A program made the position numbers and the translations under genes. DNA of 64,000 nt from contig NC_133622.1 of the NCBI RefSeq assembly GCF_048593235.1, forward strand, positions 248,748,055 through 248,812,054, given 5' to 3'. The notes under the pieces were generated by a model. That model saw only the letters and a program-made list of their open reading frames with translations. It was not told where the DNA came from and did no database searches. Origin of the DNA: Sminthopsis crassicaudata (Eukaryota). Below are positions 1 to 64,000 of the stretch, piece by piece (position 1 is the stretch's first letter; every line of letters begins with the position of its first letter).

Positions 1-779
1 CTAAGATGACAGGAACAAATAATGACAAATGTTGGAGGGGATGTGGGGAAATTGGGACACTAATACATTGCTGGTGGAGTTGTGAAAGAATCCAGCCATT
101 CTGGAGAGCAATCTGGAATTATGCCCAAAAAGTTATCAAACTGTGCATACCCTTTGACCCAGCAGCGCTACTACTGGGATTATATCCCAAAGAAATACTA
201 AAGAGCGGAAAGAGACATATATGTGCCAAAATGTTTGTGGCAGCTCTTTTTGTTGTTTGCTAGAAACTGGAAGATGAATGGATGTCCATCAGTTGGAGAA
301 TGGTTGGGTAAATTGTGGTATATGAAGGTTATGGAATATTATTGCTCGGTAAGAAATGACCAGCAGGAGGAATATAGAGAGGGCCTGGAGAGACTTAAAT
401 CAACTGATGCTGAGTGAAATGAGCAGAACCAGAAGATCACTGTACACTTCAACAACAATACTGTATGGGGATGTATTCTGATGGAAGTGGAAATCTTCAA
501 CATAAAGAAGATCCAACTCACTTCCAGTTGATCAATGATGGACAGAGGTAGCTACACCCAGAGAAGAAACACTGGGAGGGGAATGAAAATTGTTAGCACT
601 AATATCTGTCTGCCCAGGTTGCATATACCTTCGGATTCTAATGTTTATTGTGCAACAAGAAAATGATATTCGCACACATGTATTGTACCTAGACTATATT
701 GTAACACATGTAAAATGTATGGGATTGCCTGTCGTCGGGGGGAGGGAATAGAGGGAGGGGGGGTAATTTGGAAAAATGA
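1..779 (+). mobile_element. LINE-1 3' fragment (degenerate ORF2 C-terminus plus 3' UTR), truncated by window start and gap
   Basis: ORFs 6..263 and 223..417 translate to L1 ORF2 C-terminal motifs (KCWRGCGEIGTLIHCWW, IPFDPAALLLGLYPKE, CPSVGEWLGKLWYM) split by a frameshift; AT-rich L1-type 3' UTR follows. Confidence 0.9.
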
Positions 780-919
780 NNNNNNNNNNNNNNNNNNNNN
801 NNNNNNNNNNNNNNNNNNNNNNNNNNNNNNNNNNNNNNNNNNNNNNNNNNNNNNNNNNNNNNNNNNNNNNNNNNNNNNNNNNNNNNNNNNNNNNNNNNNN
901 NNNNNNNNNNNNNNNNNNN
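780..919. other. Assembly gap (140 N)
   Basis: Run of N directly in sequence. Confidence 1.
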
Positions 920-1268
920 TGTGCATGTTTAACGAAGAAAAAAAGCTAAGATTTTAAAAGGTCCGCTCCAGTCTGATCAGAACGTATCGGTTCTTTCTAG
1001 AGCTGGAGAGCTTCTCGTCGGGGATCCTTCTGAGCCGTCCCGGAGCGCTGTGTAGCTGAGAAGAGCTAAATCGACCATGAGCGATGCTCAGTGTTGCTGC
1101 TGTGCCCTATCCTCCAGGTTCTGTTCCTTTGACTTGGCATCAGTTCAAAGTGTTACCAGGCTTTTCTGTATCCATCCCCTCAGTGTCTCACAGCACAGTG
1201 ACATTCCAACACACGGATGTGTCACAACAGACGGATGGGCCTCCTCTCAGTTGCCAGTTCTCTACCAC

Positions 1269-1730
1269 TGTTACGGGCCAGAACTTGAAACAAGGCGCTA
1301 AGTCAGGGGAACTGATAGAGACAGGGGTTGTTTAGCGTGGAGCTTAACAGTTCTCTAGGTCAGTCCATGTACTTAGTACAGTTCACACCTTTGATAAGAG
1401 AGCACCGCTCGGACAAACAGCCAGAATCAGACCTGGAAGACAGACTGGGGGCGGTCCTCCTGCCTCCCTCACAGAAACCAAGACACATTCAGGAGCACCT
1501 CAAGAAGCTGGCAGAGACAGAAGACAAAGGACCGGCAGCAGGAGCTTAAACTCTCGGAGCCAAGGAGATAGGCCTCTAAGAAAGCTAATCAGGGCCCAGG
1601 AAAGGAGACAAGACTTGGAAAGAGACAATAAAGGATTTGGTCTTTAACCCCTGGCTGCATTTGGGGGATCACTGAACTGAAACAAAGGCTGCTCCCAGAA
1701 ACCCCAAGGAAACCGCAACAAGACATTACA
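1269..1730 (+). mobile_element. Probable solo LTR of an endogenous retrovirus (~460 bp)
   Basis: Begins TGTTACGGGCC and ends ACATTACA (TG...CA termini); internal AATAAA at ~1627; overall form resembles marsupial ERV LTRs from memory; no target-site duplication or PBS visible. Confidence 0.55.
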
Positions 1731-1944
1731 TTTTAGAGAATATCACATACCACCCCAGAAAAGAGCTGCTATAAACATTTTTATACAAGTAAGTCCCACT
1801 CCCTCTTCTGTGATCTCTGGCATCTGGACCTACAGGGGCCGTGGTGAAGTCCAAGGATATGCAGTTTGATAGAAGTTGTTCTCCAGAAAGGCTGGACCAG
1901 TTTCACCACTCTAGCCACATAGTATTAATGCCCCTACTTTTCCA

Positions 1945-2480
1945 TATCACCTGCAGCATGTCATTTTCCTTTTCTGTCATCTCTTGTCAATCTGATAAGT
2001 GTGAGGTAGTATCCCAAAATTGGCTTAATTTGCATTTTTCTAATTAGTGACTATTGAAAGCTTTTACTTTAAAATTACCTGTTATCTTTTGACCATTTAT
2101 CAAGTGGGGAATGCCTCTTTTAAGTATACACTTGGCAAAATTCCCTTCTCTATTTGAGAAATTGAGGTTATCAGAGACACTTGCTGTAAATTCTTAGCCC
2201 CACCACCATCCAATTTTTTTTCTTTGGAATTTTGGCTAATCTTTTAGTTTTGTTTGTGCAAAATCTCTTTATTTTCATGTAATCAAAATGACCCATCTCA
2301 AGTCCCATGATCCTCTCTCTGGTTAAGTCTTTCATCCATCCATCTGACAAATGCATTTTTCCATATTGCCGTAATTTATCTATCTTACCCTTTATGTCTA
2401 ACTCATTTATCGATTCTGACCTTATCTCGGTTTACATCATGAGATGTTGGCCTATGCCTCACTTTTGCCAACTCTTTTCG
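1945..2480 (-). mobile_element. Degenerate LINE-1 fragment, antisense
   Basis: T-rich text such as ctgataagtgtgaggtagtatc...ttaatttgcatttttctaatt is the reverse complement of L1 ORF2 3' sequence; boundaries approximate. Confidence 0.65.
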
Positions 2481-3144
2481 TTTCCCCAGCAGTTTTTGTC
2501 GAACATTGAACTCATCTCAAAAGGCTGGATCTTTAGATTTATCCAACACCAGATTACTACAGTCACTACTGTGTCCTATTCCCCCAATCCTCCCCCATTC
2601 TATTTCCCTTAGCCAGTAGCAGATTCCTTCATCAGCATCTTGTAATATAACTGGAAATGTGGGGCGGTGAGGCTGACTTCACATTGTTTCCTCATATTTT
2701 TCCCTTGATATTCTTGACCTTTTGTTCTAAATTTTTTGAGCTCTATAAAATAATTCTAATAATCTGGTCAATTATGCTGATTGTTTTCTCAATCCCACCT
2801 AGTCCCAGCCCATGATCTTTGTGATCTTTTGCTCTCTTTGCTAGTATTTTAAATTGATTGCACTGACAACTGAGAAGCGGCTGATAGCTTTATCTGTAGA
2901 ATGTTTTAAAGTGGATCTATGGGGTAGAATTATGGAGGAAACTTTGCAAGTAAGTGAAAGTAAAGATGCCATTTTCCCCCAAAGGTCACATCCTTCCATG
3001 AAACCCCCCCCAACTACAAATTCTTGGCTCAGCCCCAACCCTAATGTCTTGCTCAGGTATGGCATTTCTCAGCCTCGCCCCAGGGCAGCACCCCAAAGAC
3101 AGGACTGGGACACAAAGCTCGTACAAAAGCCCTTTATTGTCTCT

Positions 3145-6100
3145 TCAGTCGCCTTTCTCACTCCCGAGGACGGCCCGGACAGTTCGAGGTAGAAAGCCAT
3201 GTAAGAAATGGTGGAGGTCAGGGAACAGACCCTGAGGATCCTGGAGCTGGGTGAGCGTGAGAAAAGGGCCGGTGGAGCTGGTGGCAGCGGCGAAGGTGAG
3301 GAGGGGCTGCGGAGGCTCAGCCTCTGGCTCTGGTTGCTGCTTCCTGCTCTCCTGTGCCATCAGCTCCTGGGTCACCCGAGCCTCTGCCTGCAGCCAGCTC
3401 ATTTCCCCTTTGGCTTGCTGCTGTAACTGCCTCCGGACCCTGCGCCGCCCAAGCCATACCCGGTGCCAGAGCGTACAGAGCCAGGTCTGTGACGCCCCTG
3501 ACCCTGTCTCCTCCCCCTGGACTGCTCCTACCTCTTCAGTCCCCGGGTTTTCCAGGGCCTTTACTTCCCTTTCCACCAAAGGCTGCCAAAGCTTGTGCTG
3601 CTGCTCTGATGACCCAGACTGGCCCTCCCCTCCCCCAGCCTCCAGTGCCAGCTCCTCCTCCCCACAAGCCTCTAGGGCCGGCTCTTTCACCCCCACCTCT
3701 CCTTGGCTCCCCTCAGATGTCTGTCTTTCCTCCCTCTCCAATCGTGGCCTTTTCCTCGGCGTCTCCTGGAGACATGCGTCCCCATCGCCGTCTCCTGGCC
3801 TCTGCTTCTTGCTGCTCTGCTCCACCTGGCACCCCAAGGTTTCCTCTAACACCTGGCTGATGGCAGCGCAGAGCTGGGGGAAGGGGGCCGGGGGCAGGGG
3901 GATGGGAGTAACAGACAGCAGGGAGCTGGCAGAGCTGGGCTGCAGGAGAGGAAGCAGACCCCAGTCCCGGCCCCGGGAAGAGCGACGCTGGAACTGGAGG
4001 CTTCGGCAGTAATTAGCCGATTCCCGACAACAGTTCTGGAGGCGACCGGCTACCCGGCTCGTCACGTTGGCTGCCACGTTGTGGCTCAGGTCAAAAGGGT
4101 CCTGTAGGTTCAGAGGGCCGAGGCGCAGGCCCCCCCAGAGACCGGGGGGCAGGCCATCAGCTACGGGCAGCGGCAGGCCTTCCCTCAGAGACAGCAGTGA
4201 GCCTCGGAGCTCCCAGCTGGAGACACAGGAAAAGAACTGGGCCAGAAGGGAGGCTGTGAGGAGGCCAGAGGGAAGTCGCATGAAGGTGGGCTGTCCACCA
4301 AGGCCTTCCCAAAGGACAAGCTGGAGAGATGGGCTGCCCAGCCCTCCAGGCCCCTGGGATCCCACCCAGCCCAGCCCCAACCAACCCCTCAGGCTATCTC
4401 TGGGCACTTACACAGGGACTCGGTGTTGGCGCTGGGCTCCAGGTGGGAGGCCTCTCGGGGGAAGCTGCAGTCCCAGCCATCCACCTCCACCCGTTCATCC
4501 TCACCTGGGGACATGGGAGAGAAGGTGGGAAAGGTGGAAAAGGGGCCTGGAGACAGATCTCCCCAGAGAATTCACAGTTACTAAAGACAGGACAAAGGTC
4601 TGTCCACTGTGGTGTGGGCAGGGCGAGGGCATCCGGAGCCTCTGGCCAGGGAGGTCATACCTGCCATCTGGGTGAGCCTTGTGAGGGGGGGCAGCACAGG
4701 AGGGTCCCGGGTTTGAAGGAAGTAGATCACCAAGAGAGTCAGTGCATAATTGCTCAGAAGGGGGCCGCTCCCTGGGCAGAAAACCAAGATTCAGCAGGAG
4801 CCACAGAGAGCCTCCAAGGGCCCTCCCAGTCACAGCCCCAGCTCTACCAGCCCCTGCCAGTAGCCTGCCACAGAGCGAGGAACAGCTCGCTTCTACCACC
4901 TTCCTTACCCGTCAGCCCTCGGCCCTGAGCCCAGCATCTCAGGGTATAGACCAGGGGCCGCACCCGCCTGTCCAAGGCACAGCAAAGATTCAGGAACCGC
5001 GAATTATACAGTGCCAGCCTGAGATAAAGAGGAGACCATGGAGATTCAGCTGGGGAGTTTGGGCCTCCGATCCATATGCTTCTGGGCCTCTGCTTGTTTA
5101 CAGGCTTCCCAGCCCCTGGATAACGCTCCATCCCTGTTTTCCTCCCTGGGGCCAACACAGCTTGGTTTGCGTCTGTGCCCCTGGGATCTAGGACCCTGCC
5201 TGGAACGCAGTCGATGCCAAACTGACCCCGCAATGGAGCATAAAGGCTACAAGTGAGGCCCTGGGCAGCAAGATGGCACAGGGCAGGTCCAGGAGGCCCA
5301 GAACATGACAGGAAGGGAAGAAGGGACCGGGATCCACAAGCTCCTGCTCCTCGAGGGACACGCTTTCAGCGAGGCCCCCAACGCACCTGTTACTGAGGGA
5401 GATGTCACCGTGAAGACCAGAGGGCCGGTGGCAGAATTTGACCACGGGGCGCCGAGCCGAGGGCACGGTCCAGACGCTGTGCACGCCAGGGACGCAGCCT
5501 CGGAGGACAGAGCCCACGAGTTCCAGCATGGCCTCTCCCTCCCCCTCCTCCCCCTTCAGGGATCCACCGAGTTCCCAGGTCTTCCCCAAGTCCCTTTCTC
5601 CCGCCTCCTCCTGGACAGGTGACATGGGGGGCAAGGACTGGGGAGAGGCCAGGGCCTCTGAAGCCAGAGCCGAGTCAGGGGTCGGAGGGGCCAGGGAGGA
5701 GGCGGGAGTTTCAGAGTCCTGGGGAGAAGCTGGAGCCAGAGAATCTGCAGGAGAAGCGGGGGTGGAGGCCAAGGCTTGAGGATCCAGTGGAGAAGCAAGG
5801 GCCGAGTCCAACGCCGGAGAGGCCGGGGCCTTGGGGTCCTGCTGTGGGGGAGAGTCAGGTTTGGCTGACCACCTCTCTCCCCCTTTCCCCCCACTCAAGC
5901 CTGCATGCTACAGACCGAGCTGCTCGACCCCGGCAAAGCAAAGACGTTGCCTCTCTCACCTCCAAAAGACAAGCTGCCCGCCTTAGAACCTACTTATCCT
6001 TTCTGTAAAGAAGAGAGCGCCGGCCTAAACCCGAGACCCGGGCTCCCACCCCACGGCCCACACAACCCTTGGGCCTGGCAAAGCTCCCCGGAGGTCCCGT

Positions 6101-9100
6101 CTGTAAGGGGCTCTCTGTGGGCCACTCAGCCTCGTCCCCACCCACGGTATCTGGCTCCCGGATGCCTCACCTGGGGCCCCTCCAAATCCCCCAGATCCAG
6201 GAAGAGGTCAAGGTCACAGCCACGAACGTCAAAGCCGTTTGTCGAGGAGCCAAAGGGCCGGACGACACAGCCTGGGTGGTGAGCAGAGCAGCCAGATCAG
6301 GGGATGCTCAGAGAGACGCCGGCTGTACAACTGAAGGGGCAGGACAGGTGCTCACAATGGAGCACTAGGGAGCGGCTCCAGAGACGGGGCGGTCCGGGGC
6401 TGGGAGAGCCTTACCGGGGAAGAACTCCGTGAAGACCTCCTGCATCAGCGTCACCACAAGACTGCGCAGCTGCCGCTCGGCCTCGGAGAGCTCCCGGAGG
6501 CCCACCAGCGTCACCATCTGGGCCTCCACGTCTGGAGCCTCTGCCAGCCCCTGCATCAGCTGCTGGTCATCTGGGGGCGCCCCCCTTGAGGCCTTGGGGG
6601 CCGGAGTCTGGAACTCCTTCTGCTGCCGAGGCCGGACACGGAGCCGATGGCCACCGAGAGCGTGCTGGGGCTGGGACAAGACGGCGTCCCGGGCCCCGGT
6701 GTCCCCCATTTCAACAATAGCAAACACACCCTGTCGGGCCACAGCAGAGAACGGTCCTCAGCACCTTTTCCAGTCCAGGCCCAGCCGCCTCTCTCTCACC
6801 CATCCTGCTCCCAGAGTCTCCCTTTCCCTGGATCTTACTCCCTTCCCCATCTGCCACCGTCCCTAATCTTGGAAGTCCTGAGGTTTTAGCCAGGACACTT
6901 CCCTACCTTGTCCTTGTCCATGACGATGCTGGCCACGGGCCCAAAGGCCTGGAAGTATTCAGAGAGCTGGGCCGGATCCAAGCCACGGGGAAAGCCGCTA
7001 ACAAACACACTCCGGAGCCCCTGGGCCCGGCGGGAAGCTCGGAGCTCTTCAAGGCGGCGATGCTTCTTGCCCGCCAGGTGGGCATCCAGGCTGGGCCCTG
7101 CAAAGTACACTCATTAAACAGGTTGCTTCCATCATGCAAATGAGTTTCAATCTGCATAGGGGAGAGAGCCAAAGTGCTTCAAGGAACAAGTGAGCATGCA
7201 AACATTTTAGCTGGGGAAATCTCAAAGGGACCTGGAACCCCATCCCCCCCCCAGTCCTTTTACAGTTGAGGAAACTGAGGTCTGGAGAACGTAATTGACT
7301 TGCAGAGCTTACAGGGGAGGAAGTGAGAGGGACACATTTGAAACCAGGTTGTCTCCCTCCAAACAGAGTAGGCACAATTGTGGCCGTCCTGGGGCGTGAT
7401 GGAGCAGGGAGGGAGAGGAGAGATTGTGGGCAGAGACACTAGGAGGGCTGAGGAGGAAGAGAAGGGACCCAGAACAGACGGGACTGGGCTGGGAAGCGAG
7501 AGCCTGGGTGGAGAGGAAGATGGCAGCTTTCCTCCAACAGAAGGAGGGAGATGGGGCCATGAGGCCGCTTGGGCCAGGAGGATCGTGGGCTCTGCCCTGA
7601 ACGTGCTGAGACTGAACAGGGAGATCCAGGGAAAGGGTCCTGCAGGAAGTCAGATGAGCAAGGACCCATGCTCAAGAGACAGAAGCGCATTAGAATGGGA
7701 ATCTGGAACAATCGCCTGTGGACTGATGGAAGCATTTAGAGACAAGGGGTACAGAGCCTCCCTGAGGGGAGGAGCTGCAGGATTCACACCCCGCCCCAGC
7801 TCTGCTGAGCCCTCCAGTTCCAGCATGGCCTCTCCCTCCCCTCCTCCCCCTTCTGGTCAGCAGAGCTAACCCAGCAGTGACCGAGAGTAGAGCCCCGCAA
7901 AAGGGATCGCCACCAAAATGGCAAGAGCAGGTTCTAGTCAGGCTGGAGGTGTCTGTGCTACACTGCACTCAGACGCATTTTCAAGGAAGAGCAATGAGAA
8001 AAGGCCATCGGGGACCCCTGCAAGCTCGTAGACTGGTGGCTCAGAGAGCCAGGCAGGTCACAGAATGCAAACAGACAATTTCCAGATGAAGAAATTAAAG
8101 CCATTTCTAGTCATGTGAAAAAATGCTCCAAATCACTGATTAGAGAAATACAAATTATCTTATAAAGTCTTAGTGAAGATAATTCTGAAGTACCACCTCA
8201 CACACAGATTGGTTAAGATGACAGGAAAAGATAGTAACTAATGTGGGAGGGGATTAGTGGGGCACTGAAAGGATCCAGCCATTCTGGAGAGCGATTCGGA
8301 ACTGCAGGGTCACTACTGGGCCTGTGTCCCAGGGGGATCATGAAAGAGGGGAAAGAGCCGCGTGTGCGGAACGTGGGGCCCGGTGGGGATGGCTGAAGAG
8401 CCGTGTGCGGAACGTGGGGCCCGGTGGGGATGGCTGAAGAGCCGGAACGTGGGGCCCGGGATGGCTGAAGAGCGGAGGTGCGCGAGGGGGGGGAGTTACT
8501 GTAACAAACATGATGAGCAGCCCGACCGCAGAAAGGCGGGAGCGGTTGGCGGAGCGCGGGCCAGGAGCGTGCTGTGCACAGTAACAGCGGGAGCGTGGAC
8601 TGACCAACCACACGCGGTTTTTGTCGGGCTCAGGGACCCTAGAGACTCTGGGTGGGAAACTCCATCTGAGTCCAGGGAGAACCGAGCGCGTGCACCGTAC
8701 GGCAACGTGATCCGGGCACTTTGTTCCTTCTTCTCCTACTTGTAACTCTCTCCTGGTTTTCCCCTTTGCTCTGATTTTTCTTTTCCAACATGAAATACGT
8801 AAAAACTTGAACAAATGTGTAACAAAGAAAGTTTTTACCTATAACTGGGGAAAATAAAAATTAAAAAAAAGCCAAGCTATAGAGCTGGGTGAGGTGAAAT
8901 GTGAATGAAAGAAGACCCAGAACGTCAGAGAAAGTAAAGCGCCCTTCAGGCTGGGGACGAGAGGAGGCCTCGGGCCGGAACCACAGGGCCTGGGACAGGT
9001 TCCTAACAAGAACTGCAGCCGGAGCCATCCGGGATAAAGCAGCCGGAAGCGGGGCGGCCCGCCAGGGGGGAGGGGGGCAGGACAAGAGGTCACGTGTGTT

Positions 9101-9763
9101 TTACTTTAAGCTCCAAGCCTGGTCTCGCTGCCCTCCCCCCCTGAGAAGACAAACTCCAGACTGGGCCCAGCTGGCCACATCGGGATGGGGGGAGGCGCAA
9201 GTGCATGGCCCGGGTCAGGGCGTGGGGGCGTGGCCAGGGCCGGCTCAGTGAAGCGGCTGGGACGTCGGGGGACGGACCCAGGCGCCAGAACCCGAGCTGG
9301 CTGCCGTGGATGTGGTCACCTTGGGGGAAGGGTTGGCTGACCACCTGGGCCTGGCCGGCCCCAGTGACCAGGGGACGCGGGGCTTCCCTCCGCTGGCCCC
9401 ACCCTGCACTTGGGGCCGGTCTCGTTCACTCTGAGCAAGGCTTTTCCCCAGCTGCCTCAGTTTCCCCCTCTAAAGGGAAGGGTCGGGGCCTCGGAACCCG
9501 GCGGCTCTCCGCCTTGACCCGCACCCTGGAGCCCGGACCTCTCGACGGAGCGGAGCTAACTCCCCCGGCCCCGGGTTTCCCTGCGGGGCGATCAGGCGGG
9601 GCCCCGGACACCGCAGGCAGAAGGCCCAGGCCCACTCCGCCCAGCCCGGGGGCTCCTTGACCCGCCACTCCGCCCCCTTACGATTAGCTGTGTTCACGTG
9701 GCAGAGGCAGCATCTGAAGCCCCCGCGCGGTAAAGCCTCCACATCCGGCTCAGGCGCAGCCAT
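3145..9763 (-). CDS. TUT1: Terminal uridylyltransferase 1 / Star-PAP (U6 snRNA TUTase), 9 exons, 855 aa
   Basis: CDS exons 9763-9682, 7097-6907, 6730-6415, 6271-6171, 5841-5387, 5018-4909, 4771-4661, 4504-4412, 4253-3145; total 2568 nt, phases consistent. N-terminal zinc finger (CCLCHV...H), RRM, FGSS and DLD nucleotidyltransferase motifs, [16 protein letters not shown] at 3138-3133. Confidence 0.97.
7200..7320 (+). mobile_element. MIR/CORE-SINE remnant in TUT1 intron 1
   Basis: CORE-like text tttacagttgaggaaactgaggtctggagaacgtaattgacttg. Confidence 0.6.
8085..8870 (+). mobile_element. LINE-1 3' remnant in TUT1 intron 1, with GC-shifted middle and a small internal ~40-bp duplication (8355-8475)
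   Basis: gtaccacctcacac...aagatgacagg...atccagccattctggagagc matches L1 ORF2 3' text also present at 1-120; A-rich tail at ~8850-8870. Confidence 0.7.
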
Positions 9764-9774
9764 GGTTCCCGCTT

Positions 9775-10000
9775 CAAAACGGGACTGGACGCGATTTCCG
9801 CCACTACCGGAAATGGGTCACGGGGCACCGCGAAATAAGGCACTTCCGCCACTCTCGGGGGCGGGAAGCTCGTTCAGCCGCATCCTAGAAGGAAGCAGCA
9901 CGCGCGGGGTCTCCAGCCCCGTCCCTCCCGGCTCATCTGCATAAGGCCACGGGATTGGCCAGTTCTGAGCGGCGCCTGTCGTTGATTGGCCCACGCCGAA
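9775..10000 (-). promoter_or_regulatory. TUT1 CpG-island promoter
   Basis: Directly upstream of the TUT1 ATG; ETS-type CCGGAA/CACTTCCG motifs and two GATTGGCC (CCAAT) boxes at ~9953 and ~9984. Confidence 0.6.
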
Positions 10001-10809
10001 TATGAATATTCAAGAGCAACGGCTGAGCGTGGGGGGGTCTGGAACAGCCCGGGGCTTCCAGCTCTGCTCCACCCACCTACCCCCCATAGCCTAGGCGACC
10101 CCGGCGGTCACCGGCTGGACCCCACGAGAGGGGAGGCCACACCCCTGCCTCCGAGTCCCCGCGGGACGCGGCCACCGGACAGGCGAGCCAGTTTGGCAGC
10201 TTCCGGCGGATGCCCCACCCCCGGGCCCCCGTCCCGCCCCGGGCCCGAGGGGAGGGAGAGTGCCCCCCGCGCCTCAGGCACTGGCGGTGGAGCGGAACCC
10301 CACGGGCCTGTGACCCGCTCGTGGGCTTCCCTTACGACTCCTCCTCAGCGGGAGGGATCCCATTCCTGCTGGGGAGGCAGCGCGCCCACGCGAGACCCCG
10401 ACCCCGAGGGGGGCGCCTGCTTCGCTCCAGGGCGTCACGTGGCGGAGTCCAGAAGGCCCCGGCTGCAGCTGCCTCAATTGTTCACCAGAAAAATGGGCCC
10501 AAGGCAGCGAGGGGGAGAGCAGAGCCTTCCATCCCTCCTGCTCCTGGGCCAGACCTACCTGGCCTCGGAGCCCGGAGCCTCCCCAAGGGTTCCTCCCCAC
10601 CTCTAGCAGCCTCAGACTCGGCCTTCTGCGCCCCCCGCCGCCCGTCCGCAATCTCCAGCCCCAGTCCAGGGCCACATGATGGACCAGGGCAGGGAGCAGG
10701 ACACTGTCCTGGGGAGAAGCCCCCCTGCTCCCCCCGCCCCTCCCCCACTGCCCCTCCAGCCCCCCCTCAGAGAGCAGCAGAGCCGGGAGGGGCTGAAGAA
10801 AAACAGCTT

Positions 10810-10877
10810 TTTATTTCTGTCGCTCTAAGAACGGATTACAGATTCCAAGGTTAAAAAACAGACAAAGGGTCTTTATT
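10810..10877 (-). terminator. MTA2 tandem polyadenylation signals
   Basis: AATAAA on minus strand at 10815-10810 and 10877-10872, ~450-520 nt past the MTA2 stop. Confidence 0.7.
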
Positions 10878-11332
10878 TCTGAGTTGGTGTACAAAAGGCA
10901 GGGTGTGGGGGAAGGGCAGGGGCGTGGGAGGGCCCGAGCCCACCTCCAAGCCCACCCGAGGGCGCCAAACCCGGAATTGGAAGAGAAACAAGACTGGAGA
11001 CATGGCAGTGCCCGCCCCGCCCCTGCAGGGCCCAGCTGGCACCCTCCTCGCCCCTCCCACACTCCCCAACAAGGAGAGGAAAAATTAAAAAAATTTTAAA
11101 AAACCCTCCCCCCAAAAAACCTGCCCCAGGACTGAGTCCTCTGCACCCCCCAAACTGGCTATACTGTGAATTCCCCCGGACCCGGAGAAGGTCAAGGAAG
11201 AGGCAGACTTGGTGTCTGAAGCTGGGGCGAGCACTGCGGTCCCCTCCCGGGGGAAGCGGATGCCCCCGGCCCTGGCACGGCAGGGGGGCCGGGGCCACCC
11301 TCCCATCTGCTCCTCCCTTCCCCCAAGGATGC

Positions 11333-14300
11333 TTAATCCTCCAGGACGATAGGCTCATTGGTGCTGGCAGGGTGTGGGGGTAAAGGGGGAGGAATCGGGG
11401 CCCGGACCGGAGGCAGCGGTGGCTTCACCTTCAAGGGCAAGTTGGGCCTGCGTGCGGCCCGCCGCATTTCCAGGTGAGTCAAGGCCTTCCGTAATGCCCT
11501 GGCGGGGAAGGAGAGCAGAGGCTCAGAGACCGCAGGTGGCGCCCCCTCCCCGTGGGCCGCCCCGTGCCCCACCCCCGCCCACTACCTGGTATCTTTTGTG
11601 GCCACAAATACCACCGGGTTGGGGGCATCTGCGGGGTTCAGCTTCTGCCGCTTGGCTGCCGGCTGTGTGCTTGATCGAATCCCTGAGGTGAGGGGCCTCC
11701 CGTTGGCTGAAAATGGAACCACCTAGAAAAGGGGAAGGGGATTTTTCCAGAGCACAGCCGGGCACCACGCCTACCAGAGGCACTTTGAGCCCACCGCCTC
11801 CCAACTTCTGAACAAGCCAAGGATCAAGGAGCACTGCCTTACAAGGGCTGGAAGCCAGGAGCTTCAGGGGTAAGAACATGGGGCCTGAAGCAAATCCAGC
11901 CTCTGACATGCGTTAACTGTGACCCTGGGCAAGTCACTGAACTCAGTTTCCCTTTTGGTCCTGGAGCCGTTGTAAGGATCAAATGACCTCTGTTGGTCCA
12001 GCATTTTGCCAACTTTTGCTCTCTAGGTGCCGACCCCTGCAGGAGGGTGACTGCTGCTGCTTCCAAGCCCTCGGGGGCCCGGCAGACCAAGGAGAAAGAC
12101 AAACCCCACCCCCATCTGTGGGCAGCCTGAGCCTGGGTCCCCACTCACACTCTCATAGGCACGTTTCACCACGATGCCCCCCAAACTCCGGTTCTGGGTC
12201 ATTTGGTTCCTATTGATCGGTGTCTTTGTGCCTCGTGGCGTTTTTGGTTTCAAAGGAGCCTGGGCCGCTGCAGGGGAGAGAGAGAGAGGCCTTCCTGAAG
12301 CCCCGCAGTCCGCACCAGTCCCTGCCTTGCCTTACAGATTCCCCGCCCCATACCGAGGTCTTTGACGATGGTGGCCAGGGGCAGTCGCACCAGGGGGTGA
12401 ATCTTGAGAGGTGTCTTGGCTGCCTTGGGGAGCCGGATGGAGCCTACGACACAAAGAGTTTCCCGGAGTGGGTAACTGCCCGCCCCAGCCCGGCAGGGCC
12501 CAGCACCTTAGGGCACCGCCCCCAGACTCACATTCGGCCTTGATGGCGTTGGCGTTGATGGGGGCATAGGGTCGGCGGGCGGCCCTCCTCGGCTGCAGCA
12601 GATCCCTGCACATGCGGCGGGCGAGACGGGTCAGCTTGGTCGTCTGCAGCAGAAACGTCTGCCTGTTCTTGGCCAGCAGCTTGGCCCGGTTGGCGCTGGT
12701 TGTGTACGGAGAAAGGCTCTGGGCCTCGGGGCGAGATAAGTGGCCCCGGGAGTGCGGCTCCTGGCAGAAGGAGGAAACACAGCGGTGAGCTCTGCTGCCC
12801 TGGCCTTCCGGGCCAGGCCCGCCCCCTCCACCCTTGTCTGCCGGCCCAGGGGAACAGGCCCAAAGCTGCAGGACGTCAGCGTGGGCCGGCAGCTTGCTCG
12901 AGTGCTTGTGTTCTCGGCCCATTCCACAAAGCCCCAAACCCGGGCTCCTTACGGTAGTACCCCGTGCCGCCCCCTCCAGCTGCGTCGGCGTCTTCAGCCC
13001 CCCGTATTTCTTCCAATAGATCCAACAAGAGGCACAGAGACGGCACTGCATGTTGGGGGGGCCCCAGGCATACCACTGGGCCGACTGGGTGGCTAGAGAA
13101 CACAAATGGGTCAGCTGGGGGGCGGCGCTCAGAAGGGACAAGCCCAGCTCCCCACGGCTCGGAGGCGGCCCAGCCCCGCAGGCCCCGACACTCACTGTGG
13201 CAGCTCTCGCAGGTCAGCCCCTTCTGGAATCCGGCCCCGTTCATGCCAGGCTTGGACCCCACGGAGATGATCTGGTTTGGGTTCGGCTTAGTGCTGGGGG
13301 CACAGAGGATGGGAGAATGGAGGCACAGGCTGCTTCCAGCCACCGGGGGTGGGCAGCTTTTCACCCAGCCCAGCCCAAGGCAGTTCCGGTCCGCTCCCAA
13401 TCACAAACAAGGAAAGGAAGGAGCCCGCTCCCCTGGTACCCGCCCACTGCCACTTACTAGGTAGGGATGTAGACCTGTTTCAGTTTACTGTCGGCTTCGG
13501 CTGCTTTTAACCTTTTCTGTGGGCGAGAGGAGCGAAACGCCAGTGTGGGGGTGGTCCTGGGCTTGGGCCCCCTCCCCCCCCACCAGTGGCCCAGGGCCCC
13601 CCTCCCAGGCTCCCCAGCCCAGTTCTTCACCTGCTGGATGTAGCGGTCAGTGGTTTTCCACATGTAATAGAACTGGACGATGCTGGCGAGAGACTTCCAG
13701 GGGAGCTGGGGAGGTGATGCAGAGTGAGCTGGCGCCCCTGCCCGAGAACCCCTCGCCCCTCGCTGCTGCTGCTGCTGCGGCGGCTGCGGCCTAACCTAGC
13801 CCGTCTCAGCCTCACTACTCACAAAGTCCTGACGGATATCATTGAAATCCTTGCCGTATTTCTCCAGCGCCTCCTCGAAGAGCATGGCCTCTGAGGCCGA
13901 CCACTCCTCCATCTCATCCCGACATAGCACGGGGCCGCCCTGGGGCACCAGCGTGGACATGGCTTTGGCCAGGTCGTAGCCATTGCGCTGGAGAGTGTCC
14001 ATGGCGTGGAACTGCAACAGGGGCAACATGGCGTCAGGGCCCTGGAGCACAGCCCAGGCTCTGGGCCTCCCTCTGCCCACACCACCCCAGCCAACAGCCG
14101 CTCACCAGGGTGATGTCTCGGGAGGCAGCTGCTGCACTCATGTGCAGACTTGGCTGCCGAATGGAGCTGCTGCAGTCCAGGGCCCTGGCGAAGGTGCCCA
14201 CGGCACTAGAGGAGGAACATCGGGTCACTGGGGCAGGAGGAGGCTTCGAGGAAAGGGGAAGAGAAGGAGGGAAACAGCCCAACTTCCAGGACGCCAACCA

Positions 14301-17300
14301 GGACCGAGAGAGGGCCGCCAGGGCCCACCTCCCCCCACCTCGCTCAGTCACCCACCCAGCCCTCACCGGGCCACAACGAGGAACTGGTCGATCTGCCGGT
14401 CGGTCAAGGGGTTGTCCGGATCCCAGACTTTCATTTCCATCTTCTGCTGATTTCGATTATCAGACTCGCCTGGCAACAAGAAGAAAGCTGTCAACATGAT
14501 AGAGAAGAGGGGAGGGGGCACTCTGGCCTCCCCATCCTTGCTGGGCAGTGCCCCCATACCCACATTCTGCTCAGCCACTCCAAGCTCTCTGGCTTTTCCT
14601 CCCCCACTCCATGCTTCCTCGGGCCTTGACCGCCAGGTCTCACCTTCGGCCAGCCGCTCGGGGATCTCCGCTTGGTACTTGCAGCCCACCCGGATCTCGC
14701 CCTGGTCGGCCAGAAGTGTTTTTTGCACGGGGTCAAACACCAAAGAGTAGAAGAAGCAGTCCTGGAGCAGAGGATGGTGGGAGATGGCTAAAGTGAGCCT
14801 TCCCCTCCCCTGCCCAGCTGGTCCCCGGGTCAGACTGGAGCGCTCACTGCTGCTCGTAGTCTCATTCCCAGCCAGCCGTTCCCGGAGTCCTCATAGCCAT
14901 TCCCCTGTCTCAGCACCTCCTCCCCACCTTCTGTCTCCTCTCCCAGCCACAGGCTGGCTCAGGCCCTCAGCACCCTTCCCCTGACCTCTGCACTAGCCTT
15001 CTCGTGCTCTCCAGCCTCTCCAACCCAGCCTCCACAGAGCCATCGTTTCTTAAGAAAACAAATCCCCAGCTCTACCATGTTGCCCAAATTCGACTGATTT
15101 CCCAACAACTTTAGGATGAAATGTAAACTCCTGTCTTGTTTGGCGCTTGAGCTCTTAAACCTGCCTTCCCAACCTTACTCTCTCCATACTTATACACACA
15201 CCATTCCCCATCCTGCATCGCCTGGCTCGGCCCAAGCGGCTGCCTCGCTGTGTGTGTACCTCGGGACCTCGGCACTGGCACTGCCCCTGCACTCTCTCAC
15301 CTCTCAGAATCCCAGATTTCCTTAAGACCCAGCCCAAGTAACAGTTCCTAAATCAAGTATTTCCGGAGCCTCCAGTCACCACAAACATAAATTGGCTTTA
15401 GCCGTTCTGCTTGGACCTCATCATACATGTGTGTACTCTTCCCCCTATTAAAACTTTTACAGGGCGGCGGGGGCTCTGATGTCGCCCTGAGCTAAGGGGA
15501 CCCTCGCCCCCTCCACACCTGTCCCCCTGTGCTGGTACTCCCCAGACCCCTCCCTCCTGCCCACGCAGCCCTCTTGGTCACCTCCTTCTCCAGGTACTGG
15601 CTCAGGATGTCCGTTTCGTTCAGTAGCGTCACGCTGCATTTCCCACTGCAAGAAGGGAAAGAGGTCCACAATCCCCACATTCTATCTTCCGTGAGGCTCC
15701 CCGCTCTTACCTCTCCCCCCCAAAGTGAAGGAGTAGGAGCAGGACAGAAACCTCGAGAAATCCCCGTGCCTTGTCCCCTACCGTATGTGGGTGGCTGGCA
15801 ACGATTCAAACTGTCGAGAAAGAAAAAGCTCCCGGTGCTTCAGCTGGTGCCTCTGTTGCTCCGAGACTCCGGGCTGCTTGGACTCCTCCTCAAATTCCCC
15901 TGGGAAAGGAAAGAGAATCAAGGGCAGCTGGGGAGGGGAAGGCATTGCCTTATGTCTGTCTCTCGTTCCCGCCAGCCTCCCTCTCACCTTCCCTCCATTA
16001 CACACTTGCCCCAATGCGAGGCTTCAGCCCCAATGCTCCGGGTTCCAAGCTGTTACTTAAGAGCTTCCACAATGCTTTTGTCAGTCTCCCGTATCGCCCC
16101 CCCCCCTTCCCGTGACTTCAGAAGCTCCTCCCAGAGCCTAGACTTGATGCTGGGAGCTCACTCGGGACAGAGGCAACCTCTGTTCCACCTCAATTGCCAA
16201 CAGGACTAAAAAGCCAGAGAAGTGATACCGAGCTGCCCCTGGCCAGACTCGAGGCAGACTGCCGATGCCCACGCCAGCACGGCCACAAGCCTCGCTTGCT
16301 CTTTGTCTGGCTCTCAGCCATTGCCTTTCAGGAAGCAGCTTCCACCCCAACATCTTAGTATCCCTCCCCCACCCGACAAGGCCTCAGGCTGGCCAAGAGG
16401 CCCCGTTGTAAAGGGTTAACAAGGATGGGCGCCAAGCAAAGGAGAAAGGGGTAGGATAGCAACAAGCCCAGGCCCATTGGCCATTGTTCTAACTACCAGG
16501 GAAAAGGGGGGTGCGGGAGGAGCTCGCAGCTGACTCCTCCCCTTGCCTCCCTGCTCCGGAAACCAGGGCTAAGGCAGGGGGACCACACCCCCCAAACCCC
16601 TTCTGATTGGACAAAGCCAAGGTCAGCCCCTGCCAGATGGAGCAGTAAACCCCAAGGGGCTATGAAACTTGGAGAGCCTTATTCCCCATTAACCCTTTAG
16701 TGCTAGAACCTCGGTCTAAGAGGTTGAAAATAGAAACATCAATGGAGGGGGGCAAAGAGATCAAAAAGGAAAAGGGGCAAGAATGCTAGAGATGAGTTAC
16801 TAGAAAGTGGAAGGAAGAAAAAAGGGAAGCGAGGGATGGAGAAAACAGCAAAGAGGGAGAGAGGAGAAGAAAACAAGCAGAAGGAAGATGAAAAAGGGGA
16901 AGAGAAAGGAAATTCCACCCTTCTTCCTCTAGCCAAAACTACCCTTATGACCTGCACAGCCAAAATGCAAAGTATTGAAAAATGCGAGTATTTAAACAAA
17001 CCACCTTGCCTACTTCCCAAGGCAGGACACCCTGTGGGTTCTGATCCTTCCTCTCCTCTTCACTTCCCCAAAACATTCTCTACTTCATCCAAAATGATGC
17101 TCAAGTCCCTATTTCTTCATGACTAGGTTCATTGTTTGCGCGCCCCCCCCCCCCCACCTTTCATAGCTCCCATCTATTGTCTTCCCCACCTCATCTCAGC
17201 TCTTAGCACATTCCTCCTCCGTGCTACTTCTCTGACACAGGAAGACAAAAGCCAACCCCTCCTTGCAGAACTGTGTCCCCCACCCCAAAATGCACCTCCC

Positions 17301-19138
17301 CCTCCCCAGCTGGGTCACAAAACCAAAGGAAACCCCTCCAGAGAGTGGCCAAGGCCCAAGAACTGGAGGGAGGGCGAGAAAAGACTCACTGGCATTGCTG
17401 TCCGCCAGGCTATTAAGGCTGCTGGAGATGTCCCTTCTTCGGAAAAGGCAGACGACCTTCGCCTCCACGTTCCCATTTGCTGTCTAGAGAGAAAAAGCGA
17501 AGTGGTGGAATGTGCTGGAGGAAAGTAGAACTGCCTGAGGAGGAAGAGCCGGTACCACGGGACATGTGGGACATATGTTCTAAGCGCTCACTAGGACAGC
17601 CTCAAGAAATCATGGATCCAAGAGCCCGAGGAGGCGTCTCCCAATTCCCTTCTCACCCAAGGACTTCAGCACCGGCCAGGCTCAAATGAACCCAGCAAGG
17701 ACACCCCGGAGACAGCAACAGGAGGGCGAGGCCCAAGGCCCTGCCTCGGAGCCACCACAAAAGTGCGCCAGCGTGGTCTAAAAGGGATGGGCTGAGGCTC
17801 CATCCGGAGAAAGTGGCCATCCCAGGCGGCCCTCGTTAGTCCTGGACAGCTCCGGGGCTCGTCCCCCATCTCTGCCCTTGGAGAAGAAGCCCATGGGTCT
17901 CCCGGGCCCATTGACCCCCCCCATTCTCTCTCACTCACCTTATTGAGCTCCTCAATCCTTCTCACCAGGTAAGGATTGCTCGAAGAGTTCTCAAAATACA
18001 CGTAATCTGCAGTGGGGAAGAGCCAAAGGCCTGAGTTGGAGGAAGCTCCTTAAGCTTGAGGGAGCTGAATGGGGGAAAGGGGGGGGGATCCCCTGAAAAG
18101 GAGGGGAAGAAGCGGGAATGATTTAGGAAAACCTGGGAACTCCGGCCCCAAGTGAAAGCAGCGGGGAGAGAGCCTCGCATCCCTCCCCATCAACCAATCA
18201 GCACCGCGGAGTTCTAAGGGCTGTGATACAAAGAGAAACCAGCTAATCTGATCCCTCCTCCCAGCCCCGGCCAGAAGCAGCTTTGCAAAGGCGAGAAGGG
18301 ACAACTAACCAGAAGCGAGGGGCCCCGCGGGGCTCCGCCAGGGCGGCCCCGCTTCTCCGTCCTCCCGGAGGACGCCCCCCCATCCCTGCTTTCCCTCCGC
18401 ACGGAGGCCGGCCTGGGTGTCCCGGGTCCCCAGCGGGGAGGGAGGCGCACAAGGAGGGCCCGGAGCCGGAAATACAGACTTCAAAGCGAGCCGCGCACAA
18501 ACAGAAAGGGACCCGGCCCGGAGAAAGTTCTGGGGCTGCGCCAGAGGAAAGGGGCCCCGAGTTGCCTTCGCGGGTAAACTCTGCTCCCCACCCCCACCGA
18601 AACTCCCCTGGGCCCCCCTCCAGCCCGGGCAGCACTATCGGAAGATCAGCACGAGCTCTGCCCGGGGCGCTATCTCCAAAGGGGATCTGGGGCAAGTGGT
18701 GCCGGGCGTCCTAGGAGGGGGCGCCGTGTCCGGCACTAAACGTGCGCCCCCGGCCAGCAAAGCGTGGAGCGCCGATAGTTACTCAGTCGCTGCCCCACAT
18801 CCCGGAGTCCCGAGCGCGTGGCCTTCACTCCCGGCCCCCAGCGGCGGCTCTAGCGGTCAAGTTCATCCCTCGAGGTCTCACCGCCCTGCCCCGTTCCCGC
18901 TTGGGACCCCTGAGACCCAACGGGGGTAGGGGCGCGCATGCGCCTTTTCCTACCGGGACCCCCGACAAGGCTCCCCATAAGCGCATGCGCCCTCTCGAGC
19001 CGAACACCCCCCCCCCAGGTCCGCGAGTCCCCCCCCATCTCCCATTCCCTCGGTCCGGTCCCGGGAACTCGGTTCCGGTTCCGGCGGGACCGCGGGTGCG
19101 CGGTACTCACCCCCAACCCGGTACATGTTGGCCGCCAT
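11333..19138 (-). CDS. MTA2: Metastasis-associated protein 2 (NuRD subunit; BAH, ELM2, SANT, GATA zinc finger), 18 exons, 664 aa
   Basis: CDS exons 19138-19111, 18006-17939, 17483-17390, 15899-15782, 15645-15582, 14761-14644, 14469-14367, 14205-14106, 14011-13823, 13705-13631, 13516-13458, 13293-13196, 13092-12953, 12760-12532, 12443-12354, 12267-12149, 11722-11586, 11498-11333; total 1995 nt. Starts MAANMYRVG, ends [10 protein letters not shown]. Confidence 0.97.
11880..11990 (+). mobile_element. MIR/CORE-SINE remnant in MTA2 intron 16
   Basis: caaatccagcctctgac...tgtgaccctgggcaagtcactgaactcagtttccc...gtaaggatcaaatga. Confidence 0.65.
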
Positions 19139-19861
19139 GGCCGCTCGACGGGGCCCGTGGGCACCCGGCTCGGCCGCAGGGAGGCCCCGGCGCTGCTCGG
19201 CCCTGTTCGGCGCCCCGGCCCCGGCCCCGCCGCCTCCTCAGCCCCGGCTCATCCCGCGCCGCCTCCTCCGCCGCCGCCGCCGCCGCCTCCTCCCGCCCAG
19301 GACGCGCCGAGGCCGGCGCCGGGCCCCCGCGGCTGCTTCCGGCCACCTGGCTCCGCGTCCCGGGTCCGGCGCGGTTCGGTTCGTCCCGACTGAGCCCTGC
19401 CTCAGCGCCGAGCCCTTCCGGAACCCTTCCGGCTGCGCCCGAAGGACGGGCGCCCGCGCTTCGGCCACTTCCGGAGGCGCTTCGGCTTTTTCCGGCCTGG
19501 GGCCTCTGGCGCTCGGGCATTTCCGTCTCCCTGGCCGGGAGGGGCGGGGCCAGGAGGGAGGGGAGGGGAGGGGCCCGGGCTTTAACCCTTTCCTCGCCTC
19601 TGCCTCTCTGCCTTTTGCACGTGGCCACAGGAAGGCTCCCAGGGCCAGATATTTACATGCCCTTTGCTTTTCATTTGCATGGACCTGCTCTCTTCTCTTC
19701 CCCTCTGGTCTAGCCTCGGCCCTGCCAGTGCTGCTCCCCTCCCCCGGGCCGCCGTTAGGGAGGGAGCGCGGTGCCCAGCCCCTCTCCTAGTACCCAGGAC
19801 GCCTCATGCCCCCCTCCCCCCCTGAAGGACGGAGCCGGGCTACGGGAGACTTTGCTTTGGT

Positions 19862-19867
19862 TTTATT
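19862..19867 (-). terminator. EML3 polyadenylation signal
   Basis: AATAAA on minus strand ~220 nt after the EML3 stop, just upstream of the MTA2 promoter. Confidence 0.65.
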
Positions 19868-20086
19868 GCCCCAGCCCTGCGCGGGTCTGGGAGGAGGGCG
19901 GGGCTGCTCGGCTCAGCCTGCGCTTCTGTACAGTGTTGGGGGGGCCCAACGCCCCTCCCCGGCCGGGAGAAGGCACGGAATGTAACGAAGTTGGAAGAGA
20001 AGGCTCCTGGTCCTTGGGAGGGGGAGGGGGCGCCGGGAGGTTGCGCGAGAAGCATCCTCTGCACCCCCCATCTAGTCCGGGCGGGC

Positions 20087-23000
20087 TCAGGCGTCCAGCG
20101 AGGAGGCGGGGGACAGGGACGGGGTGCGGGAGGGCGTGGCGGGCGCTCCGGAGCCCCCGCCTCCCAGCATGCGCCACTGGAAAATGCTCGCATCCTTTCC
20201 TCCCAGTGAGATGAGGTGAGAATCGTCATGCGTGAAGCGGACACTGGTGACGTGGCTGCCGTGGCCTCCGAACTTTCGGCTGGGAGCCTGGGGGGGGATG
20301 TGGGCCAGTCACCGGGCCGGAGCGCCGGACGCCGGCATTTAACAAACAAGGCAACTGAGTCACAGGGAGGGGCGCGGCCCACCATGCCCGGCCAGCCTCT
20401 GAATCCCGTCTTCTTACTCCCAGCGCAAACGTTCTTTGCTCTGAGCCGGGAGTGCTGCTTCGGCAGCTCCAGACCCCCATCGTGCACCCTCCTCCCCCTC
20501 CTGCAGCTCCGGACCCCCATCGTGCACCCTCCTCCCCCTCCTGCAGCTCCGGACCCCCATCGTGCACTCTCCTCCCCCTCCTGCAGCTCCGGACCCCGTC
20601 TTGTACCCTCCTCCCCCTCCTGCAGCTCCGGACCCCCATCGTGCACCCTCCTCCCCCTCCTGCAGCTCCGGACCCCTATTTTGCACCCTCCTCCCCCTCC
20701 TGCAGCTCCGGACCCCATCGTGCACCCTCCTCCCCCTCCTGCAGCTCCGGACCCCCATCTTGCACCCTCCTCCCCCTCCTGCAGCTCCGGACCCCATCGT
20801 GCACCCTCCTCCCCCTCCTGCAGCTCCGGACCCCCATCGTGCACCCTCCTCCCCCTCCTGCAGCTCCGGACCCCCATCGTGCACCCTCCTCCCCCTCCTG
20901 CAGCTCCGGACCCCCATCGTGCACCCTCCTCCCCCTCCTGCAGCTCCGGACCCCCATCGTGCACTCTCCTCCCCCTCCTGCAGCTCCGGACCCCCATCGT
21001 GCACCCTCCTCCCCCTCCTGCAGCTCCGGACCCCCATCGTGCACTCTCCTCCCCCTCCTGCAGCTCCGGACCCCCATCGTGCACCCTCCTCCCCCTCCTG
21101 CAGCTCCGGACCCCTATTTTGCACCCTCCTCCCCCTCCTGCAGCTCCGGACCCCCATCGTGCACCCTCCTCCCCCTCCTGCAGCTCCGGACCCCTATTTT
21201 GCACCCTCCTCCCCCTCCTGCAGCTCTGGACCCCCATCGTGCACCCTCCTCCCCCTCCTGCAGCTCCGGACCCCTATTTTGCACCCTCCTCCCCCTCCTG
21301 CAGCTCTGGACCCCCATCGTGCACCCTCCTCCCCCTCCTGCAGCTCCGGACCCCTATTTTGCACCCTCCTCCCCCTCCTGCAGCTCCGGACCCCGTCTTG
21401 CACCCTCTTCCCTCCTCCAGCCTCCAGGCCCCTCACCTTGGCCCGGGCACAGGGGTAGAGAAACAGGTGCACCTTGCAGAAGTCATCGGCCACGGCCACC
21501 ACCCGCTCGTTGTGGGAGCGGCACAGAGAGTTGATATCAGTCCCGTCGGATCCATCCGGCCACACGCCTACCCAGGCAAGCCCTCCTCATTCCTGTTTCC
21601 TCCACATTCCCGACCTCCCACAGACCCGGCATTCCCGTGTCCCGGACGTTCCCAGACCCACTCCTCGGCATTCTCGGCCCGTGCCTCTGGCCTTGCCCTC
21701 CCCCACGGGGCGGCCCTGCCCCCCCCAGCTCTCTTCACCAGGCTTGGGGCTCACCATACACGTGGAACCCCAAGACACAGGTATAGGTCGCCCACTCTCG
21801 GTCCCGGCTCTCATAGCGATTTCTCAGCAGCTTGCAGCCCCCTAACACGTCCCCTGGGAGGAAGGGAAGGAAGGAAGTCCAACTTAGGTCAACCCCTTTC
21901 CGTGGGTTCAACAGAACGAAAACAAGAAGCCGGAGGACGTGGCCCCGAATTCCTGGCCAATCCGTAATTTTGAGTCGCCCCTTGCCCGATGCCCCTGAAC
22001 GGTTTTTCCATCAGGGGGTTTGTTTGGCGCGTTTTCCGTGGATTGAGTGTGTGATTGTAGGATTTGAAGCCAGAAAGAGCTTTAGAGAATAAAAATGTCA
22101 AATGGCGCGGCAGGAAGCGGCCTAGAATGTCAGCAGCCGGAGGGGCCTTAGAAGCCAGGATGCGGGAGGCCGGAGGGAGCTTCGCCCTTGGGACGGCAGG
22201 GCCGGGACAGAGAAGATGGAGCGGAGGTGACTCGCTGAAGGTCCCCCAGAGAGCAAGCGGCAGAGCTGTTCCTCTGGCCCTAGGTCCCCTCCCCCGCCCG
22301 AGCTCTGCGCCATAGTGACCCACCCCTGTGAACCCCTCCTCACAGTAGAGGATCTCGTAGTCCCCAGAATTGGACATGATGAAGCTCCCATCCTTGGACC
22401 AGTCGAGATGGGTGATGAAGCTGGAGTGCCCCTGAGGGAAAGAACGGGGGGGGGGGGGGTCAAACCGGGGCCCTCCGCTCCCCAGGCCGCCCCCCGGGGA
22501 AGGGGGCCGGCCCCGCGCCCTCACCACGCATCGGCCAAAGCGGCCGCACTTGGCCCCGTCGCCGGAGACGCTGTAGATGTAGATCATGTTGTCGTGGGAA
22601 CCGATGGCCAGGAACAGCCCGTCTGAAGGAGGCAGGCAGTCAGTCAAGGAGCACTTGTCTCTCAGGGGCTTGCTCTGGGCCGGGTCCCGGGCTAAGAGCG
22701 GGGGGAGAGGGAGCCAAGGCGAAAGCGCCCTGCTCCCGGCTCACCTCTGGGGACAGGAGACGGGCCCAGGAACGGGATGTGGGAGGAAAAGGGGAGGGGG
22801 AAGCGATGTCAGAGAGAGAGAGGCCTCTGGGTGGGGGCAGGGCGGGAGAGGCTCTCACCTGGACTATACCTGACAACTGAGAGCTGCTCATTACCGTCCG
22901 TGAAATCGGATACGATCTCTCGAGTCTCTGTGTCCAGAACCAGCCACCTGGGTCGGGGAGGGGGTGGGGCCGCGTCAGCAGCCCCAGGTCGGCCTTCCCT

Positions 23001-26000
23001 CCCTCCCCCCTCCCAGCCCTGGAGCCCCCCACTCTCACCTCCCAGTGTTTAGTCCCACAGCCACGACCTTCCCACTGGGGTGGAAATCGGCACAGAGACC
23101 CGTCTCCTGGGGGGTCAGACATGGAAGGCTGGGGTTGGGATTCAAGGAGATGCTTTTCTCACGGGGGGAACCCAAGCTCATCCCACCTCGGATGGACTCC
23201 CGCGCCGCCCCCCACCGGGGCCTGGGGGCAGGGGGCAGGCCGGTTCCGGAGATGGTGGGGCAGCTGAGGGGAAGACTCTCAGAAGGCGAGGTGTAGGGTG
23301 TAGCTTCATGGGAGAGTACCTTGAGATCAAGGCTCCAGGCCAAGGCGTGGGACTCCCCGTCCCACAGACAGAGCTGCCGGTCGTGGCCACAGGTGAGGAA
23401 GCGGTTCAGGGAGGGGTGAGTGCAGAGCCCCCAGAGCTCATCGGTGTGACCCTATGGGACAGGGGGCTGGAGGCTACTGCCGGCTCTCCCGGCCGCCCAG
23501 CCCCCGCTCCTCCGGCCCCCCCAAACCTAACCTGGATCACGGGGGAAAAGCCCTGAGTCAGGTCTCCCCTGAGCAGCGCGTTCTTCGTGGTGCCCACCAG
23601 CAGCTCCGAGCCGAGGCCTTCGGCAATGGCGCGGACAGCTCCAAACTGTTCTGGGATCTGGAGGGGGCAGCCGCGTCTCAGCCGGAGACAGCCCCCAGCC
23701 CCCCCACTCCGTCCCCAGCCTCACTTACCTCGGCCTCCTGGAGGGCCGTGAGCCCCGGCCCCCACTGAACCAGCCGCCGGTCCCGCCCGCCCCCGCTCAG
23801 CACAGTCCCGTCCCTCAGCAGACACAAAGCGAAGATGGAACCCTCGTGGGCGCGCGTCTGGGCCACAATCCCGAAGGTCTCTGTGTGGGCAAGGAGGCTC
23901 AGTGTGCGTGGGCCCGAGGGCACTGCAAGGGGGCCGGGGGGAAGGGGCTCATGGCCAAGTCAGGGAGAAGGAATCCTCTAAAGCCTAGAATGTCAGCACT
24001 GGCAAGGATTTACAATATGGCAGCTCAGAGCTTGGAGAGGCCTTAGAACCCGGAACGTCGGGGCTGGAAGGGGCCTTAGAACCCGGGACGTCGGGGCTGG
24101 AAGGGGCCTTAGAACCCGGGACGTCGGGGCTGGAAGGGGCCTTAGAACCCGGGACGTCGGGGCTGGAAGGGGCCTTAGAACCCGGGACGTCGGGGCTGGA
24201 AGGGGCCTTAGAACCCGGGACGTCGGGGCTGGAAGGGGCCTTAGAACCCGGGACGTCGGGGCTGGAAGGGGCCTTAGAACCCGGGACGTCGGGGCTGGAA
24301 GGGGCCTTAGAACCCGGGACGTCGGGGCTGGAAGGGGCCTTAGAACCCGGGACGTCGGGGCTGGAAGGGGCCTTAGAACCCGGGACGTCGGGGCTGGAAG
24401 GGGCCTTAGAACCCGGGACGTCGGGGCTGGAAGGGGCCTTAGAACCCGGGACGTCGGGGCTGGAAGGGGCCTTAGAACCCGGGACGTCGGGGCTGGAAGG
24501 GGCCTTAGAACCCGGGACGTCGGGGCTGGAAGGGGCCTTAGAACCCGGGACGTCGGGGCTGGAAGGGGCCTTAGAACCTGGGATGTCGGGGCTGGAAGGG
24601 GCCTTAGCATCCAAGGGTCTTCACCCGGTTTGCAGTGAGACCTAATACCACAGCGGGCGGTTTGCCTGCATTAATGCTCGAAGGAAATGCTAACTTTCTC
24701 TTAGCACTTAGTGGACATTGCAAGACGTCATTTCCCCGCCTGGTTTATGGACTTACTAGAACCTTTCCATTACGCAGGGTAAGGATCCCTGACCTAGTCC
24801 AGCCCCCTCATTCCACAGATGAGGAACTTGAGGTCCAGACGGGGAAGCCACTTTCCTAAGACCGGTTCCCGGCCCACCTCCAGGGCTGTGGGCACTTCCT
24901 TCTAAGAAGGTGCTTCTTCCTCTCAGTTCCCTACCCTACCCTCCGCCTTGGCTCTAATTTCACATGGTGGTCCTGACCAGCCTTGGGGGTGGGGGGGGAT
25001 CATGTACCTTTAGCCCCACCCCTGCCTGGGGTCCTGGAGTCAGGCAGGCTCCGCCCCCAGGTGAGGATGGTCCCTTCTGAGTCCCCAGTGAGGATGTCTC
25101 CATCCGGAAGGAACACAAAGCAGGGGACAAATTTGGGCTTCTTGTATTTCTGGGAGGGGGCAGAGGGCAAAGGTTAAAGGCAAGCCATGAGATCATCAGA
25201 GCGGTCAAGGGATAAGTTGGCAAGGAGGTCACAAAAAAGCTGGGCTTCAGAGGTCAGGGACCAAATCTAGGGTCTGTATGAGGGGAAAGCTGGAGGCCAA
25301 TCCCCACTTTTCATCCGTACCCCGCATTCCCCCCATCGAGCCCCTTCAGACCTCACCCCAAAGACTCCCTGTTTCCGTGCGAGGCCCCCATTGCCCAGAG
25401 CTCCTCCTCCAGTGGACCAGTTCCAGAAGTGGACGTGGGACTTCCCGCTGGTGACGATACAACTGCTGTCTCGGGGATTGAAGCCGACGGCCAGGACGGA
25501 GTCGTTGGTGCTCTGGAGGGAAGGAGACCCGGCGGCTAGACGACCAGCCAGAGCAGCCCGGGAGCCCCCTCCTCACCCCTGCCCCTTTTGAAGTCACCTG
25601 TATTTAGGGAGTCGTGGGGCCACAGGGACACAGAGCTGAGAGGGACCTCGGAGACCACTTGGTGCTTTTCAGGAGAAACCGAGGCCCAGAAAGAAGGGCC
25701 TTGCTCAGTCAGAGCAGTAGTAGGAAGAGACAACGGTGGGGTGGGAGCCCAGCTGCATTTCCCACCGCCGATACTCCCCAAAAAGGGGAAGGCACCCCGA
25801 GACTCCAAGTCAGCCCGACCTGCCGGCCCAGCTTCTGTGCCCAAGCGACCAGAGGACTTTGCTGTGACCCCGACCCGAAGCCCAGAGAGCCTCCTTCCTC
25901 TGCCCTCCTCAAGGACCCTCACCTTGATTTCCGCCAGCTTGGCGCCTCGGTTCCAGTCCCACACGGACAACATGTGTTCATTGGAGTCATCCACCACACA

Positions 26001-29000
26001 AAGGAAGCTGCCCTGATCCTGGGGATGAGGGTACGGCAGGACTCAGGGGGAGCCCTGGGTCTCAGGGTCAGGGTCACGGACAGCACGGGAAGGGCTAAAA
26101 CGTGCCCCAGTCATAGGGGGCTAGGAAGAATGGGGCAGGCGCTGGGCTAAGGCAGGAGGGCTGGGGGCTGCACAGGTTTCTCTAGGAGCAGAGACCACAA
26201 AGTCCCTGCGTGGACCATGAACGTTTCAAAGGCGGGGAGGGCCGGCTCACCGCGACGGAGAAGGCGAGGGCCCCAACTCCTCTCTCAAACACCCCAAGTC
26301 CGATCTCCTGGAGCTTATGAAGCTTCTCTGAGTCCCAGATGTGAACTACTGGCTGAAGTGGCTAAGGGGGAAGAGAAGGCAAAGGGAAGTCCCAAAACGG
26401 GAGTCGGTGGGCAGCCCTTCCCTCCCCCCATGACTAGGACAGTACCTTCCCATCCTTGTCGACCCCGGCCGTCTGCCCAGAAGCTACACGGACCCCATCG
26501 GGATGGACGGCAAGACTGAAAGGTGGAGAAGGGGACATGGGGGAGGGCTCTCCGGGCCCCCCACATCCCAGCGTTTGGAGCCGTCGGCCCGGCACGTGAT
26601 CGAAGACCAACAAGACCCCCAAGAGGATCGGTTCGGTCGGCCCAGAAGCGATGGGCAATGAGCCCTCTGCCCCAGAGCCGGTAGGCCCGCCGCTGCCCTC
26701 GAGCCACCCTTGCTGACGGAGCCCGCTCTGAAACGCTCCTCCTTGCTCCCAGCTCACACCCCGCCCCCCCGCCTGGGGTCCTCACCAGCGGACGCAGTCT
26801 GTGTGCCCCAAGTAGTGCCTCTGGACGCCACCCCCAGGGCCCCCCGGGCCTCCTCCCGGGCGATACAGCACCACCACGCAGGCGATGAAATAAACTACTT
26901 CCCCAGAGCGGAGCACAAACAAGTTGGACCGCGAATCTCGGCCCCTGTACCCGTATCTGGGGGGCGAGGAGGGAGGTCAAGGAAAAGAGACCCTCAGAAA
27001 TCTGGAACCCTGGCAGCCCCAAGTCCTCCACCCACCCAGCTTGCCCACTCCCTCTGCCCCCCCTCTGAGCCATCGGCCTGCTTCTGGGCCTCCTCGGCAC
27101 TGGAGAGACCCCCAGAAAACCCCCCCCTGTTTCTCGTGGCTGCCCCTTTCCAGGGATCTCTCGTGGAGGCTGCTGCCAAAGTCTCTTAAGGCACCCCTTT
27201 GCCTGGCTCCGGGCAAGAGCCTTCAGTGGGTCCCTCCTACCACTTCTGGCCTCCTCTGGCAGATGCCAGCCTGCCTCTCCGGGCACCTCTGACACCACGT
27301 GCTGCTCTCAAACTTGCCCTGTCACCTCTGACCTCTGGCCGCGTTTGAGGGCCTTCCCCATCTCTGCCTGGGACAGTCCCCTTTTCCAGCCTTGGACCGC
27401 TTTCTTTGATCTTCTCCTTCTCTGAACATCCTTGGAGAGCTTCCCACCCCGGCCCTCCTGTCCCCGCCTGAAGGTTCCTCGAGCCGGGTGATGGGGCAAA
27501 GGCTTAATAAAGCCCTCGGAAGCGTGAAGCTCCTCTGTGCTGGACAGGGGTCAGAAGTCAAGGGTGAACAGAGGGTGGGGGCACTGAGGAGGGGGATGAG
27601 GATCCTGGGACCTCCTGAGGGGAACTCCTGGGGAGGAGGGGGATAAAGGGGCCCCGAGAGGATACACCCAGTCAAGGCTGAGGTTCTCAGGGGGCGGGCC
27701 GCTGGGCAGCTCCTCGGGACTTCGGACGCCCGACGGGATGTACATGGTGATGGGCCGGCCTCGAAGGAACATCTTCACAGAGATGCCCTCTGTGGGAGAC
27801 AGGAGGAGCCGTTACCTGTGGCCTGCCCCCGCCCCGGAAGGACTCAGGGGGGGAGAAGGACAAACGGGGGAGGAACTGCGTGCTCGGGGCCATCTGCCCA
27901 AATCCACGCCACACCCCAGCTCTCCAACAGCTAACGAGCCGTGGCCCTGCCGGAGACCGCCCGGACGCTGCCGGAGACTTCCCAGGACACAGAAGGAGCC
28001 CTGGCCCGGACGCTGCCGGAGACCGCCCGGACGCTGCCGGAGACTGCCCGGACGCTGCCGGAGACTTCCCAGGACACAGAAGGAGCCCTGGCCCGAACAC
28101 TGCCGGAGACCACCCGGACGCTGCTGGAGACCGCCCGGACGCTGCCGGAGACTTCCCAGGACACAGAAGGAGCCCTGGCCTGGACACTGCCGGAGACCGC
28201 CCGGACGCTGCCGAGACCGTCCGGATGCTGCCGGAGACTGCCCAGGACACAGAAGGAGCCCTGGCCTGGACACTGCCGGAGACCGCCCGGACGCTGCCGA
28301 GACCGTCCGGACGCTGCCGGAGACTTCCCAGGACACAGAAGGAGCCCTGGCCTGGACACTGCCGGAGACCACCCGGACGCTGCCGGAGACCGCCCGGAGG
28401 CTGCCGGAGACTTCCCAGGACACAGAAGGAGCCCTGGCCTGGACACTGCCGGAGACCGCCCGGACGCTGCCGGAGACCACCTGGACATTGCCAGACACCG
28501 CCCGGACGCTGCCGGAGACCGCCCGGACGCTGCCGGAGACCGCCCGGACACTGCCGGAGACTTCCCAGGACACAGAAGGAGCCCTGACCTGGACACTGCC
28601 GGAGACCACCCGGACGCTGCCGGAGACCGCCCGGACGCTGCCGGAGACCGCCCGGATGCTGCCGGAGACCGCCCAGACACTGCTGGAGACGGTCCAGACG
28701 CTGCCGGAGACTTCCCAGGACACAGAAGGAGCCCTGGCCCGGACACTGCCGGAGACCGCCCGGACGCTGCCGGAGACCGCCAGGACGCTGCCGGAGACGG
28801 TCCGGGGCGCAGAGCTCGAACCTTTGGAGCAATCCTCACCTGCCCCGCCCCTGCTGCCCCACGTGACCCTTACCCAGGTTATAATTGCTCCTCCGAGAAC
28901 CGGGGCCCCCAGGGCTGGAGACGGGATCCTTCCCCCCGCGGCTGTGGAGAGGGAAAAAACAAAAAGCCAGAGGTGAGGATGTCCCGGCGCGAGCCTGGGG

Positions 29001-32000
29001 AGAGGGTGGAAAGCAGGGAGCACCCCTCACAGCAGACCTTCAGGGTCCCAAAGCACTTTTACCAGCAGGACCTCGTTTAGTGCGAGGATTACTCCCCATT
29101 TCACAGAGGAGGAAACTGAGGCAAACAGAAAGGAACCGGTCGGCGAGAGCCCAGGCCAGCTGGAACTTGGGTCTTCCTGACTCCCAGCCGTGGTACCACC
29201 GGGCTGACCCTGGGGCCCCTAGGGCATGGCTGGCTGGGAACAGGCCCAGGAGCATCAGCAAGAGCCCAGGGCACCTGAGGGTGACCAGCCCGGGGCCCTC
29301 GGGCCACTGGTCAGACCTGAATCCAACGGGGCTCAGACTGTTCCACAGCCACCAGGGGCCCCTAGGGATGGTGGGTAATCCCGCCCCCTGGCGATCAAGA
29401 GATACCAGAGCCCCCAGACTGCGGGCCCCCAGACTGAAACCCTGATTCCGGCTTGGCTGCAGCACATCACCCCTCCGTGAGGGGATGGCCGAGGGTCGGG
29501 CAGGACGGGCCTCTGCTGCCCAGGCCCGCCCCGGCCACTGGCTGAGCCCCGACCGGACAGCGGCCATAGCTCGGCCGGAGAAGAGCTTGGGCAGCCCTGG
29601 CCGCTCAGTGAGTGGGGGGGAGGGGGTGCTGACAGAAACGTGTGGGAACCGGGGGCAGGCTCCCGGGGACGCAGAGGATGCCGGGAGGGAGCCGGGGCCC
29701 AGTAAGGTGACAGGGCCCGCCCTTTCTCCAAGTCCTGGAGTCTGTGTGTGGTCCCCTTTGGGAATATCGCTCCCAGGGAAGCGCAAAGACTCCTGGGAAC
29801 GAGAGTGTGTAGGGGGGGGGGGCGACCTCTGCGGCCCTTACAGGGGGGGGGCTGCCTCAGTGTCCAGCCAGGGAGGGGGCGGGGCCGGGGCAGCATCCCG
29901 ACTCCAAAACACCTAACTGGAAAGCGGCCTCAGCTGTCTAGACTTTTAATCCTTCAAACCTCAGACTTTCCTCATCTGTAAAATGGACCAATAATGACAA
30001 TGGCCCGAGGTTTGGGGCAGGAATGAATACAATGGATACATGAAGGTCCCCCAGAGGGGGAGGGGTGGAGGCCCCAGAGAGCCGTCGCCCAGGGAGGCTG
30101 GGGGGGGGCAGAGAAGGGAGGCTGGGGGCAGAGAGGGGAGGCTGGGGGCAGAGAGGGGAGGCTGGGGGGGGGCAGAGAAGGGAGGCTGGGGGGCAGAGAT
30201 GGGAGGCTGGGGGCAGAGAGGGGAGGCTGGGGGCAGAGAGGGGAGGCTGGGGGCAGAGAGGGGAGGCTGGGGGCAGAGAAGGGAGCCTGGGGGGGCAGAG
30301 AGGGGAGGCTGGGGGGGCAGAGAGGGGAGGCTGGGGGGCAGAGAGGGGAGGCTGGGGGGCAGAGAGGGGAGGCTGGGGGGGCAGAGAAGGGAGCCTGGGG
30401 GGCAGAGAGGGGAGGCTGGGGGGCAGAGAGGGGAGGCTGGGGGGGCAGAGAAGGGAGGCTGGGGGGCAGAGAGGGGAGGCTGGGGGGGCAGAGAAGGGAG
30501 CCTGGGGGGCAGAGAGGGGAGGCTGGGGGGCAGAGAGGGGAGGCTGGGGGCAGAGAGGGGAGGCTGGGGGGCAGAGAGGGGAGGCTGGGGGGGCAGAGAA
30601 GGGAGCCTGGGGGGCAGAGAGGGGAGGCTGGGGGGCAGAGAGGGGAGGCTGGGGGGGCAGAGAAGGGAGGCTGGGGGGGCAGAGAAGGGAGGCTGGGGGG
30701 CAGAGAGGGGAGGCTGGGGGGCAGAGAGGGGAGGCTGGGGGGGCAGAGAAGGGAGCCTGGGGGGCAGAGAGGGGAGGCTGGGGGGCAGAGAGGGGAGGCT
30801 GGGGGGGCAGAGAAGGGAGCCTGGGGGGCAGAGAAGGGAGGCTGGGGGGGCAGAGAAGGGAGGCTGGGGGGGCAGAGAGGGGAGGCTGGGGGGGCAGAGA
30901 GGGGAGGCTGGGGGGCAGAGAGGGGAGGCTGGGGGGGCAGAGAAGGGAGCCTGGGGGGCAGAGAGGGGAGGCTGGGGGGCAGAGAGGGGAGGCTGGGGGG
31001 GCAGAGAAGGGAGGCTGGGGGGGCAGAGAAGGGAGGCTGGGGGGGCAGAGAGGGGAGGCTGGGGGGCAGAGAAGGGAGGCTGGGGGGGCAGAGAAGGGAG
31101 GCTGGGGGGCAGAGATGGGAGGCTGGGGGCAGAGAGGGGAGGCTGGGGGCAGAGAGGGGAGGCTGGGGGCAGAGAGGGGAGGCTGGGGGCAGAGAAGGGA
31201 GCCTGGGGGGGCAGAGAGGGGAGGGGGGGCAGAGAGGGGAGGCAGAGAAGGGAGGCTGGGGGGGCAGAGAAGGGAGGCTGGGGGCAGAGAAGGGAGCCTG
31301 GGGGGGCAGAGAGGGGAGGGGGGGCAGAGAGGGGAGGCAGAGAAGGGAGGCTGGGGGGGCAGAGAAGGGAGGCTGGGGGGCAGAGAGGGGAGGCTGGGGG
31401 GCAGAGAAGGGAGGCTGGGGGGGCAGAGAAGGGAGGGGGGGCAGAGAGGGGAGGCAGAGGAGGGAGGCTGGGGGGGCAGAGAAGGGAGCCTGGGGGGGCA
31501 GAGAGGGGAGGGGGGGCAGAGAGGGGAGGCAGAGAAGGGAGGCTGGGGGGGCAGAGAAGGGAGGCTGGGGGCAGAGAGGGGAGGCTGGGGGGGCAGAGAG
31601 GGGAGGCTGGGGGCAGAGAGGGGAGGCTGGGGGGCAGAGAGGGGAGGCTGGGGGGCAGAGAGGGGAGGCTGGGGGGGCAGAGAAGGGAGGCTGGGGGCAG
31701 AGAAGGGAGCCTGGGGGGGCAGAGAGGGGAGGGGGGGCAGAGAGGGGAGGCTGGGGGGCAGAGAAGGGAGGCTGGGGGCAGAGAAGGGAGCCTGGGGGGG
31801 CAGAGAGGGGAGGCTGGGGGGGCAGAGAGGGGAGGCTGGGGGCAGAGAGGGGAGGCTGGGGGCAGAGAGGGGAGGCTGGGGGCAGAGAGGGGAGGCTGGG
31901 GGCAGAGAGGGGAGGCAGAGAGGGGAGGCGCCGCCCACCTTTCCGAGCTGCCCGAGCGGAGCAGCAGGTTGGCGGAGGAGGCCGCTTTTCTGGAGAGCTT

Positions 32001-32862
32001 CTGTCGAGGCCGGTCGGCGGGGGAGGCTGACGACGAGGAATTCCGCCGGGGCCTGAAGGGGAGGTTGCAGAAGGGGTCCCCAGGGAGGCAGCCTGAGCCC
32101 CTCCCCTCTCTCCCCCTCCCTCCCTCTGCACCCCCTCCCAGGCCCGGAGACTCACGTGTCCCCCCGCTGAGGGAGCGCCAGGGGCCGGGGCACCCCGGGG
32201 GAGCCCGCGCCCCCCGGCTCCTCTTCTCCCCCCCCAGGAGGGGCGGGGGGCCCGTTGCTCAGGGCGGCCGAGGCCTCGGTCTCCGTCTCCGTCTGGGTGC
32301 CCCGGCTCACCAAGGCAGGGCCGGGCGGGGGCGGCGGGCTGCTGGGGAGAGGAGGGAGTGAGCGCGGCTGGGCCGGAGGGCGGGGGAAAGAGGAAGGCGG
32401 CCGGGGCAGCGGCTACCTGTCGCGAAGCGAGGCGGCCTCCCTGCCTCCGTGCGGGGGCGCCGGGCCCGGAGAGCCTCCCGGGGGCCCCTCCTGCAGCCGG
32501 AGTCTCCGCAGAACCTCGGCCAAGGCCGCTTTCACCAGCTCCATCTCCTCCTCTTGAACCCGGAGCCTGCGGCTCAGGGAGCCCAGGCTGTGGGGGCCGG
32601 GGGACTCGCCGCCTCCAGCCCGTCCCTCACCTGCGCCGGGAGACAGGGGCGATCACGGCCCGCCGGAGCCCGCCCGGCCCCGGCCTCTCCCCGACGCCCC
32701 CTCCCCCCTCCCGGCCCGGCGCCCAGGCGGGCCCCTTCCTGCCCGATCTCCTCCCCCGGGCCCGGAGCGGGGCAGGGGGGCCGGAGCCGGGCCGGGCCGG
32801 GGGCGGTGACAGGCCCCTCGGAGGCCCCGCGCGCACTCACCCGGCCCCGCGGCCCCGTCCAT
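20087..32862 (-). CDS. EML3: Echinoderm microtubule-associated protein-like 3 (coiled coil, HELP, WD40/TAPE), 22 exons, 885 aa
   Basis: CDS exons 32862-32841, 32630-32417, 32341-32156, 32052-31939, 28941-28874, 27789-27666, 26956-26786, 26515-26446, 26361-26251, 26018-25923, 25512-25357, 25149-25008, 23880-23729, 23657-23532, 23451-23320, 23106-23039, 22947-22859, 22622-22525, 22431-22344, 21853-21755, 21567-21437, 20287-20087; total 2658 nt. HELP motif LSLDWVYGYRGRD; ends TPSLSPASSLDA. Confidence 0.96.
20464..21410. repeat. Minisatellite, ~40-bp unit, about 23 copies, EML3 intron 21
   Basis: Unit GACCCCCATCGTGCACCCTCCTCCCCCTCCTGCAGCTCCG with 39-bp and TATTTT/GTCTTG variants. Confidence 0.97.
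24041..24607. repeat. Minisatellite, 33-bp unit x17, EML3 intron 12
   Basis: Unit CCTTAGAACCCGGGACGTCGGGGCTGGAAGGGG; units start at 24041, 24074 ... 24569; only first and last units visibly differ. Confidence 0.98.
26957..27665 (-). other. U12-type (minor spliceosome) GT-AG intron, EML3 intron 6
   Basis: 5' splice site GTATCCTC at 27665 and branch point TTCCTTGAC at 26984-26976, branch A 20 nt from the AG. Confidence 0.88.
27945..28805. repeat. Compound minisatellite (21-bp and 45-bp units, occasional 20-bp variant), EML3 intron 5
   Basis: GCTGCCGGAGACCGCCCGGAC interspersed with GCTGCCGGAGACTTCCCAGGACACAGAAGGAGCCCTGGCCCGGAC. Confidence 0.96.
30091..31927. repeat. Polypurine/polypyrimidine minisatellite, ~21-23-bp unit, roughly 80 copies, EML3 intron 4
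   Basis: Unit GGCAGAGA(G/A)GGGAG(G/C)CTGGGG(G)n; begins ~10 nt inside the exon 4 donor. Confidence 0.97.
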
Positions 32863-33569
32863 CCTGCCCCCGGGGCGCTGCAGCGGCCGCCGCGTCTAAG
32901 GCTGGGGCGCTGCCAGGGCCATGGCCCGCGGGAGGGCGCGGGGCGAGCGCGCGGGGAGCGGCCGCCGGGGAGCAGAGCCCCGTCGGGGGCGGGAGGGATC
33001 TGGCCCCGGGAGGGGCAGGGGAGCAGTCCGGGCCCCCAGTCCGCGGCGCAAACAGCCGCCGGACGCCGAGCAGCCAGGAAGCACTGGGGGGGAGGGCAGG
33101 GGGGGCGGGCCGCCTGGTAACCCCTCCCTGCCCGGGCCGGCTCTACTCCCACGGGGCGGAAGGGAGGGCGGGGCAAAGGGCCCGAGACCTCCCGTGACCC
33201 ACCGCCCCCTCCCGGCCCGGGCCGCCCCCCGCCTCCCCAGCAGCCCCCAGGTCCTCGGCGATCGCCCCCCACACTTCCCCCTCTATTCCCGGGGGACCAG
33301 AGGGGGGTGAGCTCCGACGCCCCTAAGGCTCCCTAGCTCGGCGCCCCTCCCCGCCCCCTGGATGGACTCGGGCCAAGTGTGTGCTGGGGGTCCCGAGAGG
33401 CCAGACTGGGCAGGTGGGGGGGGACGGGGTGGGGGGTGGGGGGGAGTAGAACGGGAGCAGGGGGCGTGGCCGCAGGACTGTCTGTCTTCCCAGTAGGGGA
33501 GGGGCAGAGCAGGGGGCGGAGCCGGGAAAATCAGTGTGGGGCCGGCCGGGGGAGGGCAGGGCAGAAAGT

Positions 33570-33655
33570 TCTTAGGGCTTAGGGGTGGGACCCCGGGGTA
33601 TTGGGGTCAGGCTGGCATTAGCCCAGCGCTGAGCCGAGCCAGGCTGAGTCAGCGC
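33570..33655 (+). promoter_or_regulatory. Candidate photoreceptor regulatory cluster upstream of ROM1 (MARE/NRL-like and CRX-like sites)
   Basis: Palindromic GCTGAGTCAGC at 33643-33653; TAAGCC (minus) at 33576-33581 and GCTAATGCC (minus) at 33614-33622. Confidence 0.4.
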
Positions 33656-33718
33656 CCCCGACCCCGCCTGGGTCCCCTGGCAGGCCCGCGGGCACTCCTC
33701 CCGGGGCCGAGATGGGAG

Positions 33719-35135
33719 ATGGCTGCCATCCTGCCCCTTCCCCTGGCTCTCCAGGCCCGCGTCCGCCTGGCCCAGGGGCTCTGGCTCCTCTCCTGGCTGC
33801 TGGCACTGGTAGGCGGGCTCACCCTCATCTCTAGTGGCCACCTCCTGCTCCAGCTCCGGCTTCTCAGCCCTTTCTTGGACCCCGCCTGCTCCTTTCCGGC
33901 CCTCCCCAAGGCAGCCTTGGCTGCGGGGGCAGCTGCCCTGGGCCTGGGCTTCCTGGGGGCCGGAGCCACCAGAGCCGCCTTGGATGCCGCCCGCTATCCC
34001 CCCTGGCGAGGGGTGCTGGGGCCGATCCTGTTGGCCGGGACCGTGGGGGGTGGGGGCCTCCTGGCCTTGGCGGCCGGGCTGGCCCTGGCGCTGCCCGGGG
34101 GCCTGGACGCGGCTCTAGAGAAGGGTCTGGGGGCGGCCCTGGACCACTACAAGGACACGGAGGTGCCCGGGCACTGCAACGCCAAGCGGCTGCTGGACGA
34201 GCTGCAGCTGGGCTACCAGTGCTGCGGGCGGCACGGCCCCAGAGACTGGTTCGCCGTCCAGTGGATCAGCAGCCGCTATCTGGACCCCACTGACCAGGAT
34301 GTGATCGAGTAAGTCACTGAGGCTTCTTGAGTGGGCCTGCTGCAGCCCCACCCCCTTCCCCTGCCCGCCTCCCCCAAGGGCCTCCATCAGCAGCGCCCAC
34401 TCTCGGGGTCCCTGGGCCGAAGGAGCCCCCCTCAGGAGGCTCTTGGGGGTCCCTGGGCCGACGGTGCTCCCCTGGGAGGTTCTCGGGGGGCCCTGGGCCG
34501 AAGGAGCCCCCCTCAGGAGGCTTGGGGGGTCTCTCAACTGACGGCTCCCGTGCTTCTTTGGCAGCCAGATCCAGAGCAACGTGGAAGGCCGCTATCTGAT
34601 CGACGGGGTGCCCTTCTCCTGCTGTAACCCCCACTCCCCTTGGCCCTGTCTGCAGAGGAAGCTCTCCAGCACGCAGACCCGGCCTCTGTCTGACCCTCGA
34701 CAGCTCAACCTCAACCTCTGGGAACAGGGCTGCCACGGGGTGCTGCTGGGGCACCTGCGGGCGCTGGCCGGCACCCTGGGCACCCTGCTGGGCGTGACCT
34801 TCTTCCTGCAGGTAAGCTGCCCTGGGAGGCTCCGCCACTGTGGGGCGGAGGTCAGAGGCCCCAACCCTCAGCAAGCCTCTTCCCCCACTTTTCTTCCTTT
34901 GCCCTCACAGGTGCTGCTGCTCCTGGGACTCCGGTACCTGCAGACGGCTCTGGAGGGCCTGGGGGGGGCCATCGACGGGGAAGGAGAGACGCAGGGCTAC
35001 CTGTTCCCCGGAGGGCTCAAAGAGATGCTGAAAAGCGTTTTCCAGCAGGGGCTGTGCGCCCAGAGGCCCGGGCCCGAGGAGCTTCCGCCAGAGGCCCCGG
35101 CAGAGGAGGCCCCTGCCGAGGAGGCCCCGGCCTGA
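33719..35135 (+). CDS. ROM1: Rod outer segment membrane protein 1 (peripherin-family tetraspanin), 3 exons, 353 aa
   Basis: CDS exons 33719-34308, 34565-34811, 34911-35135 (590+247+225 nt); CCG and PFSCC D2-loop motifs; AATAAA 35382-35387. Confidence 0.96.
34405..34532. repeat. Three diverged ~40-bp tandem copies in ROM1 intron 1
   Basis: CCCTGGGCCGAAGGAGCCCCCCTCAGGAGGCT...GGGG repeated, middle copy diverged. Confidence 0.75.
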
Positions 35136-35924
35136 GGCAGCCACGGCAGAAGCCTAAGTCCCCCGAGAAGGGCAGCGCCGCAGAGGGCCACGAAGAAGGG
35201 GCTTCAGCGGTGCCCAGGGAGGGAGGGAGGGAAGGGAGCTAGATTAGGGGCCGCAGATGGGGAGGAGGGTATTAGCTAGAAGGATAGGCCCAGGATCCCA
35301 CCAGCCCCTCCCGTGGGCCTTCACAAGGAGGCGCCCGTCACCCAGCAACGAGACGGCAAAATTCTCCACGTGCACAAAACCAATAAAGTCAGCTTCCGGA
35401 TGCTCTCCTTCCTTTGTGTGGGGACGGGGAGGGGGCTGCTTCTCGGTTGGGGCCTGTTCCTGGCTCAGGAGGGGCTCTGGGGTGTGACCTTCTGAGGTCT
35501 GGGGGGGCACCACGGCGCCAAGCAAAGAGCCGGAGTCAGAGGCTTGACGTACTTTATTCTGGAGGTAGGAATGGGGGAACATGCTCACTGTGGGGAGGCC
35601 CCCGCAACCTCCCGACCAGGCCCCTGCGACGCATGCCCATGCCCACGAGTAACTGGACAGCACCCTCATCCACAGTCTCGGCTGCGCTTCCGGCTGGGGC
35701 CACCGGCCCGGGGCTGACCCGGCTCGACACCACCGTCCACCTGATCTCTGGCGAGCTCCACGTGACGATTCGGGGGGAGGAGCGGCCCTGGAACGGTCCC
35801 GGTGTCCACTAGGCCCAGGAGACAGACCCGGCATCTGGAGGGTCGCGACCTCGGGAGCCTGTGCGGTGCTCGGAGGGCGAGGGAACGAGGTCCTCAGCAC
35901 GGCCACGTGCCCCAGGCTCCGGGC

Positions 35925-37811
<1,887 letters not shown>

Positions 37812-38279
37812 GGCTGGGCCCGGGGAGCCTGCGGAAGGCGAGCCGGGGCTAAGGCGCGCAGAGCGGCCGGAGCTGCCCGGGCCACGGGACGAGGAGGGGG
37901 GCCATGGGCCGGCTGCGGAGGGGGCTGGGCCGACAACGCCTGGAGCGGGGGGTGGGGGAGTCACCTGGGAGGGGTCGGCGCCGGGGAGACTCGGGGGCCA
38001 GGGGATGCCAGGCTGGAGATGGAGGCTGTGGGGGCGGAGCTAAAGAGGAGGGGCGGAGACGGGATGGAGAAGCAAGGACGGGAGAACCCGGGAAGGGGCG
38101 GGGCGGGAGAGGGGGATTTCGAGGCGACCCCAGCCTCACCCTCTATGGGTCCGGGATGAGAAGCTCCCGCCTCCTCCCCCTTCCCCCTCTCCTTCCGGGC
38201 CGGTTGGCAAAGGTTAGCTTCCGGTCCCACCCCCAACTTCCGGGGCAAATCTCTTCTTGGTCCCACCCCTCAGATTTCC

Positions 38280-38400
38280 CGCGCCATTCATTTCCGGGAG
38301 CGCCGGGATCCGTGACGTCACGCCCGGGCCGCGCACCTGACGCGGCACGGAGCCACACGGGTCGAAGGCGCCTGGGACGGTCACGTGAGCCTAGTCCCCA
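38280..38400 (-). promoter_or_regulatory. B3GAT3 promoter elements (CRE and CLEAR-like E-box)
   Basis: CGTGACGTCACG palindrome at 38311-38322, GTCACGTGA at 38380-38388 and TTCCGG ETS sites in a CpG-rich segment between the GANAB polyA signal (38669-38664) and B3GAT3 ATG. Confidence 0.5.
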
Positions 38401-39378
38401 AATGGTTTTCCGCACAGCGCCCGAGGCCGAGAGGCTACAGGCCAGGCCAGAGGCAGGAGGAGCGGGCCAGCGCGACACCGTGGAGGCCTCCCAAAATATT
38501 TGGGCCCTGGGGGAGGGTCACCTGGTTCTCAGGGACCGGCCCCACTCTAGGGGAGGGGAGCTTCCAGGCCAGCACCGGAGAACGCACGGCGCGTGCGCAG
38601 GCCCCCGTTTCCGGCCCTACCCCGCCCCCATTCATGGACGCGTCTTCCAAGAGTTTCAGTTCTTTTATTGTTTTTCCGTTTATCAAAACCTATCCCTGCT
38701 CGGGCCGTGGGGAAGTAAAAAACGTCCACCAAGATGCCCCTTCCCCGTTCCTCAGGCCTCAGAGCCCCCAACCCTGGGCACACATGATCCATTGCCCCCT
38801 CGGCCAGCAATAAATACGCGGGGCGTGATGGGATGGGACGCGGCCCGGGCTCCTGCGTGGGCACGCAACCTGGGGGGAGGGGCTCGCGCGAGTTGCTTTC
38901 CGCTAAGGGGGGGGGGGGCTGCCTCCCCCACGGGCGGGAGAGATGAATGGCCCCCACAACCTTCTTTCACCCCACGCGGCCCCCACAAAGTGGGGGGTGG
39001 TCCCAGTGTATCCGTGGGATAGGAAAAGGCTGGGGGGAAGTCTCCGAGAGACTCCTTCCCTCCACTTGAGGAAAGGAGGGGGAGGGAAGGGGTCCCGATG
39101 GAGACCAGTGACCGCGGCTCAAGGGATCCAGAGCCTGAAATGAAGGCTTGAATGGGAAGTCTCAGGAAGGAGGGGGATGGGGTGCCGTGGAGGGTATGTG
39201 CGGGGCTTCCCGCACCCCGAGGGGGGAAGGGATCTGGGAAGGGGGGGGGGGGGTCCCAGCCCCTGCCCGGCCTATGGCCAGCAAATCCTGGGGCGGCCAA
39301 CAAAGCTCTGAAAGGGGGTGTGACCTCCGGGCGGAGGGAGGGGTCACTCTGGTCACGCGGGCGGGGCCGACCCTCGGG

Positions 39379-47656
<8,278 letters not shown>

Positions 47657-48065
47657 CTTGTGCCGGGTTCGATCCTTGACCCCGGCTCTCCCCTCCTCTC
47701 GCCGCCAGTCACGCTGGAACACGTGGCCCCGCGCGCCCTCCCATTCCGTAAGGCGATTGGCCACCCGAGAGCAGGGAGCCGGGCCGGCCTATGAGAGAAG
47801 CGCAGGCCCTGATGGACGGGGGCCCGGAGGCGGGAAGGAGGAGCAGGCGGCCTTTGATAGGAGGGTCCCCAACCTGCTGCGCTGCCATTGGCCCGTTTCT
47901 TCGGTCCGGCCCGCCCAGCCCCTCTTCCCCACCCCGCAGGACAGCCACACAAGTCCGGCTCATTGCAAACTGGGCAACTTTTATTCAGTGGGGGAAGAAA
48001 GAAGCGGTGGAGGGGAGAGCTCAGGCTCAGAGGAGGCGGAGGTGCGGCGCCCGGGCCGGGGCAGC

Positions 48066-51000
48066 TCAAGGGGCCGGCCTCTGCGGGGGGGCCGAGGCGG
48101 GCCAGGCCTGGAAGCGGCCAGAGAAGAGGCCCAGGCGGTCAATGTTCCTGTGCAGGACGCTGTGCAGCACGGCCAGGTGGGGGCCCCCGGCCCCTCCCCC
48201 CTCCCGAGAGAAGTCCCGGGCAAAGCGGCCCTTCTCGGGCTGGAAGGCGAACTTCTGGGGCAGGGGGCCGTGCTCCCGGAGGAAGCCCCAGACGCTGAGC
48301 AGCAGCAGCCGCACCTCGAAGGGCGCCAGCTGGCTGAACACCTCGTGCATGTTGCCCAGGGTGGGGGGCAGCAGGCTCCCCTCGGCCATGACGGCCACCA
48401 GAGTACAGGAGGCCTCCAGCTGCCAGGGGGACTGCGAGGTGTCCAGGTGGCGGGAGGCCTCCCAGTGGCCCAGGAGGGCCGCCAGGAGCCCCCGCAGCAG
48501 CACCGAACAGTAGCACAGGGCGGGGGGCGCCGCGGCCACCAGCTTCAGCAGCTCAAAGAGCAGCGGGTGCTCCCGGAATCGGCGACCGATGCGGAGGTCC
48601 CGCTCCACCGTGCTTCTGGCGTGATCTTCGGGGGGCCAGGCCAGCTCCGCCCCGGCGGCGTCCGGGCACACGCTCTCCACCAAGGTCACGGCCACGGCCT
48701 TGGCGGCCTCGGGGCTCAGCGCGGGGGCCGCCCAGCAGTCGCCGGCTGCGCCCCCGCTCGAGACGCTGCAGCAGTGCACCAAAAGGCGCAGCAGGCTCTG
48801 GGTGTTGTAGATCACCTCCTGCGCGCTCCGGGACTGGGCCGACCTGGGCGGCTTCAGGCCTCGGCCGATCACCCCGGCGTGAAACACCGACCAGACGCCT
48901 CCGGGGCCCGGCACGGCCGCCGTGTGCCGCCTGTTGGTCTCCAGCAGATAAGCAGAGGCCGAACTGGACGGCGGCACGTTCTCGTTCCCGCCTTCCCCCT
49001 CCCCCCCGAACAGCTCGGTGTTGCCCCGATGCAGAGCTCCCTCTACCAGAAGCTGGAGGACGGCTTTGAGGCCGGCCGAGGAGGCCTGGGAGAGCCGGAT
49101 GAGCAGCTGGGAAGCCGAGGAGACCCCCGGGGGCCCGTGGAGCCTCAGGGAGGCGAAGAATCGGGACACGCCAGCCCTCACCAAGCTCAGGAGCTGGGCA
49201 GGGAGCAGGGCTCCCCGAGGAAAGGGGCAGATGGCCAGCAGGGACGAAGCTGCTTCGGCGACTTCCTCTTCCGGGTGCAGCAGGAGGGGAGCCAGGTCTG
49301 GAAGTTGGGCAGAGACAGCCTCCCCGACACGGGCCCCCAGGGCGGTGGGCCCCTCCCCGCCCTGCTGCTCCCACCCCACCAGCAGAGTCAGGTTGCGGAG
49401 AAGCCTGGCCGTGAAGGGGGGGAGCAGCGTCCCTGCGTGGACTCGCGCCAGACAACTGCACAAGGTCAAGGGCAGCAAGCCAGAGAGACTGACCACCAGC
49501 CCAGCGAAAAGCTGCGTGGCCAGGCTCAACTCGTCTGGCGTTCGGGCCCGGCTCAAGAGATGGCCCAAGGCTTCCGGTCCACAGCTGGGCCGGGTATAGA
49601 CGGACAGCAGGCCCAGGAGCTGGTGCTGCCAAAGGAAGCGCTTCCGCTCCAGCCTCAAGGTCTCCCCACACAGCTCTCCGACGTGGTTCCGCAGGGCATC
49701 GAGGAAGGGCACCGGGCGGGGCGGGGGAGGGGGACCCAGAAGCCCGTCCCCAGGGGACCCTCCCCGATTGTGCACGAGCTTCTGTAAGTGCAGCAGCAGC
49801 AACTGGATGAGCCGGTCACAGGCCTCGCGGACGGCATCGGGGACGGCCAGGCCGGGGGGCGTGATGACGGAAGCCGGCATGGCCGTGTCCACCAAGAACT
49901 GGAGGAGGCGGTAAGCTCCGGCCCCGGACGCCTGGCTGACCAGGTGGACCGCGAGGCTCAGCATGTTGTCCAGCTCCTCTCGGCTAAAGACCTGCAGGTG
50001 CTGCTGAAGCTGGCTCAGGACCGACGGGGGCTTCAGGCAGTCCACCAGCTCCCCGGACACGGTGCCCAGCAGGGCTGGCGACATGACTGCCAGCTGCAGC
50101 AAGAAGGGCACCGTAGCCTGGAGGGAGGGGTCGCTTCCACGCACCCCAGAGCCCGCGGCCAAGCTCTCGTGGAACATTCGAAGGAGCTCGCGGCGGATGC
50201 TGTCCCCGTGGCGAGAGGCCAGATGTCCCAGGATGCCCACGACGGAAGCAATCTTGGGCACACGCTTCTCTCCGGGGACGGCTGCGGTCGAGGGGAAGGC
50301 ATCTGCTGAAGGGGTCGGAGGGGGACCGCCCGCCCCTCCGCTTCCCCCTCCAGCCCCACCATGGACACAAAAATCCTTGAGTCCACAAGAGAGCACCCGA
50401 GAGATGATGGTGCCGGGGAAGGAGGAGCCGATGTGGGCCACGACCCAGTCAAAATGCGGCGAATGCTGGACAGACGTGTCCAAGAGGGCATCCACGCAGG
50501 CGTCGGGACAGCTCCCGATGAGGGCCGACAGGCACTGCACGTAAATGTCCATGAGCGTGCGGGTGGCGCGGCAGCCCATCCACAGCTGCAGCAGCTCGTT
50601 CAGGGAGCCGGCGGCGTGGGGCACCCGCTGGTGCCGCCCAGAGTACTTGCTGCTGAGCTGTCCCATCAGGTCGATGGACCAGGCGCTGACCACGGGGGCC
50701 CAGGCCTTGGGATTAGCCCGGATGAACTCCGAGAGCACCTGCTGTACCTCCTGGATGACGTCCTCCAGGCCAGGACCCCCCGAAGGAATGTGGGAAGGGA
50801 GCGGCGGGCGCAGGTGCTGCGGGCCGGTGCTGGCGACATCATCCAGAGTGGCCAGGTGGGTGCGGACGCTCTCGTCGAAGACGCCTCTCAGGTGGTCGAG
50901 GACGGCGGCGCGGGCAGGGGGCAGGGAGCGGAGCAGCAGGAGGCCACAGCGTGCGTGGTCCCGGGTCGAGAGCTGATGGCCCAGCACGGGGTCGACCCCG

Positions 51001-52975
51001 GTTAGGAAGGCCTTGATCTCCTGAGCCAGCTCCTGGGCGCTGCGAAGGAGGGAGAGAAAGGGCGGTCAGGCAGGACCGCGCGGCTCCGGCGGGCGCTGGG
51101 AGGGGCCGCAGCCAGGCCTCCCTCCGAGCGTTCCCAGCAGCGGTCAGCCCAGCGCCGAGGAGCCCCGTCCCCTCCCGGCCTCCCACTGCTTCTGGCCGCG
51201 CTTCCTCCTCCCCGGCGGCCCTTCCCTCGGCTCCTGGCTCGGAAGATTACTTGAAGGGGCGGCCATGATCCTCCCTCCTGCCACCAGCCACACGTGGCCT
51301 CCCCCTCCCCACCATGTGCCCGTCCTCCTAAACTCGGGCTGCGGCCGAGAACCAGCCGAGGCCCCTCGTGGGTCGGGGAAACCGAGGCCGGTCAAAGTGA
51401 GGGCTGCGGCCCGCAGGGCCGCCCGACCCCCCCAACCACTGCACAAAGGAGGACACGGGCCTGGAAAGGGGACAAAGGACATGGCGCAGGCCACAATCCT
51501 CGGACACAGGAGGCGGCAGGTGGAAAGACAGCTCAGCCCTTCTGGAGCCTGGCACAAGCCTGCCCATCACCCCCTGCCCATCCCCCCCCCGGCCCCTCAC
51601 CCCCGGCCCCGTCACCCCCGGCCCGTCACCCCCGACCCCGTCACCCCGGCCCCGTCACCCCCGGCCCCTCACCCCCGACCCCTCACCCCCGGCCCCTCAC
51701 CCCCGGCCCGTCACCCCCGGCCCCGTCACCCCGGCCCGTCACCCCCGGCCCGTCACCCCCGGCCCCGTCACCCCCGACCCCGTCACCCCCGGCCCGTCAC
51801 CCCAGACCCGTCACCACCGACCCCGTCACCCCCGACCCCGTCACCCCCGGCCCCGTCACCCCCCGGCCCCTCACCCCCGGCCCGTCACCCCCGGCCCCCT
51901 CACCCCCGGCCCCTCACCCCCGGCCCGTCACCCCCGGCCCGTCACCCCCGACCCCGTCACCCCCGGCCCGTCACCCCCGGCCCCCTCACCCCCGGCCCCG
52001 TCACCCCCGACCCCGTCACCCCCGGCCCGTCACCCCCGGCCCCTCACCCCCGGGCCCGTCCCCCCCGGCCCGTCCCCCCGGCCCGTCCCCCCCGGCCCGT
52101 CACCCCCGACCCCGTCACCCCCGGCCCCTCACCCCCGGCCCCTCACCCCCGGCCCCTCACCCCCGGGCCCGTCACCCCCGGCCCGTCCCCCCGGCCCGTC
52201 CCCCCCGGCCCGTCACCCCCGACCCCGTCACCCCCGGCCCCTCACCCCCGGCCCGTCACCCCCGGCCCAGTCACCCCCAGGCCTCGCCTTCCTCCCCAGT
52301 CTGGACGTGGGGCTCGGAGCCCCTGAAACTTCTATTTGAAGAACACCTCCCCTCCAGGCCTGGCCCTCCCCCCATGCTCCCGCCGTAGGGGGGTCTCTCC
52401 GGGGCCTCTGGCCGCGCCCCCTCCCCCGTTCCTCCAGATGGCTGGGTCTCCCCCAGTCCGGGCCCATCCCCTCTCTTCCCCAGAGGCCCGGCCGACACGC
52501 CCCCCCCCCCCTCAAAGCTGCCTCCCGGGTGCCGCTCCCCTCCGGCTCTGCCCGCCCTCCCCCACTCCCCTTTACCGAGGGGCAGCAGCTGTGGGGAGCC
52601 TGGGCCCCGACCACGCCCAGCCGGCTGCACCCTCCGCAGGAGCAGCGGCGGGGGAGAGTGGGGGCGGGTACGGGGGGGAGTACGGGGAGGTGCCCCAGGC
52701 CCCGAGCTAGGCTCCACCCTCCCCACCTTCTTCCCTCTGGGGCCTCAGTTTCGCCGGCTCTAAAGCGAGGAGGCGGAACAGGCCGGCTCCCGGCTTCCGC
52801 CCAGCCCCTTGGCCTCAGTTTCCTCATCTGTACAATGGGGAGGGATGGACGATTTCTAAGAGCTGACCCGGGGCGGCGCGATGCCGGCGCCCACGCACCT
52901 GAGCGGGGACGCGGGCCCGTGGGTGGCGGGCGCGGGTGGGGCCGGAGGCCCGGAGGGATCGCACAGAGCCGACAT
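48066..52975 (-). CDS. INTS5: Integrator complex subunit 5, 2 exons, 1016 aa
   Basis: Exon 1 52975-52899 ([14 protein letters not shown]...), exon 2 51039-48066 ([18 protein letters not shown]...[15 protein letters not shown]); total 3051 nt; AATAAA (minus) 47985-47980. Confidence 0.97.
51588..52278. repeat. Minisatellite, 13-15-bp unit, about 50 copies, INTS5 intron
   Basis: (G/C)TCACCCCC(G)G(G/A)CCC(C) repeated; G-rich on the INTS5 sense strand. Confidence 0.96.
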
Positions 52976-54074
52976 CCCGGGCCCGGAGCCGGCAGCGGCA
53001 GCGGCTGGAGGGGTGGCGGGGGCGGGAGCGGCGGAACGCGGCTGGCGCATGCGCGCTGGGAGGACTGCGAGTGGCGGAACCTGCCGGGGAGGGTGGCGCG
53101 CAAAAAAGTCCGGCGTCGTCCGGAACCGCCGAAAGAGCGTTCCGCGCCCATCCGGGTCCCAGCAAGGGGCGGGCTGAGGAAGGGGCGGGGCCCGGAAGGG
53201 GAGGGTCCGATCCCTGAATGTCCGAGCTGGAAGTCCCACCCCTTCGTTGCCCAGGGAGGGAAACTGAGACGCTGGAGAGTTCTACCGGCGTCTCCACACC
53301 TGCTCCCTGACCGGGCCGGCCCTAGTGCCGCAGCGCTGCAGCCCGGGAAAGGAGGCTTCCGCTGGCATCGCGAAGTCCTGTAAAATGGGCTGATGACAAG
53401 CGCCTGGCTCCGAGGGGGGAGGGGCGCAGGGAGCAGAGGAGCAGGTCCGAGGCGGGGGACGCTTTCGAGAGACAGGGACACGTCATCTCTGGGTCTCAAC
53501 ATCTTCATCTGTAAAATGGATGGAAAATGGCACCTATCCCCGAAGATACCGAGTGGGTTGGGACTGAGTGTGGTAAACTGCCCCCTTTCCGCGCTTCTTT
53601 TCTTGGGACTCCAGAATTCTGGATCAATTGTCCAGAGGGATCAATCCTGGGTTAACTCTTTACTCCCTGGAGCTTTTAGAAATCCAACCACTTGCCATTA
53701 AGCACCTGGAAAGCAGGCGCATGAAGCCGAGAAGCCGCCCTTTCAGTGGAAGAGAGGAGGCTGGCTGCCCCCTCAGAACAAGCAAAAGCCGAACGGGGCG
53801 GGGCAGGGAGGGAGAGAGGACGGGGGAGGACCTGCTAAGCGCTTGCCGGGTGCTGACTACTCACCCATCCGTCTCACGGATTTTATTCCTGGTCCAGAGT
53901 CTAGGTATGACCGGTACCAGATTGCGGTCTTGGGGAGGGGCGAGTTAAGGGAGGGAGGAGGAAAATGTTGGAACTCAAAATCTTACAAAGACGAACAATG
54001 AAAACTATCTACGTATAATTGGGAAAATAAAATACAATTTCATTAGTGAAGTGTGGGGCAAGCAGAGCAAAGGT

Positions 54075-54240
54075 TCACGGGAGCAACTGGTGGTGCAGTG
54101 GCAGAGCACAGGCACCAGAGCGGGAACACCTGAGTCGAGTTGGACCTCAGACACTTAACGAGCTCCGTAACCTTGGACAATTTGCTAGCTGTGTGACCCT
54201 GGACGAGTCACTTAACTCCAACTGCCTCACCCTCCCCCCC
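54075..54240 (+). mobile_element. tRNA-derived/CORE SINE remnant
   Basis: ggtggtgcagtggcagagcac...cctgagt...cctcagacacttaa...tttgctagctgtgtgaccctggacgagtcacttaactccaactgcctc then C/A tail. Confidence 0.75.
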
Positions 54241-54679
54241 CCCAAAAAAAAAACTTATTTTTTAGTTTATGATGTTTGGAAGTGGGGCTGGGAGGTTCGG
54301 TATAACTAGGTAATCATGAGTTAGAATGATTTGTCCTGAGTGATAGAACTTTGTCTTTTATTTCCCAAAGAATTCCATATAATAATGCCCAGCATTCATA
54401 CATCTGTTTAAGGAGCTACTCTATAGATATTATCTCAATTTATTCTTATAACAACCTCAGGTAATTGGGAGGAGATGAGTAAATGACTTGCCCCTTGTTA
54501 CTAACGACTATTAGAGAAAATTTTAACTCAGGTCTTCCTGACTCCAGATTACCTGACTTTTTTTACTCATATTACTTTGAATTGAGCAACTGCAGTGAGG
54601 AAGCAGAGATAAGAACACTGGGAAAGGACTGACTGACACATGTTTTTGCACTTAGAGGGCCTTGTTAGACGCTGAAGTT

Positions 54680-55760
54680 GTTCTATAGTACAGTAAGCAA
54701 ATTGCTGCAAAAATGTTTGCAGCAGGGGCAAGGAACTGGAAAGTGGATGCCCATCAGTTGGAGAATGAATAATTTACAATATAATAAAGGTTATGGAATA
54801 TTGTTTTATAAGAAATGATCGTTTACATGAACAGAAGTAAGCAGAACCAGAATATATTGTACACAATAACAGTAAGAACTTTCAATGATCAAGTATGAAA
54901 GACTCAGTTCTTCTCAGTGATTCAAAGCAATCCCAATAGACTTTGGACAGAAAATGCCATCTGCATCCAGAAAGAACTGAGATTTTAATCTGTCCCTTGC
55001 CTTTTCTCTTTTGCTCTGATTTTTCTCTCCCAATATGATTCACAAAGCAACGTGTGTTAAAATAAACAAATGAAAGGAAATGAAAGTGATGAAAGCCAAA
55101 GTATTATCAATTTTAAAAAGTAAAATAAAAGCTTTGTACTACTATAAAGGCTCCACTGCATCCCTTCAAGTTTTTAATTCTGTGAAATGAGCCATTCTAC
55201 ATATTTTGCCTCTGGCCTTTAACCATTTTACAAAGTGCTAAGATGCTAAAAATTCTGCTTATAGTAACAAAAAAAATGCTACCAATAGGGGTTTAAAAAA
55301 ATGATCGATAGGATGATGGCTGGAAAGACTTATATGAACTGATGCTAAGTGAGGAGATCCAAAAGAACATTGTACAGATCCAAGATTATGTAATGATGAG
55401 CTATGATGGATATGGCTCTTTTTCAACAATGAGGTGGTTCAGACCAATTCCACAAGACTTGTGATGGAGTGAGTCGTGGGCATCCAGGAAGAGGACTATG
55501 GGGACTGAATATGAATCACAACATAGTATTTTCACCTTTTTTGTTTGATTTTTTTTTCTTTTTCATTATTTTCTCCTTTTGATCCAATTTTTCTTGTGCA
55601 GCACAATAAATGTGAAAATTATAGAAGAGCTGCACATTTAACATGTATCGGATTACTTGCTATCTAGGTGAGGGAGAAAAATTTGAAACACAAGGTTTTG
55701 CAGAGGCGAATGTTGAAAACTATTTTTGCATATATTTCGAAAATAAAACATTATTAAATA
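54680..55760 (+). mobile_element. Two adjacent LINE-1 3' remnants (~54680-55140 and ~55290-55760)
   Basis: ggatgcccatcagttggagaatg, gcagaaccagaa...tgtacacaataacag and ctggaaagacttatatgaactgatgct match L1 3' text seen elsewhere in the window; boundaries approximate. Confidence 0.7.
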
Positions 55761-56084
55761 GAACCCTCAGTCTTGGGGGCAGGATCATCTCCTGGGAATC
55801 AGCTCATGCCCCTGGCTTGGCTCCCCAGCCTTTTACTCTATCATCATCCTTCCACAGAGACTCACAAATGCTCCAGCCAGAACTCAAACAACTTTATTAC
55901 AAACTTATCACTAGTGAGCCCCGGACCTCCCTTCTTTCCTCCCCAGGAAGCAAAGCAAACAGTACTGAAGCTCCCCTGTCAAAGCAAAGGGACTTGAATG
56001 AGACACAGGAGGGCAGGGGGGGAAAGGTCAGGGCCATGGCCTTTTGGAAGCCCATGGTGGGAGGGGGACACCTAGGAGGCAAAA

Positions 56085-56190
56085 TGGATAGTGTGTCAGG
56101 CCCAGAGTTTGAATCCAGCTTCAGGTACCTATTAGCTCTGTGACCCTGGGCAAATCCCACCCTCTTGACTGCCTCGGAAAATTAAAAGAA
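56085..56190 (+). mobile_element. SINE remnant in the C11orf98 3' UTR
   Basis: gtcaggcccagagtttgaatccagcttcag...tagctctgtgaccctgggcaaatc...tgcctc plus A-rich tail. Confidence 0.65.
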
Positions 56191-56275
56191 AGAGCAGCAG
56201 CAGCAGCTGCCTATGGGCAGGGGCTCTGCCTCCTTGTCCTAACTGAAGGAATGGCCTCTTTGAGATGGTGGGGGC

Positions 56276-57442
56276 TCAGCTGCCAGCTTCCAGGTCTTCC
56301 ATCTCCACATCCTGGATGACTCCAGCTTTCCTCTTCTTCTGCCGTCTGGGCTGCGCCTCAGTGGTCCTGCCTGGCTTCGGGGGAGCTTCCACTGCAGGAG
56401 GGGGGGAGGAGTTAGTTAGCGGAGTGCCCTCCAGACCCCAATCTTTTTCCTTTCTCTGCTGGAACCCTCCCAAAGCCCCCCCCCCTCACCCTCCATGGCA
56501 GCCTTCTCCTTCTGGGCATGCCTGATCTGCTGCAAAAGTTTCCTCCGCTTCTTCCCAGACAGGGTGATATTGGCTCGGGCACTCGACCTAAAGGAGAGGG
56601 GCAAAGGTCCAGTCTTAGCTCCGAATACCCCAGGGGAAGCGGCTGGGCTTTTCCGGGCATTTACAATTTCCTTGGATGGGCACACTTTAGCGGCCGCTCC
56701 GCAGGGGCTCCCTCCTATCTGCCTCCGTGCCTCCGGACCCTGGCACCGCACCCGGCAGTAACAGCTACTTCATGACTGTTGCTTGAATTCTCACAGAACT
56801 TCCAGATTTCTGGAAGGGGGGGAGGGCAGGATAAGAATGCGACTCTCTAGTCCAAGCAGGATAACGCGGTTGAGTTCATCGGACAGCTCGCTTCTGAGGG
56901 GCGGGGGGGGGGGGGGGGGGGGGGAGTAACAGCAGCATCCGGGCACTTAAGCTGTGGAGACCCCATCAGTGAAGCCCCTTCCAAGACCTGAAACACGCGG
57001 CTCCCTCCGCCCCGCCCTCGCTTTTGGCCCCGCCCCCTTCTGCCTCGGGAGACGGGGCAGAGAGAGGCCGTCGGAGGGGCCCTGGGAAGACTCACGAGCG
57101 CTTCTTGAGATGATGGCGAGTGATAAGCCCCTCGTCCAGCACCGCCCCGACCACCTGGTGCCGCCGCCGCCGCTCCCGTCTCAGCAGCCGGCGCCGCTTG
57201 AACAGCTTCTTTTTCAGCTCCTGGCAAAGGAAGGAACAGGCGGCAGTTAGGGGGGGGGGGGAGTTCGCGCAGCTACCTCCGCGCCCCTCCCCCCCCCCCC
57301 CGGCCGCGTGGATGGCCCTGGTGGGCAGCAGGGCCAGGAGGCCGCCTCGGGCTGGAGGCAGAGGGCAGAGGGTAGGGGCATGGGCGGGGTCCCACGCAGT
57401 CACCGTCCGCGGCCGGTTGATCTTCCCCCCGGGAGCCCCCAT
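56276..57442 (-). CDS. C11orf98: C11orf98 ortholog, small basic protein, 4 exons, 125 aa
   Basis: CDS exons 57442-57404, 57220-57096, 56587-56490, 56391-56276; [24 protein letters not shown]...[18 protein letters not shown]; AATAAA (minus) 55898-55893. Confidence 0.95.
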
Positions 57443-57557
57443 GGTCCAGGCTCAGAGGTTAGCGTCGCGCAGCAGCGGCTGCTTCCGCCGTTCCAAGTGC
57501 CACTCTCCACGCGCCGCGCCCCGCCCCTTCGGGGAAGCCCCTCCCCCAGCAGAGCGG

Positions 57558-57640
57558 CCAATCAGAGGTAAGGGGCGGTGCGACAGCCTGCGTATAAAGC
57601 AGCGCAGGGCGAAAACGCAGTTCCTTTCCCGCCTGAGCCG
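57558..57640 (+). promoter_or_regulatory. CCAAT-GC-TATA promoter with 5'TOP/TCT initiator and ~17-nt first exon of the SNORA57/CSKMT unit (divergent from C11orf98)
   Basis: CCAAT 57558-57562, GGGCGG ~57573, TATAAAG 57593-57599, TC-CTTTCC initiator ~31 nt downstream (C at ~57624), donor CCG/GTAAGT at 57641. Confidence 0.8.
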
Positions 57641-57730
57641 GTAAGTGTCGCCGTCCCGCCTCCTGGGGGGGGGGGGTGCTGCGAGGGCGTCTGACGGAGC
57701 TCCGGGCACTGCCGCGTGCCTGTCCGCGTC

Positions 57731-57882
57731 CTGCCTCCATTTCTTGGCGGGGGCCGGGTGCTCGGTCCCGGCCCCCGTTATGTACGGAGGCAGAGTAAGG
57801 GGACCCTGGTCCCCCCGGCGTCATGTCTTCGGTGCCGGCGGCTCCCCATCCGCCGGTTCTATCCTCACTCGCCGGGACATCG
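57731..57882 (+). ncRNA. SNORA57: Box H/ACA snoRNA, ortholog of SNORA57 (U99)
   Basis: Hairpin 1: CTGCCTCC(57731-38)/GGAGGCAG(57786-93) and GGGGGCCGGG/CCCGGCCCCC. H box AGAGTA 57792-57797. Hairpin 2: CCCGGCG(57814-20)/CGCCGGG(57870-76). ACA 57877-57879 plus 3 nt. Syntenic position matches human SNORA57. 5' end approximate. Confidence 0.88.
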
Positions 57883-57970
57883 CCCTTTTTGCAGGGCGGA
57901 GAAGGGGCCGCGGGATCCGGCCGATTTCCCTCCGCCTTTTTGGTTCTCACCTGTTGTGCTTCTGTTTCAG

Positions 57971-58065
57971 GACCTTGATCGCCGCCGCCAGCGGACATGG
58001 AACGGCCGGACCCTTTCTCTCCCCCTTTTTAACTCGTTCAATAAAGTCCGCTCCCTGAGAAAGTC
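57971..58065 (+). ncRNA. Candidate short terminal exon of a compact snoRNA-host transcript
   Basis: Strong acceptor (TTCTCAC...GTGCTTCTGTTTCAG, AG 57969-70), AATAAA 58040-58045, U/GU-rich downstream element; carries only an 11-codon ORF. Confidence 0.5.
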
Positions 58066-58236
58066 TGCCTCTGACCTTTGTCCTCGTTCTTTCGGCGCAG
58101 GGGGGGGGGAGGGGGAGCGGGAGCCGGGCGTGCGATTGGGCTCCGGTGTTCGTTGGCCGCGGTCTCAGCCCTCCCCTGCACCACCTCGCCGCGCGGGGCG
58201 CCCTTCCACCCGGACTTGACCCTGGAGACCTTCCCG

Positions 58237-59051
58237 ATGGCGCTACTGCACAGGCTTCTCCACGAGGCGACCAGGGCGAAGCACTCCTGGGCCGGTAGGG
58301 ATTTGGGGTGGGGAATGCGGGGGCGAAGGGGGGAGGTGCCCAGCGCACGCCCTTAACCACTGCCCTGTCCCAACCCCGTGCAGGCTCCCTGGCTGGCAGC
58401 TGCCTGTCCGATCGCAGGCTCTGGGACCGGCTCCACGCCCAGGCCTTGCCCGGAAGGCCCCCTACCTTCGACTGGTTTTTTGGCTACGACGAGGTTCAGG
58501 GGCTTCTCTTGCCACTGCTGCAGAGAGGGGCTCCCCAAGGGCCAGCGGCGGCCCCCCTCAGGGTGCTGGACGTGGGCTGTGGGACCTCGGATTTGTGCCC
58601 TGGGCTCTACACCAAATGCCCCCTGCCTCTGCACGTGCTAGGCGTGGACTTTTCTCCAGTGGCTGTGCAGCGCATGAAGCACTTGCTGGAAGGGCACGGA
58701 GACCACCCTGGCCTGCGCCCGGGGCATCCCGATTCCCGGCTGCATTTCCTGCAGGCTGATGCCCGAGACCTGGGCTCGCTCTGTCTTTCCAGGTCCTTCC
58801 AACTGGTGCTGGACAAGGGCACCTGGGATGCGGTGGCCAGAGGAGGCCAGGCTGGGGCGGGGCAGCTGCTGTCTGAGTGTCTGCGGGTGCTGGCCCCACG
58901 GGGCACCCTAGTGCAGTTCTCGGATGAGGACCCCGACGTCCGCGTGCCCTGCCTGGAGCGGGGAGCTGGCAGCAGATCGGTGAAAATACACGAACTGGGG
59001 CCCTTCAAGGGGCTCAGTTATTTTGCTTACTTGGTCCAAGCAGCTCAATAA
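58237..59051 (+). CDS. CSKMT: Citrate synthase lysine methyltransferase (METTL12), 2 coding exons, 241 aa
   Basis: Exons 58237-58294 (MALLHRLLHEATRAKHSWA, presequence-like) and 58384-59051; FDWFFGY, VLDVGCG (motif I), LDKGTWDA, FSDEDPDVR; total 726 nt. Confidence 0.94.
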
Positions 59052-59217
59052 AATCCACCTTCCCCGTTTTATTTGTGTGTCAAGTTTAGGAATGGGGTAG
59101 CCCTTCTGGCTGGGAGTGAGGGTGGGAAGCATGGGGTCTCCCATATATTCTCCTGGGCGGTGCTGTCTCCAGTGGGGGGGGGAGCATGACTCAGGAAACA
59201 AGAGAAGAATCTTACTC

Positions 59218-60042
<825 letters not shown>

Positions 60043-61700
60043 TGTGACGGGTGATGGAGGACTTGCTCCGCTTCAAGATCTCCCCGATTTGCTGTGTCCC
60101 CTCTGTCCCCGGACCCTTTATGCCAGACTCCCACAGAAGGGGGACAGATTTTGCCCCAGTAATCTCCTTTGGGAGCTGGCCCCTTAATCGCATCTGAGGA
60201 AAGGAGGCTGACAAGCAGCAGGGAGATTATGGAACCCCCGAGGGGGGAGGAAAGACTGGAAGAGTTTGGCCCTTGGAGGGGAACAGAAAAAGGTGAAAGC
60301 GATTTTTCCCTGGAACACGTGGCTCAGGATCCTTCTTGTGAGAGCGTTTACCACAAAACTGGGCAGCTCCGAGCTGTTTCCCAGAGCTGGCTGTGGAGGT
60401 CACGGATTCATACTTAAGCCCCCCCAGACCCTTGCACGGATGAGACGTAGCTGTCCGAGACATGCTCAGATGGTCGGATTTGGCCAAATCCCTGTGACTA
60501 AACCAGCTTCCTCACGTACAGACGGTGGCTTTTGGCCCAATATTAGGCAGGTTTCTAGAGCTGGAGGACCCGAAGGACGGGTCCGTTTATTTTGTAGACA
60601 AGCGCCCGGGAGTCACAGGAACGTCACCGAGTGACCCCAGGGCTGCCCGTCCCATCCAGGATAGTTACAATCTCGTTTTACGGCCGAAAAAGCTCATTGG
60701 GCCCAAGCCCCTCATTTGAAATAAGTTACAGGAGGCAGGGGAGGGGGGGAGGGGACAAACGGCCCGTCACCCCTTTTCAGACTCAGTCCGGAGCCCTAGA
60801 GCCTCGAAAACAGCCGCGCGGCCCGGGCCAGCTGGGGGAGAAGCAGGACAACCCAGGCCCAGGGAGAAAGATTTTGCCACCAAATTATTCAGCATCAAAC
60901 CCGGCTGTCACTCTGTCCGCAGCTCACGGGCCTTCCCGTCAGCCTGGGGGGCGGGGGGAGCCCGCCCGCTGCCTCCTCACCCACCACAACTGTCTGTGGC
61001 TCTAGCCCACCACAATCCAGGGCTGTGGCCCTCCTAAGCACCCAGAACTGTTTCATCCGCGCTTACGGTCCTTTTCTCTGTCAAGTCCTGCCCCGTTTGG
61101 TGCTCACTGCACCCTGCACCGGAGGTGGTGCTATTATTATTCCCATTTTAAGAGGAGGAGACAGAGAAGTGAGAATGTGACAGTGACGCTCTCTGGGGGG
61201 GGGGGGGTGCGGACGAGAGAAGCGAGTTAAAGCTTCTGAGAGTACTTCCGGGGCGCCCTAGCGCTTTACAAATATAGTCTCGTTTCTCATCGCCCTAGGG
61301 GTCCCCATAGGGACATCTAGATGACAGGCTGGATTCTCCCGGAGCTGAGGGATTTTTTCAAGCGAAGCTAAGAGCATGCGCACGGCCGGCTCCGCGGGCG
61401 AGCGCAGGTGGGAGGACTCTGGGCTCTCCGCCCCGGGGCGCTATAGCCACGAGCGCTCTTCCTGCCCCAGCTCTGCGCAGTGGGAGGAGGAAGAGAAAAA
61501 CTCTCTAGTCCATTTCACCCCCTCCCGCCCCTCCCCTTTTAAAGTCCTCGCCTTCCGGTCTCGCTCCATCCCGTCTCTATGGCCCCGCATTGGCCTCTCT
61601 AGGCCGGTGTCCCCGCCCGCGGAGGACTTCGTCTCTGTGGCGCGGCCTCTCTAGGCGGCGGAGGGGGCGGGGCTCTGTTCTCCGGTGGGCGGTCGAGGAC

Positions 61701-62161
61701 ATGGGGTCGCTGCACAGGGCGCTGCTGGCGGCGGCGGTGCTGGGCTCGGGCGCGGGCTTGGGGATCTTCCTCTTCGTGCTGGTGACGCCGGGGGAGCAGC
61801 GGACGCGCGAGATGCTCAAGGTGGGTCGCACGCCGCCCGGAGAGCATGGGGGAGGTGCCTCTGTCTGGCCCGAGAGCTGCGGCCGGCCCTGCCTCCCGTA
61901 GCTTCCACTTGTCCTGGGGGCTGGCCAGGAGAGGGGGCGGGGAGGGTTGGGGGAGGCCGCGGGGACCTGGCTCTCGGGCCCTGACCTGTCACCCTCGTGG
62001 GCCCCGTGCAGGAAATCCCGGAGGGGAGCCCCCAGCGGTGGGACGAGGCGACAAAGACCAAAAGGCTGTTGCTGGACACGCTCCGGGAGGCCGTCGAGAC
62101 GCACGAGAACGTGGCCTGGAGGAAGGACTGGAACCGGCCGGAGGGCGGCCGGGGGGCCTGA
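61701..62161 (+). CDS. UQCC3: Ubiquinol-cytochrome c reductase complex assembly factor 3 (C11orf83), 2 coding exons, 89 aa
   Basis: Exons 61701-61820 and 62012-62161; GAGLG...VTPGEQRTREMLK and ENVAWRKDW motifs; AATAAA 62279-62284. Confidence 0.94.
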
Positions 62162-62837
62162 CGCCTGCCCGGGATCCCTCCCCACCCCCCAACGTCGCCG
62201 GGCCGCCTCCCCTGATACCTGAGGGGCCTACCAAGGCCGCCGCCTCCTCGTTCCCCAGTGCGCTATAAACTCTGGCTTAATAAACGGGACTCATGGCTGA
62301 ATGTAATAGCCATTTTATCCTCCCCACTTCCGGCACCTGCCAAGTCTGTGATGGAGATGCCCCTGCCTGGCGCTCAAGGCTCTGATCCCAGCCCGGAAGC
62401 GTTTGTGGCGCGGGCCAAGAGAACATCATCTTCAATATGGGGTTCCCGTTGTATTTGCATGCCGGAAGGGAAAGAAAGAAGGCTCGGGGATGTTCAGGTG
62501 ATGGGACCTGGGCTTCCCTCCAAGCATTGGGGAGCCCGGCCTTGGGTTGTACAGGAGGGTCCTCTCCTGCTGGGGGGTCGGACATGAAGGTGTCCCTGGG
62601 TTTTCTGCCACCCTTGTAGGGCAGAGCTCAAGGGCCAGGCCCAACTGCAGGGTGCTGCCATTTGACCCCTCTCTACAGCCAAGTAAAAACTGCCCCACCC
62701 CCTCATCCACCCTCCCTGCCCTCAGGAAGGAGCCTGACATACATGACTCAGGACGTGTTTATTAGGGAGGGATGTCAGTGCTCTGTCAGAGGTGGGGGGA
62801 GTTTTGAGGGGAAAAAGTGAGGAGGCTGGAGAGCCCT

Positions 62838-64000
62838 TCAGCTGGCACACTTCTTGGCTACGATGAGGACAGCAGAAGGCACAAGTCCTGTAGGAAGAGA
62901 GGAGATTCAGCTCCCTTTCTGCCCGTTCTTAACAGCCCACATTGAAACCTCTTCCCACTTCAGGCAGTCTCCACCCCTCCCCCACCTTGTTAGGCCCATA
63001 CCCAGCTCCTGCAGTGGTCTCTCCATATCAGCTTCAGAAAAGGCCCGCCGGGGGAAGCCACTGAGCAGCTGTACGGGGTCCTGGCCACCCCCGAGTTCCT
63101 CCCCTCGATGTAGCTCCACATAGAGTCTCACTGCCGCCAGCTGTTCTCTGGCCTTGAAGGTCTGTGTCAGGGAGGTGCCATCAGGCAGCCGAACCTGGAA
63201 GGACAGAGAGAGTCTGGTATTGGGGGAAATGTGGCGTAAAGGCTTGTCTGATAACATCGCTCATATAGTGCTTATTAAGTGCTTTACAACTGTCTGTTTT
63301 GATCCTCAAGACCCCAGAAAGGGATTCTATACTAGTCCCATTTTACAGTGAAAAAACTGGGGCAAACAGAAGTTAAGTGACTTGCCCAGCAAAGCTAGTG
63401 AATGCCTTTCCATTCTGCCACAGGGCTGCCTCCACTTGCTTAAGTAAAAATAGAAGAAAAGAACATGAGGCTATCACTGGCAAATTATAACCACGATAGG
63501 AAACTTTTATGAAGCCGCTTTCTTTGGTGGCGCCGATTGCCGTACGTATGCTAAAAAGGCCCATTCACGGTTGTCTGGGAGTTTACAATATAGTAAGAGA
63601 TGTAACAGACTGAACCCAGGGGCCCAGGATGCTAAAATTGTAAACAAGTAGCACGTGTCGTAGGCCCACAAGTCATATTATGGGGGTTGGCGTTCACACA
63701 GAATAAGGGTCAGGCAGCTGAACTCACCAATAAGTTGTTAAAAGTCACGCTGAGAAAGTAAGGATTTCACTTGGGAAGGAAGAATACAGACAGCCAAGGG
63801 GAGGGATCCCTGAATGTGGGACAGCGGGAGCAGCAGCACCTCAACATGGCTTTTGATTTGGAGGAAAGCCCGTAGCCTCCAAGGGACCATCACCCACCCA
63901 TACCTGTATTCGACACTGATCATACTCTCTCTTGGTGGGAGGCTCCTGACTGGGAGAAGAAGGAACGGGGCCTGGCTCTGTTGCAGGGGAGGTCATCTGT
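62838..64000 (-). CDS. UBXN1: UBX domain protein 1, last three coding exons (5' part outside window)
   Basis: Exons >64000-63904 ([14 protein letters not shown]), 63194-63002 (VRLPDG...LLSGFPRR...), 62887-62838 ([15 protein letters not shown]-stop); AATAAA (minus) 62763-62758. Confidence 0.95.
63255..63420 (+). mobile_element. MIR/CORE-SINE remnant in a UBXN1 intron
   Basis: aagtgctttaca...cccattttacagtgaaaaaactggggcaaacagaagttaagtgacttgcccag. Confidence 0.7.

Follow-up and report, generated by a model that had tools for sequence, protein, structure and literature searches.

The human SNORA57/CSKMT (METTL12) locus is orthologous to the locus analysed here, and the two were likened through the published description of the former. 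In human, SNORA57 begins ∼110 nt past the transcription start, in the annotated METTL12 5′UTR intron, and a poly(A) peak in the METTL12 5′UTR was named the 'snoRNA57 precursor' (385 nt); the METTL12 3′UTR is very short, and LBHD1/C11orf48 lies antisense across the locus (Schurch et al., 2014; PMC3983147). All of the human RefSeq and Ensembl models splice out the 5′UTR intron containing SNORA57, with a CSKMT start that precedes the snoRNA. The published description treats the human short RNA as an annotation detail, and conservation, splice analysis and a regulatory model are not part of it (PMC3983147). The original prediction knew of no earlier description of such a switch; this is slightly inaccurate, as a 2014 paper had already reported the premature poly(A) site (PMC3983147). 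In the literature searched, no paper joining CSKMT and SNORA57 mechanistically was found.

Joint transcripts of U17HG and RCC1 exist, and the RCC1 transcripts were first believed to host the snoRNA. As described in a passage of PMC7601244 (citing Kiss and Filipowicz, 1993; Pelczar and Filipowicz, 1998), U17HG (SNHG3), a TOP gene family member without coding potential, is located upstream of RCC1. The SNORA57 unit resembles U17HG in its putative TOP-type start, its predicted intronic snoRNA, its exons without a conserved ORF and its predicted poly(A) site before a protein-coding gene. Unlike U17HG, it is far smaller, with two exons and a predicted mature RNA of ∼110 nt ending ∼175 nt before the downstream ATG, and the gene downstream of it seems reliant on read-through, not on its own promoter.

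Dual-initiation promoters (YR together with YC/TCT) are found in snoRNA host genes, in which the fates of the snoRNA and the host mRNA are uncoupled (Nepal et al., 2020, PMC6954239; Fafard-Couture et al., 2021, PMC8176728); the main text of neither paper mentions CSKMT, METTL12 or SNORA57. The present promoter is similar in that the C of its TCT (C57624) and a CA at 57618–57619 are 5 nt apart and the read-through contigs begin at 57616–57620, before the TCT start. It differs in that the uncoupling proposed here would occur at the choice of the 3′ end, beyond initiation, and the start positions are those of contigs alone. A further likeness is to the C2/factor B tandem genes (PMC8972054), which share with this locus a G5AG5-type run ∼60 nt past the poly(A) signal and a very short intergenic gap; unlike there, a separate downstream promoter is not evident here, and eutherians have U-runs in place of the G-rich element.

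The locus is the marsupial copy of a known one. Compared with human, the marsupial shows in its contigs solely an unspliced read-through form, and acceptor B and the G10AG5 run are features of the lineage. With moderate confidence, we interpret the locus as a small non-coding SNORA57 host unit conserved in amniotes, with CSKMT RNA arising by read-through past the terminal exon of that unit.

Divergent promoter and predicted SNORA57 intron

The window, i.e., the whole 64,000-nt stretch of Sminthopsis crassicaudata DNA, was compared with the loci of Sarcophilus, Dromiciops, a eutherian contig (L003), rabbit and alligator, and turtle and frog were also checked. The rabbit locus was represented by RNA contigs that begin in or after SNORA57, and these are informative on acceptor A and AATAAAG, not on the promoter. 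The architecture common to the loci comprised a TATAAA box, a CTTTYC motif, a short exon 1, an intron with SNORA57, a strong acceptor A, a terminal exon of ∼85–125 nt and an AATAAA. All of the sequence features listed in the original prediction were present at the positions given there, the TATA box lying one base off. A scan for bacterial promoters and terminators, of no relevance to this locus, gave no match. No sequencing run was recorded as RNA, and the RNA evidence consisted of assembled Logan contigs from four runs, which were judged to be RNA by their GT..AG joints and their gaps over the promoter; CSKMT read-through contigs came from three studies (runs X5, X7 and X20). Features are given on the + strand unless indicated otherwise.

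Exon 1 of C11orf98 (DUF5564) was located on the − strand at 57405–57503 (ATG 57443–57441), head-to-head with the SNORA57 host promoter, and a minus-strand DUF5564 gene was also called upstream in the orthologous loci. The X20 contigs over this exon cover 57357–57432 and 57403–57503, stopping at 57503. No assembled RNA contig covers 57504–57615, and the RNA therefore appears to start at the SNORA57 host promoter. This 112-bp core promoter between the divergent transcripts contains a CCAAT box (57558–57562), which is kept in Sarcophilus, Dromiciops and L003, and a TATAAA box (57593–57598, located by script), which is unchanged among the three marsupials and is found at equal spacing from the initiator in L003 and alligator. 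Exon 1 (57616–57640) is 17–25 nt long, contigs beginning at 57616 (X20) and 57620 (X5). A TCT/TOP-like initiator, TCCTTTCC, is located at 57622–57629, with C57624 placed 31 nt past the first T of the TATA box, and the CA at 57618–57619, inside exon 1, is a possible canonical start. As to the predicted TOP initiation, the motif is conserved as CTTTYC 28–31 nt downstream of the TATA box in the three marsupials, L003 and alligator; a strict TOP start is unproven, as the contigs begin 4–8 nt upstream of C57624.

The H/ACA box snoRNA proposed for the intron is indeed SNORA57. It was found at 57734–57882 as a full-length match to Rfam RF00191 (model positions 1–149 of 149; 158.9 bits, the gathering score being 40; E 2.4e-39). 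Orthologues in six other loci had covariance-model scores of 115–172 bits, and the identity in other marsupials was 95–97%. The predicted intron (57641–57970, 330 nt) opens with GTAAGT and closes with a pyrimidine tract followed by CAG. Its donor, CCG/GTAAGT, ends exon 1 at 57640 and starts the intron at 57641, while acceptor A, ...cttctgtttcAG, has its AG at 57969–57970, and the 3′ end of SNORA57 sits 88 nt before this 3′ splice site. Donor and acceptor A are conserved on both sides of SNORA57, and the contigs here retain the intron.

The intron flanks around SNORA57 are poorly conserved (43–62% identity). The 30 nt before acceptor A showed 90 and 71% identity to Sarcophilus and Dromiciops, respectively, and AATAAA with the following 20 nt showed 89% to each; set against the flanks and against the CSKMT leader (32 and 61%), these values show selection on the signals, not on the flanks.

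Neither the junction 57640>57971 or 57640>58101 nor an RNA end near 58060 appeared in the contigs, although assembled contigs would not have shown them. As exon 1 is only 17–25 nt long, assembled contigs are unable to reveal these two junctions. A dead-end branch from such an exon is at most ∼55 nt at k = 31, and the assembler clips branches of this kind. The missing junctions are therefore uninformative and carry no weight against splicing.

Predicted terminal exon and poly(A) signal

The predicted terminal exon of this non-coding host RNA, exon A, spans 57971–58062 (∼90 nt, with the cleavage site predicted) and contains an AATAAA at 58040–58045, located by script. The acceptor CAG/G and the AATAAAG are unchanged in six loci (window, Sarcophilus, Dromiciops, L003, rabbit and alligator), in which the AATAAA lies 141–175 nt past SNORA57. 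Judged by base composition (A = 11.6%), 0.0017 AATAAA would be expected in the 354 nt between SNORA57 and the CSKMT ATG, so that a signal at conserved spacing exceeds chance. Human direct RNA sequencing placed a poly(A) peak in the METTL12 5′UTR 138 nt past SNORA57 (PMC3983147). As originally proposed, a short terminal exon bearing a separate AATAAA precedes the CSKMT ATG; this arrangement is conserved from alligator to mammals and matched by the human peak. Conservation and the human data together suggest that the tiny host RNA is also produced in this animal.

The exons of the host RNA carry no conserved ORF. The single ORF in exon 1 and exon A has 11 codons and begins at ATG 57997; Sarcophilus has GTG and Dromiciops CTG at this codon, and the ATG is missing in L003 and rabbit.

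Two further elements follow the poly(A) signal. The U/GU-rich element at 58063–58098 is 92% identical in Sarcophilus and 67% in Dromiciops, and in this lineage it can also be read as the branch site (CTGAC, 58071–58075) and pyrimidine tract of acceptor B. A MAZ-like G-rich element, G10AG5, is located at 58100–58115, 60 nt past the AATAAA; a G4+AG4+ run occurs at +59 to +62 from the AATAAA in the window, Sarcophilus, Dromiciops and alligator, U-runs standing at this place in the eutherians. G5AG5 elements have been tied to poly(A)-dependent pausing (PMC8972054), and G10AG5 probably has an auxiliary role in polyadenylation, pausing or termination.

These signals bear on a simpler explanation, by which SNORA57 would merely lie in the first intron of CSKMT and be spliced at A, the AATAAA would be rarely used and have no role, and the unspliced contigs would be pre-mRNA. 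A 5′UTR intron bearing the snoRNA is present in every human model. The leader of an A-spliced read-through RNA would moreover be clean in Sarcophilus, L003 and rabbit, which have no ATG between SNORA57 and the CSKMT ATG, and one rabbit contig extends from the very start of exon A as far as the CSKMT poly(A) site. We nevertheless regard this explanation as unlikely, given an AATAAAG unchanged in six loci against the chance expectation, conserved downstream elements next to it and a poly(A) peak measured at the equivalent position in human (PMC3983147), as well as the X7 and X20 contigs, which splice the coding intron yet keep the snoRNA intron.

In the turtle, SNORA57 and the strong acceptor are kept, but the sole AATAAA lies 967 nt past the snoRNA; this spacing, the rabbit contig starting at exon A and the splicing of the snoRNA intron in the human models are points against the read-through interpretation that we prefer. 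In the frog Spea, SNORA57 was not found within 4 kb of CSKMT, and the linkage of the two is therefore demonstrable in amniotes only. Some rabbit contigs start inside SNORA57, and an SPA-like RNA with a snoRNA at its 5′ end was considered for them; this candidate was dropped, as the starts vary and are adapter-fused and weak 5′ coverage suffices to account for them.

CSKMT RNA and its leader

CSKMT was located at 58237–59075, with coding exon 1 at 58237–58294, an intron at 58295–58383 and coding exon 2 at 58384–59051. The ATG is at 58237, the stop codon falls within an AATAAA at 59047–59052, and the RNA ends at ∼59075. The product of exon 2 is 90% identical to Sarcophilus CSKMT. The coding joint 58293>58383 was present in X5, X7 and X20, and the contigs finished at 59075 and 59091.

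Contigs from the three studies run without a gap from 57616, 57620 or 57704 to 58293 and, after the spliced CSKMT intron, to 59075 or 59091; in X7, one contig spans 57704–59091. They thus cross SNORA57, acceptor A and the AATAAA, unspliced, before entering the spliced coding sequence. In rabbit, 6 of the 10 CSKMT contigs likewise extended unspliced from SNORA57 to the ATG, crossing both acceptor A and the AATAAA. The X7 and X20 contigs are not simply nascent RNA, because the very contigs that retain the snoRNA intron have the coding intron completely removed. The contig depth upstream was similar to that of the coding sequence (22.1 against 21.5 in X5; 10.3 against 9.92 in X20), and an added internal CSKMT start is therefore not indicated, although each contig averages over the reads assembled into it and does not represent a single molecule, and a flat depth may mask spliced forms or inflation by snoRNA reads. 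The proposal of a single promoter for the snoRNA unit and CSKMT agrees with these results, in that CSKMT RNA appears to start there (contigs from 57616 and 57620, flat depth).

An origin of the unspliced contigs from antisense LBHD1 intron RNA was ruled out, since coverage halts sharply at 57616–57620 though that intron reaches 57220, and since the contigs carry a + strand GT..AG joint.

The unspliced 5′UTR contains three upstream ATGs, opening uORFs of 92, 51 and 11 codons, and judging from these it would translate CSKMT poorly. The translated mRNA may therefore be a spliced minor form, either A-spliced read-through or B-spliced, which contigs would not reveal.

The GC-rich leader before the CSKMT ATG (58101–58236) carries an ATTGG at 58135 and is the least conserved segment, with 32% identity to Sarcophilus, where 72 columns of the alignment are gapped, against 61% to Dromiciops; in rabbit, the leader is only ∼90 nt long. 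The G-rich element and the ATTGG in the leader would also fit a separate CSKMT promoter. Two tandem genes could then be envisaged, in which the SNORA57 unit terminates at the poly(A) site with the G-rich pause element, CSKMT is transcribed from its own GC-rich/ATTGG promoter within 58100–58236, and the continuous contigs are minor read-through or nascent RNA. The position of the G10AG5 run, conserved in marsupials and alligator, is in line with such an arrangement, as is the resemblance of the unspliced 5′UTR with its uATGs to that of a poor mRNA; a G-rich element with ATTGG is typical of short tandem intergenic regions (PMC8972054). This arrangement is nonetheless improbable, in view of the flat depth from 57620 to the 3′ end of CSKMT in X5 and X20, the single X7 contig, a putative promoter that is poorly conserved, largely gapped against Sarcophilus and shortened in rabbit, and human models that put the CSKMT start upstream of the snoRNA.

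The original prediction joined one TOP promoter to two acceptors, A giving the tiny RNA and B (AG 58099–58100) an ATG-free CSKMT mRNA, with CstF and U2AF competing for the U-rich stretch 58062–58092. Parts of this proposal agree with the sequence: the U-rich stretch indeed lies between the AATAAA and the AG of B, both acceptors pass our strength filter in the window and in Sarcophilus, and exon 1 joined to the B leader was verified to contain no ATG, B-spliced junctions being invisible to contigs. The filter, applied to all loci alike, called for at least 15 pyrimidines in 20 and a YAG. Acceptor A passed it in all of the mammals examined and in alligator, whereas acceptor B was not found by it in Dromiciops, both eutherians or alligator. 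Across species, it is acceptor A and the AATAAA that are conserved, in six loci, and B passes the filter in the window and Sarcophilus only. In addition, the four runs showed neither a joint nor a loose contig end at 58101 (contigs being blind to exon 1 junctions), and the depth before 58101 equalled that of the coding sequence. With a leader of such low identity behind it and an assembled CSKMT RNA that is unspliced, acceptor B did not hold up as a second arm of the switch, and neither the contest of CstF and U2AF at B nor the link from pseudouridylation to TCA control was supported. We consider the two-acceptor mechanism very unlikely.

Proposed choice between terminal exon use and read-through

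A choice between poly(A) site use and read-through is plausible, and on balance the actual alternatives at this locus appear to be use of the terminal exon (splicing and cleavage) and read-through, not acceptor A and acceptor B. In the mechanism that we propose, the TATA box and the TCT/TOP-type initiator, in the divergent promoter shared with C11orf98, would drive a host unit consisting of the 17–25 nt exon 1, the 330-nt snoRNA intron and the ∼90 nt terminal exon. The latter would be jointly defined by the strong acceptor A, the AATAAA and the U/GU-rich and G-rich elements. Splicing at A would be coupled to cleavage at the poly(A) site of exon A by terminal-exon definition, freeing the intron from which SNORA57 would be trimmed and leaving an RNA of ∼110 nt plus tail. 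CSKMT, for which no promoter of its own is detectable, would owe its RNA to polymerases that initiate at this shared promoter and leave the terminal exon unused. The form of CSKMT RNA that can be assembled retains the snoRNA intron and continues beyond the poly(A) site into coding exons that are spliced as usual.

More tentatively, the mitochondrial citrate-synthase methyltransferase CSKMT may be gated in this manner throughout the amniotes, from a TOP or dual-initiation promoter. Use of the ∼90-nt terminal exon would yield SNORA57 and a polyadenylated RNA of ∼110 nt, and read-through would yield CSKMT RNA with the snoRNA in its leader. The CSKMT gene would then lack a promoter of its own, and its output would be inverse to the 3′-end efficiency of the snoRNA host.

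The practical weight of these results is modest, and TOP snoRNA hosts, premature polyadenylation and read-through between tandem genes are all known principles. If the read-through interpretation is true, the annotation would be corrected, as SNORA57 is filed in a 5′UTR intron of CSKMT and its conservation points to a separate tiny non-coding gene. The locus would then provide a compact and deeply conserved case in which the choice of the 3′ end uncouples a snoRNA from its 'host' protein, and a nuclear-encoded mitochondrial enzyme would depend wholly on transcription leaking beyond the 3′ end of a snoRNA host unit.

The SNORA57 promoter and the predicted terminal exon downstream

All of the features listed in the original prediction are present in the sequence. 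On the plus strand, a CCAAT (57558-57562) and a TATAAA (57593-57598) precede a TCT/TOP-like initiator, TCCTTTCC (57622-57629), whose C57624 lies 31 nt downstream of the TATA box, counted from its first T, and the donor CCG/GTAAGT follows at 57640/57641. SNORA57 (57734-57882, plus strand) was matched full length by Rfam (158.9 bits; threshold 40), the sole match to reach threshold in the Rfam scan of the window. The first exon of the neighbouring gene C11orf98 lies on the minus strand (57405-57503; ATG at 57443-57441), and the SNORA57 stretch is therefore one half of a divergent promoter.

Past the snoRNA, acceptor A (AG 57969-57970), preceded by a tract of 15 pyrimidines in 20 nt, opens exon A, which carries an AATAAA at 58040-58045; base composition predicts 0.0017 such hexamers over the 354 nt that separate the snoRNA from the CSKMT ATG (58237). 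The 11-codon ORF of exon A (ATG 57997) was not conserved in the other loci compared, which indicates that the short unit is non-coding. Further along the plus strand lie CTGAC (58071-58075), acceptor B (AG 58099-58100), a MAZ-like G-rich run, G10AG5 (58100-58115), and, in the leader (58101-58236), an ATTGG at 58135. Where tandem genes lie a short distance apart, G-rich MAZ-like elements have been tied to poly(A)-dependent pausing and termination (PMC8972054). The G10 run (58100-58109) had one G fewer in the contigs of three sequencing runs, as did a G run at 57665 in run X5, reflecting either homopolymer length variation or an error in the window assembly.

Conservation of acceptor A and the poly(A) signal

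Orthologous loci were obtained from Sarcophilus, Dromiciops, a eutherian contig (L003), rabbit (RNA contigs L004-L013), leatherback turtle, alligator and the frog Spea bombifrons. SNORA57 lay between C11orf98 and CSKMT in all amniotes obtained. In the frog, neither CSKMT itself nor the 4 kb upstream of it contained SNORA57; judged from this single amphibian, the two genes may have become linked in amniotes. The three marsupials, L003 and alligator shared one layout: CTTTCC, CTTTTC or CTTTTTC 28-31 nt past TATAAA, a donor 20-36 nt past this CTTTYC-type initiator, the snoRNA, a strong acceptor 58-88 nt past it and an AATAAA 141-175 nt past it. The rabbit contigs, which start in or after the snoRNA, carried the acceptor and AATAAA at matching positions, and CAG/G at acceptor A and AATAAAG were the invariant blocks of a six-way alignment.

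Identity of the window to Sarcophilus and Dromiciops, respectively, was 97% and 95% in SNORA57, 90% and 71% in the 30 nt before acceptor A, 84% and 70% in exon A, 89% and 89% in AATAAA plus 20 nt, 49-62% and 43-53% in the intron flanks, and 32% (with 72 gapped columns) and 61% in the leader. The G-rich run recurs 59-62 nt past AATAAA in all three marsupials and alligator, with U-runs in its place in eutherians. When each AG from snoRNA to ATG was filtered for at least 15 pyrimidines in 20 nt and YAG, acceptor A passed in every mammal and alligator, and acceptor B only in the window and Sarcophilus. The proposed contest between the two acceptors is weakened by this lack of conservation of acceptor B.

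In alligator, a minus-strand Rfam match to SNORA2/SNORA34 (L015 980-1115, 96 bits) falls within the called C11orf98 (DUF5564) span; the C11orf98 of reptiles may thus be a snoRNA host as well. The marsupial window lacks such an Rfam match.

An unspliced read-through RNA into CSKMT

From translation and RNA contigs, CSKMT comprises coding exon 1 (58237-58294), a GT..AG intron (58295-58383) and coding exon 2, which extends to the stop at 59049-59051, all on the plus strand. Its exon 2 product shares 90% identity with CSKMT of the Tasmanian devil and 80-86% with the CSKMT of other marsupials, which marks the window as marsupial DNA. Longer isoforms (269-273 aa) are annotated in Sarcophilus, wombat and brushtail possum, the Sarcophilus one being called as one unbroken ORF in the locus. 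The TAA stop sits within the gene's own AATAAA (59047-59052), and GCTCAATAAAA at the stop was also found in Sarcophilus and Dromiciops.

Assembled contigs from four runs of four studies were taken as RNA because of GT..AG joints in CSKMT, CT..AC joints in the antisense gene LBHD1 and an uncovered promoter (57504-57615, in all four runs). In X20, a contig at 57616-58293 was joined directly to 58383-58666 and a second ran on to 59075; X5 gave 57620-58295 and 58383-59254, and X7 a single contig (57704-58293 plus 58383-59091). The stops at 59075 and 59091 leave a 3'UTR of only ~25 nt; the human METTL12 (CSKMT) 3' end is likewise very close, 13 nt past the stop codon (PMC3983147). Depth was flat between upstream and coding parts (22.1 and 21.5 in X5; 10.3 and 9.92 in X20), and neither joint nor loose end occurred at 57971 or 58101 in the four runs, in contigs that may hide exon-1 junctions. 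From these spans and depths, the assembled RNA begins at the SNORA57 promoter and continues past the AATAAA to the CSKMT poly(A) site, where it ends; the snoRNA intron is retained in it, and the coding intron is removed. At 58266-58412, X5 also gave a contig (depth 8) keeping the 89-nt coding intron, alongside the spliced form (depth 8.9).

The flat depth across 58101 also weakens the contest between acceptors A and B. The G-rich run and ATTGG would suit a CSKMT promoter separate from that of SNORA57; against it stand the same flat depth, which gives no sign of an additional internal start, the poorly conserved leader and a rabbit leader of 90 nt. The contig starts (57616-57620), upstream of the TCT start C57624, are compatible with a dual-initiation promoter without proving one. 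Such promoters uncouple snoRNA from host mRNA (PMC6954239, PMC8176728); the SNORA57/CSKMT locus is unnamed in the main text of both papers.

Of the ten rabbit contigs with spliced CSKMT coding sequence, six retained the whole stretch from SNORA57 to the ATG in unspliced form, acceptor A and AATAAA included; one started exactly at exon A, and the exon 1 junction appeared in none. With a first exon of only 17-25 nt, the branch formed by a junction is no longer than ~55 nt at k = 31, a dead end that the assembler would clip; the contigs thus leave room for spliced forms. An RNA of ~110 nt is lost from ordinary libraries. In rabbit L004, L005, L008, L009 and L013, Illumina adapter was fused to the insert at a contig start or end, 13-22 nt inside SNORA57 in four contigs and exactly at G plus exon A in L013, where adapter also directly follows ATTAAAAAA at the CSKMT stop. 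Either genuine RNA ends or artefacts of short inserts may account for these fusions.

On the minus strand, the LBHD1 exons (59225-59344, 59666-59824 and 59912-60200+) were joined in X5 at depth 403, ~20 times that of CSKMT. In an X20 contig from 59225, 14 loose letters have their sole match at 57206-57219, on the edge of C11orf98 exon 2, which suggests a splice to that exon from an LBHD1 exon over an intron of roughly 57220-59224. It would enclose C11orf98 exon 1, the divergent promoter, SNORA57 and all of CSKMT.

A probable non-coding snoRNA host unit ahead of CSKMT

The human locus offers direct precedent. Schurch et al. (2014) reported that all METTL12 models have a 5'UTR intron containing SNORA57, and that direct RNA sequencing places a poly(A) peak in the 5'UTR downstream of the snoRNA, annotated as 'snoRNA57 precursor' (hg19 chr11:62,432,794-62,433,179) and ending 138 nt past the snoRNA and 172 nt before the ATG (PMC3983147). 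Its position matches the conserved AATAAA. Were the locus simply a 5'UTR intron with an unused AATAAA, neither this peak nor an AATAAAG invariant from alligator to mammals would be easily explained.

The conserved signals most likely mark out a non-coding unit of two exons, of which the terminal one would be recognised by acceptor A jointly with the poly(A) signal; use of this exon would release the intron, and thereby the snoRNA, and end the transcript as a putative tiny RNA. Polymerases missing the terminal exon would continue into CSKMT, yielding the unspliced read-through RNA; A-spliced read-through forms, as in the human models, are perhaps also made. As the unspliced leader holds three upstream ATGs (uORFs of 92, 51 and 11 codons), a minor spliced form may be the productive CSKMT mRNA.

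The features described in the original prediction are confirmed and its interpretation is supported in part: a TOP-type non-coding snoRNA host unit is likely, and the contest between acceptors is not supported; the CstF/U2AF switch and the link to the TCA cycle are speculation. The window carries the marsupial version of an already known locus, and the gene is of a known kind, the TOP-type non-coding snoRNA host before a protein-coding gene, of which U17HG, upstream of RCC1, is an example (PMC7601244). Explicit earlier accounts seem to be lacking for two points: the conservation of the mini host unit across amniotes, and the apparent dependence of CSKMT RNA on read-through from it.
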